Positions 1 through 64,000 are shown, numbered from the stretch's first letter. The stretch: 64,000 bases of DNA from an uncultured delta proteobacterium (GCA_963699755.1 CAVOVB010000001.1:896001-960000), one strand, 5' to 3'. Notes: generated by a model from the sequence alone, not told the origin. Numbers and translations: made by a program.

Positions 1-642
1 GGCCGCCGCATAGTCGCCCTGATTGAAGACTGCGCTGCCCGCGACAATCACGTCGGCCCCGGCTTCGACGACTTGGCGCGCGACACCCGGCTTCACGCCA
101 CCGTCGACTTCGAGGTCGATGTCGAGGCCCGCCTTGTCGATCATGGCACGAATCCGAGCGAGCTTGTCGTTGGCGGACGGGATGAAGCTCTGGCCTCCAA
201 AGCCAGGGTTGACGCTCATGACGAGGATCAGGTCGACCTCTGCCAGGACGTAGCGTAGGCAATCGGGAGGCGTATGGGGGTTGAAAGACACGCCCGCGCG
301 CTTTCCGAGCGTGCGGATCTGCTGGAGCGTCCGGTGCAAGTGGGTGCAGGCCTCCGCGTGGACGGTGATGATGTCCGCGCCGGCGTCGGCAAACGACTGA
401 ACATACTTCTCGGGTTCGACAATCATCAGGTGCACGTCGACGACGCGCGTGGTCGCGGCGCGGATGGCTTCGACCACCAGCGGGCCGATTGTAATGTTTG
501 GCACGAAACGGCCGTCCATGACATCGACGTGGATCCAGTCGGCGCCCGCTTGCTCGACGGCCTGGACTTCGGCTTCGAGTCGGCCAAAATTGGCCGAAAG
601 GACAGAGGGGGCGATTCGGAGCGGTTTTGGGGAGCGGGGCAC
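1..642 (-). CDS. rpe: Ribulose-phosphate 3-epimerase (3' end runs off the window)
   Basis: Not in the ORF track. Manual translation from GTG at 642 gives [10 protein letters not shown]...[18 protein letters not shown]...LEVDGGV...[12 protein letters not shown], the typical Rpe motifs. Confidence 0.95.
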
Positions 643-755
643 CGCAGCAGTCAAGCGCCGCGGGGGCATCGTGTCAATGGCATCCGTTCCTTGACCTGCA
701 CTGTCCCGGCAACGGACAATGGAAAGACGCCTCAGGGGAGGGCAGACGAGCTGAG

Positions 756-2231
756 ATGACCGATCAGCGATACAACCTGATCGAACGACTTGAGGCCGGG
801 GGCATGGCCGAGGTTTTCCTTGCGGAAGCCACGAGCGTTCAGGGTTTCAAGAAGCGGGTCGCTATCAAGCGCGTTTTGCCTCATCTCGCCTCGCACGCGA
901 ATTTCATCGGGATGTTTCTGGACGAGGCGCGGCTCGGAGCGCGGCTGACGCACGCGAACATCGTTAGCGTCTTCGACATCGGCAAGTCGGACAACAGCTT
1001 TTTCATCGTGATGGAGTTCGTCGACGGGACGAACCTGAAGAAGATCATGGAAACGCTGCGGGTCAAACGGCAGCCCTTCCCCCTCAAGGACGTCATCTAC
1101 ATTGCGATGGAAGCCTGCCGCGGCCTGAGCTACGCGCACGAGCTCCTCGACGACGACGGAAAGCTGGTCGAGCTGGTTCACCGGGACGTGTCGCCACCGA
1201 ACATCCTGATCAGCAAACGTGGCGAGGTGAAGGTCACCGATTTCGGCCTGGCGAAGGCGCGAACGCAGCTCGAACGGACGGACCCCGGCGTCGTAAAAGG
1301 CAAGTTCAGCTACCTGTCGCCTGAAGTGGCCAACGGGCAGCCGGTTGATGCGCGCGCCGACATTTTCGCGCTCGGTGTGTGCATCTGGGAAATGCTGTCC
1401 GGGCGGCGTTTGTTTCTGGGCGATACCGACTACGACACGGTCCAGGCCGTTTCGAGCGCCGATGTCCCGAGCCTGGTGGGGGACCACCCCGAGGTAGACC
1501 CTCAATTCGAAACCCTGCTCCTCCGATCGCTCGCCAGAAACCCTGCGGAGCGTTTCCAGACGGCGCGGGAGTTCGGCGACGCGCTGGCGAGCTATCTCTT
1601 TCACCATCAGATGAAGGTGACCTCGTACGACATTGCGAACCTGGTCGCCGCCGCACTGGAGCGCCAGAAGTCGGTGCCGCCTCAGCCCATGATGATTGAC
1701 GGCATGATCCAAGAAGAGCTGGCTAGGTTCACCTCGCTCGACAGCACGGTCAACATGCCCGCCGACCCGTCGAAACCGTTCCGCCTCAGCCCCGACGACG
1801 AAGGCGCACGGCCGCTGGTGGCCTCGGATTTCGTCGATCCTAGCAATTGGTTCTCGGGCGACCGAGAGGTCGAGACGGCGATCGAAACCGTGCGCACCAG
1901 CGCACCGCCCGGTGCGACCATGGGCTGGTTCGAGTCCAAGGACAGTCGGTCGACGGCTCCGCGCCGAGGGGCTATGCCCATGGGCCCATCGCTGATGCCA
2001 TCTCCTCGAGGCGGTGAAGAAGATGGGCGGGGGCCGGTGATGACGTTCCGCGCGCCGGGCGCCGCGCCGATCTCGTTTGCGGACAAGAAAGCCAGCAAGC
2101 CAGTCGAAGAGAAGAAGGCCGAGCCGATCTCCACGCGCAAGCCGGGCGGCTCCAAGCTTGCCCTCATCATCGCAGGGGTCGTGGCGCTGGCCGCGATTGG
2201 CGTTGCCGTCGGCTGGTTCGTCACGCAATAG
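756..2231 (+). CDS. Membrane-anchored Ser/Thr protein kinase
   Basis: [28 protein letters not shown] and GKFSYLSPE motifs, with a C-terminal TM helix. ATG at 756 preferred over the track start at 627. Confidence 0.93.
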
Positions 2232-4383
2232 GTCGACGCTTCGCCTTGGCTCGGACGCCTCGGCTCAGTTGACGAAGACGCTGGTAGTCTTGTAACGGCA
2301 AGGCTTGCTCGCCAAAGCGCACGGCGAGGTAGGCATCGGTGACCTCCCGAACCTCATCGGCCGCGGGGAAGCCAGCTCGGTCGAGCTCCTTGGCGTGCTC
2401 GGCCGGTGTGACGTCCGGTGGACGCGCTTGCCCGGCGCTCCGAAGGCTGCTCTCGAGCGAAAGGTAGAGACGAACGGCGCGGTCCCGGTTGGGGTCGAGC
2501 TGTCGCCCTGCGCGGGTTTGGCGCCGGCGTTTGCGGCTCCATCGAACGAGCAAGGCCCCGGCGCCAAAGACGCTCACGACCGCGATGAACCAACGCCAAT
2601 CGGGGCGAAACGGAATGGGCCCCAACGAGTCCTCGGCGGGGGACTTGCTTTCTGCGTCGAAGTGCTGAGCATGCCGATCGCCGCGGAGGGATCGGTACCA
2701 GTCTGCGAGGCCGTGCAAGGCCTTTGCCTGGTCACGTATATTGAATTCGACGACGTACTCGGCCCAGCGCACGCGCATCGCGTCGACCAGCTGTCGCATC
2801 TTCACGGCCAGTCCAGAGGGTGCTGCAAAGACCTGGCCGGAGGCTGGCGTCGGGTCGTAGGTGCGCCAACGGCCCTCGATGTACACCTCGACCCAGCTGT
2901 GGGCGTTTCCGTTTCGAACCGCGTAGTAGTCGCCGTAGGGGTTGTAGTCCGCGCCGAGAAACCCGGTGACGTTACGCGCGGGCAGTCCGAGCGAGCGCAT
3001 CATGATCGCCATCGCGGTGGAGAAGTACTCGCAGTGCCCCGCTTTGGCTTCGAACAAAAAGACGTTGAGCGGATCTTTGCCTTGCGTGTCCGGCTGCTCG
3101 AGCGTGTAGCGGTACTTGCCCCCCCCGCGCAGGTATCGCTCGACGTACTGCGCCTGCGCATATGGGTTGGCGGCGCCCTGGGTGACCTCCCGCGCCAAGT
3201 CGGCGACGCGGCCGTAGCCAGGTGGAACCTCCACGTAGCGTCGGCGAAGCGGGTTCGGGATCCTCTCAGGAAAGCCACGCGACTTCACCTCGACCACGGC
3301 CTTGTACGTCAGAGGACCTTCGATGCGACCCCCGTAGCGGATGTCGAGGCCAGGCGACTGAGTGATGCGCCGATATCGATTGCGACCAGAGCGGAGCACC
3401 GGCGGCACCTGGAGGGCCACTGTCCCATCGGGCAAGAACAAGACGGCCTCGTCCATGGGGTCGAGAATGATCTCGTACTCGAGGTCGTCGGGGTCTTGGG
3501 GGCGGAAAACGATGTACTCGTCTTGAAGGCGTTTCAGCTCTTCGCCGGCGACTTGCGTCCGCGACCATCGTCCTTCGCTGTAGCGGTCGAACGAGGTGCC
3601 CCGGAGGCGCAGGTTGAGCGAACGGGGTGCCGGGTCGGGTCGGGTCTTCGGCTTGACTCGCATGACGACTGTGGGGTCGTCGCGAATCGTGCCAAAACCG
3701 CCGAGCTCTACATCGTCACCGAATCCGGCCACTGACTGTGTCCGCACGCCAAGCCCCGAGAGGTAGCCAAAACCGACGCGCGGAAACGCGACGAACATCG
3801 CCGCGGTCAGCACGAAAAGCGGAAGCGCGAGAAGCGTCGTCCCACCAAAGAACGCGGGCGTCGCAAGCGCCTTGCTCTGGAGCTCGCTCCGGAGCATCGG
3901 GCTTTGGGCGCCGTACTCGCTCTCGAGCTCTTTTCTCAGATGCGTGAGCGCGAGCATCCAGGGCATGACGAGGACGAAACCAAAGAAGACGAAGGCAAAG
4001 TCGAGGCCGGTGGAAAAGACGGTGCCCGCGATCAGGTGCAGGAAGCCGAGGATCGCGATCTGCTGATGGTCGGCTGCGGTCTTGCGATGTGAGAGTCGCG
4101 AAATTTGAAGGAACGCGGCGTATTGAACGCCGACGGACAGGATCGGCTCTCCGAGCATGGCACGCGCGATTTGAACGCCAAGAACCACCACAGCGGCGAT
4201 GTTCCAGAAGCGCGAGTAGCCCGGTCGGTCGATGAGAGGCGGCTCGGCAAACCAACTCGCCGCAAAGGCCAGGACCACGACAATCGACTCGACGGGGCTG
4301 AAAGTCGTGCCGAGCAACAAGGCGAGTAGGCCGAGAGCTGCGAAGAGGTACGTCACCAGCTTGTGGGCAAAGCCGAATCTCAT
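2221..4383 (-). CDS. DUF3488/transglutaminase-like membrane protein (TgpA-like)
   Basis: N-terminal TM bundle; GHCEYFSTAM, NAHSWVEVY and YDPTP catalytic triad motifs; DUF4129-like C-terminus. Confidence 0.9.
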   Translation of the reverse strand: MRFGFAHKLVTYLFAALGLLALLLGTTFSPVESIVVVLAFAASWFAEPPLIDRPGYSRFWNIAAVVVLGVQIARAMLGEPILSVGVQYAAFLQISRLSHRKTAADHQQIAILGFLHLIAGTVFSTGLDFAFVFFGFVLVMPWMLALTHLRKELESEYGAQSPMLRSELQSKALATPAFFGGTTLLALPLFVLTAAMFVAFPRVGFGYLSGLGVRTQSVAGFGDDVELGGFGTIRDDPTVVMRVKPKTRPDPAPRSLNLRLRGTSFDRYSEGRWSRTQVAGEELKRLQDEYIVFRPQDPDDLEYEIILDPMDEAVLFLPDGTVALQVPPVLRSGRNRYRRITQSPGLDIRYGGRIEGPLTYKAVVEVKSRGFPERIPNPLRRRYVEVPPGYGRVADLAREVTQGAANPYAQAQYVERYLRGGGKYRYTLEQPDTQGKDPLNVFLFEAKAGHCEYFSTAMAIMMRSLGLPARNVTGFLGADYNPYGDYYAVRNGNAHSWVEVYIEGRWRTYDPTPASGQVFAAPSGLAVKMRQLVDAMRVRWAEYVVEFNIRDQAKALHGLADWYRSLRGDRHAQHFDAESKSPAEDSLGPIPFRPDWRWFIAVVSVFGAGALLVRWSRKRRRQTRAGRQLDPNRDRAVRLYLSLESSLRSAGQARPPDVTPAEHAKELDRAGFPAADEVREVTDAYLAVRFGEQALPLQDYQRLRQLSRGVRAKAKRRPIA

Positions 4384-5369
4384 GCGGCACTCCTCTTGTT
4401 TTCATGACCCGGGGCCCGGGCGCGCGCAGGCCGAAGGAGCGCGAGGAATTGCCAAATGGGGTCAGGCGGGGTTCCGCCAGGAACGAGCGGTGAGACACCG
4501 TCACTCGCCTGAACCTGCACCGAAACGCCCTGGGCGAGGTAGTGCGAAGCGAGGGTCGCGGTCTCGGAAATCGAATTTTCGAAGCGTTCGAGCCAGGCGG
4601 CTTCATGGCCGCCAGTGGACGGTAGAAGGTTGTCTACGCTCAAGGTCACCAGCGCGCTCGATTCCTGCTCATGCTCGCGAATCACCAGCTCGCCTCGGCT
4701 CGCGGTTCGTTTCCAATGGATATTCCGCGCCTCGTCGCCTTCGCGATAGAAGCGCACGCTGCCCGCGAACTCGCTGCCGCTACCGGTTTGGTGAATCGGC
4801 GCGGCATCTCCCTGCATCGGGCGGAGTGGGGACGCGGCAGCGTGTTCGAGGAGCTTCGGATAGACGACGATCTCGTCGGGCAAATAGATCGTGTAGCCCT
4901 TCTCGATGAGGCCGAACGGATAGCGTGTGAGCACCCGCATGGTTCCAAGCTCGAAGATCCCGCGACGCGGCGATTCGAAGCGATAGCTCGCGACGGCGGT
5001 CGCTCCCGGCAAGACGCGCACGAATCGAGCTGCTTGTGTTTCTTCGCCATCGACCTCGTCGATGGCTTCGACCGAGACGCTCGAGAGCCAGCGTTTCTCG
5101 TTGAGCACGGCGATGTCGATGAGCGAACGCCGCCCGGCGAAGAGTCGCGCGGGCAATTGGCGCTTGATCTGGAGCTTCCAAAGCGCGAGGTCACTGAGGA
5201 CACCGCTCACCAAGAGCAGGCTTAGAAGCAATCCTAGGACCAAATAGAGAAGGTTGTTGGCGGTGTTCACGGCGGCGAGGCCGACACCGATGGTGACGAA
5301 GAGAAACGCCCTCCCCTCGCGCGTCAGCCGAAACCTTCGCCGTCTTCGCTTTCGCCGAAAGATTCGCAT
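4380..5369 (-). CDS. DUF58 domain protein
   Basis: NTANNLLYL, YPFGL and RFYREGDEARNIHWKRTA motifs; lies between MoxR and transglutaminase genes. Confidence 0.9.
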   Translation of the reverse strand: MRIFRRKRRRRRFRLTREGRAFLFVTIGVGLAAVNTANNLLYLVLGLLLSLLLVSGVLSDLALWKLQIKRQLPARLFAGRRSLIDIAVLNEKRWLSSVSVEAIDEVDGEETQAARFVRVLPGATAVASYRFESPRRGIFELGTMRVLTRYPFGLIEKGYTIYLPDEIVVYPKLLEHAAASPLRPMQGDAAPIHQTGSGSEFAGSVRFYREGDEARNIHWKRTASRGELVIREHEQESSALVTLSVDNLLPSTGGHEAAWLERFENSISETATLASHYLAQGVSVQVQASDGVSPLVPGGTPPDPIWQFLALLRPARARAPGHENKRSAA

Positions 5370-5381
5370 CGACTGGCCCGA

Positions 5382-6347
5382 TTAGAGTGGAACAGAGACG
5401 ACCGTGAGTAGCTCACGAATCACGCGCTGCGCATCGTCCCGCATCGCAGCTCCACCCATTCCGCCGCTGACCTTCACGCGGTGGGCCAAGACGGGGCCCG
5501 CAAGCGCTTTGACGTCGTCAGGCAGCACGAAGGAGCGACCTTCGACCAGGGCCCGCGCCCGCGCCGCGCGCTCAAACCCGAGCGCACCTCGTGTGGATAC
5601 GCCAACGGACAGAAGCGGCGTGTTTCGAGTGGCGATCACGATTCGATGCAGATAGTCGAGGATTGCGTCGTCGACGCGCACCGAGTCGACTGCCTGCTGG
5701 ACGTGCCGAAGCTCGTTCGCGCTCATCACGGCCTTGAGTTGTTGGACCGGGTCTGCGCCACGACGATTGAGCACCTCGCGCTCGACGCCAGGCGGCGGGT
5801 AGCCCACGCTGAGCCGCACGAGGAATCGGTCGAGCTGTGATTCAGGTAGCGGGTAGGTCCCGTAGAACTCCTGCGGGTTCTGTGTGGCCACCACGAAGAA
5901 CGGCTCCTCCAGGGGATAGGTCTCCCCGTCGATCGATACCTGCCGCTCATCCATCGCTTCGAGAAGCGCGCTTTGTGTCTTGGGCGTGGTTCGGTTGACT
6001 TCATCAGCGAGTAACACCTGCGTGAAGATCGGGCCCGGCCGAAACTCGAAGGTACTCGTCGACTGATTGAACACGTTGCCACCGAGGACGTCGGTCGGCA
6101 TCAAATCCGAAGTGCACTGCAGGCGTCGGAACGTCACACCGACCGAAGCCGCCAGGGAGCGCGCTAGGGTCGTCTTGCCTACGCCGGGAACGTCCTCGAG
6201 CAAGAGATGCCCGCGCGCCAGGAGCGAGACGACCGCCAACTTGATGACCTCTTCTTTGCCCCGAACGACCAGCGCGATGTTCTTAACGAGGCGCCGAGAC
6301 AGCAAGGTGGCGTTTTCCGAGATGTGCGCGACGCTTGGTTGAGCCAC
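5382..6347 (-). CDS. moxR: MoxR-family AAA+ ATPase
   Basis: LLEDVPGVGKT, LADEVNRTTPKTQSALLEAM and TYPLPESQLDRF motifs. Confidence 0.95.
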   Translation of the reverse strand: MAQPSVAHISENATLLSRRLVKNIALVVRGKEEVIKLAVVSLLARGHLLLEDVPGVGKTTLARSLAASVGVTFRRLQCTSDLMPTDVLGGNVFNQSTSTFEFRPGPIFTQVLLADEVNRTTPKTQSALLEAMDERQVSIDGETYPLEEPFFVVATQNPQEFYGTYPLPESQLDRFLVRLSVGYPPPGVEREVLNRRGADPVQQLKAVMSANELRHVQQAVDSVRVDDAILDYLHRIVIATRNTPLLSVGVSTRGALGFERAARARALVEGRSFVLPDDVKALAGPVLAHRVKVSGGMGGAAMRDDAQRVIRELLTVVSVPL

Positions 6348-6457
6348 CTAAGGAGCCTATCATACTCGACGATGTGGGTAAAATATTACAATATGACTGA
6401 CCTCTCGGTCAGCCATCCACTGTTTGTCCACAGTTGCTCCATTCGCTGAAGACCCAG

Positions 6458-7705
6458 CTATTCCGTTGTCTTGGAATCTGAACGTGCCGGAGAGTCCACA
6501 GTCTCCGTTGAGGACAGGATCGCGTTGGGGTCCTCGAAGAGGAATGCCTCGATCTCGGCTCGTTGAGCATGTGCATCGCGCCGACCCATCTCGATGAGGG
6601 TCTGGGCGAACGCGCCGTCGAAGAGGAGGTAACTCGCCAGATCCGCGTCGGCCCCGGCACCGACATCGAGCATGCTGATGAACGCGCGTCCGAGGCTCTT
6701 GCCAAAGCGAACCCGATTGGAGGCGAGATACTCAGAAGCGACCTGTCCAATGTCGATTGTCGGCCGCAAGACCAAGGAGCTCAGCAAGCGTCGCTCCGCC
6801 AGCGCGCCCCGCGCCCGCGCCGCATCGTTGATCCGATCGAGAAACTCCGGACCGTAGGCGCGCACACCGTCCCGAAGAAAGTCGTTGATGCGCTGAACTT
6901 CTAGAAGGTCCGTGTTGACGTGATCGAGAAGGAACGCGTTGAGCACTTTTCCAAGCATGTACGTCGCGCCCGGGTACTTGCCGTCTTGCACCGCACGCGG
7001 GCCGGGAGCGTGAGGGGTCGAAAGCCCAATCACCAGCAAACGGTTCATGCCGAGATGAACCGAAGGCCCCATCGGCGTATTGAGGCGAAGACCGCCGTCA
7101 CAGTGGATCTCGTCGCCGATTTCAACCGGTGGGAAGATCAGCGGAATCGCCGCCGAAGCGAGCACATGGTGCTGGCCGATCTGGGCGCGGCGTACCAGCG
7201 CATGAAGGCCCAAGCTCTCCGGAATTCCAACGCCAGGGGCTGCGTCGACGAAAATCACGGGTTGACCGGTGCCGACGTGGGTGGTGCTCACGGTGAGCGC
7301 TCGAAGCGCACCGCTTCGAATGTTCTGCCTGAGCCGGCGCCAGCGAACGTTCCTACCTACCAGAGCGGAGAGCGGGCCGGGGTCGAAGACGCCGCGCGCC
7401 TGGCCAGTGCCGCCAAGAAGCACGCGATAGAGGCCCGCGGCTTGACGGAGACCAAAACCGAGGACGTGCGCTAGCTCGAGCTCCGTCCAGATCGACACGA
7501 GCTGTTTCACCGCGCTCGGCACGTCCCCAATGGCAGAGGCGACGAATGTCCCGTTGACGGCGCCGACGCTGGTGCCCGAAATCAGGTCGACCTTCGGTCC
7601 GACCCCTTTGGTATCGACGAACTCGCTGAAGATGTACTGCAGGACGCCAACCTCATACGCGCCTCGCGCACCGCCTCCTGAAAGTATCAAGCCAAGACCA
7701 CTCAC
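6458..7705 (-). CDS. Patatin-like phospholipase
   Basis: SGGGARGAY, GTSVG nucleophile elbow and DGG motif. Confidence 0.92.
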   Translation of the reverse strand: MSGLGLILSGGGARGAYEVGVLQYIFSEFVDTKGVGPKVDLISGTSVGAVNGTFVASAIGDVPSAVKQLVSIWTELELAHVLGFGLRQAAGLYRVLLGGTGQARGVFDPGPLSALVGRNVRWRRLRQNIRSGALRALTVSTTHVGTGQPVIFVDAAPGVGIPESLGLHALVRRAQIGQHHVLASAAIPLIFPPVEIGDEIHCDGGLRLNTPMGPSVHLGMNRLLVIGLSTPHAPGPRAVQDGKYPGATYMLGKVLNAFLLDHVNTDLLEVQRINDFLRDGVRAYGPEFLDRINDAARARGALAERRLLSSLVLRPTIDIGQVASEYLASNRVRFGKSLGRAFISMLDVGAGADADLASYLLFDGAFAQTLIEMGRRDAHAQRAEIEAFLFEDPNAILSSTETVDSPARSDSKTTE

Positions 7706-8013
7706 TATGCTTCCTCGTCTTCACAGCGTAACAGTCGGAGAGGCTTCTCGCCGAAATCATCGCTCGAAAGCAGGCTCCGAATCTCTGGCGGGAGCCAAAT
7801 TTCGCCATGGGGCAAGCGGCGGAGCGCGCCGAGCAGCACTTCGGCCCGGCGCCAGGGCGGGGCGCTCGGTGAAATATAGAGCAGCATCTCGCCCCGGACA
7901 CTGCAAAGGCCTCCGTCGACATGGGCTTCGTCCGGAAGCTCTTCTTCGCGCAAGCGTATCCCCAGGCGCGTCAGAGCCCGTTCCAGAGCGTCGAGCCGAA
8001 CCGCTAGTTCCAC
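7705..8013 (-). CDS. Small hypothetical protein
   Basis: 102-aa ORF overlapping the patatin start by 1 nt; contains GGLCSVRG and IWLPPEIR. Confidence 0.65.
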   Translation of the reverse strand: MELAVRLDALERALTRLGIRLREEELPDEAHVDGGLCSVRGEMLLYISPSAPPWRRAEVLLGALRRLPHGEIWLPPEIRSLLSSDDFGEKPLRLLRCEDEEA

Positions 8014-8089
8014 GGCCCTAGCGTGCGGCGGTAGACCGAGCCCCGCAATCTAGTCGTTTCGGGGAGCGATTTGCTAAGATGCCCAGACC

Positions 8090-9157
8090 GTGATTCGCCT
8101 CGCAAAACCATGGATCGGGGAGGACGAGCATCGTGCCGTCGCCGCCGTTCTCGAATCGGGCCAGCTGGTCCAGGGGGCACTGGTCGAGCGATTCGAACAG
8201 GCGGTCGCTGCGCTGACCGGTCGTCGGCACGCGGTCGCCGTCTCGAGCGGCACCTCGGCGCTTCAACTTGCGCTCAAGGCCTTGCAGGTAGGGGCAGGCG
8301 GCGAGGTGATCTGCCCGGCTCTGAGCTGGCCGAGCCCGGCCCATGCGATTCGTCTGGCCGGCGCGAAAGTGCGCTTCGTCGACGTCGATCAGAGCGAGTG
8401 GAACAGCACCGCCGAGGCCCTTCGCGCAGGGCGGAACGCCAACAGCAAGGCGGCAATCGTCATCGATCAGTTTGGGAACCCGGCCCGCGCCCAAGAGATC
8501 CGCGATGCGCTCGGGTCGCTGCCAGTCATCGAAGACGCAGCGTGCGCCCTCGGGAGCCGCTTTTCGAACGGCCCCTGCGGCAGCCTCGGCACGATCTCCT
8601 GCCTGAGCTTTCACCCTCGTAAGATCGTGACAACAGGGGAAGGCGGGATGTGCCTCACCGACGACGACGACATCGCTGACAAGCTTCGGATGTTGCGCAA
8701 TCACGGACAGCTCGGCGGAGCGTTCGTGGTCGCTGCGGGAAACTCCCGCATGACCGAAATGGCAGCAGCCCTTGGGCTCGCGCAGCTTCAACGGCTCAAT
8801 GAGATCGTGGCCCGAAGGCGTGAGCTTGCCGCTCTCTACAGATCCGCCTTGGGCGAAGAGCTCGACGTTCAGCGAGAGCCCGCTGGCGCCGAATCCAATT
8901 TCCAGACCTTTGGAGTGATCCTGCCTCAGGGATTTGGACGCGATACCGTTCGCGCGAAGCTACGCGAACGGGGTGTCGAGGCGGGCCTGCTGTCTTTCGC
9001 GATTCACAAGCTCGGTAGCTTCGCCGGCATCGACGCTTCACTGCCAATCAGTGAGCATCTCGCGGCGCGTGGCTTGGCGCTCCCTCTCTACCCACAGATG
9101 CGAAACGCGGAGGTCGAGGAAGTCGTGAAAAGCCTTCGTGGAGTGCTCAATGAGTGA
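8090..9157 (+). CDS. DegT/DnrJ/EryC1/StrS PLP-dependent aminotransferase
   Basis: SSGTSAL, IEDAACALG and SFHPRKIVTTGEGG motifs. Confidence 0.93.
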   Translation: MIRLAKPWIGEDEHRAVAAVLESGQLVQGALVERFEQAVAALTGRRHAVAVSSGTSALQLALKALQVGAGGEVICPALSWPSPAHAIRLAGAKVRFVDVDQSEWNSTAEALRAGRNANSKAAIVIDQFGNPARAQEIRDALGSLPVIEDAACALGSRFSNGPCGSLGTISCLSFHPRKIVTTGEGGMCLTDDDDIADKLRMLRNHGQLGGAFVVAAGNSRMTEMAAALGLAQLQRLNEIVARRRELAALYRSALGEELDVQREPAGAESNFQTFGVILPQGFGRDTVRAKLRERGVEAGLLSFAIHKLGSFAGIDASLPISEHLAARGLALPLYPQMRNAEVEEVVKSLRGVLNE

Positions 9158-10079
9158 CGACTTGGTCTTGGAGGTGAAGGGGCTTCGCAAGACCTTCCAC
9201 ATCGGCTTCTTTCGGAAGCGCGTGGATGCGGTGCGGGGGACGAGCTTCTCGGTGAAGCGCGGCGAAATCTTCGGCCTGCTCGGCCCCAATGGCGCCGGCA
9301 AGACGACCACCATCAAGGCGATTCTTCGCCTGATCTTTCCGACTGAGGGCGAGATCCGGATCTTCGGTCGCGCGGCCAACGACCGCGAAGCAGCCAAGCG
9401 CGTCGGCTACATGCCAGAAAATCCTTATATCTATCAGTACCTGAAGCCGATCGAGTTTCTGGACCTATGCGGTCGGCTCATGGGCCTTCCGAAGCGCGAG
9501 CGTCGCCTTCGTGCTGAAGAAATGATCGACAAGGTCGGCCTTCGGCACGCGGTGGACCGGCCGATCGGCAAGTTCTCGAAGGGCATGATGCAGCGTGTCG
9601 GCCTAGCGCAGGCGATTTTGCACGACCCCGAGCTCCTGGTGCTCGACGAACCGATGAGTGGGCTCGATCCGATCGGCCGAAAAGAAGTACGCGACATACT
9701 GCTCGAACAGCGGGCGCGCGGAAAGACGCTCCTGTTCACCAGCCACATCCTGAGCGACGTAGAGCTCCTCTGCGACCGCGTGGTGATCATGCAGCAGGGC
9801 GAAATCACCTCGGAAGGCGAGGTCCACGACCTACTGGAGTCGGCGGGGCGCCGCGTGGAGATCCGACTGAGCAGGGCCTCTCGGGCCCTCAAGGATTCGC
9901 TCGGCTCCCGGGGGATGGTCGTCGACGAAGGGGCCGGCTATCTGACGCTGAGCGTGGACGGCCAAGAAGCAGTCGATGATATCCTCCGAATCTCGAACGC
10001 TGCGGGCGCCAGGCTCGAAGCGATGATCCCAGAGCGACAGAGCCTCGAGAGCCTCTTCTTGAAGGGCGCCAGCCCCTGA
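9150..10079 (+). CDS. ABC transporter ATP-binding protein
   Basis: GPNGAGKTT Walker A, FSKGM signature, LVLDEP Walker B and SH switch. Confidence 0.93.
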   Translation: MSDDLVLEVKGLRKTFHIGFFRKRVDAVRGTSFSVKRGEIFGLLGPNGAGKTTTIKAILRLIFPTEGEIRIFGRAANDREAAKRVGYMPENPYIYQYLKPIEFLDLCGRLMGLPKRERRLRAEEMIDKVGLRHAVDRPIGKFSKGMMQRVGLAQAILHDPELLVLDEPMSGLDPIGRKEVRDILLEQRARGKTLLFTSHILSDVELLCDRVVIMQQGEITSEGEVHDLLESAGRRVEIRLSRASRALKDSLGSRGMVVDEGAGYLTLSVDGQEAVDDILRISNAAGARLEAMIPERQSLESLFLKGASP

Positions 10080-10122
10080 GCCGCCCACTTGCTCCGACGA
10101 CGATGTTCCTTAGAAGGATGAG

Positions 10123-10560
10123 ATGACCGTCAAGCGGGTTTCACCAGCGGAGGCCGACGCGCTCGTTCGAAACGAGGGGTACGTCTACGTCGATGTACGC
10201 TCCATCCCGGAGTTCGATGCGGGGCACGTACCGGGCGCCTACAACATTCCCTTGCTGCATGCGACGCCCTCGGGCATGCGTCCAAACGGAGAGTTCATGT
10301 CGGTGGTGGCTGCGGTCTTTCCGAAAGGCAGCAAGCTCGTGGTCGGCTGCCGCTCGGGCAACCGCTCGCTCCGAGCGGCCGAGGCTCTGCTCGCAGCCGG
10401 CTTCTCCGACGTCGTCGACCAGCGGGCCGGACACGATGGTGCGCGCGACGCATTCGGCCAGCTGCGGGAACCGGGCTGGCACGGCTCGGGCCTCGAGGTC
10501 TCGAGCGAACCCCACCCGGAGCGAACCTACGAAGCTCTGCTCGGCCGCCGCAACGGCTAG
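10123..10560 (+). CDS. Rhodanese-like protein
   Basis: DVRSIPEFDAGHVPGA and active-site GCRSGNRS; AGAAGGA RBS upstream. Confidence 0.9.
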   Translation: MTVKRVSPAEADALVRNEGYVYVDVRSIPEFDAGHVPGAYNIPLLHATPSGMRPNGEFMSVVAAVFPKGSKLVVGCRSGNRSLRAAEALLAAGFSDVVDQRAGHDGARDAFGQLREPGWHGSGLEVSSEPHPERTYEALLGRRNG

Positions 10561-12311
10561 CCGAAGAGGCTCGCCCAAAGAAGCCCGGGCAGCCTGGCGA
10601 GAGATGGGTCGGCATAGAAGTACGTGAGCCTCGGGCCGATTGCGACCGCCCTGTCGTTGTCGACGAACCAGGCCGGTCTCGGGAAGACGCGGAACGGGCC
10701 TCGAAGCACCGATTTCTGCGGCCGGTCGAACATGAAGGTGTTGTGGACGACGCCCTGGCCTGATCGAATGTCCTTGCGCTCATGGCCGGGGAACGCGCCC
10801 CAGGTGGGCGTCACCAGGCCGTAGATCAGTCCCGACCAATGGTTGACCGCCACGGCACCGTAGCGAAGGTTCGCGATCGCGCGCTCCACCGCCTCAGCGA
10901 CAGCGGGGTCTTTGAGCGACTTCGGGTGGACGAAAATGCTGCAGGCCAGCGTGCCCCAGACCCGCTCGTTACAAAACTCGACGGCCTGGTCGATGTAGTC
11001 AACGATCGATGACGCCGAGAGCGCGACCTCGCTGGTCTGCCCGCACCAAGATTCGGTGTTGAAGCAGATGTCGTCGGTTTGATTCGGGTCGAGGTGCGCG
11101 ATCAGCGTCCAGGGAACGCGCCCTTCGCCCTTGCTGCCAAATTGCTCCGCGTCAGGATGGTGCTCGAGGAACATCTTCTGACGTTCTTCGGCACCCGGGT
11201 AGTACGGCTTTCGGTCGCCGACCTTCCGAAACGCTTTCCGGAGCGATGCCAAGAGCGCCTCGCGCTTGTGCCATTGCTCGTGCTGCACGATCACCCTCGT
11301 CGCGGTGCAGTTGAAGCCTGCGTTGTCGACGATGGTGGATGCGAGGTTCATCCCTTGGAAGTCCAGGTCCTTTTGGGACCAGGGGCCGGGGACGATGATG
11401 ACGGGGCTCACGTTGCCGAGCTCGCAGGTGAGGCGCTTTTCATTGCGCGCCTCATCCGCTGCTTTTCTGCGTTCGCCGTCTTCGCCAACACCAAACACGA
11501 TCGCGTCATGGGTCTTGTCCGAACCGGTGACGTGGATCTCGTCGACTAGCGGATGGCTACAGAGGTAGTCGCCTTCGGCCGCGCCTCCGTAGACGACCGA
11601 GAAGAAGCCGCGTGCGCGGAGCGGCTCGAACATCTCTGCGACGAGCGGGCCGAGATACTCGTTGACCGGGTTCATCTTCAAGAGGACGACCTGGCCTTCC
11701 ACGAAGAGCTTGTAGAGGGTGTCCATCGGCCCGATCGAAGAGACGTTCCCAGCGCCGAGTACCAGGGCCAGCTTCCCCTTCGGTGACTCTTGCCGATAGA
11801 ACGAAGCTTGGTGCTCACCGAGGCGTTCGAGGCTGACGCCGGGCTCCATCCAAACTTCGGCGGTGAAGCCTTGGAACAGGAGCCCATCGAATCCATCGAC
11901 CGGAAACACCGGGGCGACCACCTGCCCATCGGGACGCGAATACGCTTCCTTTGGAAGCTGCGGCAGGCCGAGCTCTTGGATGTCGGTCAGCGATGTGATG
12001 AGCAGGCTGATGTTCTTGACAATCGCAGCCGGGCCGACGAGCCACTCCTCACCCTCCTCGACGTTTCCGAAGGTCATGCCCTTGGCCTCCACCGAAGCCG
12101 CGACCCAGCGCTCGGCGACCTCGACGGCCCTTTCGAGAATGTGCCCGAGGAGCTCGATGCGTTCGTCGATGTCGAGCGCCGCCCACTCGTTCTTGTGCTC
12201 CTCGAGAACAGCGAGCGACTCATCGAGCCTCGTCCGCGAGGTCGGCTCGATTCGATGCTTCGCCTCGGGGATGGCAGCGGAGCCTCGCTGCCCGGCAATG
12301 GCTTGAGTCAA
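10557..12311 (-). CDS. Aldehyde dehydrogenase family protein
   Basis: LGAGNV, LKMNPVN, HVTGS, CELGNVSP and GFNC motifs. Confidence 0.85.
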   Translation of the reverse strand: MTQAIAGQRGSAAIPEAKHRIEPTSRTRLDESLAVLEEHKNEWAALDIDERIELLGHILERAVEVAERWVAASVEAKGMTFGNVEEGEEWLVGPAAIVKNISLLITSLTDIQELGLPQLPKEAYSRPDGQVVAPVFPVDGFDGLLFQGFTAEVWMEPGVSLERLGEHQASFYRQESPKGKLALVLGAGNVSSIGPMDTLYKLFVEGQVVLLKMNPVNEYLGPLVAEMFEPLRARGFFSVVYGGAAEGDYLCSHPLVDEIHVTGSDKTHDAIVFGVGEDGERRKAADEARNEKRLTCELGNVSPVIIVPGPWSQKDLDFQGMNLASTIVDNAGFNCTATRVIVQHEQWHKREALLASLRKAFRKVGDRKPYYPGAEERQKMFLEHHPDAEQFGSKGEGRVPWTLIAHLDPNQTDDICFNTESWCGQTSEVALSASSIVDYIDQAVEFCNERVWGTLACSIFVHPKSLKDPAVAEAVERAIANLRYGAVAVNHWSGLIYGLVTPTWGAFPGHERKDIRSGQGVVHNTFMFDRPQKSVLRGPFRVFPRPAWFVDNDRAVAIGPRLTYFYADPSLARLPGLLWASLFG

Positions 12312-12322
12312 GGGAGCCTCCT

Positions 12323-14257
12323 TCAGAACGCAGGTGCCGAGGACATGTTGGGGGTTTGCCCTGCGGAGATCAAGAGCTCCCGGACCTCGTCGAGGCTGTC
12401 GCAGATGCGTGCGGGGGGAAGGCTGCGAAGAAAGACTTTTCCATAGCCTTTTCGGCGGATTCGCGAATCCAAAATCGCGACGACACCGCGATCCTGCCGC
12501 GTTCGAATCAGGCGTCCAAAGCCCTGTTTCAAGGAGAGCGCAGCAGCGGGAACCAGGTAGCGCATGAAGGAGGATTCCCCCGCTTCGTCGAGGCGTTCAC
12601 AGCGTGCGGCGACGAGCGGATCGCTCGGCACGTCGAAAGGCAACTTGTCGATGATGACGAGCCGAAGGGCCGAACCGGGGACATCGACACCCTCCCAGAA
12701 GCTCGACGTTGCAAACAGGACTGCGTTACCCTGATCGCGAAACCGATCGAGCAAGGTCTGTTTCGGTGCGTCACCTTGGACGAACCACTCGTAGTCGAGT
12801 TGCCCCCCGACACGCTCCGAAAGAATCCGCATCATGCGCACGGAGGTGGAAAGAACGAACGCACCTCCCTGGCTCATCCGAATGAGCTCGAGGATCTCTT
12901 GGGCAGCCGCGTCGGGAAAATCCGCAGCGCGTGGGTCGGGCAGGTGCGTGGGCGCGTAGAGCGCGGCTTGCTCTTCATAACGGAATGGCGACTCGACCAG
13001 CTCTTCACTGACTTCCCTGTCGATGCCGAGACGGTGTTTGACGAAGCGGAAGTCTCCACCGGTGGTGAGCGTGGCACTGGTGAAGATGATGCAAGGAACG
13101 CGTTCGTGAAGGCGCTCGCGCAAGAGCGGGCCAACGTCGATGGGGCTCGAGCCCACGGCGGGACTTCGTCCACGGGCCTGTGCCCAACTCACCTGGCCTG
13201 TCGCTTCGAGAGAGCCGAGCGCATCGCGGAGCTGGTCCGCCCGCCTTGCGATTTGCAGGGCGTTCTCTCTCGGGGGCTGAAGATTTCGGCAGGAGGCGCT
13301 GAGCTCGGCGAGTGTGTTGTCCAGGGCGAAAAGAGCGTCTTGGGGGAGCGCTTCGGGAGGCAAGCGGACCCGGCTTCCATTGGCGTTTGCAGGCATCGCG
13401 CTGAAGAAATTCGAGGACCGTTGCAGGACTGCATCGAGCAAGCGCGTCGTCTGCATTTTTTCATCGCGCTCCACGCATAGCGCCGCTCGGGCATCGCGAA
13501 CCAGTCTTTCGAGCATGGAGGTCGAAACCCGTGAGCCGAAGAAGAGCGTCGCGGCGTCTTCGATCTGGTGCGCCTCGTCGAAGATCACCGCCTCGTAGTC
13601 GGGCAAGACCGAAGCAAAGCCAGTGTCACGAAGCGCTAGGTCTGCAAAGAACAAGTGATGGTTGACCACGACCAGCTGGGCGGCCTCGGCGCGCCGACGA
13701 ACGCGGGTCACGAAGCAGTCGTCGAAATGGTCGCAACGCGAGCCGATGCGCGTGTCCGAGCCGCTCACCACCCGCGACCAGATCGGGTCTTCCTCCGCGA
13801 TGGACGCCAGCTCCGCTCGATCGCCAGACTTGCTGTGCTCGATCCAATTGCGGAGCGCTGGCAGCGATCGCGCAAACCGAGGCTCCGTGGCGTCGGCGCT
13901 GCCGGAGAGCTCCTGAAAGCGTCGGAGACAAAGGTAATTGCTCAGCCCCTTTACGCAGGCAGCGTCGATCTCGATTCCGAGGTGGCTTCTCAAGGCAGGG
14001 ACGTCCTTTTCCATGATCTGGTCCTGGAGCGCGCGGGTTCCTGTCGAGACCAGCACGCGGCGCCCGCTCAGGGCCGAAGGAATCAAATAGGCCCAGGTTT
14101 TGCCGACGCCCGTTCCCGCCTCGATTAATAGAACGCCGTCGTGGCGCAGAGTGTCCTGCACCGCGCGCGCCATCCGAATCTGCCCGGGGCGATGCTCGTA
14201 GCTCGGAATGCCGCGGGCCAACGGTCCTGAAGGTCCAAGCAGATGGCCGGCATCCAT
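12323..14257 (-). CDS. ATP-dependent DNA helicase, DinG/YoaA family
   Basis: EAGTGVGKT, IFDEAH, SATL, FWEGVDVPG and QGFGRLIR motifs. Confidence 0.93.
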   Translation of the reverse strand: MDAGHLLGPSGPLARGIPSYEHRPGQIRMARAVQDTLRHDGVLLIEAGTGVGKTWAYLIPSALSGRRVLVSTGTRALQDQIMEKDVPALRSHLGIEIDAACVKGLSNYLCLRRFQELSGSADATEPRFARSLPALRNWIEHSKSGDRAELASIAEEDPIWSRVVSGSDTRIGSRCDHFDDCFVTRVRRRAEAAQLVVVNHHLFFADLALRDTGFASVLPDYEAVIFDEAHQIEDAATLFFGSRVSTSMLERLVRDARAALCVERDEKMQTTRLLDAVLQRSSNFFSAMPANANGSRVRLPPEALPQDALFALDNTLAELSASCRNLQPPRENALQIARRADQLRDALGSLEATGQVSWAQARGRSPAVGSSPIDVGPLLRERLHERVPCIIFTSATLTTGGDFRFVKHRLGIDREVSEELVESPFRYEEQAALYAPTHLPDPRAADFPDAAAQEILELIRMSQGGAFVLSTSVRMMRILSERVGGQLDYEWFVQGDAPKQTLLDRFRDQGNAVLFATSSFWEGVDVPGSALRLVIIDKLPFDVPSDPLVAARCERLDEAGESSFMRYLVPAAALSLKQGFGRLIRTRQDRGVVAILDSRIRRKGYGKVFLRSLPPARICDSLDEVRELLISAGQTPNMSSAPAF

Positions 14258-14318
14258 GGGCCCGCTCTAGCACGACGCGCTACCGCTGCCTTGGCGACGC
14301 GCTATAGAGAACCCGAAC

Positions 14319-15032
14319 GTGATCCCCATCCGCGACATCAACCAGACGCACCGCACGCCAATCGTCACCTGGTCTCTCATCGGCGCCAATCTGCTGGTCT
14401 TCGTCGCGAGCTTGAGCCTTGGGGACGTCGGAGCCGAAGCTCTCGTGATGCGCTTTGGCGTGATCCCCGACGTGATCGTCCACGGCAACTGGGCCGCGCC
14501 GCGCATGGACGGGGGCGCATTCGGAAGCTGGGTGACGCCGTGCACGAGCATGTTCCTGCACGGAGGCCTCCTGCACCTCGGGGGGAACATGCTCTTTTTG
14601 CACATCTTCGGCGACAACGTGGAAGATGTCCTCGGCCGCGGCCGTTTCCTCTTATTCTACCTCCTATGCGGCCTCGGCGCGGTCCTAGGACAGATCCTCG
14701 TGGACCCGGACAGCGTGGTGCCGATGATCGGTGCATCGGGGGCGATTTCCGGTGTGCTCGCCGGCTACATGACCCTCTTCCCGCACGCGCGTGTCGTGAC
14801 GCTCATTCCGATCTTCATCTTCATCCACTTCATGGAAGTTCCCGCTGTGATCTTCATCGTGCTCTGGTTCGCGCTGCAGCTCGTGCAGGGCTACCTCGCC
14901 CTCGGCATCATCGCCGAAGGCGGCGGCGGGGTGGCCTGGTTCGCGCACATCGGCGGCTTTCTGGCTGGCCTTCTCTGCGTTCGGGTGCTGTACCGAAAGC
15001 CTAAGGCGCGTCGGGAGCGTCTGTTTCGCTAG
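14319..15032 (+). CDS. Rhomboid intramembrane serine protease
   Basis: MFLHGG, HLGGNM, GASGAI and AHIGG motifs. Confidence 0.93.
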   Translation: MIPIRDINQTHRTPIVTWSLIGANLLVFVASLSLGDVGAEALVMRFGVIPDVIVHGNWAAPRMDGGAFGSWVTPCTSMFLHGGLLHLGGNMLFLHIFGDNVEDVLGRGRFLLFYLLCGLGAVLGQILVDPDSVVPMIGASGAISGVLAGYMTLFPHARVVTLIPIFIFIHFMEVPAVIFIVLWFALQLVQGYLALGIIAEGGGGVAWFAHIGGFLAGLLCVRVLYRKPKARRERLFR

Positions 15033-17100
15033 GCGCGGGGGCTTCTTCGACCCGCTTTGGCTCGGCGGGCCGCTCAGGCACGGCTTCTTTCGCCTCGCTC
15101 GGCGTGGCTGCCGCCGGAGGCTCGGTCTTGGCCTTCACCTCGCTCGGCGAAGGCACGGCTGGCGCCTCGGCCTTCACTTCGCCCGGCGCAGGCGCGGCAG
15201 GCGGCTCGGCCATCGCTTCGCTCGGCGCGGCGCCTTCCTTCTTGAGGGTCACGTTCACGGCGGCGAACATGCGGCTTTTCTCCTCGGTGAACGAAGAGCG
15301 CATCAGGTTCGTGCTGGCCGTCTTGTAGCCCTTCATCGAGATCACGATCTTGCGGGACCGTGGCATCGACTTGAACTCGAGCTCACCCGGCGTGACGATC
15401 ACTCCGCCACCAACCGCACTCGCCATCGCGCCTTCGGGGCTAGTGACGACCTGAACCACATAGCGAAGCGGCACGAGCTCGAAGCTCAACGACTCTTGGC
15501 CGTCTGCAACCTCGATCTGCTGCCGCTGACCCAGGTAGCCGCGAATCTTCGAGTAGACCGAAAGCTTGGTCCCGACCTCGTGCTCGAGCTGGACCGGCGT
15601 CCGTCCGGCCCGTTTGCCGTTGACGGAGATGAACGCGCCTGGCGGCTCTGAAACGACCTCGAACTTCACCACGCCCGCTTTGGCGGCCTTGACCGGCGTC
15701 ACTTCGGCAGCCTTTGCTTCGGCTGGAGCCTTGCTGGTCTCTTCGCCTTCCGCCCGGGCCGGAGCGGCTTGTGCAGCGGCGGTGTCTTGCGCCGCGGGCG
15801 CTTGGGGAGACACTCCCTGAGCTTGGGTCGGGCGAGCGAGGACAGGTGCTTCGGGAGCGCGCACCGGCTCTGCCGTGGGACCGGCGTCGGGCGAGAGCGC
15901 TTCGATGAGGCCGTCCAGGAAGCCGAGCTGCCATGCCGCAACTGCCGCACCGGCAAGGACCAGCACCACGACGAGAAGAATGACCAAGCCGGGCCGAGCC
16001 TGTTTCTCGGGCGTGGGCCGCGTCGTCCAAACGGGCTCGGGAGCCTGCGGAACCTTGAACGCCTCTGACGGAATGCCAGGTGCCACAGGGACGGGCGCGC
16101 GACCCCTGGATCGTTCGGATTCAAACATGCTGGCGTCGATGACCTCGCCTGGACCGGGTCCGAACGAGTCGGTGACCGCTGGACCAAACAGGTCGGGAAC
16201 GTCCGCTTCGAGCGGCTCGTTCGCCATCACGTCGGCGGGCACCACCGGCGTGGCTCGTCTTTCGTGGCTGAATGCTGCTGCAGCGTCCTTGGCGACGACC
16301 GTCGCGGCGGCCTCCGGACGGTAGCTTTCGTTCGGGTATTCGTGAATCTTGGTCGTTTCGTTTTCGAGGAAATCGTCTTCGGGGTCGAGCTCTTCGAACG
16401 CCGGAGCCGCGGCGCTGCTGATTCGCGGCGCCGTATTGATGGCCGATCCGCCGAACGCGGACATGGCGCCACGGGCCTGCGTTTCTGAAACCGACTGCTT
16501 CTGATGAACCGGAACGTTCTGCTGCGCCGCGAATGCCCCGTAGGCGGTGGCGCTCCGCTTGTCGTCACCAAGCTGACGGGCTCGCTGCGCTCCAGCCTGC
16601 GCTTCGCGTCGCGCGGCTTCACCCGCCCCGCCCTCTTCGAGCGCCGACGCCAGAAACTCGCTCACGTGCCGAACCTTGGTCCGGTCTTCTCGGCCAGCCT
16701 GGTCTGAATCGATGAGTTGCCGAGATGGGGCCCCTTCCTTGCCCTGATCGAAAACACCAGGGCGAACCCGATCATCGGAGATCCTCTGCACGATGGCGCG
16801 CGACTCCGCGTCCATCTTGATGAACTTGATGCCCATGCCAGTCGGATTTTCTGCGTCGGCTTCGGCTTCTTCACGCCTCCAAACGACGCGACCCACCCCG
16901 TGGATCAGTGTCGATTCGTCTTGGAGCATGAACTCGAACTTCAGAAGCGTTCCCACCGGCAACGGCTTCTTGGCCTTGATGAAAACACCCCCCCGCGAGA
17001 TGTCGCTGCTGTAGCGTTCGATGAAATCCTCGAGCGTCGCGCTCTTGTATCGGATCTTCAACGAAAGCAGCGTGCGCTTGTCCTTGCGTGCGTCGGCCAT
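15001..17100 (-). CDS. TIGR02266-type (myxobacterial PilZ-like) domain protein with TM helix and PEGA domain
   Basis: N-terminus DISRGGVFIK...GRVVW...GMGIKF; low-complexity linker; one TM; SEPPGA...GRTP PEGA motif. Confidence 0.82.
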   Translation of the reverse strand: MADARKDKRTLLSLKIRYKSATLEDFIERYSSDISRGGVFIKAKKPLPVGTLLKFEFMLQDESTLIHGVGRVVWRREEAEADAENPTGMGIKFIKMDAESRAIVQRISDDRVRPGVFDQGKEGAPSRQLIDSDQAGREDRTKVRHVSEFLASALEEGGAGEAARREAQAGAQRARQLGDDKRSATAYGAFAAQQNVPVHQKQSVSETQARGAMSAFGGSAINTAPRISSAAAPAFEELDPEDDFLENETTKIHEYPNESYRPEAAATVVAKDAAAAFSHERRATPVVPADVMANEPLEADVPDLFGPAVTDSFGPGPGEVIDASMFESERSRGRAPVPVAPGIPSEAFKVPQAPEPVWTTRPTPEKQARPGLVILLVVVLVLAGAAVAAWQLGFLDGLIEALSPDAGPTAEPVRAPEAPVLARPTQAQGVSPQAPAAQDTAAAQAAPARAEGEETSKAPAEAKAAEVTPVKAAKAGVVKFEVVSEPPGAFISVNGKRAGRTPVQLEHEVGTKLSVYSKIRGYLGQRQQIEVADGQESLSFELVPLRYVVQVVTSPEGAMASAVGGGVIVTPGELEFKSMPRSRKIVISMKGYKTASTNLMRSSFTEEKSRMFAAVNVTLKKEGAAPSEAMAEPPAAPAPGEVKAEAPAVPSPSEVKAKTEPPAAATPSEAKEAVPERPAEPKRVEEAPAPSETDAPDAP

Positions 17101-17187
17101 GCTTCTTTTCTGAAACCCCCACTTCACATTAGCTAGCGATTCGTGAAGCAACAAACGTTTGGGTGAGAAAACGACTCGTGCCAGGGG

Positions 17188-18012
17188 TTAATGGATGACC
17201 TCCATTCGCAGCCGAAGCTGACGCCGCTGTCCCGAGGTAGTCCAAAGTCGCACATCGCGAGGTGCTGGATTTCCCATGCAGACGCCATGCAATTGCAAGG
17301 CAGACCTCGATTGTGAACAGTGGCTAATCGTTGCGCAGCGAATCGCGAACCCTGTGCGCAGCGCTTCACGGACCGCGGCGGCAAACGATTCGAGCCCCGC
17401 TTCGATCCTGAAGTGGCGGCTGGACCAAGGGCGCCCAAAGGAGGTGCCTGGGCCTAGACAGAGCGCGCAGGCGTCGGTCAGGGAGTCCGCCTCGACGTCG
17501 ACCTCGAACCCTTTCGAAGTCATGGTTACTTTGACCAGCGCCTCGCGCGTCCATGCAGGCGGCACACCGCCGAGCCTCTCGAGCGAAGGGTCGAATGCCC
17601 CGAGGAGCTCGGGAGCCACGTCGAGGAGCGGCCCAAGCGCGAAGTCACGGTTTCGTAGCTCAGGGTGAGGCACCGAGAGACCGGGCGACTCGTGTGGGCC
17701 GCGCTGATCCCAAAGAAGGTCCAAGTCGACGCTGCGCGGACCCCATCGTTCACCAGGGTCGCGCCGTCGGCCCAGACGTCGTTCGGTTCTGAGCAAGCTA
17801 GCCAGGAGCTCGGTCGGCGAAAGCTCGGTCTCCAAACGAAACGCCGCGTTCAGGTAGCGAGGCTGCGGCGGCCCCAGGGGTTCGGTCTCATAGATCCTCG
17901 AAACGGCGCGGACCTCGATCCCCTCTCGCGCATTCAGGAGTGCGCGCGCAGCACGAATCGCTGCCTCTCGCGCTCCGAGATTCGAACCCACGCCCACGAC
18001 GACCGCGCTCAT
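17188..18012 (-). CDS. folK: HPPK (2-amino-4-hydroxy-6-hydroxymethyldihydropteridine diphosphokinase) with C-terminal extension
   Basis: GVGSNLG, YETEP, YLNA, WGPRSVDLDLL and VPHP motifs, followed by ~110 extra residues. Confidence 0.92.
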   Translation of the reverse strand: MSAVVVGVGSNLGAREAAIRAARALLNAREGIEVRAVSRIYETEPLGPPQPRYLNAAFRLETELSPTELLASLLRTERRLGRRRDPGERWGPRSVDLDLLWDQRGPHESPGLSVPHPELRNRDFALGPLLDVAPELLGAFDPSLERLGGVPPAWTREALVKVTMTSKGFEVDVEADSLTDACALCLGPGTSFGRPWSSRHFRIEAGLESFAAAVREALRTGFAIRCATISHCSQSRSALQLHGVCMGNPAPRDVRLWTTSGQRRQLRLRMEVIH

Positions 18013-18080
18013 AGCTCTCGCTTCGATTAAAAGGGGATCGTCCCCTTTTTCATAGTGTTGATTGCGGCTAGGTTCAGCGC

Positions 18081-19520
18081 ATGTCGGAGATGCCCCTTTT
18101 CGAGCGTCTTCAGAGCGATGACCCTGATGGCGATGAACATGTCTTCCGGGTCAGCGAAGTCAACCGCGCGGTGCGCCTCACGCTCGAGGAGCATTGGGGG
18201 AAGGTGCTCATCGAAGGCGAGCTGTCCGACGTGCGGCGCGCGAAGGGTCACGTGTACTTCACTCTCAACGACGAGGAAGACCCGGCGCAGCTTCGTGGCG
18301 TGATGTTCCAGTCCGACGTGAAGCGCACGAAGGCACCCCTCGAGAACGGGGCGCGCATTCGGTTCCGCGGGACGCTCTCGCTCTATACGGCGCGCGGTCA
18401 GTTTCAGCTGATCGCACGCTCGGCACAGCTCGCCGGCGAAGGCGACCTCGCCGCCCAGTTTCGAAGGCTCCGCGCGAAGCTCGAGGCGGAGGGCCTGCTC
18501 GACGCGGCAAAAAAACGCCGGCTGCCCGCGCTGCCGCGTCGGGTAGGGGTCGTCACGAGCCGAGCGGGCGCCGCCTTGCGAGACATCATTCGGGTCGCTT
18601 CGGAACGCTGCCCGGTGCAGATCCTCGTCGCCGACTGCCGAGTCCAGGGTGAGGACGCGCCGGCGAGCATCATATCGGCGCTCGAGCTCATTCAGCGAGT
18701 CGAGGATCTGGACGTCGTGATCATCTCGCGCGGCGGCGGTTCCGCAGAGGATCTCTGGGCGTTCAACGATGAAGGCGTGGCGCGCGCGATCGCAGCGTGC
18801 CGAGTGCCGGTCGTGAGCGGCGTCGGCCACGAGGTCGACATGACGATCGCCGACCTGGTTGCGGACCTGCGAGCGGCAACTCCGTCTAACGCCGCAGAGA
18901 TCGTCGTACCCGCGCGAGCGGCGCTCCTCCGAGACCTGCGATCCTGGGAGCGTCGATTGCAGCAGGCACTCGACAATCGAATCGGCGGCCTTCGTCTTCG
19001 CCTCGAACGCCAGCTTCGCCCGCTCTACGGCGCACGACGCGTCATCACCCCGATTCGTCGCGAGCTCCGCGATCTCCAAGAACAGCTTCAGCAGACGCAG
19101 CGCGCCGAGCTTCGCGAGAAGCGCGAACGGCTCGGAGAGCTCAATCGACGCCTGATGCGCTTGGACCCTCGATCGGTGCTCAGGCGCGATCAGCGCGGGC
19201 TCGCCTCGCTCAGCTCCAAGCTCCGAGACGCGGGCCGCTTACCGATGCGCCATCGCCGTGATCAACTGCTCGCGCTCGAGTTCCGGCTCAAAGGCCGCGG
19301 TCGGCCGATGATCCAGCAGGCACGCGCATCACACGCGGAGCTCGGCGCACAGTTGGACGCGCTCTCACCTCTGCGGGTGCTCGAACGAGGCTATGCCATT
19401 GCGATCCACGAGGCGACCGGCCGTGCGGTTCGGAGCCGGTTTGACGTGAAGGAAGGCGACCGGCTTCGCGTCCGAGTGTCCGATGGAGAGTTTGGCGCAA
19501 AGGTCGAAAGCCATGACTAG
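18081..19520 (+). CDS. xseA: Exodeoxyribonuclease VII large subunit
   Basis: GHVYFTL, RGGGSAEDLWAFNDE, GVGHEVD, ATPSNAAE and LSPLRVLERGY motifs. Confidence 0.96.
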   Translation: MSEMPLFERLQSDDPDGDEHVFRVSEVNRAVRLTLEEHWGKVLIEGELSDVRRAKGHVYFTLNDEEDPAQLRGVMFQSDVKRTKAPLENGARIRFRGTLSLYTARGQFQLIARSAQLAGEGDLAAQFRRLRAKLEAEGLLDAAKKRRLPALPRRVGVVTSRAGAALRDIIRVASERCPVQILVADCRVQGEDAPASIISALELIQRVEDLDVVIISRGGGSAEDLWAFNDEGVARAIAACRVPVVSGVGHEVDMTIADLVADLRAATPSNAAEIVVPARAALLRDLRSWERRLQQALDNRIGGLRLRLERQLRPLYGARRVITPIRRELRDLQEQLQQTQRAELREKRERLGELNRRLMRLDPRSVLRRDQRGLASLSSKLRDAGRLPMRHRRDQLLALEFRLKGRGRPMIQQARASHAELGAQLDALSPLRVLERGYAIAIHEATGRAVRSRFDVKEGDRLRVRVSDGEFGAKVESHD

Positions 19521-20355
19521 TCCGATTCGACTCGGCATTTTCGGATGGCCGGTCGCCCATTCGAAGTCGCCGCAGATGCACGAGGCGGCCGCGCGCGCCC
19601 TCGGGGTCGAGCTTCGCTACGAGCGCTTCGAGGTCGCCCCCGAGGATTTGGCCGCAGCAATTGCCGCCAAGCACGCGGCGGGGATCCGAGGCTACAACCT
19701 CACCGTCCCGCACAAAGAAGCGATGATGTCGCTCATCGAGGACGTTGCGCCTGCTGCCCGGGCCATTGGCGCCGTCAACACCGTCGTCGGCGCTGATGGC
19801 CAGTACCTCGGGTACAACACGGACGCCCCGGGCTTGGTGCGATCGCTCGAAGACGCTGGTGTTTCGATCAGCGGCGCACGCGTCGTCGTGCTCGGCGCAG
19901 GGGGCGCGGCGCGTGCGGCGGTCATGGGCCTGGCCGAAGCGGGCGCGGCCGAGATCCGTGTGCTCTCTCGGAGGACCAAGCAGAGTGAAGCGCTTTGCCG
20001 ATCGATGGCCGACGCGGTCGGCTGCAGTCTGGAGGCGGCACCGCTCGGGGAAGCCGGCCGTCATTTCAGGGGTGCCAGCTTGCTCGTTCAGGCTACCAGC
20101 GCGACTCTGGGGTCGAACCCAGACGCCCGAGCGTTCGCGGATTCTCTCCCGATCGAAGCCTTGCCCATCGGAGCGGCGGTCGTCGACCTGGTGTACAAGC
20201 CGCTCAAAACCACACTGCTCGCACGCGCTGACGCGCGCGGCCTCCACACAATCGACGGCCTCGGGATGCTGCTCCACCAAGGTGCGATCGCTTTCGAGAT
20301 GTGGACTGGGCTCGAGCCGCCCCTCGACGTCATGCGTGCCGCGTTGAACGACTGA
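19513..20355 (+). CDS. aroE: Shikimate dehydrogenase
   Basis: HSKSPQMH, NLTVPHK, GAVNT, NTD, GAGGAARA and GLGMLLHQG motifs. Confidence 0.95.
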   Translation: MTSPIRLGIFGWPVAHSKSPQMHEAAARALGVELRYERFEVAPEDLAAAIAAKHAAGIRGYNLTVPHKEAMMSLIEDVAPAARAIGAVNTVVGADGQYLGYNTDAPGLVRSLEDAGVSISGARVVVLGAGGAARAAVMGLAEAGAAEIRVLSRRTKQSEALCRSMADAVGCSLEAAPLGEAGRHFRGASLLVQATSATLGSNPDARAFADSLPIEALPIGAAVVDLVYKPLKTTLLARADARGLHTIDGLGMLLHQGAIAFEMWTGLEPPLDVMRAALND

Positions 20356-20436
20356 CCGCGTTCACATCCGCACCCGTCCATAGCCACGATCGGTGTTCGC
20401 GTGTCCCTTGCTCACGGAGCTTCCGGCGTGGGTCGA

Positions 20437-20916
20437 TCATTCGCCGTCGAGCTCCGCGACCCCAAACATCTCAGCGGCGTGCACGAACACCAGCTCTTCG
20501 GCTTCCATCACGGGATCGGGTGACGCGTCGATCCCGACGGTGCAATCCTCGATTGCGAAAAACTCCTCGGATTGCATCAGCTCGTCGGAAACGCGCGCGC
20601 CTTTCGGCAGGCGCAGCGTTCCCATCACCAGGCCACCGGCAAACAAGCACGCAACTTCGTGACGCTCGCGCCCATCGTCTCCGTGAAGCCCGAGAGCCGC
20701 CTCTTCCCCTGGCACGACGAGCCACACCGCCTTGCGCTGCAATGCTAGAAACGGAATCGTCTGTGGTTGTGCCGGCAGACTGACATTCGTCATCCTAAAA
20801 AATGCCTCGCCCCCATTCAAGAAAGGCAACAACGCCATCCCCTCCGGGACATGCAAGGTCCCAATCACCCAACCCGTGGGCGTGAACAAGCGCACAGTGG
20901 TCACAGAAGGAGACAC
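20437..20916 (-). CDS. Hypothetical protein with two similar beta-rich halves
   Basis: C-terminal part of track ORF 20437-21207, whose 5' part overlaps the bEBP. Halves VIGTLHVPEG...FFRMTN and VMGTLRLPKG...FFAIED. GTG start (20916 or 20904) is uncertain. Confidence 0.65.
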   Translation of the reverse strand: MSPSVTTVRLFTPTGWVIGTLHVPEGMALLPFLNGGEAFFRMTNVSLPAQPQTIPFLALQRKAVWLVVPGEEAALGLHGDDGRERHEVACLFAGGLVMGTLRLPKGARVSDELMQSEEFFAIEDCTVGIDASPDPVMEAEELVFVHAAEMFGVAELDGE

Positions 20917-20945
20917 TCTCCGGATTCTAAATACCTGATCTTGGT

Positions 20946-22445
20946 CTAGGTGTCGCCTACGTGTTTGGCTACGGTGCGACGGTCGATGCCCAGGACTTCG
21001 CCGGCGCGGCTGTAGCTGCCCTGTCGTTCGTAGACCCAGCGACTGTAGACACCGACCACCTGGTCGAGGGTGGCGTTGGCGCTTCGCATCTGTTCGACGA
21101 GGGAGTCGAGGGGGCCGCCCTCTTGGGGGCCCTTTGCCGGGAGGTACTGCCCATGTATCAAGAGGTTCCGGACGCACTGCTCGAGCTCGCGAATGTTGCC
21201 GGGCCATGGGTAGTCATCGCCGACGCTTCGCTCGATCCCGGACATGACCTCCTCGAAGCTCGCGCGATCCGCATCGCCCAGCGCGCGTTGAATCAGCACC
21301 TCGACCAGGTGACCCAGCTCGCCACGGTCGCCGGCAAGCTGCTCCTTGAGCGAAGGCGTCCGGATCACGTCCGCACAAAGGCGATAGTACAGGTCCTCGC
21401 GAAAGCGCCCCATTTGCATTTCACGCGACAGGTCTCGGTTGGTAGCGGCCACTACTTTGCCGCCGAAGCTTCTCGCTTCGCTGTCTCCCAGTCGGTGAAA
21501 CGTCCGCGACTGCAAGACCCTCAGTAGCTTCACTTGCACTTCCCGATCGAGCTCGCCGATCTCGTCCATGAAGATCGTTTCGCTCGACGACCGCCCTTCG
21601 AGGTGGCCCATGCGATCCGCGTTTGCCCCCGTGAACGCGCCTTTCTTGTGCCCAAAGAGCTCTGATTCGATCAGCGTCTTCGACATCGCCGCGAGATGAA
21701 GCGGATGGAACGCCGTTCGGAAGTCGCGAGCGAAGCGGCGTCTCTGGGCATCGAAGGGGATGAATGACGAGAAGCCGATCGCGCTCGCAACGAGCTCTTT
21801 ACCGGTTCCGGAGGGCCCCAAGATCAAAGTGCTCGCCTCATGCATGCGACCTTGGAGCTGACGCAAATAGCGCCAGGGGTCGTGCGTGAACAAAGACTCC
21901 CAGACAGTCGCCCGCAACCTCGCCGCAGCGACCGAGGTGCCTAGGATCTGATGGAAGACGAAGTGAAAGGCGCGCCGTGTCTGAAAGAAGAGCGCGAACA
22001 AGTCGGCGGGCTCGCGCGCCCAAGCAGGTGGGCCCACGTGCCGAAACAGCTCACCGAAGTCGTTCTCGAACGCCTCGTAGCAGCCTACGGCCTCCGTGGG
22101 AGCGTCCGCGATGATCGATTCGTAGAGCGCGGCTTCGTGCCGGTAGTAGAGGACGTACAACGCGACCCCTCTAATCAGCGCGCGGTCCGCTTCGCTGTAT
22201 CGTGTGCCGTTCTCGAAACCGGCCTGCGCGGCCGCCATCTCCCGTTCGGCTTCTTTCTGAATCGCTGGGAGCGCCGGATCCCCGAGCGGCCAGTCCAGGG
22301 CCCGACTCCAGGGGGAGGATCGCGCCACCCGCTCGCCCACGATGACCGCCTCGAGCTTCGGCCGCTCCGGGCCAAATGGATTGGTGAAGCCCAGCTCCCC
22401 AATCGCGCTTAGGCGGGCAGCCTTCTGGGAGTCGAACATGTGCAT
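20946..22445 (-). CDS. Sigma54-dependent enhancer-binding protein (PspF-like position) with unrecognised N-terminal domain
   Basis: GPSGTGKE, ESELFGHKKGAFTGA, FMDEIG, FREDLYYRL and WPGNIRELE motifs with a C-terminal Fis-type HTH. No receiver motifs in the N-terminal ~200 aa. Confidence 0.92.
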   Translation of the reverse strand: MHMFDSQKAARLSAIGELGFTNPFGPERPKLEAVIVGERVARSSPWSRALDWPLGDPALPAIQKEAEREMAAAQAGFENGTRYSEADRALIRGVALYVLYYRHEAALYESIIADAPTEAVGCYEAFENDFGELFRHVGPPAWAREPADLFALFFQTRRAFHFVFHQILGTSVAAARLRATVWESLFTHDPWRYLRQLQGRMHEASTLILGPSGTGKELVASAIGFSSFIPFDAQRRRFARDFRTAFHPLHLAAMSKTLIESELFGHKKGAFTGANADRMGHLEGRSSSETIFMDEIGELDREVQVKLLRVLQSRTFHRLGDSEARSFGGKVVAATNRDLSREMQMGRFREDLYYRLCADVIRTPSLKEQLAGDRGELGHLVEVLIQRALGDADRASFEEVMSGIERSVGDDYPWPGNIRELEQCVRNLLIHGQYLPAKGPQEGGPLDSLVEQMRSANATLDQVVGVYSRWVYERQGSYSRAGEVLGIDRRTVAKHVGDT

Positions 22446-22527
22446 AAAGCGTACAGGATTTGTGCATTCTATGTATCGTTCTGGGATGTCTGAGCCCCTT
22501 TCATCAATGTTTTCGATGTCTTATATC

Positions 22528-22544
22528 TTGGCACGCTCCCTGCT
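22528..22544 (+). promoter_or_regulatory. Sigma54 (-24/-12) promoter of the pspA-like operon
   Basis: TTGGCACGCTCCCTGCT: GG at 22530-31 and GC at 22542-43, the canonical spacing, divergent from a GAFTGA activator. Confidence 0.85.
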
Positions 22545-22566
22545 CTATCGGCCGCAGGAGGTATCG

Positions 22567-23202
22567 ATGAATCGAATGAAGCGATGGACGATGAGTGTGA
22601 CGAGCTGGGTCGATGGGGTGCTCGCCCAGGTGGAGAACCACGACGCGGCGGTGAGCGCGGCGATCGGCCGGGTTCGCCAATCCACGGCTCGGGCGCGCGT
22701 TCAGCTCAAACGGGTGGAACGCGACCAGGAAGGCCTGAGGCAGAGCCTCGCTCGGGAAGAGCAGGCGGTCGAAGCTTGGCGCCGCCGGGCGAAGTCCGCC
22801 GACGACGAGGAGGTCGCACTCGAATGCATGCGCCGGTTCAAAGCATCCGAGCGTCGGCTCCAGCAGCTACGGCAGCGGCTGGTGGAGCACGAGCGTTCTC
22901 ACAAAGAGCTCAGCGAAGGCATCCGGATGTTGAACGCGCGTCTCTCCGAGCTCACCGAACGCAAGAACCTGATGCGCACCCGCCAATCACGCGCGGAGGC
23001 CGCTCACGGCATGGCGAGCACCGCCGGACCGATCGGCGACCTCGAGGACGTCTTCGACCGATGGGAGACGCGGGTCGGTGAGATCGAGATCGCGTCGAAA
23101 TGCGCAGAGCCGATCGACGCATTCGAAGCCGAGCTCGAGTCGATCGACGAGAGCGCCGATCTTCGGCTCGAGCTCGAAGAGCTGCGCGCAGAGGAGATCT
23201 AG
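22567..23202 (+). CDS. PspA/IM30 (ESCRT-III-like) coiled-coil protein
   Basis: ~211 aa, all helical; WRRRA...DEEVALEC, LSELTERKNLM and FDRWETRV pattern typical of PspA; CAGGAGG RBS before ATG 22567. Confidence 0.8.
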   Translation: MNRMKRWTMSVTSWVDGVLAQVENHDAAVSAAIGRVRQSTARARVQLKRVERDQEGLRQSLAREEQAVEAWRRRAKSADDEEVALECMRRFKASERRLQQLRQRLVEHERSHKELSEGIRMLNARLSELTERKNLMRTRQSRAEAAHGMASTAGPIGDLEDVFDRWETRVGEIEIASKCAEPIDAFEAELESIDESADLRLELEELRAEEI

Positions 23203-23210
23203 AGAGCGCC

Positions 23211-24467
23211 ATGGACACCCGACTTCAACGACTCTTTCAAATGTTGCGTTGGTTTGGCGCGGCGATGATCGTCGCCGCTGCAGGAACGTTCCTGGTTCAA
23301 AGCTGGGAACAGGTGGGCGACGTAACCCGCTACCTCGCGCTCCTCGGCATGACAGCGCTTCTGCCGGCGCTCGCCTACATCTGCGGCATTCGATTGCAGG
23401 AAGGCCGGACCGCGCGCGTCCTGATGCTCACCCTCCTCGCGCTCGTCCCGATCCACGCAGGCCTGCTCGGAGGCTTCGTCTTGTCGCAGTTTGGGACGAC
23501 GACCAGGACCCTCGGGCCCGTGGCACAGTGGGTCGCGCCCAGCCCGCAGGCGGCGCTCCTGCTCGTCGCTGGCGCTGCAGTCGCCTTGATTCCTTTGATT
23601 TGGGCGGCCTTCCGAGTCCTCTCGCGTCCTCACGCGCGCCTGCTCAGCACAGCAAGCGCGGCGAGTCATGCGCTCTTGCTTGTTCCCGATCGCAGCGCTC
23701 TTGCCGCAACCCTGATCATCGTTCCCATGCTTGGAGCCACGGCTTGGTGTGCTGCTCGCATCAAGCCGCAAACCCTCGAGTCACGACTCGCGGTCGCCTC
23801 CCTCGTGGTGCCGGCCGCGGTCCTCGCAGCGCGCCAAGTTCTCTTCTACGATGTCTCGAGCACATTCTGGGGGACCCTCTTGGGAACCGCGGCCATCGCG
23901 CTCTTCACACTCGGAAAAGAGATCGCTGATGGAACGATCGAACGATTCGCAATCGTGCCAACCCTCCTTTGCATCGCTGCCTTCATCGATGCGACTGTCC
24001 CCTTGTGGGCGCCCAGGTCGCTGTCGAGCACTTGGCTGATATACGGTCTCTTCTCGGCCGTTCCGCTGCTCGGATTCGCCTGGACCAGTGTGCGCTCGAA
24101 GGCGTTTTTCCTGGGAGCCGCAGTGATCCTGAACGCGACCACGGCAACCACCACCCTGCTCCTGGCCCCGCGCGCCTGGGCGGCCCTTGAGGCCATCGCC
24201 CTTGGCCTCGGCGTCTTGAGCTACGGTTTCGTGAAAGGCCGGCGCGTCCCCCTCTATGCGGGGATCGCACTCGCCGGCTTCGGCTTCGTCATCGAAGTCG
24301 TCCACGCCATCGAAGCCTTCGAGGCCAGCGGCTGGCTGGCGCTCGCCAGCTTCGGCGCGGCGCTGCTGGGGCTCAGCGCCTGGCTGGAGCGCCGGGCGCG
24401 ATCGGTCCGTCACGCCGGGGCCGCTGCCAATCTGTCCCGGCCGGTTTCGGGCGGCCTGTCACAATGA
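23211..24467 (+). CDS. Polytopic membrane protein of unknown function
   Basis: Many hydrophobic helices; starts 8 nt after the pspA-like stop. Confidence 0.8.
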   Translation: MDTRLQRLFQMLRWFGAAMIVAAAGTFLVQSWEQVGDVTRYLALLGMTALLPALAYICGIRLQEGRTARVLMLTLLALVPIHAGLLGGFVLSQFGTTTRTLGPVAQWVAPSPQAALLLVAGAAVALIPLIWAAFRVLSRPHARLLSTASAASHALLLVPDRSALAATLIIVPMLGATAWCAARIKPQTLESRLAVASLVVPAAVLAARQVLFYDVSSTFWGTLLGTAAIALFTLGKEIADGTIERFAIVPTLLCIAAFIDATVPLWAPRSLSSTWLIYGLFSAVPLLGFAWTSVRSKAFFLGAAVILNATTATTTLLLAPRAWAALEAIALGLGVLSYGFVKGRRVPLYAGIALAGFGFVIEVVHAIEAFEASGWLALASFGAALLGLSAWLERRARSVRHAGAAANLSRPVSGGLSQ

Positions 24468-24532
24468 CAGTCAAGCATGCGAAAACGGCCACGTTTCGCT
24501 CGAAATCAAACGGTAAATCGGTGTCCGGGGCG

Positions 24533-24549
24533 CTGGCACGGCGCCTGCA
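24533..24549 (+). promoter_or_regulatory. Second sigma54 (-24/-12) promoter
   Basis: CTGGCACGGCGCCTGCA: GG at 24535-36 and GC at 24547-48, just upstream of ATG 24565. Confidence 0.75.
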
Positions 24550-24564
24550 TGACCCAGAGCAGTC

Positions 24565-25005
24565 ATGAAGCGAACGGGTTTCTATCTCCTTGTCATCCTC
24601 TCGATCGCGGTCGGGGTCGCTCTGGTGGCCGACGCCATGGTGGTCACCGACCGCGAACGAATGGATGAGTTCATCGACTCGGTGACAGGACGGATTTCCG
24701 GAACGCGGATCGACAACGCGTTGCGCTACGCGAATCCCTCGAAGGTGACGGTCGAGCTCGTGCACGACGGCCACAGCCGTCGCTACAGCGACCGCAACGC
24801 TGCCGCACTCAAGCCTGACGCTCGCAAAGCCTTGGCCTCGCTCGAAGGCTCGAGGCTCCACCTCATCCAGGAAAGCGTCTCGCTCGATGGCGAGCGTGCA
24901 CGCATCGCACTGCGCCTTCGCACCGACGCCGGGCTCGCCAACACCGTCTTCGATCTCCGTCGACAAAACGACGAGTGGATCCTCCGTCGCGTGATCGTCA
25001 ACTAG
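24565..25005 (+). CDS. Exported or membrane-anchored hypothetical protein (possibly NTF2-like fold)
   Basis: N-terminal hydrophobic helix, then an alpha/beta domain ending LRRQNDEWILRRV. Confidence 0.7.
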   Translation: MKRTGFYLLVILSIAVGVALVADAMVVTDRERMDEFIDSVTGRISGTRIDNALRYANPSKVTVELVHDGHSRRYSDRNAAALKPDARKALASLEGSRLHLIQESVSLDGERARIALRLRTDAGLANTVFDLRRQNDEWILRRVIVN

Positions 25006-25292
25006 CTCGGCTCGAAACAAACGTCCGCCGCGCGGACTCCGCGCACGCGCAGCACCTTGATGCGCGCACGGGCGCCACGAACGATCTCGACGTCGGACTT
25101 CGACACGCCAAGCGCCTTAGCGAGGAGCTTCCGGAGGGATTCGTTTGCCGCGCCATCGACCGGCGGCGCGCTGAGCGCAACTTTGAGCGCGCCATCTTGA
25201 ACACCGATGACCCGAGTGCGACTCGCGCGCGGCGCAACCCGCACCTCGAACGTGACCGAACCATCCTGTTCCCGAATGTCGAGCTCGCTCAT
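25002..25292 (-). CDS. DUF167/YggU family protein
   Basis: VRVAPRASR, APPVDGAAN and IVRGARARIK motifs; ATG at 25292. Confidence 0.9.
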   Translation of the reverse strand: MSELDIREQDGSVTFEVRVAPRASRTRVIGVQDGALKVALSAPPVDGAANESLRKLLAKALGVSKSDVEIVRGARARIKVLRVRGVRAADVCFEPS

Positions 25293-25346
25293 CGCAGAAC
25301 CAAGCCCACTTGACCCCTGGGCCGAACCCAGCGAGATTTCCGCGCG

Positions 25347-26360
25347 ATGCATCCGGTCTTGTTCAGCATTCCAACGCCCTGGGGCGCGATTCCCATTTAC
25401 TCCTACGGCGTGATGTTGGGAAGCAGCCTGCTCTTTGCCTGGTACTACATCCTGTACATGGGCAAGAAGGTCGAGGGCTACAACCGAGAGCTGCTCGCGA
25501 GCTGCTTCACCTGGACCGCCGTCGGCGCGATCGTCGGTGCCCGTCTGCTCTACATCCTCACCAACCCGGACTCCTACGACAGCTTCGCGTCCTGGTTCGA
25601 CCTTCGCTCGGGCGGCCTGGTGGCCTACGGCGGTTTCCTCGGCGGCTTCGTCACGGCCTTGATCTTCTGGCGAATCAAGAAGATTCCTCTCCTCCCTTTC
25701 GCCGACATCGCCGTGCCCACGCTCGCATCGGGGCTCATGCTCACGCGCGTGGGCTGCTACCTCTACGGATGTGACTACGGTCGTCCGCTCGAAGAGAGCG
25801 CGCCCGGCTGGCTGCAGAGGGCAGGGACCTTCCCGAAGTGGGACAGCGATGCTTATCCGTCGTTTGCCTGCGACCAGACGATCAACGGCTCACCCGCGTA
25901 TCAGCACCATCTAGAAGAATACCCCGACCTCATGGTCGATCGCCTGAGCTCGCTCGCCGTGCACCCGACGCAGATCTACGAATCGATCGCCGGCCTCGCG
26001 CTTTTCATCTTCGCTACCTGGCTGCTCACCCACCGCAAATTCCGGGGCCAAGTTCTCGTGACGGTCGCGGCGCTCTACGGCGTTTGGCGCTTCTTCATCG
26101 AATACCTGCGCGACGACCTCGGTCGCGGCTCTGCTTTTGGCTTCTCGACTTCTCAACTGATCTCGATGGCGCTGATTCCGGTCTGCATCATCGCCTATGT
26201 CCACCTCAAAAAGCGCGCTGACGAGAAGGGCGACATCGAGCTCCCGCCCTGGGCGCGCCATGCCGCTAGCGAAGCTGCTGCACAAGCGACGGGCGCAAAG
26301 AGCAGCCGTCCCGAGAAGTACAGGCCCAAGAAGATCAAGAAGCTCAAAAAGAAGAGCTAG
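25347..26360 (+). CDS. lgt: Prolipoprotein diacylglyceryl transferase
   Basis: YSYGVM, GARLLY, GGLVAYGG, RVGC, HPTQIYE and RFFIEYLR motifs. Confidence 0.93.
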   Translation: MHPVLFSIPTPWGAIPIYSYGVMLGSSLLFAWYYILYMGKKVEGYNRELLASCFTWTAVGAIVGARLLYILTNPDSYDSFASWFDLRSGGLVAYGGFLGGFVTALIFWRIKKIPLLPFADIAVPTLASGLMLTRVGCYLYGCDYGRPLEESAPGWLQRAGTFPKWDSDAYPSFACDQTINGSPAYQHHLEEYPDLMVDRLSSLAVHPTQIYESIAGLALFIFATWLLTHRKFRGQVLVTVAALYGVWRFFIEYLRDDLGRGSAFGFSTSQLISMALIPVCIIAYVHLKKRADEKGDIELPPWARHAASEAAAQATGAKSSRPEKYRPKKIKKLKKKS

Positions 26361-26366
26361 CCGCGG

Positions 26367-27284
26367 TCACTGTTCGCTGGGCTGCTTGGCGCGGTTGAAC
26401 GCTTCGAGCACGCGCGGCGAAGTGCGCACCGTGTCGAGCTCGAGGTTTGGCTGAAGGGCGAGGGCTGCGCGAAACGACGCTTCGGCGAGGTCTGCGCGTT
26501 CGAGGGCAACGTAGGCCACCGCCAGCTCCTTCTCGATGGTCACCAGCTGTGTCGAGCTCAGGCCCTGCGTCCCGAGAAGCCGGTTCCCAAGGGCCACCGC
26601 TTCGGCGAACTGGGCTTTTTCCACCTGTTGAATGAGCTCCGGGAGCGAGCTCTCGACTTCATCTTGCGCCTCTTTGGCCGCTCCGCCCGCGGCAGCAAGC
26701 AGAAACGCCGACGAGGCCTCGGTCTGACCTTCGCCCGCGAGCCTCAAGTCGAACAAGGGGACCAAGACGACCTGGCCGCGCTCGATTCGCGCGCCCGGAT
26801 TGAAGCTTCGTATGCGCTTCACCGACAGTGGGCTGTCGGGCATGTACATCTTCGCGATGGTCGCGAGCGTCTCGCCCGGCCCCACGACGTGGCGTAGCGG
26901 GTAGGGGACCAGAAGCTCGGCCCCTTCATCGGGTTCGAGGCGCCGGTTGCCCTTGTTCGCCTCGATCAAAGTCGCCGCCCTCGACGGCAGCCCATAAAAC
27001 CGGGTGGCGATCGACTTCCAAGTGTCGTCCTTGGCTACGCGGTAGAAGCTGACCATCGGAATGAAGATCCAGCTCCCGGGCAAGAGGCCCTTGGTCCCGG
27101 CACCCTTCGTCGGGTTCGCTTCACGTAAGACCGCGTCACGCGTGGGATCTCCATAGTAGCGCTGCGCGATCGACGCGAGGGTGTCACCCTCCTGCACCGC
27201 GTGCGTGTACACCGGTTGCGCTCCTGCGCCTGCAGACAGGCCAAAAGCCACGACGAGCAAAGCGGACGCCAAGCCTCGCTTCAT
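26367..27284 (-). CDS. Secreted protein with three LysM domains and a C-terminal TPR-like region
   Basis: Signal peptide; HAVQEGDTLASIA, YRVAKDDTWKSIA and HVVGPGETLATIA repeats. Confidence 0.85.
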   Translation of the reverse strand: MKRGLASALLVVAFGLSAGAGAQPVYTHAVQEGDTLASIAQRYYGDPTRDAVLREANPTKGAGTKGLLPGSWIFIPMVSFYRVAKDDTWKSIATRFYGLPSRAATLIEANKGNRRLEPDEGAELLVPYPLRHVVGPGETLATIAKMYMPDSPLSVKRIRSFNPGARIERGQVVLVPLFDLRLAGEGQTEASSAFLLAAAGGAAKEAQDEVESSLPELIQQVEKAQFAEAVALGNRLLGTQGLSSTQLVTIEKELAVAYVALERADLAEASFRAALALQPNLELDTVRTSPRVLEAFNRAKQPSEQ

Positions 27285-28609
27285 GGCGTTACCTCAGGCT
27301 CGTCAGCCACCGCAATCGGCTCCGAGAGGGTTGCCCGGTCGTGCATCGTCTCCCCTGCGCGGATGACGATCTCATGCTCGACTGCTGCAAAGTACGGATT
27401 GCCGTACTTCACGTAGTGGCGGCCAGGTTGCAAAGGGATCGCGCGCGCGGACGGAGTCGTCAGCACGTGCTGCCCGTCCACGTATACGTGCGCCCAGGGG
27501 TCGGCACTGACGGTGAGAAACCCAGCCTCCGCAGGACTCAGGGCCGGGGGTGCTTGACCGGGCGATGGGCCCGACCATCGGCCGCTCGCCGCCTGTACGC
27601 TGAGCCCCAACGTCACCAGCACCAGCAGCGCCGCCGCTTGCCATTTCGCGACCTTTCGCAAGAAATTGCCGTTGCGCCGTCCAATTCGAAGGGCGCGTGG
27701 CGCCACGGCGGAGAGCACCTCGTCGGTCTGGTCGCTGGTCATGACGCCGATCTCGTTCAGGAACATGACCAGACGCGCGTTGTGGCTCATCTGCACGCGC
27801 GGTGCGAGAAACTCCGCCAGATCGTCGATCAGCGCCTGGGTGGTCGGATAGCGATTTGCCGGCATTTTCTGCAGGCAGCGGGCCATGATCCGTTCGAGCT
27901 TTCGCGGCACATCGACGCCAAGCCTCTTGGTCGCCTCGTAGCGGTCGAGGCGGATCTTCTGCATGACCGTGCGTGCCTCGTCCTCGACGAAGGGCTTGCG
28001 CCCCGTGAGCATCTGGTAGAGCACGATGCCAACCGAGAAGATGTCGCTCCTGAAGTCGAGCTTGTCGCCGAGAATCTGCTCTGGGCTCATGTAGCTCGGC
28101 GTGCCGAGGCCTGTTCCGGTCTCGGTCAGATCGCCAAATCGCTCGTGCCGTGCGATGCCGAAGTCCATCACCTTCACATCCCCCTGCATCGACACCATGA
28201 TGTTTGCAGGCTTGATGTCGCGATGAATGATCCCGCGGAAGTGTGCGTAGTCGAGGCCTCGGGCGAGCTGGAGCGTGATGATCGCAGCGATGTCGGCGGG
28301 AAGGCGCGGCGAGCGCTCGAGCAAATCGTAGAGGTCGATCCCGTCGACGTACTCCATGATGATGAACATCGAACGCCCATCTTTGATGAAGTCGATGACG
28401 TGAAGGATGTTCTCGTGCTGGAGCGACGCCATGAAGTGCGCCTCGCGTTCGAAGCGCTCCGCGAATTGGCTGTCGATCGCGATTGAAGGCTTGAGCGCCT
28501 TGATCGCGACGCGTCGATTGAGCGGCTCCTGGATCGCTTCGTAGACGACAGCCATGCCACCGCTGCCGATTTCGCCGAGAACGCGACAAGTTCCGATTCG
28601 CTCCACCAT
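27281..28609 (-). CDS. Ser/Thr kinase with TM helix and PEGA-like domain
   Basis: GSGGMAVVY, HRDIKPANI, DFGIAR and GTPSYMSPEQ motifs; ADPWAHVYVDG PEGA-like motif. Confidence 0.93.
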   Translation of the reverse strand: MVERIGTCRVLGEIGSGGMAVVYEAIQEPLNRRVAIKALKPSIAIDSQFAERFEREAHFMASLQHENILHVIDFIKDGRSMFIIMEYVDGIDLYDLLERSPRLPADIAAIITLQLARGLDYAHFRGIIHRDIKPANIMVSMQGDVKVMDFGIARHERFGDLTETGTGLGTPSYMSPEQILGDKLDFRSDIFSVGIVLYQMLTGRKPFVEDEARTVMQKIRLDRYEATKRLGVDVPRKLERIMARCLQKMPANRYPTTQALIDDLAEFLAPRVQMSHNARLVMFLNEIGVMTSDQTDEVLSAVAPRALRIGRRNGNFLRKVAKWQAAALLVLVTLGLSVQAASGRWSGPSPGQAPPALSPAEAGFLTVSADPWAHVYVDGQHVLTTPSARAIPLQPGRHYVKYGNPYFAAVEHEIVIRAGETMHDRATLSEPIAVADEPEVTP

Positions 28610-28680
28610 CGCGATCCATCAAGCTAGGTGGGGGGTCGGGCGGTGTCAACGATCGCCAAAAGTTTCGAGAGAGCCGACAC

Positions 28681-29781
28681 TTAGGGCGGAGATTGAGCTT
28701 CTCCTCGTGGGAGCACACAAAGCCCGCGTTCGAGTCGATCGAGGCCTCCGCGGCCGTCCCGAACGACGAAGTTGAAGCGGACCAGCGCACCGTCTTCCGG
28801 CACCTTGGAGTAGGGGAGCCACTGAGTGAGAATCGAAGCGCTGGCCGCTGTGGAAGACGGGCATTCCGTGATGAACGAGAAGGCGACCTCGAAGCCGCCT
28901 CCATCGGCAAGCCAGCTCACCTGGATCTCCTCGCTGAATTCGACGTCATCGATCGTGAACGACTGAAGGCTCTCGCAGGGCACGCTGAGGTTGATGCTCG
29001 ATGCCGCGCTCCCTTCGACGGGATGCTTGTCGCGCTCTTCTTTGCTGAGCCCATCGAGGTCGGCCCTGCAGCCGGTGAGGGGTGCGTCGCGGGCCACGCC
29101 ATCTGCGTAAGGCGGCGGCCACGTCTTGCCGTCCAGAAAGACGTTGCGGATCTCGGGGTTGAGGTTGGGATCCTCGGCATCCCGCTCGATCGGAATCTGA
29201 ACCGTCACGAACCTCCCAACCATGCGCTTATCGTCGTAGACGATGGGCTCCCCATTGGCGTCCTCGCAGGGCACGAGATCGTCGGTCTCGCCCAAGAGAA
29301 AACGAACGATCGCGTCGGCCGAAGGCACACCCTCGCCGCACACAACCCCTTGAAGAAGCACCTCCCTGGCCTCGACCGCGTCGAGCTCTTCTTCGGAAGG
29401 CACCTGAAATCGGACGACGGGCAAGGCAAACGGGTCGCTGGGCGGCGGCCCGCTGCACCCGTCACATGCCTCGATCAAGGTGCCGCAGATCGGCACGCCG
29501 ATGCGCGTGGGTGTGGGAACGCAGGCGAGGAAGGCCCAGGTCAGGAGCGGGGGGGTCAATGCAGGGTCCTCGGGTTGGTCGGAGGGCGGGGCTCCTCGAT
29601 CGATCACCAAGATCGAAGCCTGCACGCCGTCACCAGGGCTCGGGTTGGCACGCCCGGGCGCCCCCTCGACGTCGATCCGAGCGCCGACGACCCGCAGGTC
29701 GTTGACCGCCGAGGCCGGAGGGAAGCTCTCGCTACACGCCATCGCCAAGCACAAGAGAATCGAACCGAGCGCGCGTCTCAC
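28681..29781 (-). CDS. Cys-containing lipoprotein partner of a TonB-dependent receptor
   Basis: GTG start overlaps the receptor stop (GTGA); lipobox-like LAMAC; C-terminal VVRDGRGG. Confidence 0.75.
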   Translation of the reverse strand: MRRALGSILLCLAMACSESFPPASAVNDLRVVGARIDVEGAPGRANPSPGDGVQASILVIDRGAPPSDQPEDPALTPPLLTWAFLACVPTPTRIGVPICGTLIEACDGCSGPPPSDPFALPVVRFQVPSEEELDAVEAREVLLQGVVCGEGVPSADAIVRFLLGETDDLVPCEDANGEPIVYDDKRMVGRFVTVQIPIERDAEDPNLNPEIRNVFLDGKTWPPPYADGVARDAPLTGCRADLDGLSKEERDKHPVEGSAASSINLSVPCESLQSFTIDDVEFSEEIQVSWLADGGGFEVAFSFITECPSSTAASASILTQWLPYSKVPEDGALVRFNFVVRDGRGGLDRLERGLCVLPRGEAQSPP

Positions 29782-32363
29782 AGCTGCCCCCTCACCCCGA
29801 GCGCGGGGATGATCGGAAGCCCCAGCAGCGGGGACTGCTGCGTGAAATCGTAGTTGTAGATGATGCCCTCTTGGTTTTGCTGATTGTACGCGTTCCGGAT
29901 GTCGAGGAACAAGGCCAGCTGCCAGCCCTTGAAGAGCCACTCCTTTTGGACGCGAACATTGAGCTCGTGGAACAGAGGGTTTCTGAGCGAGTTCACCCGT
30001 CCGTCGATCGGAATGTAGACGTCGCTAAGCGCATCGTAAACCGAGCCGATGACCGGGGTGTTCGGGTTGCCGCTCACGAGGCGGAACAGGCCGCCGATCT
30101 CCCAGTTGCGCGGGAACTTGTAGACGAACGCCGCGGAGAGAATGTGCGTCTGGTCGAAATCAAACAGACGCCAGGGCTCCTCGGGCCCGTCCTTCCGTTC
30201 GCTCCGAGAGAGAGTGTAGGAGAGGTAGCCGAAGTACTTGCGTCCGGTCGCGGGGCGGAAGTTGGCGCTGAGCTCCGCGCCGTAGATCCGGCCGATGCCG
30301 CCCGTCACGTAGAAGGGCGCCTCGCCGTTCGGCGTCGCGATGGCCCGATCCCATAGGTATTTGTAGAAACCTTCGACGCCAAACCGGAAGCCGGGGATCG
30401 GGTCGTACTCCCAGCCCGCGCCCACGTGGACCGCTTGAATCGGATCGAGGTTGGGGTTGCCGATGCTCGTGTCGGACTCCTGGAACTCCGGCGGCTGGCT
30501 GAAGATCCCGAGGCCGAGCTTGACCCGCATGTCCGGTCGCACGCTGAAGATCGTCGTCACGCGCGGGTCGACCGCGAACTCGTCGATGTCGCTGAAATAG
30601 TCCACGCGCAGGCCCAAGATGAGCTCGGTGAACTTGCCCAGCCGGAGGTCCGATTCGAGGTAGAGGCCTGGGCGGTAGACCGTCGTATTCACGTCGGCAA
30701 ACACCTGCTCTTGCCCTGCGAGCGAGCCCTGCTGGCTTCCTCCTCCCTCCTGCGCGGTCGGCTGCGGGCCAACGTAGACCAGGTCGACGGGGGTGACGAA
30801 TACGTCGAGGCCCGCGATCAGTCGAACCCTGTCCGTGATCTGGTATCGCCACTCGGCGCGGCCGTAGTTCTGAAGAAAGGTGCCTTCGAGTCTGAACTCA
30901 TTGCCCAAGCCGAACGCGATCTTCGTGGGACCGATGTTGAACGCCAGCTCCTGCTCGACCTTGTCCCCGATCCGGCGGGTCCAGTCGATCTGGTTGTTGT
31001 AGAAGCTGGTCGAGAGCTCGGTGTTGCCTCGAATCGCCGGATCGTCGCCGCCAGCCTGCTCCAAAATGAGCTCGAGCCGGTCGCTCGAGCCGTATGCCGA
31101 GATGCGGATGCGGTCTCGTTTGGTCGGCGCGAATTTGAGCTTGAACTGGTAGTCGATGTAAACGGGCGCCTGCCGGATGCCGATGTCGTCCGGGAGCAAC
31201 GCGGGCAAGATCAGGTCGATCAGGCTTCGCCTAAGGCCACCCGAGATGCTGATCTTGTCGGTAATGGGACCCTCGAGCGTGACGAAGGTATCGATGATCG
31301 AGAACTCGGCCACTCCGTGAATCTTGTCTTGGGCCGGGTCTCTGGTGGTGACCTCCAAGATGCCACCGGTGCGCCGGCCGTAGCGGACCGAGAAGTTCCC
31401 CGGGTAGAAGTCGATCTTCTCGAGCTGGTAGGAGTTGTAGACGCTCGTGATGCCACCAAAGTGGAAGATCAGCGGAACGGGGATGCCATCGATGAACGAC
31501 TCGCTGTCCTGCGGGGCGGAGCCGCGAACGATGAGCAGGCCAATTCCAAATGGAGGTCGCGCGACGCCTGGCAAGAGCTCGACGGCGCGAAGGGCGTCTC
31601 CTCGGGTGCCGGGGATTCGAGTGAGTTCTTCCTTGTCGATCGTGCGCTTGATGACCTCGCGCGGCGGCGCATCGATGACCGCTGTCGCCCCAAAGCCACC
31701 ACGGCCCCTTTTTTTCTTGGCGCCAAGCCGGTAGATCACCTTGGTCTCGACTCCTGCGGCGAGCTCCTCTTCGACTTCCAAGTCGCCGTACTCGCCCCCT
31801 AGAATCCGGATGCTGTACTTCCCCGGCTCCAGATCGGTCACGATGAACGTCCCGTCAGCTCCCGAAACCAGATCTCGGACGAGCTCACCACCCTCGTTCT
31901 CGATCTCGATCACGACCGAGCCCGCGGAGCTGTCGTCCTGCGCGAGGAGCGCCGTCCCGCGAAGCCAGCCCGTCGTCATCACCTCGGGTGGCGCCTTGAG
32001 CTCGAAGACATACCGATAGCGAATCCGCGACGCGATCGGCTCCCAGTCGGTCCGAGCCGGCTCGAAGACGAACTGGCGAGCGGCCGCGAGTGCAGCTTCG
32101 TCAAACGCCTCTCCTGCTGATAGCAGCACCGTCGCCTCGGTGACCAGCCCATCCTTGCCCACGACGATGTCGAGCTCGACCACTCTCTCCTCTGGCTCTT
32201 CGCCTTCGGTTTCGGGGTAGGCGGCCTCGACGAAGCGAATGAGCCTCGGCGGTGTGATCAGGGGTTTGTTCTCGGACTCGGCGCCGGCTTTCGGCTCAGC
32301 TTGCGCCTGCGCGCTGCTCGCGAGGATCCATAAGACCAAGAACGCGCCGACCAAGCGAAGCAC
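29778..32363 (-). CDS. TonB-dependent receptor with N-terminal TonB-C-like and carboxypeptidase-regulatory domains
   Basis: PPRLIRFVEAAYP...FDEAALAAARQFVFEPA (TonB-C); plug RIPGTRGDALR...LPGVAR...FYPGNFSVRYG; barrel ending LGVRGQL. Confidence 0.88.
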   Translation of the reverse strand: MLRLVGAFLVLWILASSAQAQAEPKAGAESENKPLITPPRLIRFVEAAYPETEGEEPEERVVELDIVVGKDGLVTEATVLLSAGEAFDEAALAAARQFVFEPARTDWEPIASRIRYRYVFELKAPPEVMTTGWLRGTALLAQDDSSAGSVVIEIENEGGELVRDLVSGADGTFIVTDLEPGKYSIRILGGEYGDLEVEEELAAGVETKVIYRLGAKKKRGRGGFGATAVIDAPPREVIKRTIDKEELTRIPGTRGDALRAVELLPGVARPPFGIGLLIVRGSAPQDSESFIDGIPVPLIFHFGGITSVYNSYQLEKIDFYPGNFSVRYGRRTGGILEVTTRDPAQDKIHGVAEFSIIDTFVTLEGPITDKISISGGLRRSLIDLILPALLPDDIGIRQAPVYIDYQFKLKFAPTKRDRIRISAYGSSDRLELILEQAGGDDPAIRGNTELSTSFYNNQIDWTRRIGDKVEQELAFNIGPTKIAFGLGNEFRLEGTFLQNYGRAEWRYQITDRVRLIAGLDVFVTPVDLVYVGPQPTAQEGGGSQQGSLAGQEQVFADVNTTVYRPGLYLESDLRLGKFTELILGLRVDYFSDIDEFAVDPRVTTIFSVRPDMRVKLGLGIFSQPPEFQESDTSIGNPNLDPIQAVHVGAGWEYDPIPGFRFGVEGFYKYLWDRAIATPNGEAPFYVTGGIGRIYGAELSANFRPATGRKYFGYLSYTLSRSERKDGPEEPWRLFDFDQTHILSAAFVYKFPRNWEIGGLFRLVSGNPNTPVIGSVYDALSDVYIPIDGRVNSLRNPLFHELNVRVQKEWLFKGWQLALFLDIRNAYNQQNQEGIIYNYDFTQQSPLLGLPIIPALGVRGQL

Positions 32364-32575
32364 CGCGTCAGCATACGAACGGCGCCGAGGTCACACAAAC
32401 CGAAGCCCTCGCATGAATTAAGGCGCCCCGACTGCGTGCTCGCGCAGCCGGGGCTGGGTGTTGGATATGCTTGCCTGGATAAGATCTCTGGGAGGTCCTG
32501 CTTGGAGAGCTCGAAGCTACGCGATCTCGAAGCCGCGCGGGGTGTCGAGATCGTGAACAGTCGATGACGGTGGTC

Positions 32576-32616
32576 AAAACGAAACCGCCGCTCCCAAACG
32601 GGGGCGGCGGCTTCTC
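32576..32616 (-). terminator. Intrinsic terminator after the surface lipoprotein gene
   Basis: Minus strand GAAGCCGCCGCCCCC-GTTT-GGGAGCGGCGGTTTC followed by GTTTT. Confidence 0.75.
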
Positions 32617-32643
32617 GTCAATTGGATGGTTGAGGCGCTCGGT

Positions 32644-34065
32644 TCAGTTAGCCGGGAACGCGTTCCAAGCGCCGGTCCAGACAGTGCCCGCGGCGAAGGC
32701 GCCCTGGCAGTTGGTGTTGCTCACCGAGTAATCCGGCGTTGCGCTGCCATCGACAGCCCCGCTGAAGTCGCCGAGCTGTGGATCCTCCTCGAGGTTGTTC
32801 TGCGCGGGCATGTTGGTGTTCTCCGGCAAGTAGTTGGCGAGATCCGTGAAATCGCCGCTGCCGCTGTAGTCGTCGCAGTCTTCGTCGCCTGTGGGGTTGC
32901 CCGGATCGTCCGGGTCTTCCATGCAGCCAACGTCCTCTGGGAAATCCGGGGCGTTGTTGTCAAAGCACGAGTTGGTCACGAGGAGGCCATCGGGCCAACC
33001 ACCCGCAACGTCCCAAGCGCCGTCCCGGATGTCGACGCCAGCGCGGTTCCAGCCAGAGACGACGAGACCGTCGAGGGCGCCCCAGGTGCCACGGCGAAGA
33101 ACGATCCCCTCGTTGTTTGAGGTATCTGGCGATGCCACGAGAGTGCCGTTCCGGACCTCGGGGGCCGAGCGCGGCTGGACGTCGTTGTTCTGGCTGAAGT
33201 TGTCCGCTTCGATCCCGCGGGGATCCTCAGAGCTGCCCGCAAAGTGGTGAACGATGAAGTTCTCCACCTTGCCGCGGAAGCCCTGGTCCCAATCGATTCC
33301 GTCGTCGCCCGTGCCCGAGACGATGACATGGTTGATTTCGGCCGTACCGCCGAAGAACTCCACACCATCGTCGAGGCCCCTGTGGATCTGGATGTAATCG
33401 AGCACCGTATCGCTACCGCAGCCACCGACGGTCAGGCCGTTGAGCTCGTTGCCCTCCGTCCCGCCAAACTTGAAACCTGCGAACTCGATGCGAACGTACC
33501 GGAGCGTGCCGCAGTTCCATGTGTCGTCATTCCCGCCGAACCTACCGCGGGCCTCGCCATCGGGGAGCCCCTCGATGTTGGCTACGCATTCGCCTAGCTC
33601 TCCATCACAAGCCGCGCCGCCCCAGCTGAGCTTCGCCTCCCCGAGAAGGACAACGCCGCCCCAGTCGCCAGCTACGCGCTCACCTTCCGTACGCGACGAA
33701 GTCATGACGATGGGTGCCTCGGAAGTGCCCTGGGCATCGATCGTGCCGCTCTGGGTGACGATCAGCGCCGAGCCATTGTCGCCGCCGACCGTGACACCAG
33801 CCTCGATGGTGAGGTTCGCGCCTACCACATAGGTGGTGCGCGTAAGGACGTAGGTGCAATCGGCGGTGAGCAGAGTGTCCTCGGTGATCTCTTCTGCGGT
33901 GATCAGTACCTGGCCACTGCCGCCGGCGTCCGCGCACAGATCAACCACGCTGCCGGAGCCGCCAGAGCCGCCAGAGCCGCCAGAGCCCCCGTCGCTGCTA
34001 CACGCTGCGATAGAGACGACCATGGCGCCGATAACAGCCATTCCTACATAGTTTTTCATATCCAT
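32644..34065 (-). CDS. Acidic beta-helix-like surface lipoprotein associated with a TonB receptor
   Basis: Lipobox IAAC and Gly/Ser linker; GDWGGVVLLG, GTLRYVRIEFAG, NELNGLTVGG, DDGVEFFGG and DDGIDWDQG motifs. Confidence 0.82.
   Translation of the reverse strand: MDMKNYVGMAVIGAMVVSIAACSSDGGSGGSGGSGGSGSVVDLCADAGGSGQVLITAEEITEDTLLTADCTYVLTRTTYVVGANLTIEAGVTVGGDNGSALIVTQSGTIDAQGTSEAPIVMTSSRTEGERVAGDWGGVVLLGEAKLSWGGAACDGELGECVANIEGLPDGEARGRFGGNDDTWNCGTLRYVRIEFAGFKFGGTEGNELNGLTVGGCGSDTVLDYIQIHRGLDDGVEFFGGTAEINHVIVSGTGDDGIDWDQGFRGKVENFIVHHFAGSSEDPRGIEADNFSQNNDVQPRSAPEVRNGTLVASPDTSNNEGIVLRRGTWGALDGLVVSGWNRAGVDIRDGAWDVAGGWPDGLLVTNSCFDNNAPDFPEDVGCMEDPDDPGNPTGDEDCDDYSGSGDFTDLANYLPENTNMPAQNNLEEDPQLGDFSGAVDGSATPDYSVSNTNCQGAFAAGTVWTGAWNAFPAN
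33956..33987. repeat. 9-bp tandem repeat (GAGCCGCCA x3.5) encoding a GGS linker
   Basis: Directly visible; encodes GGSGGSGGSGGS after the lipid-anchored Cys. Confidence 0.85.
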
Positions 34066-34147
34066 ATCCTCTTCATGGGCGGCCCTTCTTTACGCCGCGT
34101 GATTTTGGTCGTGTCCTGAGCGGACCGTTCGTCCGTCGATTCACGAA

Positions 34148-37100
34148 TCAGTAGATGTACTCCGCACCGATGCTCACGGTCGTCCCGTAGTTCTCCAGCA
34201 AGACCAGTGTTCCGCCTTGCTCGTATCGCTGCTTGGCAAATGCGATGTTCTTCCACTTGAGACCGAGCTTGACGTGTGGCGTTGGCTTCCAGGTCACCAT
34301 GAAGTCGAGCAGATGTTGGGGAAGCTCGTAGACATCGGGAATGATGAAGTCGCCGGCTGCAGATCCCGCTTCGACGATCCTCGGCCCGAATGCGTTGTAG
34401 ACCAAACCCACCATCACGCCCGCGTCAGGATCGTCAAAACGAAGTGACAGATTGGTAACGAAGGGTGATTGATTGAACAGCCGGCGCTGCAAACGGCCGG
34501 AAATTCCTTGATCTTGTGGCAGGTTCGTCTGCGAGCCCATCACGGCGACGTTGCCCAGGAAGAAGAACCTGTCGAGCTTCTCATGAAAGCGGCCGAAGCC
34601 CAAACGGAGCTCAACCTCACCGCCCACGAGCCAAGCGCTCTTCGCGTTCTTGAAGCCCGCGGTGCTATTGACTTGATTGAAAATCACGAACTCGATGGGT
34701 TGGTCGAACCACTTGAAAAAGGCGGTGGCCGCAACGAGGTCCGTCCCACCGAAATAGTACTCGTACCGAGCCTCCGCATTTTGCACCTGGCTGCTCTGTA
34801 GGTCCGGGTTGCCAGCAATGTTCCAGCCTCGAATGAAGTCCGCGTAGGTGAAAGGCGCCAGCTCCCGGATCGCGGGCCGAATGACGGTCATGCCGTAGCC
34901 CAGAGTCACGAACATCTCTTCGTTGACCTCAAAGCGGAAGGTCGCGGACGGCAAGGGATTGAGGTCCGTGCGGTCGGTGCTCTTGAGCTGGCTAGGGTCC
35001 GTGACCTCAGCAAATGGGCTCTGCGACTGCACTCTTTGGGTAAAGGCCTCGAAACGCATGAGCCCCAGGAACTTGAGCCAGGGCGCCAAGGGCGTCTCGA
35101 GCTGCAGATAGCCCGCGAGCAAGCGGTTGCTGGCCACATAGCTATCCTCGATCTGGGTGAGCTCGCGAATCGTCGAAATCCTTCCCAAATTGAGCCCATC
35201 GAAGACTGCCTCGGGGTCGCCAATGAGCTGGGTCGCGCCGAGCTGCTGCTGGACGAAGCGCCGGGCAGTGAAATCACGATCTTGGTATCCGCCGTAGGCA
35301 CCGACCGAGCCATATGCCGTTTTCTCGAAGGCTTGGAATAGCGGAAACCGCGCGCTGCTCTTACCTTGGACGAAATACTGGTTCAGAGTCGCGTAGTAAC
35401 GGCTTGCATTGGTGGTGAGCTGACTCTTGGTGAACTGCTGAATCTCGCGTCGATCCGGCTCATCGCGCCGCCCCAGGCCACCGCTCAAATTCCACTGCAA
35501 GCGCGCTTGCGTGTCCCCAAGGTTGCGGTGGTCGCCCGTGAGTTGATTGAATAAGATCGAGCGGCCGATGAAATTGTAGCTGTTCTTGGACAACAGAAAT
35601 TCGTCTTGGAGCCCCGTGTCCTCCTTGACGCCGAGCTGCGTGAGAGTCGTGTCGTTGCTCACGCGGCTGAACATCGAGGTGATGTTCAGGAAGTTATCAG
35701 GGTCGAGCTCGAGGAACGCGCTACCGAACGTTCCCCAGAGCACCTCCTGCTTTCCGCCCTTGATGTCGAAGTCCTGCAACAAGCGATCGATCTGGCCTTC
35801 CGCATTGAACCGGTAACGCTTGTTGAAACCGGTGCGAATCGCCTCTTCATAATCGTAGATGAAGCTGATCAGGTAGCCCGCTCGCCTACCTTCCTTTTTG
35901 AGGTCACCCGAGTCGCCCACACTGGCTTTGATACTGAGCTGGGGTATCGCGAGCTTGTACTTCGGATTCCAAACGTTCTCGAACTGACGCCCCACCTGCG
36001 CGACCTGGTCTCGGGTTTGATAGCGGCTGCCCGAGCCGGCCCGACCGACATCGAGGCGATCAGCACCGACCGCACCTGGCAGTGCGCGTGTGCCGTCATC
36101 GAACCCGATCCAGTCGCGCCTACCCCCCTGATAGGTGGGCATCTGCTGAAAGGTGCTCAGTGAGTTGACGCCGACCGATGCACCCACTTTGATCGTCAGG
36201 TCGCGTGGATACTTGTTGGTGTCGATGAGCAACAGGCCACCCGCAAAGGAACCCATGAGATCGGGTCGGGGCACCTTGACCACGGCAAGGTTGCTGACGA
36301 TGTCCGTTGGGAAGATGTCGAGACGTATGCTCGGAACATCGGGGTCGACACCCGGCACGGGAACACCGTTGAGCAGGATCAGGTTGTATCGGTCTGCGAG
36401 GCCTCGAACGATGATGCGATCGTCCTCGTCGATCGTCACGCCCACCACGCGTGTCACCGCCCCTTTGGCGGTGCTGTCGCCGGCGCGCTTGATCTCTTCG
36501 GCGCTGATCGCGTCCTGCACGCCCACCGTCTCTTTTCGGATGTTGAGCTGAGCCGCCTCGCTCGAGGTGTCCGCGCGGTAAACGACCTCTTGCTCTTCGA
36601 CGCCGGCGTCCTTTTCACTGATCGGGTCGAGGATGAAGTTGATCCGGCTGAATTTCCCTCGGGTGACGGCGATGTCGTCCCAGCGCGCGCCGTGGTAGAG
36701 GTCGTAGTACGAGCGAAGCGTGTACTTGCCCGGGGGCAAGTAGAGCCGATATCGGCCGCGCTCATCGGTGATGGTGCTCCGGAGCTTGCCGTCTTCTTTG
36801 CCTTTCGCGAGGACGGGCGCGTCGGGAAGGACCTTCTTCGGCTTGCGGGAGACGACCTGCCCTTGCACGCCCGTTTCCTTGTCGGCTCCGGGCTCGAGCT
36901 TGTTCGGGTCTTGAACTTGGACGGCCTTGGAGACGACCGGCGTCGGACTATCCTCGATCTCCTTGCCCTCGGCGTCGGTGACCTGGTCTTCCTCCGTGTC
37001 CGGGCTGGCGCCATACTCGATCACGACTTCGTCGACATCTTCGATCGAGTCTTCTTCCTCTTCTTCTTCGGCGGCCCCCACGTCGGGCGTAATCCACTCC

Positions 37101-37369
37101 TTGCCATCGACATCACGGCGGATGATTTCGTCCTTCTTCTTCTCCGACGGCGGCTCTTCCTTTTTCGCGTCCGAAGGCGCCACCTTGGCGGGCGGCTCCT
37201 CCTTCGCCGGGGGCTCGTCCTTCTTCTGCTCGGACGGCGGTTCGTCAACCGGCGGCGTCTCCTCGGAAGGCGGCGCCCCGGACTCCTGGGCAAGTAGCTC
37301 CCCCGGAATCGACGCACGAATCCCCACGAGAAGGGCTAGTAGTAGCCCTTCTTTAGTCAGCCTGGACAT
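34148..37369 (-). CDS. TonB-dependent receptor with long acidic N-terminal extension
   Basis: Carboxypeptidase-regulatory-like domain; plug DAISAEEIKRAGDS...IVRGLADRYN...LDIFP; barrel motifs RPAIRELAP and GNPDL; C-terminal aromatic residue. Confidence 0.9.
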   Translation of the reverse strand: MSRLTKEGLLLALLVGIRASIPGELLAQESGAPPSEETPPVDEPPSEQKKDEPPAKEEPPAKVAPSDAKKEEPPSEKKKDEIIRRDVDGKEWITPDVGAAEEEEEEDSIEDVDEVVIEYGASPDTEEDQVTDAEGKEIEDSPTPVVSKAVQVQDPNKLEPGADKETGVQGQVVSRKPKKVLPDAPVLAKGKEDGKLRSTITDERGRYRLYLPPGKYTLRSYYDLYHGARWDDIAVTRGKFSRINFILDPISEKDAGVEEQEVVYRADTSSEAAQLNIRKETVGVQDAISAEEIKRAGDSTAKGAVTRVVGVTIDEDDRIIVRGLADRYNLILLNGVPVPGVDPDVPSIRLDIFPTDIVSNLAVVKVPRPDLMGSFAGGLLLIDTNKYPRDLTIKVGASVGVNSLSTFQQMPTYQGGRRDWIGFDDGTRALPGAVGADRLDVGRAGSGSRYQTRDQVAQVGRQFENVWNPKYKLAIPQLSIKASVGDSGDLKKEGRRAGYLISFIYDYEEAIRTGFNKRYRFNAEGQIDRLLQDFDIKGGKQEVLWGTFGSAFLELDPDNFLNITSMFSRVSNDTTLTQLGVKEDTGLQDEFLLSKNSYNFIGRSILFNQLTGDHRNLGDTQARLQWNLSGGLGRRDEPDRREIQQFTKSQLTTNASRYYATLNQYFVQGKSSARFPLFQAFEKTAYGSVGAYGGYQDRDFTARRFVQQQLGATQLIGDPEAVFDGLNLGRISTIRELTQIEDSYVASNRLLAGYLQLETPLAPWLKFLGLMRFEAFTQRVQSQSPFAEVTDPSQLKSTDRTDLNPLPSATFRFEVNEEMFVTLGYGMTVIRPAIRELAPFTYADFIRGWNIAGNPDLQSSQVQNAEARYEYYFGGTDLVAATAFFKWFDQPIEFVIFNQVNSTAGFKNAKSAWLVGGEVELRLGFGRFHEKLDRFFFLGNVAVMGSQTNLPQDQGISGRLQRRLFNQSPFVTNLSLRFDDPDAGVMVGLVYNAFGPRIVEAGSAAGDFIIPDVYELPQHLLDFMVTWKPTPHVKLGLKWKNIAFAKQRYEQGGTLVLLENYGTTVSIGAEYIY

Positions 37370-37423
37370 TTCTCTCCTTCGACGAATCGGGCCCAGAAGG
37401 CCCGACCTCAGATCGGCATGCTC

Positions 37424-37861
37424 CTAGTCGTGCACGCCCTCCGTGAGGACAGCGATGTGCGCCGCTCCTCCCACGCGCGCCAAATCGAGCGCACGCACGG
37501 CGCGTGAGTACGGCGTTTTATCCGCCGCATCGAAAAACACTTTGCGCTCGCCGCGCGCGATCAAGACACGCCTGAGCTTCTCGGCGAACTCCTCGTCCGG
37601 AACGACCTCTTTGTTGATCTGAAAATGGCCTGCCGGATTCACGCTGATGACCAACGGCTGCTTCTCGCTCGGATCGGGAGGCGTGATGTCCTCGGATTCG
37701 GGCTTGTCCGGCACATGCACCCAGAAGTGCGCCGGCATGAGCGGCATGATCACCATGAAAATGATGAGAAGCACCAAGACGACGTCCACCAGCGGCGTGA
37801 CGTTCATCTCCGGTCTAGCTTTGCTCTTCTTACCTTCAGAGGCTCCGACGTTCATTCCCAT
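37424..37861 (-). CDS. exbD: ExbD/TolR family protein
   Basis: MNVTPLVDVVLVLLIIFMV motif. Confidence 0.92.
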   Translation of the reverse strand: MGMNVGASEGKKSKARPEMNVTPLVDVVLVLLIIFMVIMPLMPAHFWVHVPDKPESEDITPPDPSEKQPLVISVNPAGHFQINKEVVPDEEFAEKLRRVLIARGERKVFFDAADKTPYSRAVRALDLARVGGAAHIAVLTEGVHD

Positions 37862-37872
37862 GAGATTCGCCT

Positions 37873-38346
37873 TTAGTTGAGGGCCTGCTTGCGCTTGCGA
37901 ACGCTATCGGCGAACGCCGCTGCATCGTCCAGAGCCGCCTTGGTCGCCCGCAGCGCAACCCCCGGGAAACCCACATCCTGCACGACGGCCATGACATCGC
38001 GCACCTTGTCGTAGGTCAGCCGGTGGTCGCCGCGAAGCACGAGTCTTTTGTTCGGGTCGTTCGCATTTGCCGCTCGGAGGTGAGCGCCGAGCGCTTGCCT
38101 GCTCACCGCGTAGTCGTCGAGATAAAGCCGTCCGTCGACGTCTATCGAAAGCACATAGGGGTCAGGCTCGCCCTTGCGTTCCTCGTCCGGGTTCTCGAGC
38201 TTCGCGAGCTCGAGGTTCATGTCGCTCACGGCCGCCGGCAGGATCACCATGAAGATGATCAGAAGCACCAAGACGACGTCCACCAAGGGTGTCACGTTCA
38301 TCTCTGGCTTGACTGGTTCGCGCTTCTTTCGTGAGAGACTAGACAT
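37873..38346 (-). CDS. exbD: ExbD/TolR family protein
   Basis: MNVTPLVDVVLVLLIIFMV and LRGD motifs. Confidence 0.92.
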   Translation of the reverse strand: MSSLSRKKREPVKPEMNVTPLVDVVLVLLIIFMVILPAAVSDMNLELAKLENPDEERKGEPDPYVLSIDVDGRLYLDDYAVSRQALGAHLRAANANDPNKRLVLRGDHRLTYDKVRDVMAVVQDVGFPGVALRATKAALDDAAAFADSVRKRKQALN

Positions 38347-38372
38347 GGGCTCGTCCGCTTAGCGGTCCTGGT

Positions 38373-39119
38373 TCATTCGGCCGGAAAGGGTGTCGCCACC
38401 TGACCGTTCATCGCAGTGCTGGGCGGGTCCAAGATCGCCTCGGGGTCGCCACCGAGGGCGCCTGCTTCGAGCTGGTCGACGAGCTCGCTGCCCGCGTTGG
38501 CAAGGCCGGCTTCGTACTTGGAGATGAGGCCACTCAACCAGTTGAAGAGCATCACGGAGGGGATCGCGACCATGAGGCCGTACCCAGTGACGTAGAGCGC
38601 CTCACCGATGAGGGGCCCAATGGTGCTGAGGCCCCCGCCACCGTCCTGTCCGATGACCTTGAAGGCACCGAGAATCCCGAAGACGGTTCCGAGCAGGCCG
38701 ACGAACGGAGCCGTCGAACCGGTCGTGGCCAGCACGCTCATGCCCTTGTTCAGGTTCGTGCTGAGGTTCTCCCCGGTGCGCTCGAGGCTGCGTTGCGTGA
38801 ACTCGGCGGCCCGGTCCCGGCTGTGACCGAGTGCAAGGTTCTCTTGAAAGACCTTGATGCCTTCGAAGATGAAGCGCGCAAGATGGCTCCGCTTCTTCGC
38901 ATCGGCGGCGATCTGCACGACCGCATTCGCATCACCCCGCTCCATTGGCTCTGAAACGTCGGCGGCAAACTTACGCGAGCGCCGCTTCGACATGAACAGC
39001 ATCAGCAGTCGGTCGACGGTGACGGTGACGCCCCAGACCCCCTGAATCGTGAGCACGACTACCGCGCTCTTCACGATCGGGTTCATCGTGTGCCACATCT
39101 CGAGAATGTTGATTTCCAT
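38373..39119 (-). CDS. exbB: ExbB/TolQ/MotA proton channel protein
   Basis: LATTGSTAPFVGLLGTVFGI and EALYVTGYGLMVAIP motifs; ATG 39119 with GAGG RBS. Confidence 0.92.
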   Translation of the reverse strand: MEINILEMWHTMNPIVKSAVVVLTIQGVWGVTVTVDRLLMLFMSKRRSRKFAADVSEPMERGDANAVVQIAADAKKRSHLARFIFEGIKVFQENLALGHSRDRAAEFTQRSLERTGENLSTNLNKGMSVLATTGSTAPFVGLLGTVFGILGAFKVIGQDGGGGLSTIGPLIGEALYVTGYGLMVAIPSVMLFNWLSGLISKYEAGLANAGSELVDQLEAGALGGDPEAILDPPSTAMNGQVATPFPAE

Positions 39120-39133
39120 GGCTAGCACCTCTT

Positions 39134-39856
39134 TCAAATATTGGACGGCTTGAACGTAAACTGTCGCCGGTACGGGTACGGAACCGCGGTACCGTCGGGT
39201 AAGCGCGCTGGCTCGAATCGTTGAGCCAATGCGCACTTGAGAATCGACTCGTCGGGAATCAGCGGGTGCGACGCTTCCATGTCCGCTTTCGCCGGGACTC
39301 CGTCGGGCATGATCAAGAGGCGCACCCGAACGCGAATCGTCTCCGCGCTCGCGCGTACTTCGACCGGCACCTCCGGCGCTCGGCAACCGCTCAAGAACTT
39401 CGGCCGGCGGACGGTTTCGCGCCTCTGACGCGGGCCGGTCTTCTTCTTTCCCTTGCTCCCACCACCGCCGATCATCTCGTCGATGTTGATCTCTTCGACC
39501 TCGGCAAGGCGCCCTTCACTCGCCTCTTGAAGCTCTTCATCGGGGATTTCCTGAGGCGCGCTGAGCCCTCGCTTCTGCCCCGGCTCGGCTTCGACTTCCT
39601 TCGGCGCTTCCTTCTTCTCGACCGGCTTGGGTTTGGGCTTCGGCCTCTCCTGCTCGACCGGCGTCGGAGCCGCAGCGAACTCGACGGCGACGTCGCGCTC
39701 CTGGCGATCCACGACAACCTTTGCCGTCGCAACAGCCGCCGCCACGCCCAGGCCTGCAACGACGTAGACCACCGAAGACACCGCCAGCGAAAGGCCCATA
39801 CGTCCTCTCGACTCGTCAGACTCCTTCTTCTTCTTGTCGAAATCGCTAAACATCAT
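39134..39856 (-). CDS. tonB: TonB-like energy transducer
   Basis: N-terminal TM, Pro/Lys/Glu linker (RPKPKPKP) and C-terminal RFEPARLPDGTAV domain; directly upstream of exbB. Confidence 0.8.
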   Translation of the reverse strand: MMFSDFDKKKKESDESRGRMGLSLAVSSVVYVVAGLGVAAAVATAKVVVDRQERDVAVEFAAAPTPVEQERPKPKPKPVEKKEAPKEVEAEPGQKRGLSAPQEIPDEELQEASEGRLAEVEEINIDEMIGGGGSKGKKKTGPRQRRETVRRPKFLSGCRAPEVPVEVRASAETIRVRVRLLIMPDGVPAKADMEASHPLIPDESILKCALAQRFEPARLPDGTAVPYPYRRQFTFKPSNI

Positions 39857-39860
39857 TGAA

Positions 39861-40544
39861 TCACTTCAGTCGGTACCCAACGCCGCGCACGGTTTCGACC
39901 TGGCGTCCGACCTCTCCGAGCTTTTCTCGAAGGCGCTTGACGTGTGTGTCGACCGTCCTCGTTTCGAGGGTGCTGCTGTGGCGCCAGACCGCCTCGAGCA
40001 GCCTCTCTCGGCTGCGGACCAATCCGCGGTGCCGAGCCAGATCGACCAGGAGCTTGAACTCCAGCGCAGTCAGCCCAATGACTTGCCCGTCGACCGTGAC
40101 CTCGTGCCCGGGGACGTCGATGCTGAGTCGGTTGATTTGAAGACGATCGGAATGCTGGCCCGCTCGAAGCTGAGAGCGCCGAAGCACGGCTCGGAGGCGG
40201 AGAGCCAGCTCCCGCGGGCTGTAGGGCTTGGCGACGAAGTCGTCGGCGCCGAGCTCGAAGGCGAGCACCCGGTCGACCTCGTCGTGATCGCCGGAGACGA
40301 GGATGACCGGCTTGCTGCGGGTCTCGGGTCGCTCTCGGACTCGTTTGAGGACCTCGGTGGCCCGCATGTCCGCGAGCTGGTCCTCGACGATGAGGCCCGA
40401 AACCCCCTGCTTGCTGAGGAGCCGAATCGCGCTCTCCCCGTCGCGAGCGGCCTCCAGATCGGGTCCGCTGGGCCCGAGGGACTGCCTAAGCGCCGATAAG
40501 AGCGCGCTGTCACCCGCTACGACGCAACGATCTACCGCCATCAT
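39861..40544 (-). CDS. Atypical PhoB-like response regulator (pseudo-receiver)
   Basis: OmpR-type wHTH with TRTVDTHVKRLREKLG identical to the phoB at 48326-49015. The receiver has VAGD for VEDE and LIVEDQLAD for LVLDVMLPD. Confidence 0.85.
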   Translation of the reverse strand: MMAVDRCVVAGDSALLSALRQSLGPSGPDLEAARDGESAIRLLSKQGVSGLIVEDQLADMRATEVLKRVRERPETRSKPVILVSGDHDEVDRVLAFELGADDFVAKPYSPRELALRLRAVLRRSQLRAGQHSDRLQINRLSIDVPGHEVTVDGQVIGLTALEFKLLVDLARHRGLVRSRERLLEAVWRHSSTLETRTVDTHVKRLREKLGEVGRQVETVRGVGYRLK

Positions 40545-40678
40545 CGACGAGAGCTTGAGCAGCCAGCGTGACAGGGCTGCGTCGCAAACGTATCGAGATC
40601 GTGATTCGTCCGTGGCGATCCTGTGTCAAGAGGAGGGACAGAGCGGCGACCGGGAGGTGACGCGGTGTCGTCGCCCGG

Positions 40679-40700
40679 CTGTCACACAGCTGTCACATAG
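40679..40700 (+). promoter_or_regulatory. Pho box upstream of pstS
   Basis: CTGTCAC-ACAG-CTGTCAC-ATAG, an 11-bp-period direct repeat; -10-like CAGAGT 10 bp downstream. Confidence 0.88.
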
Positions 40701-40733
40701 CGGGCCCAGAGTCGGGGCGATGGAGCGAATACA

Positions 40734-41648
40734 TTGAGAAAAGCGTATCAAAATTACTCGGCTGTTCTGTTTCTCGCAGCGGCCCTCGTTGCGTCGTCGT
40801 GCACCTCGGGCAAGAGCCGGGAGGAGGGCGACGGTTCCAAAGATTCGGCTCAGACCCGTCAGGCCTCCACGCTGACGATCAAGGGCTCCGACACGATGGT
40901 GATCCTCGCCCAGAACTGGGCGGAGGCCTTCATGAAAACGAACCCGGGCAAGGTCGTCCAGGTCTCCGGAGGAGGCTCCGGCACCGGGCTAGCAGCGTTG
41001 ATCAACGGCACCGCAGATCTCGCCAACGCGAGCCGGCCCATCAAAGACAAGGAACGCGAGCAGCTCCGCAAGCGTCGCAACGCCGAGGCGCAGGAGTTCC
41101 GGGTCGCTCTGGACTCGCTTGCGGTCTATGTACCAGCGTCCAACAAGATCGAATCGCTCACAACCCCTCAGCTCAAGAGTATCTTCCGCGGCCAGACCAC
41201 AAACTGGAAAGATGTGGGCGGTGAAGACAAACCCATCGTGCTCTATAGCCGAGAGAACAGCTCGGGCACCTATGCGTACTTCAAGGAACACGTTCTCGAG
41301 GACGAAGACTTCGCCGCGACCGCACAAACGCTGCCGGGCACCGCAGCCGTGATCAACGCGGTCAGCAAGGATGCGGGCGGCATCGGCTATGGTGGCATCG
41401 CGTATGCCGAAGGCGTCCGCACGGTGAAGGTCGCGCCGGCCGGCGGTCAGCCCGTCGAGCCCACGATGCAAAACGCCACGAGCGGCAAGTACCCGCTCTC
41501 GCGTTTCCTGAACATCTACAGCGCAGGCGAGCCCAGTGGAATCGCCAAGGAATACCTGGACTTCGTGCTATCCGACGATGGTCAGAAGATTGTGGAAGGC
41601 GTCGGCTACTACCCGCTTCCAAAGGAAGCGACCCCGGCGGCACAGTGA
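40734..41648 (+). CDS. pstS: Phosphate ABC transporter substrate-binding lipoprotein
   Basis: IKGSDTM, SGGGSGTG, ANASR, RENSSGT and YPLSR motifs; TTG start with GGAG RBS. Confidence 0.95.
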   Translation: MRKAYQNYSAVLFLAAALVASSCTSGKSREEGDGSKDSAQTRQASTLTIKGSDTMVILAQNWAEAFMKTNPGKVVQVSGGGSGTGLAALINGTADLANASRPIKDKEREQLRKRRNAEAQEFRVALDSLAVYVPASNKIESLTTPQLKSIFRGQTTNWKDVGGEDKPIVLYSRENSSGTYAYFKEHVLEDEDFAATAQTLPGTAAVINAVSKDAGGIGYGGIAYAEGVRTVKVAPAGGQPVEPTMQNATSGKYPLSRFLNIYSAGEPSGIAKEYLDFVLSDDGQKIVEGVGYYPLPKEATPAAQ

Positions 41649-42685
41649 CCGAGCAGGTGCTCGAAGGAGGCGAACGTACCCGCGTCGCAAAGACCGAGCG
41701 GCGTACCGGCGTTCGCCGGCGGGGCGCAAAGTCCTCGCTGGCAGGCTCGTTTCACACCCCGCTGTGGCACCGCGTCGCAGAGCGCATGATCGCAATTCTC
41801 GCGCTGGCCGCGGTCTTGGCGATCGCGCTCATCTTCATTTTCATCGCGCGTGAAGCAGTCCCAATGTTCTGGGAGGCGGACTTCGCCGAAGAGGTGAATA
41901 TACGGGACCTCTTCTTCGCGAAAGAATGGAGAGGCTACGATGAGCCGGTGTTCATCTGGCAGCCGGTGGGGGAGCCGGCGAAGTTCAACGTGGTGCCGTT
42001 GTTCATCGGGTCACTCAAAGTAACCTTGCTTGCGATGCTGATGAGCGTTCCACTCGGAGTCGGATGCGCGATCTTCATCGCGCTCTATGCGCCTCGCGCC
42101 GTCCGTGAGGTCGTAAAACCAGTGATCGAGCTCTTGGCGGGCATCCCGTCGGTCGTGCTCGGCTTCTTCGCGCTCATGGTGCTTGCGTCCTGGGCGCAGG
42201 CAACCTTTGGGTTTCATTTCCGGTTGAACGCCATCGTCGCCGCGATGGGCCTCGCTCTTACGATCGTGCCGGTGGTCTTCACGATCTCCGAGGACGCGAT
42301 CCAAAGCGTGCCGGGCACCCTGACCGAGGCAGCCCTCGCGCTCGGAGCCCGCAAATATCAGGTCGCGCTGCGGGTCGTGCTCCCCGCGGCGATCCCCGGA
42401 ATCGCTGCCGGCATAGTCCTCGGATTCGGTCGCGCCATCGGGGAAACGATGATCGTGCTCATGGCTTCGGGCAATGCCGCGATCATGGAGCTCTTCGACT
42501 TCAGCACCAGCGTGCGCACGGTCACCGCAACGATCGCGGCAGAGCTCGGTGAAGTCGCACAGGGCGATCCGCATTGGCGGGTGCTCTTCCTGCTCGGCGT
42601 GATGCTCTTCGCTGTGACCTTCGTCCTCAACCTCCTCGGCGACCTATTCATTCAGCGACTGCAAAAGAGGCTGACTGCGTCATGA
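41645..42685 (+). CDS. pstC: Phosphate ABC transporter permease
   Basis: ELLAGIPSVVLGFF and GRAIGETMIVLM motifs. Confidence 0.95.
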   Translation: MTEQVLEGGERTRVAKTERRTGVRRRGAKSSLAGSFHTPLWHRVAERMIAILALAAVLAIALIFIFIAREAVPMFWEADFAEEVNIRDLFFAKEWRGYDEPVFIWQPVGEPAKFNVVPLFIGSLKVTLLAMLMSVPLGVGCAIFIALYAPRAVREVVKPVIELLAGIPSVVLGFFALMVLASWAQATFGFHFRLNAIVAAMGLALTIVPVVFTISEDAIQSVPGTLTEAALALGARKYQVALRVVLPAAIPGIAAGIVLGFGRAIGETMIVLMASGNAAIMELFDFSTSVRTVTATIAAELGEVAQGDPHWRVLFLLGVMLFAVTFVLNLLGDLFIQRLQKRLTAS

Positions 42686-43581
42686 GGCACACGAGCAAAG
42701 ACTGGCTGCTCGCAGGCCTGACCGGACTTTCACTCCTGGTGATCCTCACGCTGCTAGCCGTGCTGCTCGGGCAGATCGTCTGGCACGGAGCACCCGTCAT
42801 CTCTGCCGAGTTCCTGAGCCAGAGCCCGGGCGCCGACATGATCAGCGGCGGAATTTGGCCGGCGATCTACGGCACCGTGTTCATGACCCTCCTGATGACG
42901 ATCGCGGGCGTGCCCGTCGGCATCGCCACCGCGATCTACCTGAGCGAGTACGCATCGGCCCGATCGCGCATCGCCAAGGTCGTGCGCATCGCGGTAAACA
43001 ACCTCGCAGGCGTTCCTTCCATCGTGTTTGGGCTCTTCGGGCTTGGATTTTTCATCATTTTCGTCGGCGGCAGCATCGATGCGCTGCTCTACGATGACTC
43101 GACGCCTGTGTGGGGAAAGCCTTCGATCCTCTGGGCCTCGCTCACCCTCGCGGTGCTGACCCTGCCCGTGGTGATCGTGACGACCGAAGAAGCGCTGAGA
43201 ACGGTGCCTCAGGAGTTCCGTGACGCATCGCTCGCCCTGGGCGCCACTCGCTTCCAGACGGTCTACAAGATCGTCCTCCCCAATGCGAAGGGCGGCATCC
43301 TGACCGGCGTGATCCTCGCGGTGAGCCGTGGCGCGGGCGAAGTTGCTCCTATCATCTTTTGTGGCGCAGCCAACTTTCTTCCCTACCTGCCGACCGACCT
43401 TCGTGACATGTTCATGCACCTCGGTTACCACGTCTACGCCCTCGCGACGCAGTCACCGAACGTCGACGCGGCGAGGCCGACCCTCTTCGGCACGGTGCTC
43501 GTCTTGCTCGTACTCACGTTCTCGCTCAATCTGCTAGCGGTGATTATTCGAGCCCGGTCGCGCGCAGCTCTCCGATCATGA
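42682..43581 (+). CDS. pstA: Phosphate ABC transporter permease
   Basis: [14 protein letters not shown] and SRGAGEVAP motifs; ATGA overlap with pstC. Confidence 0.95.
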
Positions 43582-44369
43582 CCAAGCTCAAAGATGCGGC
43601 CGCCGAAGTCCCGAACGACGTGAAGATGGAGACACGGGAGGTCAACGTCTATTACGGGGACAATCACGCGATTCGGAATGTCGACTTCGACATCGTCGAC
43701 CGGAGCGTAACGGCGCTGATCGGACCTTCGGGCTGCGGCAAGAGCACTTACCTGCGCGCGCTCAACCGGATGAACGACACGATCGACATCTGCCGAGTCG
43801 AGGGCCGTATCTTGCTCGATGGCGAGAACATCTACGACCGAAGCGTCGACCCGGTGGAGGTCCGCCGCAGAGTCGGCATGGTCTTCCAAAAATCGAATCC
43901 GTTCCCGAAGTCGATCTTCGACAACGTGGCCTTCGGCCTTCGAATCGGGGGAGAGAAGGACAAGGACATGATTGCGCAGCGCGTCGAGGAGTCCCTCAAA
44001 GGAGCGGCTCTCTGGGAAGAGGTGAAGGACCGTCTCCAGAGCTCGGCGCTCGGGCTCTCGGGCGGCCAGCAGCAGCGCCTCTGCATCGCGCGCTGTCTGG
44101 CGGTCTGGCCGGAGGTGATTTTGATGGACGAGCCCGCCTCCGCCCTAGACCCCATCGCGACAGCGAAGATCGAGGAGCTCATTCGCGAGCTGCGCGAAGA
44201 TTATACGATTGTGATCGTGACGCACTCGATGCAGCAAGCCGCCCGAGTCAGCGATTTCACGGCATTTTTCTATATGGGAGAGCTCATTGAGCACGGCAAG
44301 ACAGACAAGATGTTCACCCGGCCGACCAGAAAGCGTACCGAGGAGTATATTTCCGGTAGGTTTGGATGA
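43578..44369 (+). CDS. pstB: Phosphate ABC transporter ATPase
   Basis: [28 protein letters not shown] and YISGRFG motifs. Confidence 0.97.
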
Positions 44370-45067
44370 TGGCCGACTCTAGCCGACCGCTGCGCACTCA
44401 CACCCATCAGGAGTTCGAGGCCGAGTTGCGCAACCTCAAAGATCGGCTCCTCGCGATGGGGGGCCGGTGCGAACAGATGATCAGCAAGGCGGTTCGCGCA
44501 TTCGAGGACCGCGACGTGAGCCTGGCCAACGAGGTCATGATGGCCGACCACCCGATGAACGAGGACGAGGTGGAGGTCGACGACCTCGCGGTGCGCATCC
44601 TGGCGCTGCGGCAGCCGGTCGGCCGCGATCTGCGCTTCGCCGTCGCCGCGGTCAAGGCATCGACCGACCTCGAGCGTATCGGAGACGAGGCCGTCAACAT
44701 TGCGGAGCGCGCGATGGAGATGGAGCCAGCCGACGGTCTGAGCCCGCCCGGCTCCAAGCTTCCCGAAATGGCGCATCGAGCACGCGCCATGCTTCGCGAT
44801 GCACTCAACGCGCTGGTCGAAGAGAACCCGGGCAAGGCGCGCGACGTGTTTGAGCAAGACGACGCAGTCGACGACATCTACGGTGAAGTCATGGGGCTCT
44901 GTCTAGAGTACATGAAGGACGACCCTTCTCATATTCCGGACGGCATGCGGATTTGCAACTGCGCGAAGTACCTCGAACGGATCGCCGATCACGCGACCAA
45001 CATCGCCGAGATGGTGATCTTCATGGTGGATGGCCAAGACGTCCGGCACCGTGCGCACAACGCCTGA
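44366..45067 (+). CDS. phoU: Phosphate signalling protein PhoU
   Basis: [16 protein letters not shown] and [13 protein letters not shown] motifs. Confidence 0.96.
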
Positions 45068-45075
45068 AGGCGGCC

Positions 45076-45402
45076 TCAGCGATAGCCGATCGGCGGGTAA
45101 ACTTCGTCAGGCGGCGGGCAGCGGAAAATCTTGCCGGTCACGACCATGGTCATTCCGTCTTCGAGATCGGGGTGCGCCGATTCGAGGAGAATGTGCGTTG
45201 CGCCACGCTCGGCGGCCTGCTCGAGCGCATCTTGGCGAGCATGCTGAGCGTTTCCACCGGCGCCTTCGACCACGCCGAGCTTCTCGCAGCGCGGCTCGGC
45301 GTTCGCCACCCGCACATCCGCCGCGGTTTGGCTGCTCATGGGCTTACAGGCCGCAAACGCAAGGCAAGGCAATACGAGGAAGGCAACGACCAGGCGGCTC
45401 AA
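45076..45402 (-). CDS. Small lipoprotein (DUF4156-like)
   Basis: Lipobox FAAC; CEKLGVV...AAERGATHI...FRCP. The TTG start just after the porin stop is preferred over 45480, which would overlap the porin by 77 nt. Confidence 0.65.
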   Translation of the reverse strand: MSRLVVAFLVLPCLAFAACKPMSSQTAADVRVANAEPRCEKLGVVEGAGGNAQHARQDALEQAAERGATHILLESAHPDLEDGMTMVVTGKIFRCPPPDEVYPPIGYR

Positions 45403-45403
45403 C

Positions 45404-46891
45404 TTAGAGCGAGGCCTGGAGTTGGAGACGGAAGACTGTGGAGCCGTCTCCGAAGGTGTTTTCCCAAAGCTGCGAGACATCGGTCTGAATCTTGAACGGG
45501 TGCCGAGCGAAATAGTAGCTCACCGAGAAGGTGGTTCCGTACTGGTCGGTCAAGCTGGTGGCCCCCCTCTTCGAGTTGGCCTTGATCAGCGCGCCGCGAG
45601 CCGCGAACTCGAAGCGCGTCTTTGGAATTAGATACCCGGCCTGGAGCATCCAGCCAACGCCGTTGCGGGGGTCGGTCGGGAGATCTGGGTCGTAGTCGGG
45701 ATCCATTGGTGCGATGTCGCCCACAGTTCGCTGGCCCGTTCGAAACGCGAATTCGCTGATTGCCGAGAAGCCGCGCGCTTTGAAGATCGCATCCACGTAG
45801 ACGAAATGATAGTCGGCCGAGCCACCGTCTGCGAAGGGTACGCCGACCATGCCACGGTTGCGCTCCGCGTTTTGGAAGAAGGAGTACGTGGCGCCGATCG
45901 AGAGGCGCGGCTTGGTTCGAGCGAAATCGACCTCGCTGTAATCTTCAAAGATCCCCATCGGCAGGTACTCGACACGAGCGAGGTAGACCATCGAGAAGTC
46001 CTTGAACTGCGGGTTGTTGAGCCCGTTCCCGGATGAAAGGCCGAGTACGTAGCGCATCTTGTTCTTCCCGAGGAAGTCTCGGGATCGGATGTCGATGCCC
46101 ATGTCGCGGTCGAGCGAGAACTCGGAGTTGACCTGAGATCGGTCGACCATCTGAAGGTCGCCCGAGGAGATCACCCGCGTCCGGTTCGACGAAATTTTGT
46201 ACTGTCCGACACGAACCTGAATGTCTCGGTTCTTCGTGAAGTCGAGGTAGTAGTCGAGGACGACGTTGTCTTTGCGAAGCGGGTCGATCTCGAGCTTGTA
46301 TTGGTTGTGCTTCCCGAAGGCGTATCCCTGGAACACGAAGCGCGCGCGCCGAAGCCGGAAGTCCTGCAGATTGGCTTCAGGCTCGTCGCCTTCATTGGTC
46401 CCCAGGTTCTCGTCATGGGAGTAGGTGTAGAGTATCTGCACCCGGACTCGAATGCGAAGCTGGAACTTGTCGTCGGCGCTGTTGATTTCGACGCCCTTGC
46501 CCGGCCTGAACTTGATGTCTCCACGATCGACGATGTGGTCTCCCATCATTTCGTCTTCGCCCTTGGGATGGAGGTCTTCGCCCGGGACGTCCCGTCGAAC
46601 CCGTTCTTCGGCCGCCGCCTCCTGGTCGGTTTCGGAGCTCGGGTCGTACTCCCGCCTTTCGGCCTCCGGGGGCGGAGCCACGATGACCGTGGTCCCTTCG
46701 GGCGTCTCGGCCTGCTCGAGCGCCTGCTCGACCGCTTCCTTTTGCTTCGGAGGAAGGTCCTCAAGCATTTCCTCGGTCGAAGTTTCCGGCTCTTTCTCAG
46801 AAACAGGTACGTCTTCGGCCAAGACGGGGCGAGCTAAGCTCAGGGCCAGGAGGGCCAGCGAAGCGTGACAAATGAAGCGGTTGGATGTCAT
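45404..46891 (-). CDS. Phosphate-selective porin, OprO/OprP family
   Basis: Signal peptide; FRLRRAR, VRVGQYK, LQMVDRS and DRDMG motifs; beta-barrel C-terminus; located in the pho cluster. Confidence 0.82.
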   Translation of the reverse strand: MTSNRFICHASLALLALSLARPVLAEDVPVSEKEPETSTEEMLEDLPPKQKEAVEQALEQAETPEGTTVIVAPPPEAERREYDPSSETDQEAAAEERVRRDVPGEDLHPKGEDEMMGDHIVDRGDIKFRPGKGVEINSADDKFQLRIRVRVQILYTYSHDENLGTNEGDEPEANLQDFRLRRARFVFQGYAFGKHNQYKLEIDPLRKDNVVLDYYLDFTKNRDIQVRVGQYKISSNRTRVISSGDLQMVDRSQVNSEFSLDRDMGIDIRSRDFLGKNKMRYVLGLSSGNGLNNPQFKDFSMVYLARVEYLPMGIFEDYSEVDFARTKPRLSIGATYSFFQNAERNRGMVGVPFADGGSADYHFVYVDAIFKARGFSAISEFAFRTGQRTVGDIAPMDPDYDPDLPTDPRNGVGWMLQAGYLIPKTRFEFAARGALIKANSKRGATSLTDQYGTTFSVSYYFARHPFKIQTDVSQLWENTFGDGSTVFRLQLQASL

Positions 46892-46899
46892 TTGCCGGC

Positions 46900-46944
46900 G
46901 TGTTACGCGCCAAATGTGTCAGCTTGGTGACACGGCTGTGTCGC
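46900..46944 (-). promoter_or_regulatory. Triple Pho-box-like repeat and -10 for the porin gene, overlapping the phoR 3' end
   Basis: Minus strand GCGACAC-AGCC-GTGTCAC-CAAG-CTGACAC (11-bp period), then 10 bp, then TAACAC. Confidence 0.7.
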
Positions 46945-48289
46945 TCTTGGGGCTATCCGCACGGGGTATGCTGAGCTGGAATCGGGTCCATCCGTCGCTG
47001 CTATCGACGTTGATCTCACCACCGATCTTGGACACCAAATGCTTCACGATCGATAGCCCGAGGCCCGTGCCGCCGAGCTCGCGGGACCGGCCCGCATCGA
47101 CTCGGTAGAAGCGCTCGAAGACACGAGGAAGGTGCTTGCTGGGAATCCCTGGGCCCGTGTTGGCAACCTCGATGAACACATCTTCCCCTTCCGGGGCAAC
47201 CTCGACCCGCACTTCCCCCCCCGCGGGCGTGTACTTGATCGCATTGTCGACGAGGTTCACCAGCACCTGTTCGAGCGCGCGCTGCTCGGCCAAGACCAGG
47301 GGCGCATCGTCCAGCCCCGAGCAGATGACCTTCAAGCCTTTCGCCTTCGACTGGGAATCGAGCCCTCGAACGACTTGGTCGAGCAGGGCTCCGGCGCCGA
47401 CGGGCTCCAAGTCGAGCTCCAGATCTTCTCCCTCGAAGCGGCTCAGGTCGGCGAGGTCGTCGACCAAGGCCTGCAAACGCCGCGCGTGCCTCAGAATGAC
47501 GTCGAGGAAGCCCTTGGCTGATTCCGGATCATCGATCGCCCCTTCTCGGAGGGTTTCGGCAAAGCCACGAATCGCGGTCAGAGGAGTGCGAAGCTCATGG
47601 CCCGCGTTAGCCACGAAGTCCCGCCGGACCCGATCCGCAGCTCGTTCAGCGGTCACGTCGTGGAAGAGCGCGACGACGCCTTGATGATTCCGAAGCGGGG
47701 AGACCGATGCCCGGAGAACGTGCCGTCCGTTCTTGTCGAGGCGGTCGAGCTCGATCTCGAGCCGGCCCGAAAAGCCTTGCTGTGCGTCCTCGATCGCTCG
47801 GTGAAAGTCCGGGTGGCGAATCGCTTCGACCGCTGTCTTTCCCTCCGGATCGAAGCCCACCAACTCGGACAAAACCTCGTTGCTGAGCGTGATGTGACCC
47901 GTGGCGTCGGTCACCATGACGGCCTCCGCCATGGCGTCGAGGATGGTTCTCAGGCGGTCCTTCCGGCTCAGCTTCTTCTTTTCGGCAGCGGACAGCTGCT
48001 CGGCGAGGGCGTCGAGGGAGCGACCGAGCCTCCCGATGGTACCTGGGCGCCGCAATCGGGCGCGCCGTCCGAAGTCCCGCTCCTGGAGGGCGTCGGCCAG
48101 CTGCTGAAGGCGCCCGAGGTCCTCTGCGTCCCTGCGGGCCACAATCCAGGCGAGCACGGCGGACAAAGCCATGCCCGCAAGCAAGACGAGCCAGCCGGAC
48201 AGTTCCGGGGAGGCTCTGCGCCAAATCCCATACAAGGCGGATAGCATCAGGGCGATGCCCGCCCCAAGCAGCGCGTAACGTCGAATCAC
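46919..48289 (-). CDS. phoR: Phosphate regulon sensor kinase
   Basis: TM-HAMP-PAS; RRDFVANAGHELRTPLT, NLVDNAIKY and FERFYRVDAGRSRELGGTGLGLSIVKH motifs. Confidence 0.92.
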   Translation of the reverse strand: MIRRYALLGAGIALMLSALYGIWRRASPELSGWLVLLAGMALSAVLAWIVARRDAEDLGRLQQLADALQERDFGRRARLRRPGTIGRLGRSLDALAEQLSAAEKKKLSRKDRLRTILDAMAEAVMVTDATGHITLSNEVLSELVGFDPEGKTAVEAIRHPDFHRAIEDAQQGFSGRLEIELDRLDKNGRHVLRASVSPLRNHQGVVALFHDVTAERAADRVRRDFVANAGHELRTPLTAIRGFAETLREGAIDDPESAKGFLDVILRHARRLQALVDDLADLSRFEGEDLELDLEPVGAGALLDQVVRGLDSQSKAKGLKVICSGLDDAPLVLAEQRALEQVLVNLVDNAIKYTPAGGEVRVEVAPEGEDVFIEVANTGPGIPSKHLPRVFERFYRVDAGRSRELGGTGLGLSIVKHLVSKIGGEINVDSSDGWTRFQLSIPRADSPKSDTAVSPS

Positions 48290-48325
48290 GCTTGGACAAT
48301 ACGCGGGCCCGGGCCCTTGACCAAC

Positions 48326-49015
48326 CTAAGACTTGAGCGCCCGGTAGCCGACGCCTCGAACCGTCTCGATCTGAGCGGCGCCCGCGCCGAGCTTCTCCCG
48401 AAGCCTCTTGACGTGCGTGTCGACGGTACGTGTCTCCACGTTGGGGGAGTAGCCCCAAACCCGTTCGAGGAGCGCGTCCCGCGATTGCACGCGCCCGGCT
48501 CGGCTCGCAAGGTCCAGCAGCAGGCGAAACTCGAGCGCGGTCAGCAGGATCTCCTCGCCGTCGACCTCGACCCGGTGGGCCGGCACGTCGATGACGAGAT
48601 TGCCGAGCGCGATCACCTGTGGACCGTCCACTTCGGCGGCGGGAATCGTTCTGCGCAGGATCGCGTCCACGCGCAGCACGAGCTCGCGTGGGCTGAATGG
48701 CTTGAGCACGTAGTCGTCAGCGCCCACCTCGAAGCCGACCACCCGATCGACCTCGTCGGTTCGCGCGGTGAGCATGATCACGGGGAGACGAACCGTTTGA
48801 GCACTGCGTCGTAATCGCCTGCATACCTCGAGGCCCGAGATGTCAGGCAGCATCACGTCGAGCACGAGCAAGTCCGGCTGGCTTCGCTGAATCTCCGCGA
48901 GGGCTGTGCTGCCATCATGGGCAATGCTGACATCATGCCCTGCGCCTCGAAGGTTGAATGCCACCAACTCGGCCAGGTCGGTCTCGTCCTCTACGACTAG
49001 GATTCGCGAACCCAT
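48326..49015 (-). CDS. phoB: Phosphate regulon response regulator
   Basis: Intact receiver (VVEDE, LVLDVMLP, LTA, KPF) plus OmpR wHTH; upstream of phoR. Confidence 0.9.
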   Translation of the reverse strand: MGSRILVVEDETDLAELVAFNLRGAGHDVSIAHDGSTALAEIQRSQPDLLVLDVMLPDISGLEVCRRLRRSAQTVRLPVIMLTARTDEVDRVVGFEVGADDYVLKPFSPRELVLRVDAILRRTIPAAEVDGPQVIALGNLVIDVPAHRVEVDGEEILLTALEFRLLLDLASRAGRVQSRDALLERVWGYSPNVETRTVDTHVKRLREKLGAGAAQIETVRGVGYRALKS

Positions 49016-49045
49016 ACTCAGATGCTAGAAGCCTGCTCAGCTCCT

Positions 49046-49063
49046 GTGACGTCTCCGTGACGG
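49046..49063 (-). promoter_or_regulatory. Pho-box-like repeat upstream of phoB
   Basis: Minus strand CCGTCAC-GGAG-ACGTCAC, 11-bp period. Confidence 0.65.
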
Positions 49064-49208
49064 ACCGGTTCCAAGCGAGCAACCACGAGTCTACGCGTCA
49101 CGGGCCGGATCACAACGCTGATCAGCTCTGAATCAGATGGGATTTCTGCCATCAAACTTAGCATTTGAGCCAGGCTGGAAGGAATGAGAAGGTGGGCGCC
49201 GAGGTGCC

Positions 49209-49883
49209 ATGAGAATACCGCTTGCCAACTTGCTCGCTCGCAACCCTTTGCCCAAGGTCGGCGACCTGATGGCCGAGGTCATCCGGACCAGCGACAAAGT
49301 CCGGGAGTTGATCGAGCTGCTCGCCGCAGGTGATCAGGCCGGCGTCGAGCGCGTCGCCAAGGAGATCAGCGCGCTTGAAGGCAAAGCCGACGACGCGAAG
49401 AACGCGGCCCGGTCGAAGATGCCGGTTCGTCTGTTAATGCCGGTCGATCGGCGGGACGTGCTGAAGCTGATCAGCCAAATCGACGCGATCGCAGATTGTG
49501 CCGAGGACGTGGGCGTGCTTCTGACCATTCGCCCGCTGACGGTGCCCGAGGTCATGAAGCCGATCCTCGAGCTTTTTGTGGATCGGGTCCTCGCGACCAT
49601 CCGAGAGGCAGCAAAGCTCATCGACCTAATCGACGAGCTGGTCGAATCCGGGTTCTCGGGGCCGCCCGCAGAGCAGGTCCTCGAGCAAGCGGCGATTCTC
49701 GGCCGCGCCGAGCACGAGGCGGACAAGATCCAAGATCAGTGCGCCAAGGCCCTGTTCAAGCAAGAGGACGCCATGCCCCCTGCAGCGCTGTTCATGTGGA
49801 CCAAGGTCCTCAACAAGATAGGCGACATGGCCAATCACGCGGAAAACGTAGGGGATCAGTTCAGGCTTTTCGTAGCCGGCTAG
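49209..49883 (+). CDS. DUF47/TIGR00153 PhoU-like Pit accessory protein
   Basis: LEGKADDAK, LMPVDRRD, QIDAIADCAED, EHEADKIQ and IGDMANHAENVGD motifs. Confidence 0.9.
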   Translation: MRIPLANLLARNPLPKVGDLMAEVIRTSDKVRELIELLAAGDQAGVERVAKEISALEGKADDAKNAARSKMPVRLLMPVDRRDVLKLISQIDAIADCAEDVGVLLTIRPLTVPEVMKPILELFVDRVLATIREAAKLIDLIDELVESGFSGPPAEQVLEQAAILGRAEHEADKIQDQCAKALFKQEDAMPPAALFMWTKVLNKIGDMANHAENVGDQFRLFVAG

Positions 49884-49887
49884 GCCC

Positions 49888-51141
49888 GTGTCCGTGGAGT
49901 TATCGACGATCGTCCTGGCCGTTGCGGCCGTCGCGGGCCTCTACATGGCCTGGAACATCGGAGCCAACGATGTGGCGAATGCCATGGGCACGTCGGTGGG
50001 CTCTGGCGCGCTCACCCTCCGACGCGCCATCATCGTCGCTGCGATTTTCGAGTTCGGCGGGGCCATGCTCGTGGGCGGCACGGTGACCCAGACGATTCGC
50101 AAGGGCATCGTCGATGTGGCCGCCTTCGGCGGGGATCCGATGGTCATCGCGATTGGGATGACCTGTTGTCTGCTCGCCGCTGCCCTCTGGCTCAACCTTG
50201 CGACCTATTCAGGTTGGCCGGTATCGACGACGCACAGCATCGTCGGTGCCGTCGTGGGCTTCGGCCTCGTTGCTGGCGGCTTCGAGGCTGTCAACTGGGG
50301 AGTCATGGGCAAGATCGCCGCGAGCTGGGTGGTTTCCCCGCTGATGGGCGGGACGCTCGGCTATTTCGGTTTTGTGTTCATCAAGCGGCGCATCTTGAAC
50401 GTCGATCGGCCGCTGCTCGCGCTTCGCGGCTGGGGTCCGTTCATGGTGTTTCCGATCTTCGCAATCCTCGCGCTCAGCGTCCTCTTCAAGGGGCTCAAGC
50501 CGCTGAAGCTCGATCTGGCGCTAGGACCTTCGCTGTGGATCGCGGTAGCGGCGGGGCTGTTGGCAAGCTTTGTATCGGTTCCGCTCTTGCGACGAGCTAC
50601 ACGCATCGCATCGACGGATAGAGACGAGCGCACCCACCGCGCTGAACGCGTCTTTCTCGTTTTGCAGGTCTTGACGGCCTGCTTCGTCGCATTCGCACAC
50701 GGAAGCAACGACGTGGCCAATGCGGTCGGCCCGATGGCCGCGGTGTTTGGTGCCACTTCAGGTGAGCTGGGCGCCAAGGTCGAGGTGCCCTACCGGGTGC
50801 TCCTGATTGGAGCAGTCGGCATCGTCGTCGGTCTTGCGACCTACGGCTACAAAATCATGGCGACCATCGGCAAGAAGATTACCGAGCTCACCCCATCGCG
50901 AGGCTTCGCGGCCGAGTTCGGAGCCGCGACCACGATCGTCATGGCGAGCAAGCTCGGCCTTCCCGTGAGCACGACCCATACGCTGGTCGGCGCCGTCATC
51001 GGCGTCGGATTCGCTCGCGGCATCGGAGCCATCAACATGAAAGTCGTGACCGGAATCGTCGCCAGCTGGTTCATCACCGTGCCCTTCACCGCGATCTTGG
51101 CGGCTGCTCTCTTCATGATCGGCAGGCTCTGGCTGCCCTAG
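49888..51141 (+). CDS. pit: PiT-family inorganic phosphate transporter
   Basis: GANDVANAMGTSVGS, PVSTTH (twice) and HGSNDVAN motifs. Confidence 0.95.
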   Translation: MSVELSTIVLAVAAVAGLYMAWNIGANDVANAMGTSVGSGALTLRRAIIVAAIFEFGGAMLVGGTVTQTIRKGIVDVAAFGGDPMVIAIGMTCCLLAAALWLNLATYSGWPVSTTHSIVGAVVGFGLVAGGFEAVNWGVMGKIAASWVVSPLMGGTLGYFGFVFIKRRILNVDRPLLALRGWGPFMVFPIFAILALSVLFKGLKPLKLDLALGPSLWIAVAAGLLASFVSVPLLRRATRIASTDRDERTHRAERVFLVLQVLTACFVAFAHGSNDVANAVGPMAAVFGATSGELGAKVEVPYRVLLIGAVGIVVGLATYGYKIMATIGKKITELTPSRGFAAEFGAATTIVMASKLGLPVSTTHTLVGAVIGVGFARGIGAINMKVVTGIVASWFITVPFTAILAAALFMIGRLWLP

Positions 51142-51176
51142 TGGCCGCGACTGCGGGCGCGCGCTAAGCACCGCCC

Positions 51177-52280
51177 ATGGCTTTATCCGTCGGCATCGTC
51201 GGCCTGCCCAACGTCGGCAAATCGACGCTTTTCAACGCTCTTTCAGAGAAGGAAGCGGAAGCGGCGAACTACGCGTTTTGCACCATCGACCCAAACGTCG
51301 GGATCGTCCCGGTGCCCGACCCGCGCTTCGACAAGCTGGTGGCCCTCTACGGCCCGAAGAAGGTGGTCCCAGCGAGCGTCGAGTTCGTCGACATCGCAGG
51401 CCTGGTAAAGGGCGCCTCCAAGGGCGAAGGAAAGGGCAATGCCTTTTTGAGCAACATCCGAGATGCCGATGCGGTCGCGCATGTGGTTCGTTGCTTCGAG
51501 GACGAGAACATCCTGCACGTCGACAACCGCGTCGACCCGCTGGCCGACATCGAGACGATCGAAACCGAGCTGATCCTCAAGGATCTCGAGACCGTCCAGA
51601 AACGTCTCGACAAGGCCGAGCGCGCCGCCAAAGGGCAGGACGCGTTCGAGAAGAAGGCGCTCGAGGTCTGCAAGCGCCTTGCGGCATCGCTCAACGAGGG
51701 CGAACCGGCGAGTTCGACGGCGCCCCGAGACGAGGACGAGGCTTTGGTGATCCGCGACATGTTCTTGCTCACGAACAAACCCTCCTTTTTCGTCGCCAAC
51801 GTGAAGGACGAACAGCTCGCGAGCCTCGACGAGGATCCACTCGTCGCTCAGGTCCAGGCGCTCGGCAGGGAGCGCGGCGTCCCGGTCGTGGTGATCAGCG
51901 CGGAGATCGAATCCGAAATCATGCAGCTTCCCGAAGCCGAGCGCCCCGAGTTCATCGAGTCGCTCGGCCTCGACGAGCCGGGCCTCCACAAGGTGATCCG
52001 CACCGGCTACGCGACCTTGGACCTGATTACCTTCTTCACCGCAGGCGAGCCCGAGGTGCACGCCTGGACGATCGACCGGGGCACCAAGGCCCCGCAGGCC
52101 GCAGGCAAGATCCACAGCGACTTCGAGCGAGGTTTCATCCGGGCGGAGGTCATGAAGTGTGAAGACCTGTTCGAGCTCGGCTCGGAGCAGGCGGTGAAGG
52201 CCGCCGGCAAGCTCGGGATCGAAGGCAAAGAGTACGTCGTGCAGGATGGCGACATCATGCACTTCCGCTTCAACGTCTAG
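51177..52280 (+). CDS. ychF: Ribosome-binding ATPase YchF
   Basis: GIVGLPNVGKSTLFN, DIAGLV, IHSDFERGFIRAE and VQDGDIMHFRFNV motifs. Confidence 0.97.
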   Translation: MALSVGIVGLPNVGKSTLFNALSEKEAEAANYAFCTIDPNVGIVPVPDPRFDKLVALYGPKKVVPASVEFVDIAGLVKGASKGEGKGNAFLSNIRDADAVAHVVRCFEDENILHVDNRVDPLADIETIETELILKDLETVQKRLDKAERAAKGQDAFEKKALEVCKRLAASLNEGEPASSTAPRDEDEALVIRDMFLLTNKPSFFVANVKDEQLASLDEDPLVAQVQALGRERGVPVVVISAEIESEIMQLPEAERPEFIESLGLDEPGLHKVIRTGYATLDLITFFTAGEPEVHAWTIDRGTKAPQAAGKIHSDFERGFIRAEVMKCEDLFELGSEQAVKAAGKLGIEGKEYVVQDGDIMHFRFNV

Positions 52281-53434
52281 AGCTCGGCGTCGTCGTAGAC
52301 CTTGAAACCGGTGATCGGGCCACAGTCGGTCTCGAAAACGGCGACACCGTTCTCGTCGACGCCCATGTCCTGATTGTTGATGCCGCTGGCACCGATCTTC
52401 AGATTGGCATCGGTGTAGGCGAGGAAGTCGCACATCTCGCCGTACTGAAGGCCGCGTCGCAGGGTCTCATCCGTATTGTTGATGAAGCCGCACTCCGAGC
52501 GCAGCTTCGGCGCGCCGTTGTTGTTCATCGGAGGGTCGATGATCGAGCCGATCGGCTCGCCGATCTTGTTCTCGATGTTGAAAATCGTCTGCGTGCTTCC
52601 GTCACCCTGGACGAAGCTCAAATTGAAGGAGTGGCCCCATTGGTGATAGTGGCCGAGCACGTAGTAGACGTTGTAGTCGACCGTGTCTTCGTGAAGGAGG
52701 TCTTGAAACGGCTCTTTGAAGTCGCAAGTCATCGACGTGCGCGACCTCGTCGGCACACCGTCGACCGCAGGGGGAATCGCGAGGTCCCCAATGGCAAAGC
52801 TGAACGGCGTCAGGCGGACGCGAACCTCTTCGACCGGCACGGTCTCGACCTCCATGGTCATCGCGGTCTCGAGGGGCCCGGCGGTGATGTTCAGAAGATG
52901 GGTGCTGCCGACGATCATGCTCCGTGCGGGAATTTCGAGCGCTGCACCGTCCGGAAAGGTCTGAGTCTCTTCCAGAGCCTGGGTCGATTGAGCGAAGAAC
53001 ACGCCTCCCGCCACCGCCGCGAAGTACTCGTGAAAGTCTCGGCCGCTGCAAGACCAGGTGCCCTTGTCCTGGGCGTTCGGACCCTCGCTTGGATTCGGAG
53101 GGAAGAGCCCTTCGGGCACGAAGAACCAGTTCGAGTGATGCCAGCCGCCGTCGTTGCTCTGCCGAACCTTCTTCACGTAGATCGGCTCGTCATTGCCGAG
53201 CACCCAGCTCTGACAGACGTCCGAGGTTTCCTGGGCACGCGCGAGCATCTGCGGCTCGTAGCGGTGGCTCAGAGTCATCGTGGACTCTCCGCTGCCACCG
53301 CTGCCGATGGTCCCGGTACCGCCGCTGCCACCGCCAGCGCTCATGGCTGTGCCGCCGCCGTCGCCGCATCCAAGGAGAAAGAGCGCGAAGGCAAATGATA
53401 AGATTATCAGGCGCATTGGCGTAGGATTCTTCAT
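52277..53434 (-). CDS. Lipoprotein, PHM/DBH-like (copper type II) monooxygenase
   Basis: Lipobox LLGC; candidate CuH ligands WHHS and STHL; candidate CuM ligands GHYHQ and GEMC. Confidence 0.75.
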   Translation of the reverse strand: MKNPTPMRLIILSFAFALFLLGCGDGGGTAMSAGGGSGGTGTIGSGGSGESTMTLSHRYEPQMLARAQETSDVCQSWVLGNDEPIYVKKVRQSNDGGWHHSNWFFVPEGLFPPNPSEGPNAQDKGTWSCSGRDFHEYFAAVAGGVFFAQSTQALEETQTFPDGAALEIPARSMIVGSTHLLNITAGPLETAMTMEVETVPVEEVRVRLTPFSFAIGDLAIPPAVDGVPTRSRTSMTCDFKEPFQDLLHEDTVDYNVYYVLGHYHQWGHSFNLSFVQGDGSTQTIFNIENKIGEPIGSIIDPPMNNNGAPKLRSECGFINNTDETLRRGLQYGEMCDFLAYTDANLKIGASGINNQDMGVDENGVAVFETDCGPITGFKVYDDAEL

Positions 53435-54078
53435 TCGCTGGCGTTTGGCAAGATGCTCGCTTCGATGAGCATGTATTCGTTTTGCCCATGGTTATCGACG
53501 TGAAAGAGCAATGGTGTCCCCTCCGGGTAGTCCTTGGGCGCAGTCCACAGAGCGTCGGGGAAGTCGTAATCGACCGGGAGCGTCACGCGATGGTCGAGCA
53601 CCTGCTCATCCCCGATGACGAAGCCAATTCGAGCCGTGCCCGGGACCGGAGCGGTGAGCTGCGAATGGCGGGTCCGCACCTCGACCCGGTCGCCAGCACG
53701 GATCGCGCGGAGTGACGGCTGCTCGAGGGTGATCCAGTTGCAGAGCGGAACCCTATCGTCGGTGGGCATCCGCGTGTAGACCGCCAGCACCGTGAACGCG
53801 TCGAGGCATTCCGGCACGACCGAGGCAATGCAGCTCGGGGTCAGCGCGAAATCGACGCAGTCGTCCTCCGGCCAGGGATACTGGTCACAGTTGATCGGCG
53901 TGAGCTCACAGACCGCGCCCTCGGGGGGCGCACCGAAGAACTCCGCGCCCTTATCGGATTGCACCCACTTCGTGTTGTCGACCAACGGCCCCGGGTCGCT
54001 CGTCACGGCCGCATCGCTGCTCGAGCAGCTCCAGAGCGCGCAGCAAAGGCAGAACGCCACCAAAGCTCGACTAAGCAT
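53431..54078 (-). CDS. Cys-rich lipoprotein of unknown function
   Basis: Lipobox LWSC; RHSQL and FHVDNHGQN His motifs; ATGA coupling to the monooxygenase gene. Confidence 0.7.
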   Translation of the reverse strand: MLSRALVAFCLCCALWSCSSSDAAVTSDPGPLVDNTKWVQSDKGAEFFGAPPEGAVCELTPINCDQYPWPEDDCVDFALTPSCIASVVPECLDAFTVLAVYTRMPTDDRVPLCNWITLEQPSLRAIRAGDRVEVRTRHSQLTAPVPGTARIGFVIGDEQVLDHRVTLPVDYDFPDALWTAPKDYPEGTPLLFHVDNHGQNEYMLIEASILPNASE

Positions 54079-54114
54079 CCTGCCACCGAGGATCCGTGCC
54101 AAGAGCACGCCTGG

Positions 54115-54642
54115 CTAGCTTTCCCGCGGCACGCTGATGCGAACCAGCACGTCCGGTTTGACCTTCAAGGCCCCCAGGGCCGCCGTGAACGGTTTGATCC
54201 CGAAGTCCGGCTGGTGGATCTTCACATCGGCCGTCCATCGGTCGCCCTCCGCGCGGACGCTGGTTTGAATGTTCCGCGACTTGCCGTGCATCTCCAGCGT
54301 ACCCTCGACGGCAAATCCTTCGCCGCGTTCCACCACCTTGGTCGAGTCGAATCGAACCTCGGGATACTTGCGCGTTTGCAGCACGTCCTTGGTGGCGTTG
54401 TCGTAGATCTTCTTCTTGTCGCCCTTGCTGAGCGCAGAGAGGTCGTCGCGCCCATCGACGCGCGCGCAGACGACTTGCACGCTGCTCGGGTCGAAGGTCG
54501 CTTTGATCTGATGGGTCGTTTCGTCGACCTCGATCGAGAAGCGCTCCACCTGCAGCTTGAGGTCGTGAGCGAGCCTGGAGAGCAGCCCGTCTTTGAAAGA
54601 AAAGAGAAGACATTCGGAGTTGTATGCGTCGTACCGAACCAT
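54115..54642 (-). CDS. YceI-like lipid/isoprenoid-binding protein
   Basis: GLLSRLAHDL, VLQTRKYPEVRF, GTLEMHG and QPDFGIKPF motifs. Confidence 0.82.
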   Translation of the reverse strand: MVRYDAYNSECLLFSFKDGLLSRLAHDLKLQVERFSIEVDETTHQIKATFDPSSVQVVCARVDGRDDLSALSKGDKKKIYDNATKDVLQTRKYPEVRFDSTKVVERGEGFAVEGTLEMHGKSRNIQTSVRAEGDRWTADVKIHQPDFGIKPFTAALGALKVKPDVLVRISVPRES

Positions 54643-54695
54643 TGTCGGCGATGTAGCGCACAGCCGAGCGATGGGCCAGTTTCAATACCGTACCA

Positions 54696-56531
54696 TCACA
54701 GTTCCGGCGGTTTGACGTAATACGAACCGAGAAGAAGAAACATCTCCTCTTCGGTGGTGACACCGCCGCCGGCCGGGCAGGCGTCACAAACGCCATCTTC
54801 GCCGCAGACGGAATCATCGCCATCGCAAAGCATGCCTTGGTTCGGGCCGCCGAAGCAGGAGCGCTCCTCTTCCGCACAGCCGCAGGCATAGATGTCGATG
54901 CCCTGCGATCGAGCGAACTGCGCGATCGCGCCGACGAAAGTGCAGGTTTCCGCTTCCGGCTTGAGCGACTCACGCCGAACCTCCATCGGATTGGTCGCAC
55001 CATTGTCGTAGCGGGCGCAGTACCTGAAGGTGCGGTCTTCCTCGTTGGGGCTGTCGAAGGTGAGGATCTCGTCGCCGGTGAAGCGCTGATAGAGTGGATC
55101 TCCATAGTCGTAGCTCGCGTAGTCCGGCTCCCGATCGGCCGGACCGCAGTCCGGGTCACGCGTATTGCAGACCGCATTCGGCGGATACCAAACTCGGAAC
55201 TCCTTGCCGAAACGATGGGTGTGTGAGCTCAGCGTCAGCAACTGCCCATGCTGTGGAATCGTGAATGTCGTGCAGACTTCTTTGGAAGAAAACGCCTCGA
55301 TGCGGCCCATTCCGAAGAGGTCGCCAGCGTCGAAGATCTGCTCGCGCGGGTAGACCATCTCTTCGGCCTCCGCGAACTCGAGGTTCATCCATTGCTCGAC
55401 CGAGGTGTCGGTCTTGGTGAGATTGAAGGCATGGCTGTCCCAAATGACGAAGCCTTTGACTGGCATGAGGGAGAACACATTCGGCGGGTATTTCTCGCGG
55501 AAGGTCGCCTCCTGCGCGGTGGCCAGGTTGAGCCTGACCTCCGCTGCGCCGAAGAGACCCGCTGCGGTCCCCATCTGAGGAGGACCATTGGCGTAGAAGA
55601 TGCACGCGACCGTCGTCGCAGGCGCTGTGGCGCACTGACCACGATCGCCACACTCGTCACTTCCCGGGGCACAGGTCGCGCCCGCGTTCGAGCCCCCGAG
55701 GCAAGTCCAATTCCTCCAGTATTGCTCGTTGTTTGGATCGTACTGGGCTTCTTCGCCTTCGGGCGGAACGTAGAACTCGACGATGCTGTGGTGGGACTGG
55801 GGATCCTGGGCGAGCAACACCTCGTTGTAGGCGAAACATTCTCGTTCGGGACCGCCCTGCGTTTCACCGCAGGGCACCTTGAGCTCCTCCGGGATGCGGT
55901 CCGAGTAGTCGTAGTAGGTGACGAAGCAGACCTCGCCCTCCTGTTCGGCAGGAACCTCCCAGCCGCCGGAATAGAATTGAACGCCCTGATCCGCCGCAGG
56001 CGTCGGCAGCGGCTGAATCTTGTTCGGCGCGATCTCGCCTTCGAGCTCACAGGACGCAAACTGCGCTGAGCCATTGACGATCCCGGTTTCGGGCGCGCCA
56101 CCGCGGATCCATGCGCGCAGTAGGCCTAGATCATCTTCGCTCAGGACAGCATCACCGGTGGGCATCGCGCCGCCGGAAATGCCCAGTGGGCCGAGCTCAA
56201 AGTCCTCCGTCTTCGCGGCGACCTTCTGGTAGAGCAAGCTGAGGTCCTGCTCGGCAGGGAACACCCGGACGTAGTCACCGGAGCTCGCCTCGACGTTGAC
56301 GAGATTCGCGTAGGCCTGCGCCGGTCGAAGGTCGAGCCCTCCATTGGCCGTTTCACCGTGGCATGCCGATGCGGTGCAGCCTTTGGCCTCGAAGATCTGC
56401 TGCTGCACTTGCGCGAAGGTGCTGTCGGCGTCGCACTTCTGACCGGAGGGGACGACGGTCGCGCTGTCGGTGCCACATGCCGCGAGAGTCAGGGTCGCGA
56501 TCGCGGCGATCGCCAATTGAACGGGATTCAT
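54696..56531 (-). CDS. Lipoprotein: CX4CH cytochrome c domain fused to a PHM/DBH-like Cu monooxygenase with Cys-rich inserts
   Basis: Lipobox LAAC; GCTASACHG...GAMP...LRAWIRGGA; SHHS, SHAF, SHTHR and EEMF motifs. Confidence 0.75.
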   Translation of the reverse strand: MNPVQLAIAAIATLTLAACGTDSATVVPSGQKCDADSTFAQVQQQIFEAKGCTASACHGETANGGLDLRPAQAYANLVNVEASSGDYVRVFPAEQDLSLLYQKVAAKTEDFELGPLGISGGAMPTGDAVLSEDDLGLLRAWIRGGAPETGIVNGSAQFASCELEGEIAPNKIQPLPTPAADQGVQFYSGGWEVPAEQEGEVCFVTYYDYSDRIPEELKVPCGETQGGPERECFAYNEVLLAQDPQSHHSIVEFYVPPEGEEAQYDPNNEQYWRNWTCLGGSNAGATCAPGSDECGDRGQCATAPATTVACIFYANGPPQMGTAAGLFGAAEVRLNLATAQEATFREKYPPNVFSLMPVKGFVIWDSHAFNLTKTDTSVEQWMNLEFAEAEEMVYPREQIFDAGDLFGMGRIEAFSSKEVCTTFTIPQHGQLLTLSSHTHRFGKEFRVWYPPNAVCNTRDPDCGPADREPDYASYDYGDPLYQRFTGDEILTFDSPNEEDRTFRYCARYDNGATNPMEVRRESLKPEAETCTFVGAIAQFARSQGIDIYACGCAEEERSCFGGPNQGMLCDGDDSVCGEDGVCDACPAGGGVTTEEEMFLLLGSYYVKPPEL

Positions 56532-56654
56532 TCGTCGCTCCAGATGGGGTTCTAAGCCTAAGTGAGTGGGGGATTGTTCCTGATTGATCTATCGGTGCAA
56601 GTGAAAATGTGAGCCCTTCTCACGATTCGCAGCACGCGTGCAGATTTTGCGCCT

Positions 56655-58430
56655 TTAGGGTAGGGGCTCGGCAACGAAGTAGGAGCCTAGGGGGATGAAC
56701 ATCTCGTCATCGGTCGTGATGCCGCCGAGAAGCGGGCAGGCGTCGCAGACCCCCTCAGGGCCACATACCGAATCGTCGCCTTCGCAGCGCTCGCCCTGCT
56801 TGTCGCCGCCGAGGCAGACGCGCTCCTCCGGCAGGCAGCCGCAATGGGCGAACGGAACGCCGCAGACCGGCGTGTTCGGCTTGGTCGAGTCGCGCTTCAC
56901 CTTAAGAGGATCGTCGGCGCCGTTGTCGTAGACCGCGCAGGCCTTGAGCGTGCGGTCCGCCTCGCCCGCGGAGGAGTAGTCGTTCGGCGGATCATAATAG
57001 GTGTAGAGCGGGTCGTCGTAGAGCCTGCTCTCGTAGTCGGCAGTCGTGTCGGGCGGGCGGCAAGCGCTCGTGCTCGCGCAGGGCTCGTTTGGCGGTAGCC
57101 AAATCCGGAAGAGCTCGCCGCGAATGTGCATGTGAGAGCTCAGCGAGAGGAGCTGTGCGTACTGCGGCAGGGTCCAGGTCATGCAGACCTCCTGCTTGGT
57201 GAAGGGCGCGACTGTGCCCATCGCGAAGATATTGTCCGCTTCGAAGATCTGCCTGCGAATGAACTGTCGCCCCGACTCGGGCACGAAGCTGAGGTTCACC
57301 CACTGCTCAATCGACGTCGCTTTCTTGGTGAGGTTGAAGCCGTGGCTGTTCCACGAGACGAAGCCCTTGAGTGGCAAGACCGAGTAGACACCCGGCGGAG
57401 GGAGGTCGATCGCAGTCGATTCCTGAGCTCCGCCAAGCTGAACTAGTGTGTCACTGTCGGAGGTGAGGAAGCCGGCGCCCACGCCGAAGTCGTCCGGCGC
57501 GAAGCGGTACCCGATGCAGGCCACCGAGGTGCGCACCGGGGTCGTGCACTGGCTCCGTGCGCCGCAGGCATCGGCCTCGGTCGGGTCGCAGGCTTCCCCC
57601 GCTTTGACGCCCCCTAGGCAGGTCCAGGGCCCCCAGTCGCCCCCATTGGGGTCGGACTCGGGCGTGTAAACGCCGATGATGCTGTGGTGTGACTGACCAT
57701 CCTGGGCGAGCTCGTTTCGGCCGAAGGCAAAGCACTTCCGACCTTCGCCGAACTGATCGCAGTCGACCTGGTACTCGGCCGGCACCTGGTCGGTGAAGTC
57801 GTAGTAGCTTGCAAAGCAGACCTCGTCTTCGGACTCGCCGTCGAGGTCCCAACCCCCCGCGTAGAACTGCACGCCTTCATCCTGGGCGGGTGCGGGGAGG
57901 GGATTGATCTTATTTGGCTCCGGTTCGAAGCTGCCGTCGCAACCGAGAAGCTCGAGCGTCCCTCCGACGATCGAATCGGCGGGTGCGCCCGCTCGAATCC
58001 AAATCCGGATCGCCTCGAGCTGGTCGGAGCTCAGCGGCTCCAGACCGATGGGCATTGCTTGGCCGAGAGCGCCTGGGTTGGTGCCTTCCGTTCCCGCCGC
58101 GAGCTTCTTGTAGAGAAGGCTCAGCTCCTCGTCGCCCGGAAGGACCCGCTCGATCGAGGGATCGATCTTGCTCGATCGCCGAACCAGGGCATCGAACGAC
58201 GCACCTGCGCGAAGGTCGAGTTCGCCGAGCATGTCTTTGCCGTGACAGGTGCTTGCGGTGCATCCCTGGGCTTCGAAGATGGTCGTTTGAATCGCGTCGT
58301 AGGTGCTCGCGTAATTGCAATCCTTGAGTGTGCTGCCCGAATTCGAGTCCGAGCTGCAAGCAGCCAAAACGAGCACCGATAGCGCTGAAACGAGAACCAA
58401 AGAAGAGCTGTGTTTCGGCATTGGTCTCAT
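56655..58430 (-). CDS. Paralogous lipoprotein: CX4CH cytochrome c domain plus PHM/DBH-like Cu monooxygenase
   Basis: Lipobox LAAC; GCTASTCHG...QAMP...IRIWIRAGA; SHHS, SHGF, SHMHI and DEMF motifs. Start is 58430 or 58421. Confidence 0.75.
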   Translation of the reverse strand: MRPMPKHSSSLVLVSALSVLVLAACSSDSNSGSTLKDCNYASTYDAIQTTIFEAQGCTASTCHGKDMLGELDLRAGASFDALVRRSSKIDPSIERVLPGDEELSLLYKKLAAGTEGTNPGALGQAMPIGLEPLSSDQLEAIRIWIRAGAPADSIVGGTLELLGCDGSFEPEPNKINPLPAPAQDEGVQFYAGGWDLDGESEDEVCFASYYDFTDQVPAEYQVDCDQFGEGRKCFAFGRNELAQDGQSHHSIIGVYTPESDPNGGDWGPWTCLGGVKAGEACDPTEADACGARSQCTTPVRTSVACIGYRFAPDDFGVGAGFLTSDSDTLVQLGGAQESTAIDLPPPGVYSVLPLKGFVSWNSHGFNLTKKATSIEQWVNLSFVPESGRQFIRRQIFEADNIFAMGTVAPFTKQEVCMTWTLPQYAQLLSLSSHMHIRGELFRIWLPPNEPCASTSACRPPDTTADYESRLYDDPLYTYYDPPNDYSSAGEADRTLKACAVYDNGADDPLKVKRDSTKPNTPVCGVPFAHCGCLPEERVCLGGDKQGERCEGDDSVCGPEGVCDACPLLGGITTDDEMFIPLGSYFVAEPLP

Positions 58431-58536
58431 CGTCCCGGCGGGTCTGGAGCTGAAATACAAAAGGTCAACTGATTCCGGTTCAATTGACGGAGAGCGGTGA
58501 TTGGCGCAAGCCTTGCGCCTCTCTGGAGAACCTCCG

Positions 58537-58983
58537 ATGCCGCTCGAAATCCTCTTCAAGACCGCCAACTACGCGATCATTCCGTTCTGGTTGCTGCTGA
58601 TCGTCGCCCCGCGCTGGTCCTGGACACAGCGATTGGTGTACGGGCCAGTCGCGCTTCTGCTGCTCTCGCCGATCTACGCGTACATGCTCTTTGGCTATGG
58701 ACCAGGGCCCGAAGGTGTGGAGTTCCGTTCGCTCTATGGCGTGATGCAAGGGTTTTCGGTGCCGCAGCTCGTGGTCGCGGGTTGGATTCACTATCTGATC
58801 TTCGATTTGTTCGTCGGCGCTTGGGAGACGCGGGATGCACAGCGGCGCGGGATCCCCCATCTCCTCGTGATCCCTTGTCTCATCGCGACCCTGCTGGTCG
58901 GGCCTCTGGGGCTTCTCCTCTACGTGCTCCTGCGCTTCTTCGCCAAGGGGGTCCTCGAGTACGACGAGGCGGGAACCCTTTGA
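58537..58983 (+). CDS. ABA4-like (DUF4281) membrane protein
   Basis: WLLLIVAPRW, GWIHYLIFDLFVG and GPLGLLLY motifs; GGAGA RBS. Confidence 0.85.
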   Translation: MPLEILFKTANYAIIPFWLLLIVAPRWSWTQRLVYGPVALLLLSPIYAYMLFGYGPGPEGVEFRSLYGVMQGFSVPQLVVAGWIHYLIFDLFVGAWETRDAQRRGIPHLLVIPCLIATLLVGPLGLLLYVLLRFFAKGVLEYDEAGTL

Positions 58984-59029
58984 GGCCCCGCGACGCCGGG
59001 CACCTGGGAGCAGGGTCACGGCGCGCAAT

Positions 59030-59384
59030 TAAGTGGGGCCAGCGCCATTACTGGCGCCGGCCCTCGTTGATCCGGACTCCCACCAAGGGGGGGAGCTCGC
59101 CTAAGGGCTAACTCGCCCGCACCTCCGGTGCGAGTCCGATTCTAGAATTGCTGTCCATATGCATATTCCTCCCCCGGCGATGCCGGCGCTCTTGGGTCTC
59201 TGAGCACCATGCCCAGACCACGCGGAGCGTTCCTTGGTGGTTAGACCCACGGATATCGAGGGCCGATTCACGGCAGCGAGTCTCCTTTCGGAGTTCGCAC
59301 CAGCGCGGGGCAATTCACCCAACCGCCGCCAGCGATGAGTCGCATCGCAAAAAGGAGAACCCTTCTTCGGGCAACGCCACTCAC
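59030..59384 (-). ncRNA. Candidate novel ~355-nt structured ncRNA
   Basis: 5'/3' closing stem, about 10 helices, two GNRA loops, crossing long-range helices and G-U pairs that form only on the minus strand; has its own promoter. Confidence 0.65.
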
Positions 59385-59390
59385 GCCATC

Positions 59391-59419
59391 AAGATAGTCC
59401 CTAGGCCCGATCGCGCCAA
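59391..59419 (-). promoter_or_regulatory. Sigma70-type promoter for the candidate ncRNA
   Basis: TTGGCG (59419-14), 17 bp, TATCTT (59396-91). The predicted start near 59384 coincides with the 5' arm of the closing stem. Confidence 0.6.
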
Positions 59420-59432
59420 GTCCAGAACTGAC

Positions 59433-60200
59433 TCAGAGAAGGAATTCGTCTTCCAGTTGCAAAATCTGAAGGTTACGCCCCGGGATCTGCGCAAGCTCTC
59501 GAAGCACCTTGGCCTCGAACGTGGGCTTGATGTGATAGAGCAAGATTGGAAGCGCATCGGTTTGGGTCAGCTTGTCGAGCTCGGACGAAAGCATCTCCGG
59601 AGTGAGATGCCGAGATGCCCAGGCGAGGTCGGTTTCGTCGTTTGGAAACGAGACTTCCATCATCAGCGCTTGAAGATCGTCGAGTGCGTTGATTCGTGTC
59701 CAAAGATCTTCGGTCGGTCCCGTGTCTCCACCGTAGACGATGCTCTTGCCGTTCTGACGAATGATGAACGCAGAGGTGTCGACGGTGTGGTTCACCAGGA
59801 CCGGCGTGACTTCGTAACCGTCGACAGCGGCGGCCTGGTTCGGCTGCACTTCGACGTAGCGTACCGTCGGTCCGCCCCTGGCATCGATCTGCGTGAAGTC
59901 CGGCCAGAGGATGTCATTGAAGAAGTGCCTTCGGAGCGCATGGATGGTTTCGGGGATTCCGACGATCTCGAGCGTCGAGCCACCTTGCTGGCATCGATTG
60001 TCCGCAAGCGTGGCGAGGTCACGAACGTGGTCCATGTGCGGGTGACTCACGAGGACCGAGCGAATGCGCGCCTGTTCGTCGAGCGAAAGAGAGCTCGTGA
60101 TGGCGCCGGCATCGATCGCCAGGCTGTCGCCTACCATGAAGCTGGAGGTTCGATGTTTGGGCGTTTCACCGCCATGACAGCCAAGCACTCGGAGCAGCAT
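59433..60200 (-). CDS. Class II 3',5'-cyclic nucleotide phosphodiesterase (metallo-beta-lactamase fold)
   Basis: VLGCHGG, IDAG, SHPHMDHV, FNDILWPDF, HTV, GDTGP, EVSFPN, HLTP and YHIKP motifs. Confidence 0.85.
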   Translation of the reverse strand: MLLRVLGCHGGETPKHRTSSFMVGDSLAIDAGAITSSLSLDEQARIRSVLVSHPHMDHVRDLATLADNRCQQGGSTLEIVGIPETIHALRRHFFNDILWPDFTQIDARGGPTVRYVEVQPNQAAAVDGYEVTPVLVNHTVDTSAFIIRQNGKSIVYGGDTGPTEDLWTRINALDDLQALMMEVSFPNDETDLAWASRHLTPEMLSSELDKLTQTDALPILLYHIKPTFEAKVLRELAQIPGRNLQILQLEDEFLL

Positions 60201-60826
60201 CAGGGTGCCCCTGAATTACGGATGAAATCGAGGAACTCGAGGAGCCGCTGGCCGTCTTTGATGAGGACGAATCCGCTCGACACCTCGACGACACCGACAC
60301 GAGTCAGTCGCCGAAGGGCTGCGCGCACTTCGCTCTCGTCGACGCCCAGGGCAAGCGCCAGATCCTTATCGGTCACATGAGGTGCAGCCGAGCTCGTGGC
60401 TCGTTCGAGGATTGCCTGAAGCTCGAGGATCACGCGCGCGGTCGTGTCGTCTTCGAGAAGAAGATCGATGAACCGATTCGCATTCTCGATGCGTTCAGCG
60501 AGCTGTCGAATCAATCGAATCGCAACCTCACCGTTCCCAGCGACCATCTCTTGAAGCTTGGTGGCCGGAATTTTCAAGAGCTCCGCCTCTTCGAGCACCT
60601 CGGCGGTTGCCGTGCGAGGACGACCGGTGACGACAGCCATCTCTCCGAAGAAATCCCCAGGGCCGAGCGTAGTGACGACGCGCTTTTTGCCGTGGGCCTC
60701 TTTGAGGACGCGGATCTTCCCGGCGCGAATGACGTACATCGAGCCACCCGGGTCGCCTTGACGGAAAACCGTCTTACCCCGGGGCACGCGAACACCAAAT
60801 CTGTCAGCCAAAGACTGAGCTGTCAT
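60200..60826 (-). CDS. Crp/Fnr-family cNMP-binding regulator
   Basis: VFRQGDPG, phosphate-binding cassette FFGEMA...PRTATA and C-terminal HTH. ATG 60826; stop overlaps the PDE start. Confidence 0.85.
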   Translation of the reverse strand: MTAQSLADRFGVRVPRGKTVFRQGDPGGSMYVIRAGKIRVLKEAHGKKRVVTTLGPGDFFGEMAVVTGRPRTATAEVLEEAELLKIPATKLQEMVAGNGEVAIRLIRQLAERIENANRFIDLLLEDDTTARVILELQAILERATSSAAPHVTDKDLALALGVDESEVRAALRRLTRVGVVEVSSGFVLIKDGQRLLEFLDFIRNSGAP

Positions 60827-60905
60827 ACCCCCACCGCATTCAATGTACTCCGCTGCGAAGTCGACCGCCAGATCGATAGGCCCTAATCTCGTGAAGGAGG
60901 GCTCG

Positions 60906-62366
60906 ATGACGCTCGACTGGCAGCAAGTCCAGGAATTCGCGCCGGAGTTGGGACTGGTGCTCGACTTCATCGTCGCGCTGGCAGCGTCCTCGCACGTCAT
61001 TCTCAACAAGAGCGACACCCGCTCGGCGACGGCATGGGTGGGACTGATTTGGCTGGTTCCGTTCGTCGGCTCGCTTCTCTACATCTTCCTCGGGATCAAC
61101 CGGATAGAGCGGCGCGCGAAGATCCTCAAGTCCGGCGTCACCGACTACAGCGTCCCGCTGGACGAGGCTCCACGTTCGCCGGCAGATTTGGATCGGGAGC
61201 TCGGAAGTAGCCGTGCGCGATTGATCGAGCTCGCCCGAGTGGTGGCCGGCGTCACGGGCCGACCCTTGCTGGTGGGCAACCACGTCGAACGCCTCGTCGA
61301 TGGCGATGAAGCATATCCAGCCATGATCGGTGCGGTTCGCGACGCGAAGGAATCGATCTCGCTCATGAGCTACATCTTCGAAGCCGAAGGCATCGGGGCC
61401 GTGCTGATCGATGCGCTCGCGGAGGCCATCGATCGCGGAGTCGAAGTCCGTGTCTTGGTGGACGACGTCGGCGTGCGTTACGCGCGCCCTCGAATCCATC
61501 GCGTCTTGAGGAAGCGAGGTATCCCGGTCGCGAACTTTCTGCCCGCATTGCTGCCTCGCTCCGTCACGCATTTCAACCTGCGGAACCACTGCAAGGTCCT
61601 GGTCGTGGACGGACGACTTGGGTTCACCGGTGGCATGAACATTCGTCAGGCCTCGGTCTTGGCCTCGAAGCCAGCCTATCCGACCAAGGACCTGCACTTC
61701 CGTGTCCTCGGTCCGGTCGTGGCGCAGCTCCAGGAGGCGTTTGCGCGCGATTGGGCATTCACGACGGGGGAGCGCTTGGCCGGGCGCCGCTGGTTTCCCG
61801 AGCTTCGACCGGCGGGAGAGACGCTAGCGCGTGCCATCGCCGACGGCCCAGATCGGGACCTCAACACGCTACATTGGGTGTTCCTCGCGGCGATTGGTGC
61901 AGCGCGGCGCTCGATCCGAATCATGACGCCGTACTTCTTGCCGGACCAGGTTCTGATCAAGGCGCTTCACCTCGCCGCCCAACGCGGAGTCGAGGTCGAC
62001 ATCATCGTGCCGGAGGTCGGAAACCTCCCGGTCGTGCGTTGGGCAATGTGGGGCCAGTACCGTCAGGTACTCGATGATGGAGTTCGACTCTGGCTCACGC
62101 CGCCGCCCTTCGATCATTCGAAGCTGTTCGTCGTCGATGGCTACTGGTCGTCGATCGGCTCGGCAAACTGGGACCCACGCAGCTTGCGCTTGAGCTTCGA
62201 GCTCAACTTGGAGTGCTACGACGAGGAGCTCGGGGCGAGTCTCGAAGATCACGTCCGAAACCGCCTGCTGGACGCACGGCTGCTGACGGTGGAAGAGCTC
62301 GACGGCCGTTCGCTTTTTCTGAGGCTTCGAGACGGGACCGCGCGGCTCTGGAAACCTTATCTCTGA
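60906..62366 (+). CDS. cls: Cardiolipin synthase (PLD family)
   Basis: PLDc_N TM region; HCKVLVVDG and HSKLFVVDG HKD motifs; AAGGAGG RBS. Confidence 0.92.
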   Translation: MTLDWQQVQEFAPELGLVLDFIVALAASSHVILNKSDTRSATAWVGLIWLVPFVGSLLYIFLGINRIERRAKILKSGVTDYSVPLDEAPRSPADLDRELGSSRARLIELARVVAGVTGRPLLVGNHVERLVDGDEAYPAMIGAVRDAKESISLMSYIFEAEGIGAVLIDALAEAIDRGVEVRVLVDDVGVRYARPRIHRVLRKRGIPVANFLPALLPRSVTHFNLRNHCKVLVVDGRLGFTGGMNIRQASVLASKPAYPTKDLHFRVLGPVVAQLQEAFARDWAFTTGERLAGRRWFPELRPAGETLARAIADGPDRDLNTLHWVFLAAIGAARRSIRIMTPYFLPDQVLIKALHLAAQRGVEVDIIVPEVGNLPVVRWAMWGQYRQVLDDGVRLWLTPPPFDHSKLFVVDGYWSSIGSANWDPRSLRLSFELNLECYDEELGASLEDHVRNRLLDARLLTVEELDGRSLFLRLRDGTARLWKPYL

Positions 62367-63025
62367 GTGCGAGTGAGCGCGCTCATGCAGCTGGCCGTTG
62401 CGGGGGCTGCGGCCCAGTCGATCGAAAGATGCGCGCGCAGGACGGCCAAGTCCTCCGGCTCGTCGATGTCGTACCAGGGAGGGAGTAGCGCGGGCTCTGT
62501 TGGAGCATTCGCTTTGACCGTGTCTTCGAGCGCAGTTTGCGTAGACCAGTGAACCCCTTCGAAGCTCGGGCAAAGGCCCCCGGAGGCCCCTACGGCATAG
62601 TAGCCACCGTCCTGCGCCGGGCCGAGCACGAACGGTCGTCGTTCCAGTGATTCAAAGGCCGCCCCGATGATCTCGATCGGCAAGGTGGGGATGTCACTGC
62701 CGATGACTACGACGCGCTCGAACCCTCGAAGGCCCTCTTCGAAGACCGCCCGGAGCCTCACACCCAGGTCACCCTCGGGTTGAAGCCGTGGCGAGGTCCC
62801 AAGGCGCTCCGCCCATTCGGAAACGATCGGGTCCCAGCCGTCCGACCAGAGGGCCACCTCGACGCGGCCCGCCGCGCGAACCCGCGCGCAGCGCGCGAGG
62901 GTGTCCTCGACGAACGCCTGGTAGAGCAGAGCCGCGCCCTCCGCTCCAAACCGTGCGGCAAGTCGGGTCTTCGCCCTTCCTGCCTTTGGAGGCCGCACGA
63001 AGACGGCGAGCTGCGCTAGATCCAT
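62357..63025 (-). CDS. TIGR04282/DUF2064 (CofC-like) glycosyltransferase-family protein
   Basis: GRAKTRL, QPEGDLG, IGSDIP, LGPAQDGGYY and WYDIDEPEDL motifs. Confidence 0.88.
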   Translation of the reverse strand: MDLAQLAVFVRPPKAGRAKTRLAARFGAEGAALLYQAFVEDTLARCARVRAAGRVEVALWSDGWDPIVSEWAERLGTSPRLQPEGDLGVRLRAVFEEGLRGFERVVVIGSDIPTLPIEIIGAAFESLERRPFVLGPAQDGGYYAVGASGGLCPSFEGVHWSTQTALEDTVKANAPTEPALLPPWYDIDEPEDLAVLRAHLSIDWAAAPATASCMSALTRTQR

Positions 63026-63702
63026 GCGTAGCGGCCTAGCAGCCAGAGGATCTTCACGCCCGCACCCAGAGAGCCACGGAGCGTGCCGCTGACCTTCGAG
63101 ACTCCGATTCGCTGGCGATACGAGACCGGCACTTCGCGATAGGGAACCGAACGCTGCGCGGCCTTGATCTGCATCTCGACCGTCCAACCGAAGTTGCGGT
63201 CTTGCATGTCCAAGGCCTGCAAGGTTTGCCAGCGTATCGCGCGAAACGGACCGAGGTCGCTGTAGCGCACGCCGTAGAGCAGCCGAAGCGCGCCACAAGC
63301 GATTGAATTCCCGACACGCTGCTGCGGGCTCAAGGCGCCGCGCTCCCGGACGCCCCGCGCACGTGAGCCGACCACCATGTCCGCATCACCGGCCAAGATT
63401 GGGGCGATCAGGGCGTTGAGCTCGTTCGGATGGTCGCTGTAATCGCCATCGAGAAAGACGACGATCTCGGGCGGGTCGTCGGCGAGGTGGGCGAGCGCCC
63501 TCAAGCAGGCCGCCCCGTAGCCGCGCTCGGGCTCGTGGACCAGCTCGGCCCCGTGCTCGAGGGCGCGCTCCGCGGTGCGATCGGTCGAGCCGTTGTCGGC
63601 AACGACCACCCGCCGAACCGCCGGGCGCGGGATGTCGCCGAGCACCAACGGGAGGGCGGCTTCCTCGTTGAGGGCGGGGATGATGACGTCGACGTTTAGC
63701 AT
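63016..63702 (-). CDS. GT2 family glycosyltransferase
   Basis: IIPALNEE, DNGSTD, GYGAAC, FLDGDYSD and GWTVEMQ motifs. Confidence 0.92.
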   Translation of the reverse strand: MLNVDVIIPALNEEAALPLVLGDIPRPAVRRVVVADNGSTDRTAERALEHGAELVHEPERGYGAACLRALAHLADDPPEIVVFLDGDYSDHPNELNALIAPILAGDADMVVGSRARGVRERGALSPQQRVGNSIACGALRLLYGVRYSDLGPFRAIRWQTLQALDMQDRNFGWTVEMQIKAAQRSVPYREVPVSYRQRIGVSKVSGTLRGSLGAGVKILWLLGRYAWI

Positions 63703-63815
63703 GGGGTGAACGTACGCCGGCCGGGCGGCGTCGTCATCGCGGACTGGGACCTCGCCCAGGGCCTTCGACTGCGCTTTGCCACGCCCCCCGGATATCGCCT
63801 AGCCGACGCGAGCTC

Positions 63816-64000
63816 CTAGAGCCGCTTCGAGTAGTACTCGATGACGAGGTCGATTTCGAGCGCGAAGGGCACCGACTCCACTTTGGGGGAGCCCTTGACG
63901 GTGGCGCTTGCTTTGCCCTCGTCGAACTCGATCCAGTCCGGACGGGCGATGCGGACATCTTCGAGAGACGCAGCGACCGTCGACAGCTCTTTGCTGCGAT
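63816..64000 (-). CDS. rpsD: 30S ribosomal protein S4, C-terminal fragment (5' end outside the window)
   Basis: Not in the ORF track. Manual translation RSKEL...RPDWIEFDEGKASATVKGSPKVESVPFALEIDLVIEYYSKRL* matches the S4 C-terminus. Confidence 0.82.
   Translation of the reverse strand, partial: RSKELSTVAASLEDVRIARPDWIEFDEGKASATVKGSPKVESVPFALEIDLVIEYYSKRL

Follow-up and report, generated by a model that had tools for sequence, protein, structure and literature searches.

The window, a stretch of 64,000 nucleotides from an uncultured delta proteobacterium (GCA_963699755.1 CAVOVB010000001.1:896001-960000), harbours at 59030-59419 an RNA element encoded on the minus strand, the sequence of which was read back exactly as quoted in the sequence-only reading of this DNA. 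Upstream of the element lies a gene for a class-II cAMP phosphodiesterase (59433-60200, minus strand), which is itself preceded by a gene for a cNMP-binding Crp-like regulator, and the next gene downstream is an ABA4-like gene (58501-58983, plus strand) that is convergent with the element. The position downstream of a cyclic-nucleotide module and head-on into the 3′ end of the ABA4-like gene had been recognized from the sequence alone, and the conclusion drawn from it holds as well: as the next downstream gene is convergent, the RNA is supported as a free-standing transcription unit in the genus, and not a 5′ leader. The following features delimit the unit.

59030-59384, minus strand: the whole transcript, about 355 nt, with ends inferred from the conservation boundaries
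59414-59419, minus strand: −35-like hexamer TTGGCG, with CTTGGC invariant in 30 genus sequences and a 17-nt spacer that is variable
59391-59396, minus strand: −10-like hexamer TATCTT, kept across the genus as TATCTT or TATGTT
59036-59063, minus strand: intrinsic terminator hairpin with an 11-bp GC stem and a 6-nt loop, the U run being absent in the window copy

The transcription unit and its distribution

The TTGGCG-17-TATCTT promoter that had been proposed earlier is present (59419-59414 and 59396-59391), with its hexamers conserved and its spacer variable in the genus. The hexamers match 8 of 12 consensus positions, and inspection by eye showed comparable TTGGnn-17-TAnnnT pairs ahead of distant homologues. 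In the genus alignment, the conserved block sets in at G59384, 7 nt past the −10 hexamer, and stops at the 3′ hairpin near 59036. This hairpin, of which the GCGCCA-GUAA-UGGCGC hairpin is a part, is an intrinsic terminator: its stem carries compensatory changes in RNAalifold (A1 columns 402/430, 403/429, 410/422 and 412/420), and a GC hairpin plus U run is found in 34 of 36 diverse homologues. A simple consensus scan called neither promoter nor terminator at 59030-59419, because the promoter matches only 8 of 12 positions and the terminator copy is without its U run.

The RNA gene is expressed. Among the 20 public runs that hold part of the stretch, 8 are metatranscriptomes, from at least five studies, and contigs lying on the element were found in four RNA runs from four studies (for example, 315 nt at 59056-59369 and 299 nt at 59014-59312); these data are assembled contigs and report the presence of the sequence in the libraries, not ends, strand or level. 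In run X20 the depth is 74-195 within the element and 0-10 outside, figures that cannot rank expression, and those portions of 58400-60000 with no RNA-library contigs are likewise no basis for such a ranking.

The homologue search that the sequence-only reading had called for was carried out at several depths. The stretch has one copy in its own genome, and BLAST recovered it from 33 of the genus's 36 other genomes plus one genome from another family. A pattern scan of a species-level genome collection matched at least 120 stretches, from which 80 loci (L043-L122) were taken; an nhmmer profile identified 28 of these 80, among the matches listed, as true homologues, and the remainder were chance matches because the search pattern was too loose. 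All 28 are labelled Myxococcota, Polyangiales, Sandaracinaceae, Myxococcales or delta proteobacterium. A covariance model built on the core, the most conserved block (R1), matched 95 of the 151 genomes sampled from the order, a tally that counts one weak match, in genome G150, on which no conclusion depends. Among high-quality genomes the figure is 69 of 113, and by genera it is 41 of 76, almost always with a single match per genome. In a sample of the phylum, R1 matched 14 of 151 genomes, with just 2 of about 126 outside the order, both in one genus. One of these extra-order matches has the full architecture (promoter-like hexamers, junction motif, Shine-Dalgarno, CCUCC run and terminator) and a frame of 12 codons (MSEACHLGGGRR). 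The RNA gene is thus kept across most of the myxobacterial order. Since the element is present as one copy in its own genome and nearly always as one elsewhere, a dispersed repeat of the MITE or REP kind is excluded.

Searching the whole window against Rfam 15 (4227 models) gave no match at the gathering thresholds, as had been anticipated; at E≤10, the region 58900-59500 gave a match to the terminator stem of 22.2 bits (threshold 75) and two chance matches, and nine distant homologue loci gave no consistent match. RNase P and tmRNA, both discounted earlier for want of their signatures, are located elsewhere in the genome: RF00010 matches contig 3 (300.5 bits) and nothing at the locus, and RF00023 matches contig 8, with ARAGORN finding no gene in the window. 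No description of the RNA family was found in the literature, as covered by main texts in journals open without subscription, and a term look-up in two RNA-discovery papers returned neither a mention of myxobacteria nor the family. The RNA family is real and, as far as Rfam and this literature extend, undescribed.

Domain architecture and the micro-ORF

The minus-strand sequence of 354 nt folds at −177.1 kcal/mol; dinucleotide shuffling gave −146.9 ± 5.3 kcal/mol over 100 sequences, none of them as stable (z −5.69), and the plus strand reaches z −3.91. The strand assignment proposed before stands. RNAalifold on 27 genus sequences gave 100 pairs, 19 of them with two-sided changes. The local hairpins CUCC-GAAA-GGAG, CCGGC-AUC-GCCGG, CUGGGCA/UGCUCAG and GCGCCA-GUAA-UGGCGC are kept in the genus. 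Covariation speaks for the four-way junction, for a helix joining the reading frame to the 3′ UTR and for pairing of the Shine-Dalgarno with an anti-Shine-Dalgarno, as well as for stems of the core and the terminator, but not for the closing helix and the pseudoknot.

The global fold of the sequence-only reading is largely wrong. The helix said to close the element by pairing its 5′ and 3′ ends is paired in 69% of cells over 27 sequences, with no two-sided change, and its 3′ arm is the tail beyond the terminator. The long-range helix CGGCCCUCG/CGAGGGCCG is 88% paired, but competes with the covarying terminator stem. As for UGGGUCU/AGACCCA, read as the closure of a multibranch domain, its 5′ arm forms one local hairpin with the 5′ arm of CGGCCCUCG/CGAGGGCCG; the helices at 59243-59265 are better read as two arms of this hairpin, which is missing in its entirety from two species (L024 and L026). 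For the pseudoknot GAAUUGC/GCAAUUC, pairing reaches 77% in the genus, and complementarity over 29 homologues is not specific to cognate partners (3311 of 5000 permutations as good). The closing helix, the two long-range helices and this pseudoknot were rejected as constitutive structure, and the RNA was divided into the following parts, given from the 5′ end.

59334-59384, minus strand: 5′ hairpin domain, from RNAalifold pairs in A1 columns 1-68, confined to the genus and close kin
59272-59330, minus strand: four-way junction P1-P4, from covariation in 23 diverse sequences
59330-59323 / 59279-59272, minus strand: P1
59320-59317 / 59311-59308, minus strand: P2
59307-59304 / 59299-59296, minus strand: P3, with a NUGG tetraloop
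59293-59290 / 59285-59282, minus strand: P4
59236-59271, minus strand: variable hairpin between junction and core, a local hairpin in RNAalifold
59174-59229, minus strand: core, a CGCUC/GAGCG stem around a hairpin, then CCGGC-AUC-GCCGG, with compensatory changes
59168-59175, minus strand: predicted Shine-Dalgarno GGGGGAGG, 9 nt before the AUG
59108-59158, minus strand: micro-ORF of 16 codons plus UAG (MDSNSRIGLAPEVRAS), with AUG at 59158 and UAG at 59110-59108
59105-59118, minus strand: small hairpin GGGC-GAGUUA-GCCC, with the stop codon on its 3′ side

The 5′ hairpin domain contains additional inserted hairpins in some species; distant homologues are without it, and there the predicted start adjoins the four-way junction. 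For the junction itself, pairing extends to 89.2% of cells in 23 diverse sequences, with two-sided changes at 12 of 21 pairs; the cells with two-sided changes number 55 versus 20.5 ± 3.5 in shuffles, and slid controls gave 35-48%. A model of the junction (R2) matched its own genome once, at the RNA locus only, and 10 of 151 genomes in the phylum sample; these 10 are all members of this order, and the matches fall on the RNA locus wherever coordinates were comparable. A modular aptamer that also precedes other genes was rejected, as the junction, with R2 limited to the RNA's own locus, is unlike one. The idea that the NUGG tetraloop binds the CCA end of tRNA was dropped because the loop is variable (AUAG, AUGU, AUGC).

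Other families carry unrelated hairpins at the position of the variable hairpin. In the core, compensatory changes are at A1 columns 233/271, 234/270 and 239/267, and its CCGGC-AUC-GCCGG hairpin (59186-59174) is directly followed by GGGAGG. The GGGC/GCCC hairpin at the stop codon (columns 344-347 with 354-357 in RNAalifold) has standard pairs in all 27 sequences, and equivalent stop-codon hairpins were found by eye in other families.

The 3′ end of the genome's 16S rRNA is GGAUCACCUCCUUUCU, with which the predicted Shine-Dalgarno can form five Watson-Crick pairs, or eight counting G-U. A Shine-Dalgarno lies 6-11 nt upstream of the start in 34 of 36 homologues; an additional in-frame AUG at 59164 is unconserved. 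None of the 37 distinct genus-level and pattern-derived sequences (the pattern loci coming from among the matches listed) has a broken frame; in diverse homologues, the frame was found in 36 of 39 by script and in the remaining three by eye. An ATG frame of 12-24 codons with its start 3-15 nt past GGAG is found in 31 of 36 homologues versus 1.5 expected from dinucleotide shuffles, the homologues being kin. Frame length is 13-17 codons in 31 of the 36, 21-25 in four (three GUG starts of 21-23 codons plus one script miscall) and 41 in one (L198). In the core alignment of 31 sequences, gaps within the frame are of 3 or 6 columns only, in place of the many lengths seen upstream, and the stop is fixed in position and variable in codon (UAG in 16, UGA in 12 and UAA in 8). 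The frame usually ends in Ser, encoded by AGU, AGC, UCC or UCA.

Both the predicted peptide of the window and those of the homologues are hydrophilic, with a consensus of roughly M-[DHNQ]-[SC]-T-x(3-5)-G-L-S-x-E-V-x-x-S, a conservation that is partly forced, since the search pattern included the SPEV codons and the Shine-Dalgarno (which affects the 28 pattern-derived loci) and model-derived homologues vary there. Third codon positions within the genus vary no more than first and second ones, and therefore the conservation of the peptide may largely reflect RNA pairing. Judged from these features, the micro-ORF is probably translated. The sequence-only reading of the element as a large structured non-coding RNA stands for structure, conservation and a free-standing unit, but not for coding content: on sequence grounds, the conserved frame of 16 codons, with a Shine-Dalgarno of its own, coding-type indels and variable stops, sets the RNA apart from a purely non-coding one.

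Pairings around the frame and a proposed function

Two further segments enter pairings that involve the frame.

59122-59137, minus strand: ORF segment, codons 8-13, with an internal GGAGGUG, pairing with the 3′ UTR
59074-59095, minus strand: 3′ UTR strand, comprising a pyrimidine anti-Shine-Dalgarno (59095-59087), then an ORF-pairing purine strand (59088-59074)

The helix between ORF and 3′ UTR was recovered by RNAalifold (columns 325-340 with 377-391). Over 36 homologues, the cognate ORF/3′ UTR duplex averages −32.2 versus −26.0 kcal/mol for non-cognate ones, with 0 of 5000 permutations as good, and the cognate Shine-Dalgarno/3′ UTR duplex −20.2 versus −18.9 kcal/mol, a small signal of 1.3 kcal/mol with 1-2 of 5000 permutations as good; permutation and shuffle counts of this kind overstate independence because the homologues are kin. 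Most homologues carry a CCUCC-type run in the 3′ UTR, and a Shine-Dalgarno-like run of 5-8 nt lies within the ORF in 31 of 36; runs of the GGAGG type end 7-12 nt short of the stop codon. Because the long pairings cross each other, they are either a pseudoknot or alternatives. A search for a local 3′ UTR hairpin between the anti-Shine-Dalgarno and the ORF-pairing segment scored 15 of 36 homologues, a count blurred by the overlap of the two segments. No cognate signal was obtained for the C-rich box upstream of the core with the 3′ UTR (1606 of 5000 permutations as good), nor for the P2 loop with the 3′ UTR, the 5′ half of the ORF with the 3′ UTR, or the Shine-Dalgarno with the 3′ half of the ORF.

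The reading that we favour, with a probability of roughly 0.6, is that the RNA is an independently transcribed, structured small mRNA and a candidate dual-function RNA, in which translation of the micro-ORF would be gated by structure. It would consist of three parts, namely a 5′ four-way junction, a core with the Shine-Dalgarno, the AUG and the frame of 13-17 codons, and a pairing 3′ UTR. In the off state, the 3′ strand would clamp the Shine-Dalgarno together with the ORF; in the on state, its sole partner would be the GGAGG segment inside the ORF, or it would fold back upon itself. A ribosome in the course of translation would reset the gate, and the four-way junction would act as a sensor that biases it in response to some ligand, protein or condition. 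Such a gate, operated by the 3′ strand, reset by the ribosome and biased by the junction, is put forward tentatively, as one arrangement that the predicted pairings allow. The output might be the 16-residue peptide, ribosome-driven refolding of the RNA, or both, and the effect may be exerted by the peptide, by ribosome binding itself, or by the C-rich run through its action on other mRNAs. More speculative still, and improbable as it stands, is an autonomous sensor-effector in which the junction would read a signal and a Shine-Dalgarno toggle would dose a 16-residue regulatory peptide, perhaps acting on the Crp-like regulator and the cAMP phosphodiesterase in those lineages where their genes adjoin the RNA; the idea of a peptide acting on Crp comes from analogy with SpfP, the peptide of Spot 42, acting on CRP. 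To our knowledge, no stand-alone transcription unit with a structure-gated micropeptide as its sole product has been described.

The strongest rival, though a rather unlikely one, is a trans-acting RNA, whose C-rich anti-Shine-Dalgarno run would bind the ribosome-binding sites of other mRNAs and whose micro-ORF would be a decoy or a second function. The CCUCC-type run adjoining the terminator in the 3′ UTRs of most homologues and the free-standing unit with its variable gene context are consistent with this, as is the weak resemblance of the 3′ part of one homologue to CcsR1 in Rfam (21.8 bits, below the threshold of 65.3); however, the run has conserved partners within the same molecule, and in the genus it lies in a stem and not in an exposed loop. 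This reading overlaps with that of a structured small mRNA, and neither excludes the other.

An rreB/rreR-type small mRNA that docks on ribosomes, one whose task would be to bind 30S subunits or ribosomes and for which the peptide would be incidental, is improbable. With rreB (165 nt, 14 codons; PMC5711450) the RNA shares the small size of the frame, the conservation and the free-standing small-mRNA layout, and it has two 16S-complementary sites, the Shine-Dalgarno and the internal GGAGGU(G), the latter at a fixed distance before the stop. Yet the hallmark of that type, a 16S complementarity of 16-17 nt running into a GTG start, is lacking here, where an ordinary strong Shine-Dalgarno of 5-7 Watson-Crick pairs precedes the AUG, and a large additional structured domain is present.

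A cis-acting leader or attenuator, in which sensor, leader peptide and terminator would serve a downstream gene, is very improbable as well. At 3 of 20 loci, which belong to different families, the next gene on the same strand is YceI-like, and at two of these its start was located by eye within a few tens of bases past the terminator; but the downstream gene is convergent in the genus, where 33 of 36 genomes still retain the RNA, and there is no shared downstream gene at the other 17 of the 20 loci. Over the same 20 loci, the neighbours include YchF in five, a VWA-domain gene in four and DUF2064 in three, and genes for cNMP-binding proteins or class-II phosphodiesterases are nearby in three, this window included; no informative gene association was found among them. 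This variable context resembles synteny in decay more than an operon with a function, and therefore a cis-leader is unlikely as the general function.

Equally improbable is a purely structural non-coding RNA with the reading frame as a by-product of RNA constraints: nucleotide conservation in the genus is very high at every codon position and the frame overlaps a covarying helix, but the indels in multiples of three, the switches of Ser between AGY and UCN, the fixed stop position with three stop codons, the conserved spacing from Shine-Dalgarno to AUG and the frame found in 31 of 36 homologues versus 1.5 expected all argue against it.

Should the reading as a structured small mRNA be correct, most members of a large myxobacterial order would keep a single-copy, expressed RNA gene that lies outside Rfam and the searched literature. 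The RNA would unite an ornate sensor-like fold with a micro-protein gene of 13-17 codons, a frame too short for gene callers; the two are usually studied separately. It would offer a defined system for the mutual control of tiny-frame translation and RNA refolding, and conserved small mRNAs of the rreB kind, a poorly understood class, would gain a well-supported example from beyond the Alphaproteobacteria. The carriers include large single-contig genomes, and if any of these organisms is cultivated, the frame, the helices and the junction would be open to ordinary genetics and probing.

Comparison with known systems

6S RNA is a long rod-like helix with a central bubble, of about 180 nt, and was rejected, the consensus structure here being multi-branched. 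The 6S model RF00013 had no match in the RNA's own genome; as it found 6S RNA in only 5 of 14 control genomes, a 6S RNA may still exist elsewhere in this genome. Type I toxin mRNAs encode small hydrophobic peptides, and a toxin-antitoxin locus is not expected to be single-copy and order-wide; this candidate was also rejected, as the peptide is hydrophilic and the locus is single-copy and kept order-wide. With tmRNA (RF00023), which has tRNA-like ends and a resume codon with neither Shine-Dalgarno nor AUG, the RNA shares a length of about 350 nt, heavy structuring and a short internal frame flanked by structure; unlike tmRNA, its frame has a Shine-Dalgarno and an AUG, and the pairing between its 5′ and 3′ ends is unconserved.

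The aptamer-like four-way junction with covariation (12 of 21 pairs compensatory) is a riboswitch-like trait, yet the only frame under predicted control here is the micro-ORF. In the mgtA leader with mgtL, in leader-peptide attenuators and in rnTrpL/peTrpL of Sinorhizobium, translation of a micro-ORF chooses between alternative pairings. The RNA has in common with leaders of the mgtA/mgtL type a sensor-like domain, a frame of about 14-17 codons, alternative pairings (predicted, in the present case) and an end at a terminator; unlike them, the unit ends at this terminator and has no common downstream gene. No regulatory codon runs were seen in the listed homologue peptides, and a leader-peptide attenuator was rejected, as a convergent gene follows here and a YceI-like gene is found in just 3 of 20 loci. 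The C-rich sRNAs, such as CcsR/cuckoo, 6C and RsaE/RoxS, expose a C-rich run in hairpin loops, often in several copies of the run, and lack a Shine-Dalgarno and ORF that belong to them. The CCUCC-type run near the terminator is shared with these anti-Shine-Dalgarno sRNAs; in contrast to them, the RNA carries its own Shine-Dalgarno and ORF, and its resemblance to them in Rfam is sub-threshold.

SgrS/SgrT and RNAIII/hld are dual-function sRNAs. So is Spot 42, which encodes the 15-residue peptide SpfP (PMC8916003); SpfP acts on CRP. A short structured transcript that doubles as the mRNA of a very small protein, here a putative one, is common to these sRNAs and to the present RNA, which in some lineages only adjoins the genes for a Crp-like regulator and a cAMP phosphodiesterase, a likeness to the CRP link of Spot 42/SpfP. 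Unlike Spot 42, SgrS and RNAIII, the RNA has a far larger structured part, and there is no homology to them.

The rreB/rreR mRNAs of the Alphaproteobacteria (Hahn et al. 2016, PMC5711450) are conserved small mRNAs of about 165 nt with their own promoter and a frame of 14-18 codons, in which a Shine-Dalgarno of 16-17 nt runs into a GTG start and regulation is thought to occur at the ribosome. The present RNA likewise is free-standing, with promoter hexamers of its own and a tiny frame (13-17 codons in 31 of 36 homologues). It differs in that its longest Watson-Crick run with 16S rRNA is 4-7 nt in 36 homologues (5 in the window), with the AUG 6-11 nt away, and a giant Shine-Dalgarno of the rre type is absent from all 36; furthermore, it is about 355 nt long and has a four-way junction and an internal anti-Shine-Dalgarno, and the sequences are dissimilar. 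Among the known kinds, the RNA is best classed with the conserved small mRNAs and dual-function RNAs, rather than as a pure non-coding RNA.

Genes upstream of the RNA and reading frames overlapping it

The minus-strand RNA (59384-59030) lies downstream of two genes for cyclic-nucleotide proteins and is overlapped by two mechanically called open reading frames (ORFs), all within the window:

60200-61018, minus strand, cNMP-binding Crp-like regulator
59433-60200, minus strand, class-II cAMP phosphodiesterase, just upstream of the RNA
59101-59322, minus strand, mechanical ORF of 73 aa, overlapping the RNA
59148-60380, plus strand, mechanical ORF of 410 aa, overlapping the RNA and antisense to the phosphodiesterase gene

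The regulator and phosphodiesterase genes (together 59433-61018, minus strand) adjoin each other with an apparent overlap of one base, and this abutment suggests that they form a single operon immediately 5′ of the RNA. The pair, whole or in part, was found again at two loci of RNA homologues (L043 and L213), in both cases together with DUF2064. The two mechanical ORFs, although long, gave no Pfam match and look like GC-rich artefacts.

The Rfam 6S model, for which a match was obtained in only 5 of 14 control genomes, gave no match to 6S RNA in the whole genome that carries the window, whose assembly has listed values of 100% for completeness and 9% for contamination.

The terminator tail and the 3′ flank

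At 59030-59036 of the window the terminator hairpin is followed by no U run, and the same loss was found in the closest relatives (L002-L007): the tail after the hairpin reads CCACUUAA or CCAUCUAA in these genomes, and UUUUUCA in more distant members of the genus. Termination at the 3′ end of the RNA may thus be less efficient in the window genome and its closest relatives.

A same-strand YceI-like gene is located 3′ of the RNA homologue at three loci (L043, L183 and L185), and its start lies at most a few tens of bases past the terminator at L043 and in the genome G040 (L036/L183). Where this arrangement occurs, the YceI-like gene may be driven by transcription that reads through the terminator.

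Separately, one Polyangiaceae MAG (L115) carries a short tandem repeat array directly 3′ of the RNA, about 10-100 nt past the terminator, in which each GAGCGGTGA/GAGCTTTGA-type unit is about 8-9 nt long.

Other neighbours of the homologues

At 5 of the 20 loci surveyed (L043, L183, L192, L213 and L214), the distance between the RNA and ychF, the gene for a ribosome-associated ATPase, is no more than about 1.5 kb, and the orientation of ychF varies. The homologue outside the myxobacterial order (L217, in genome G262) has as its upstream neighbour a gene whose product carries the C-terminal domain of copper type II monooxygenases.
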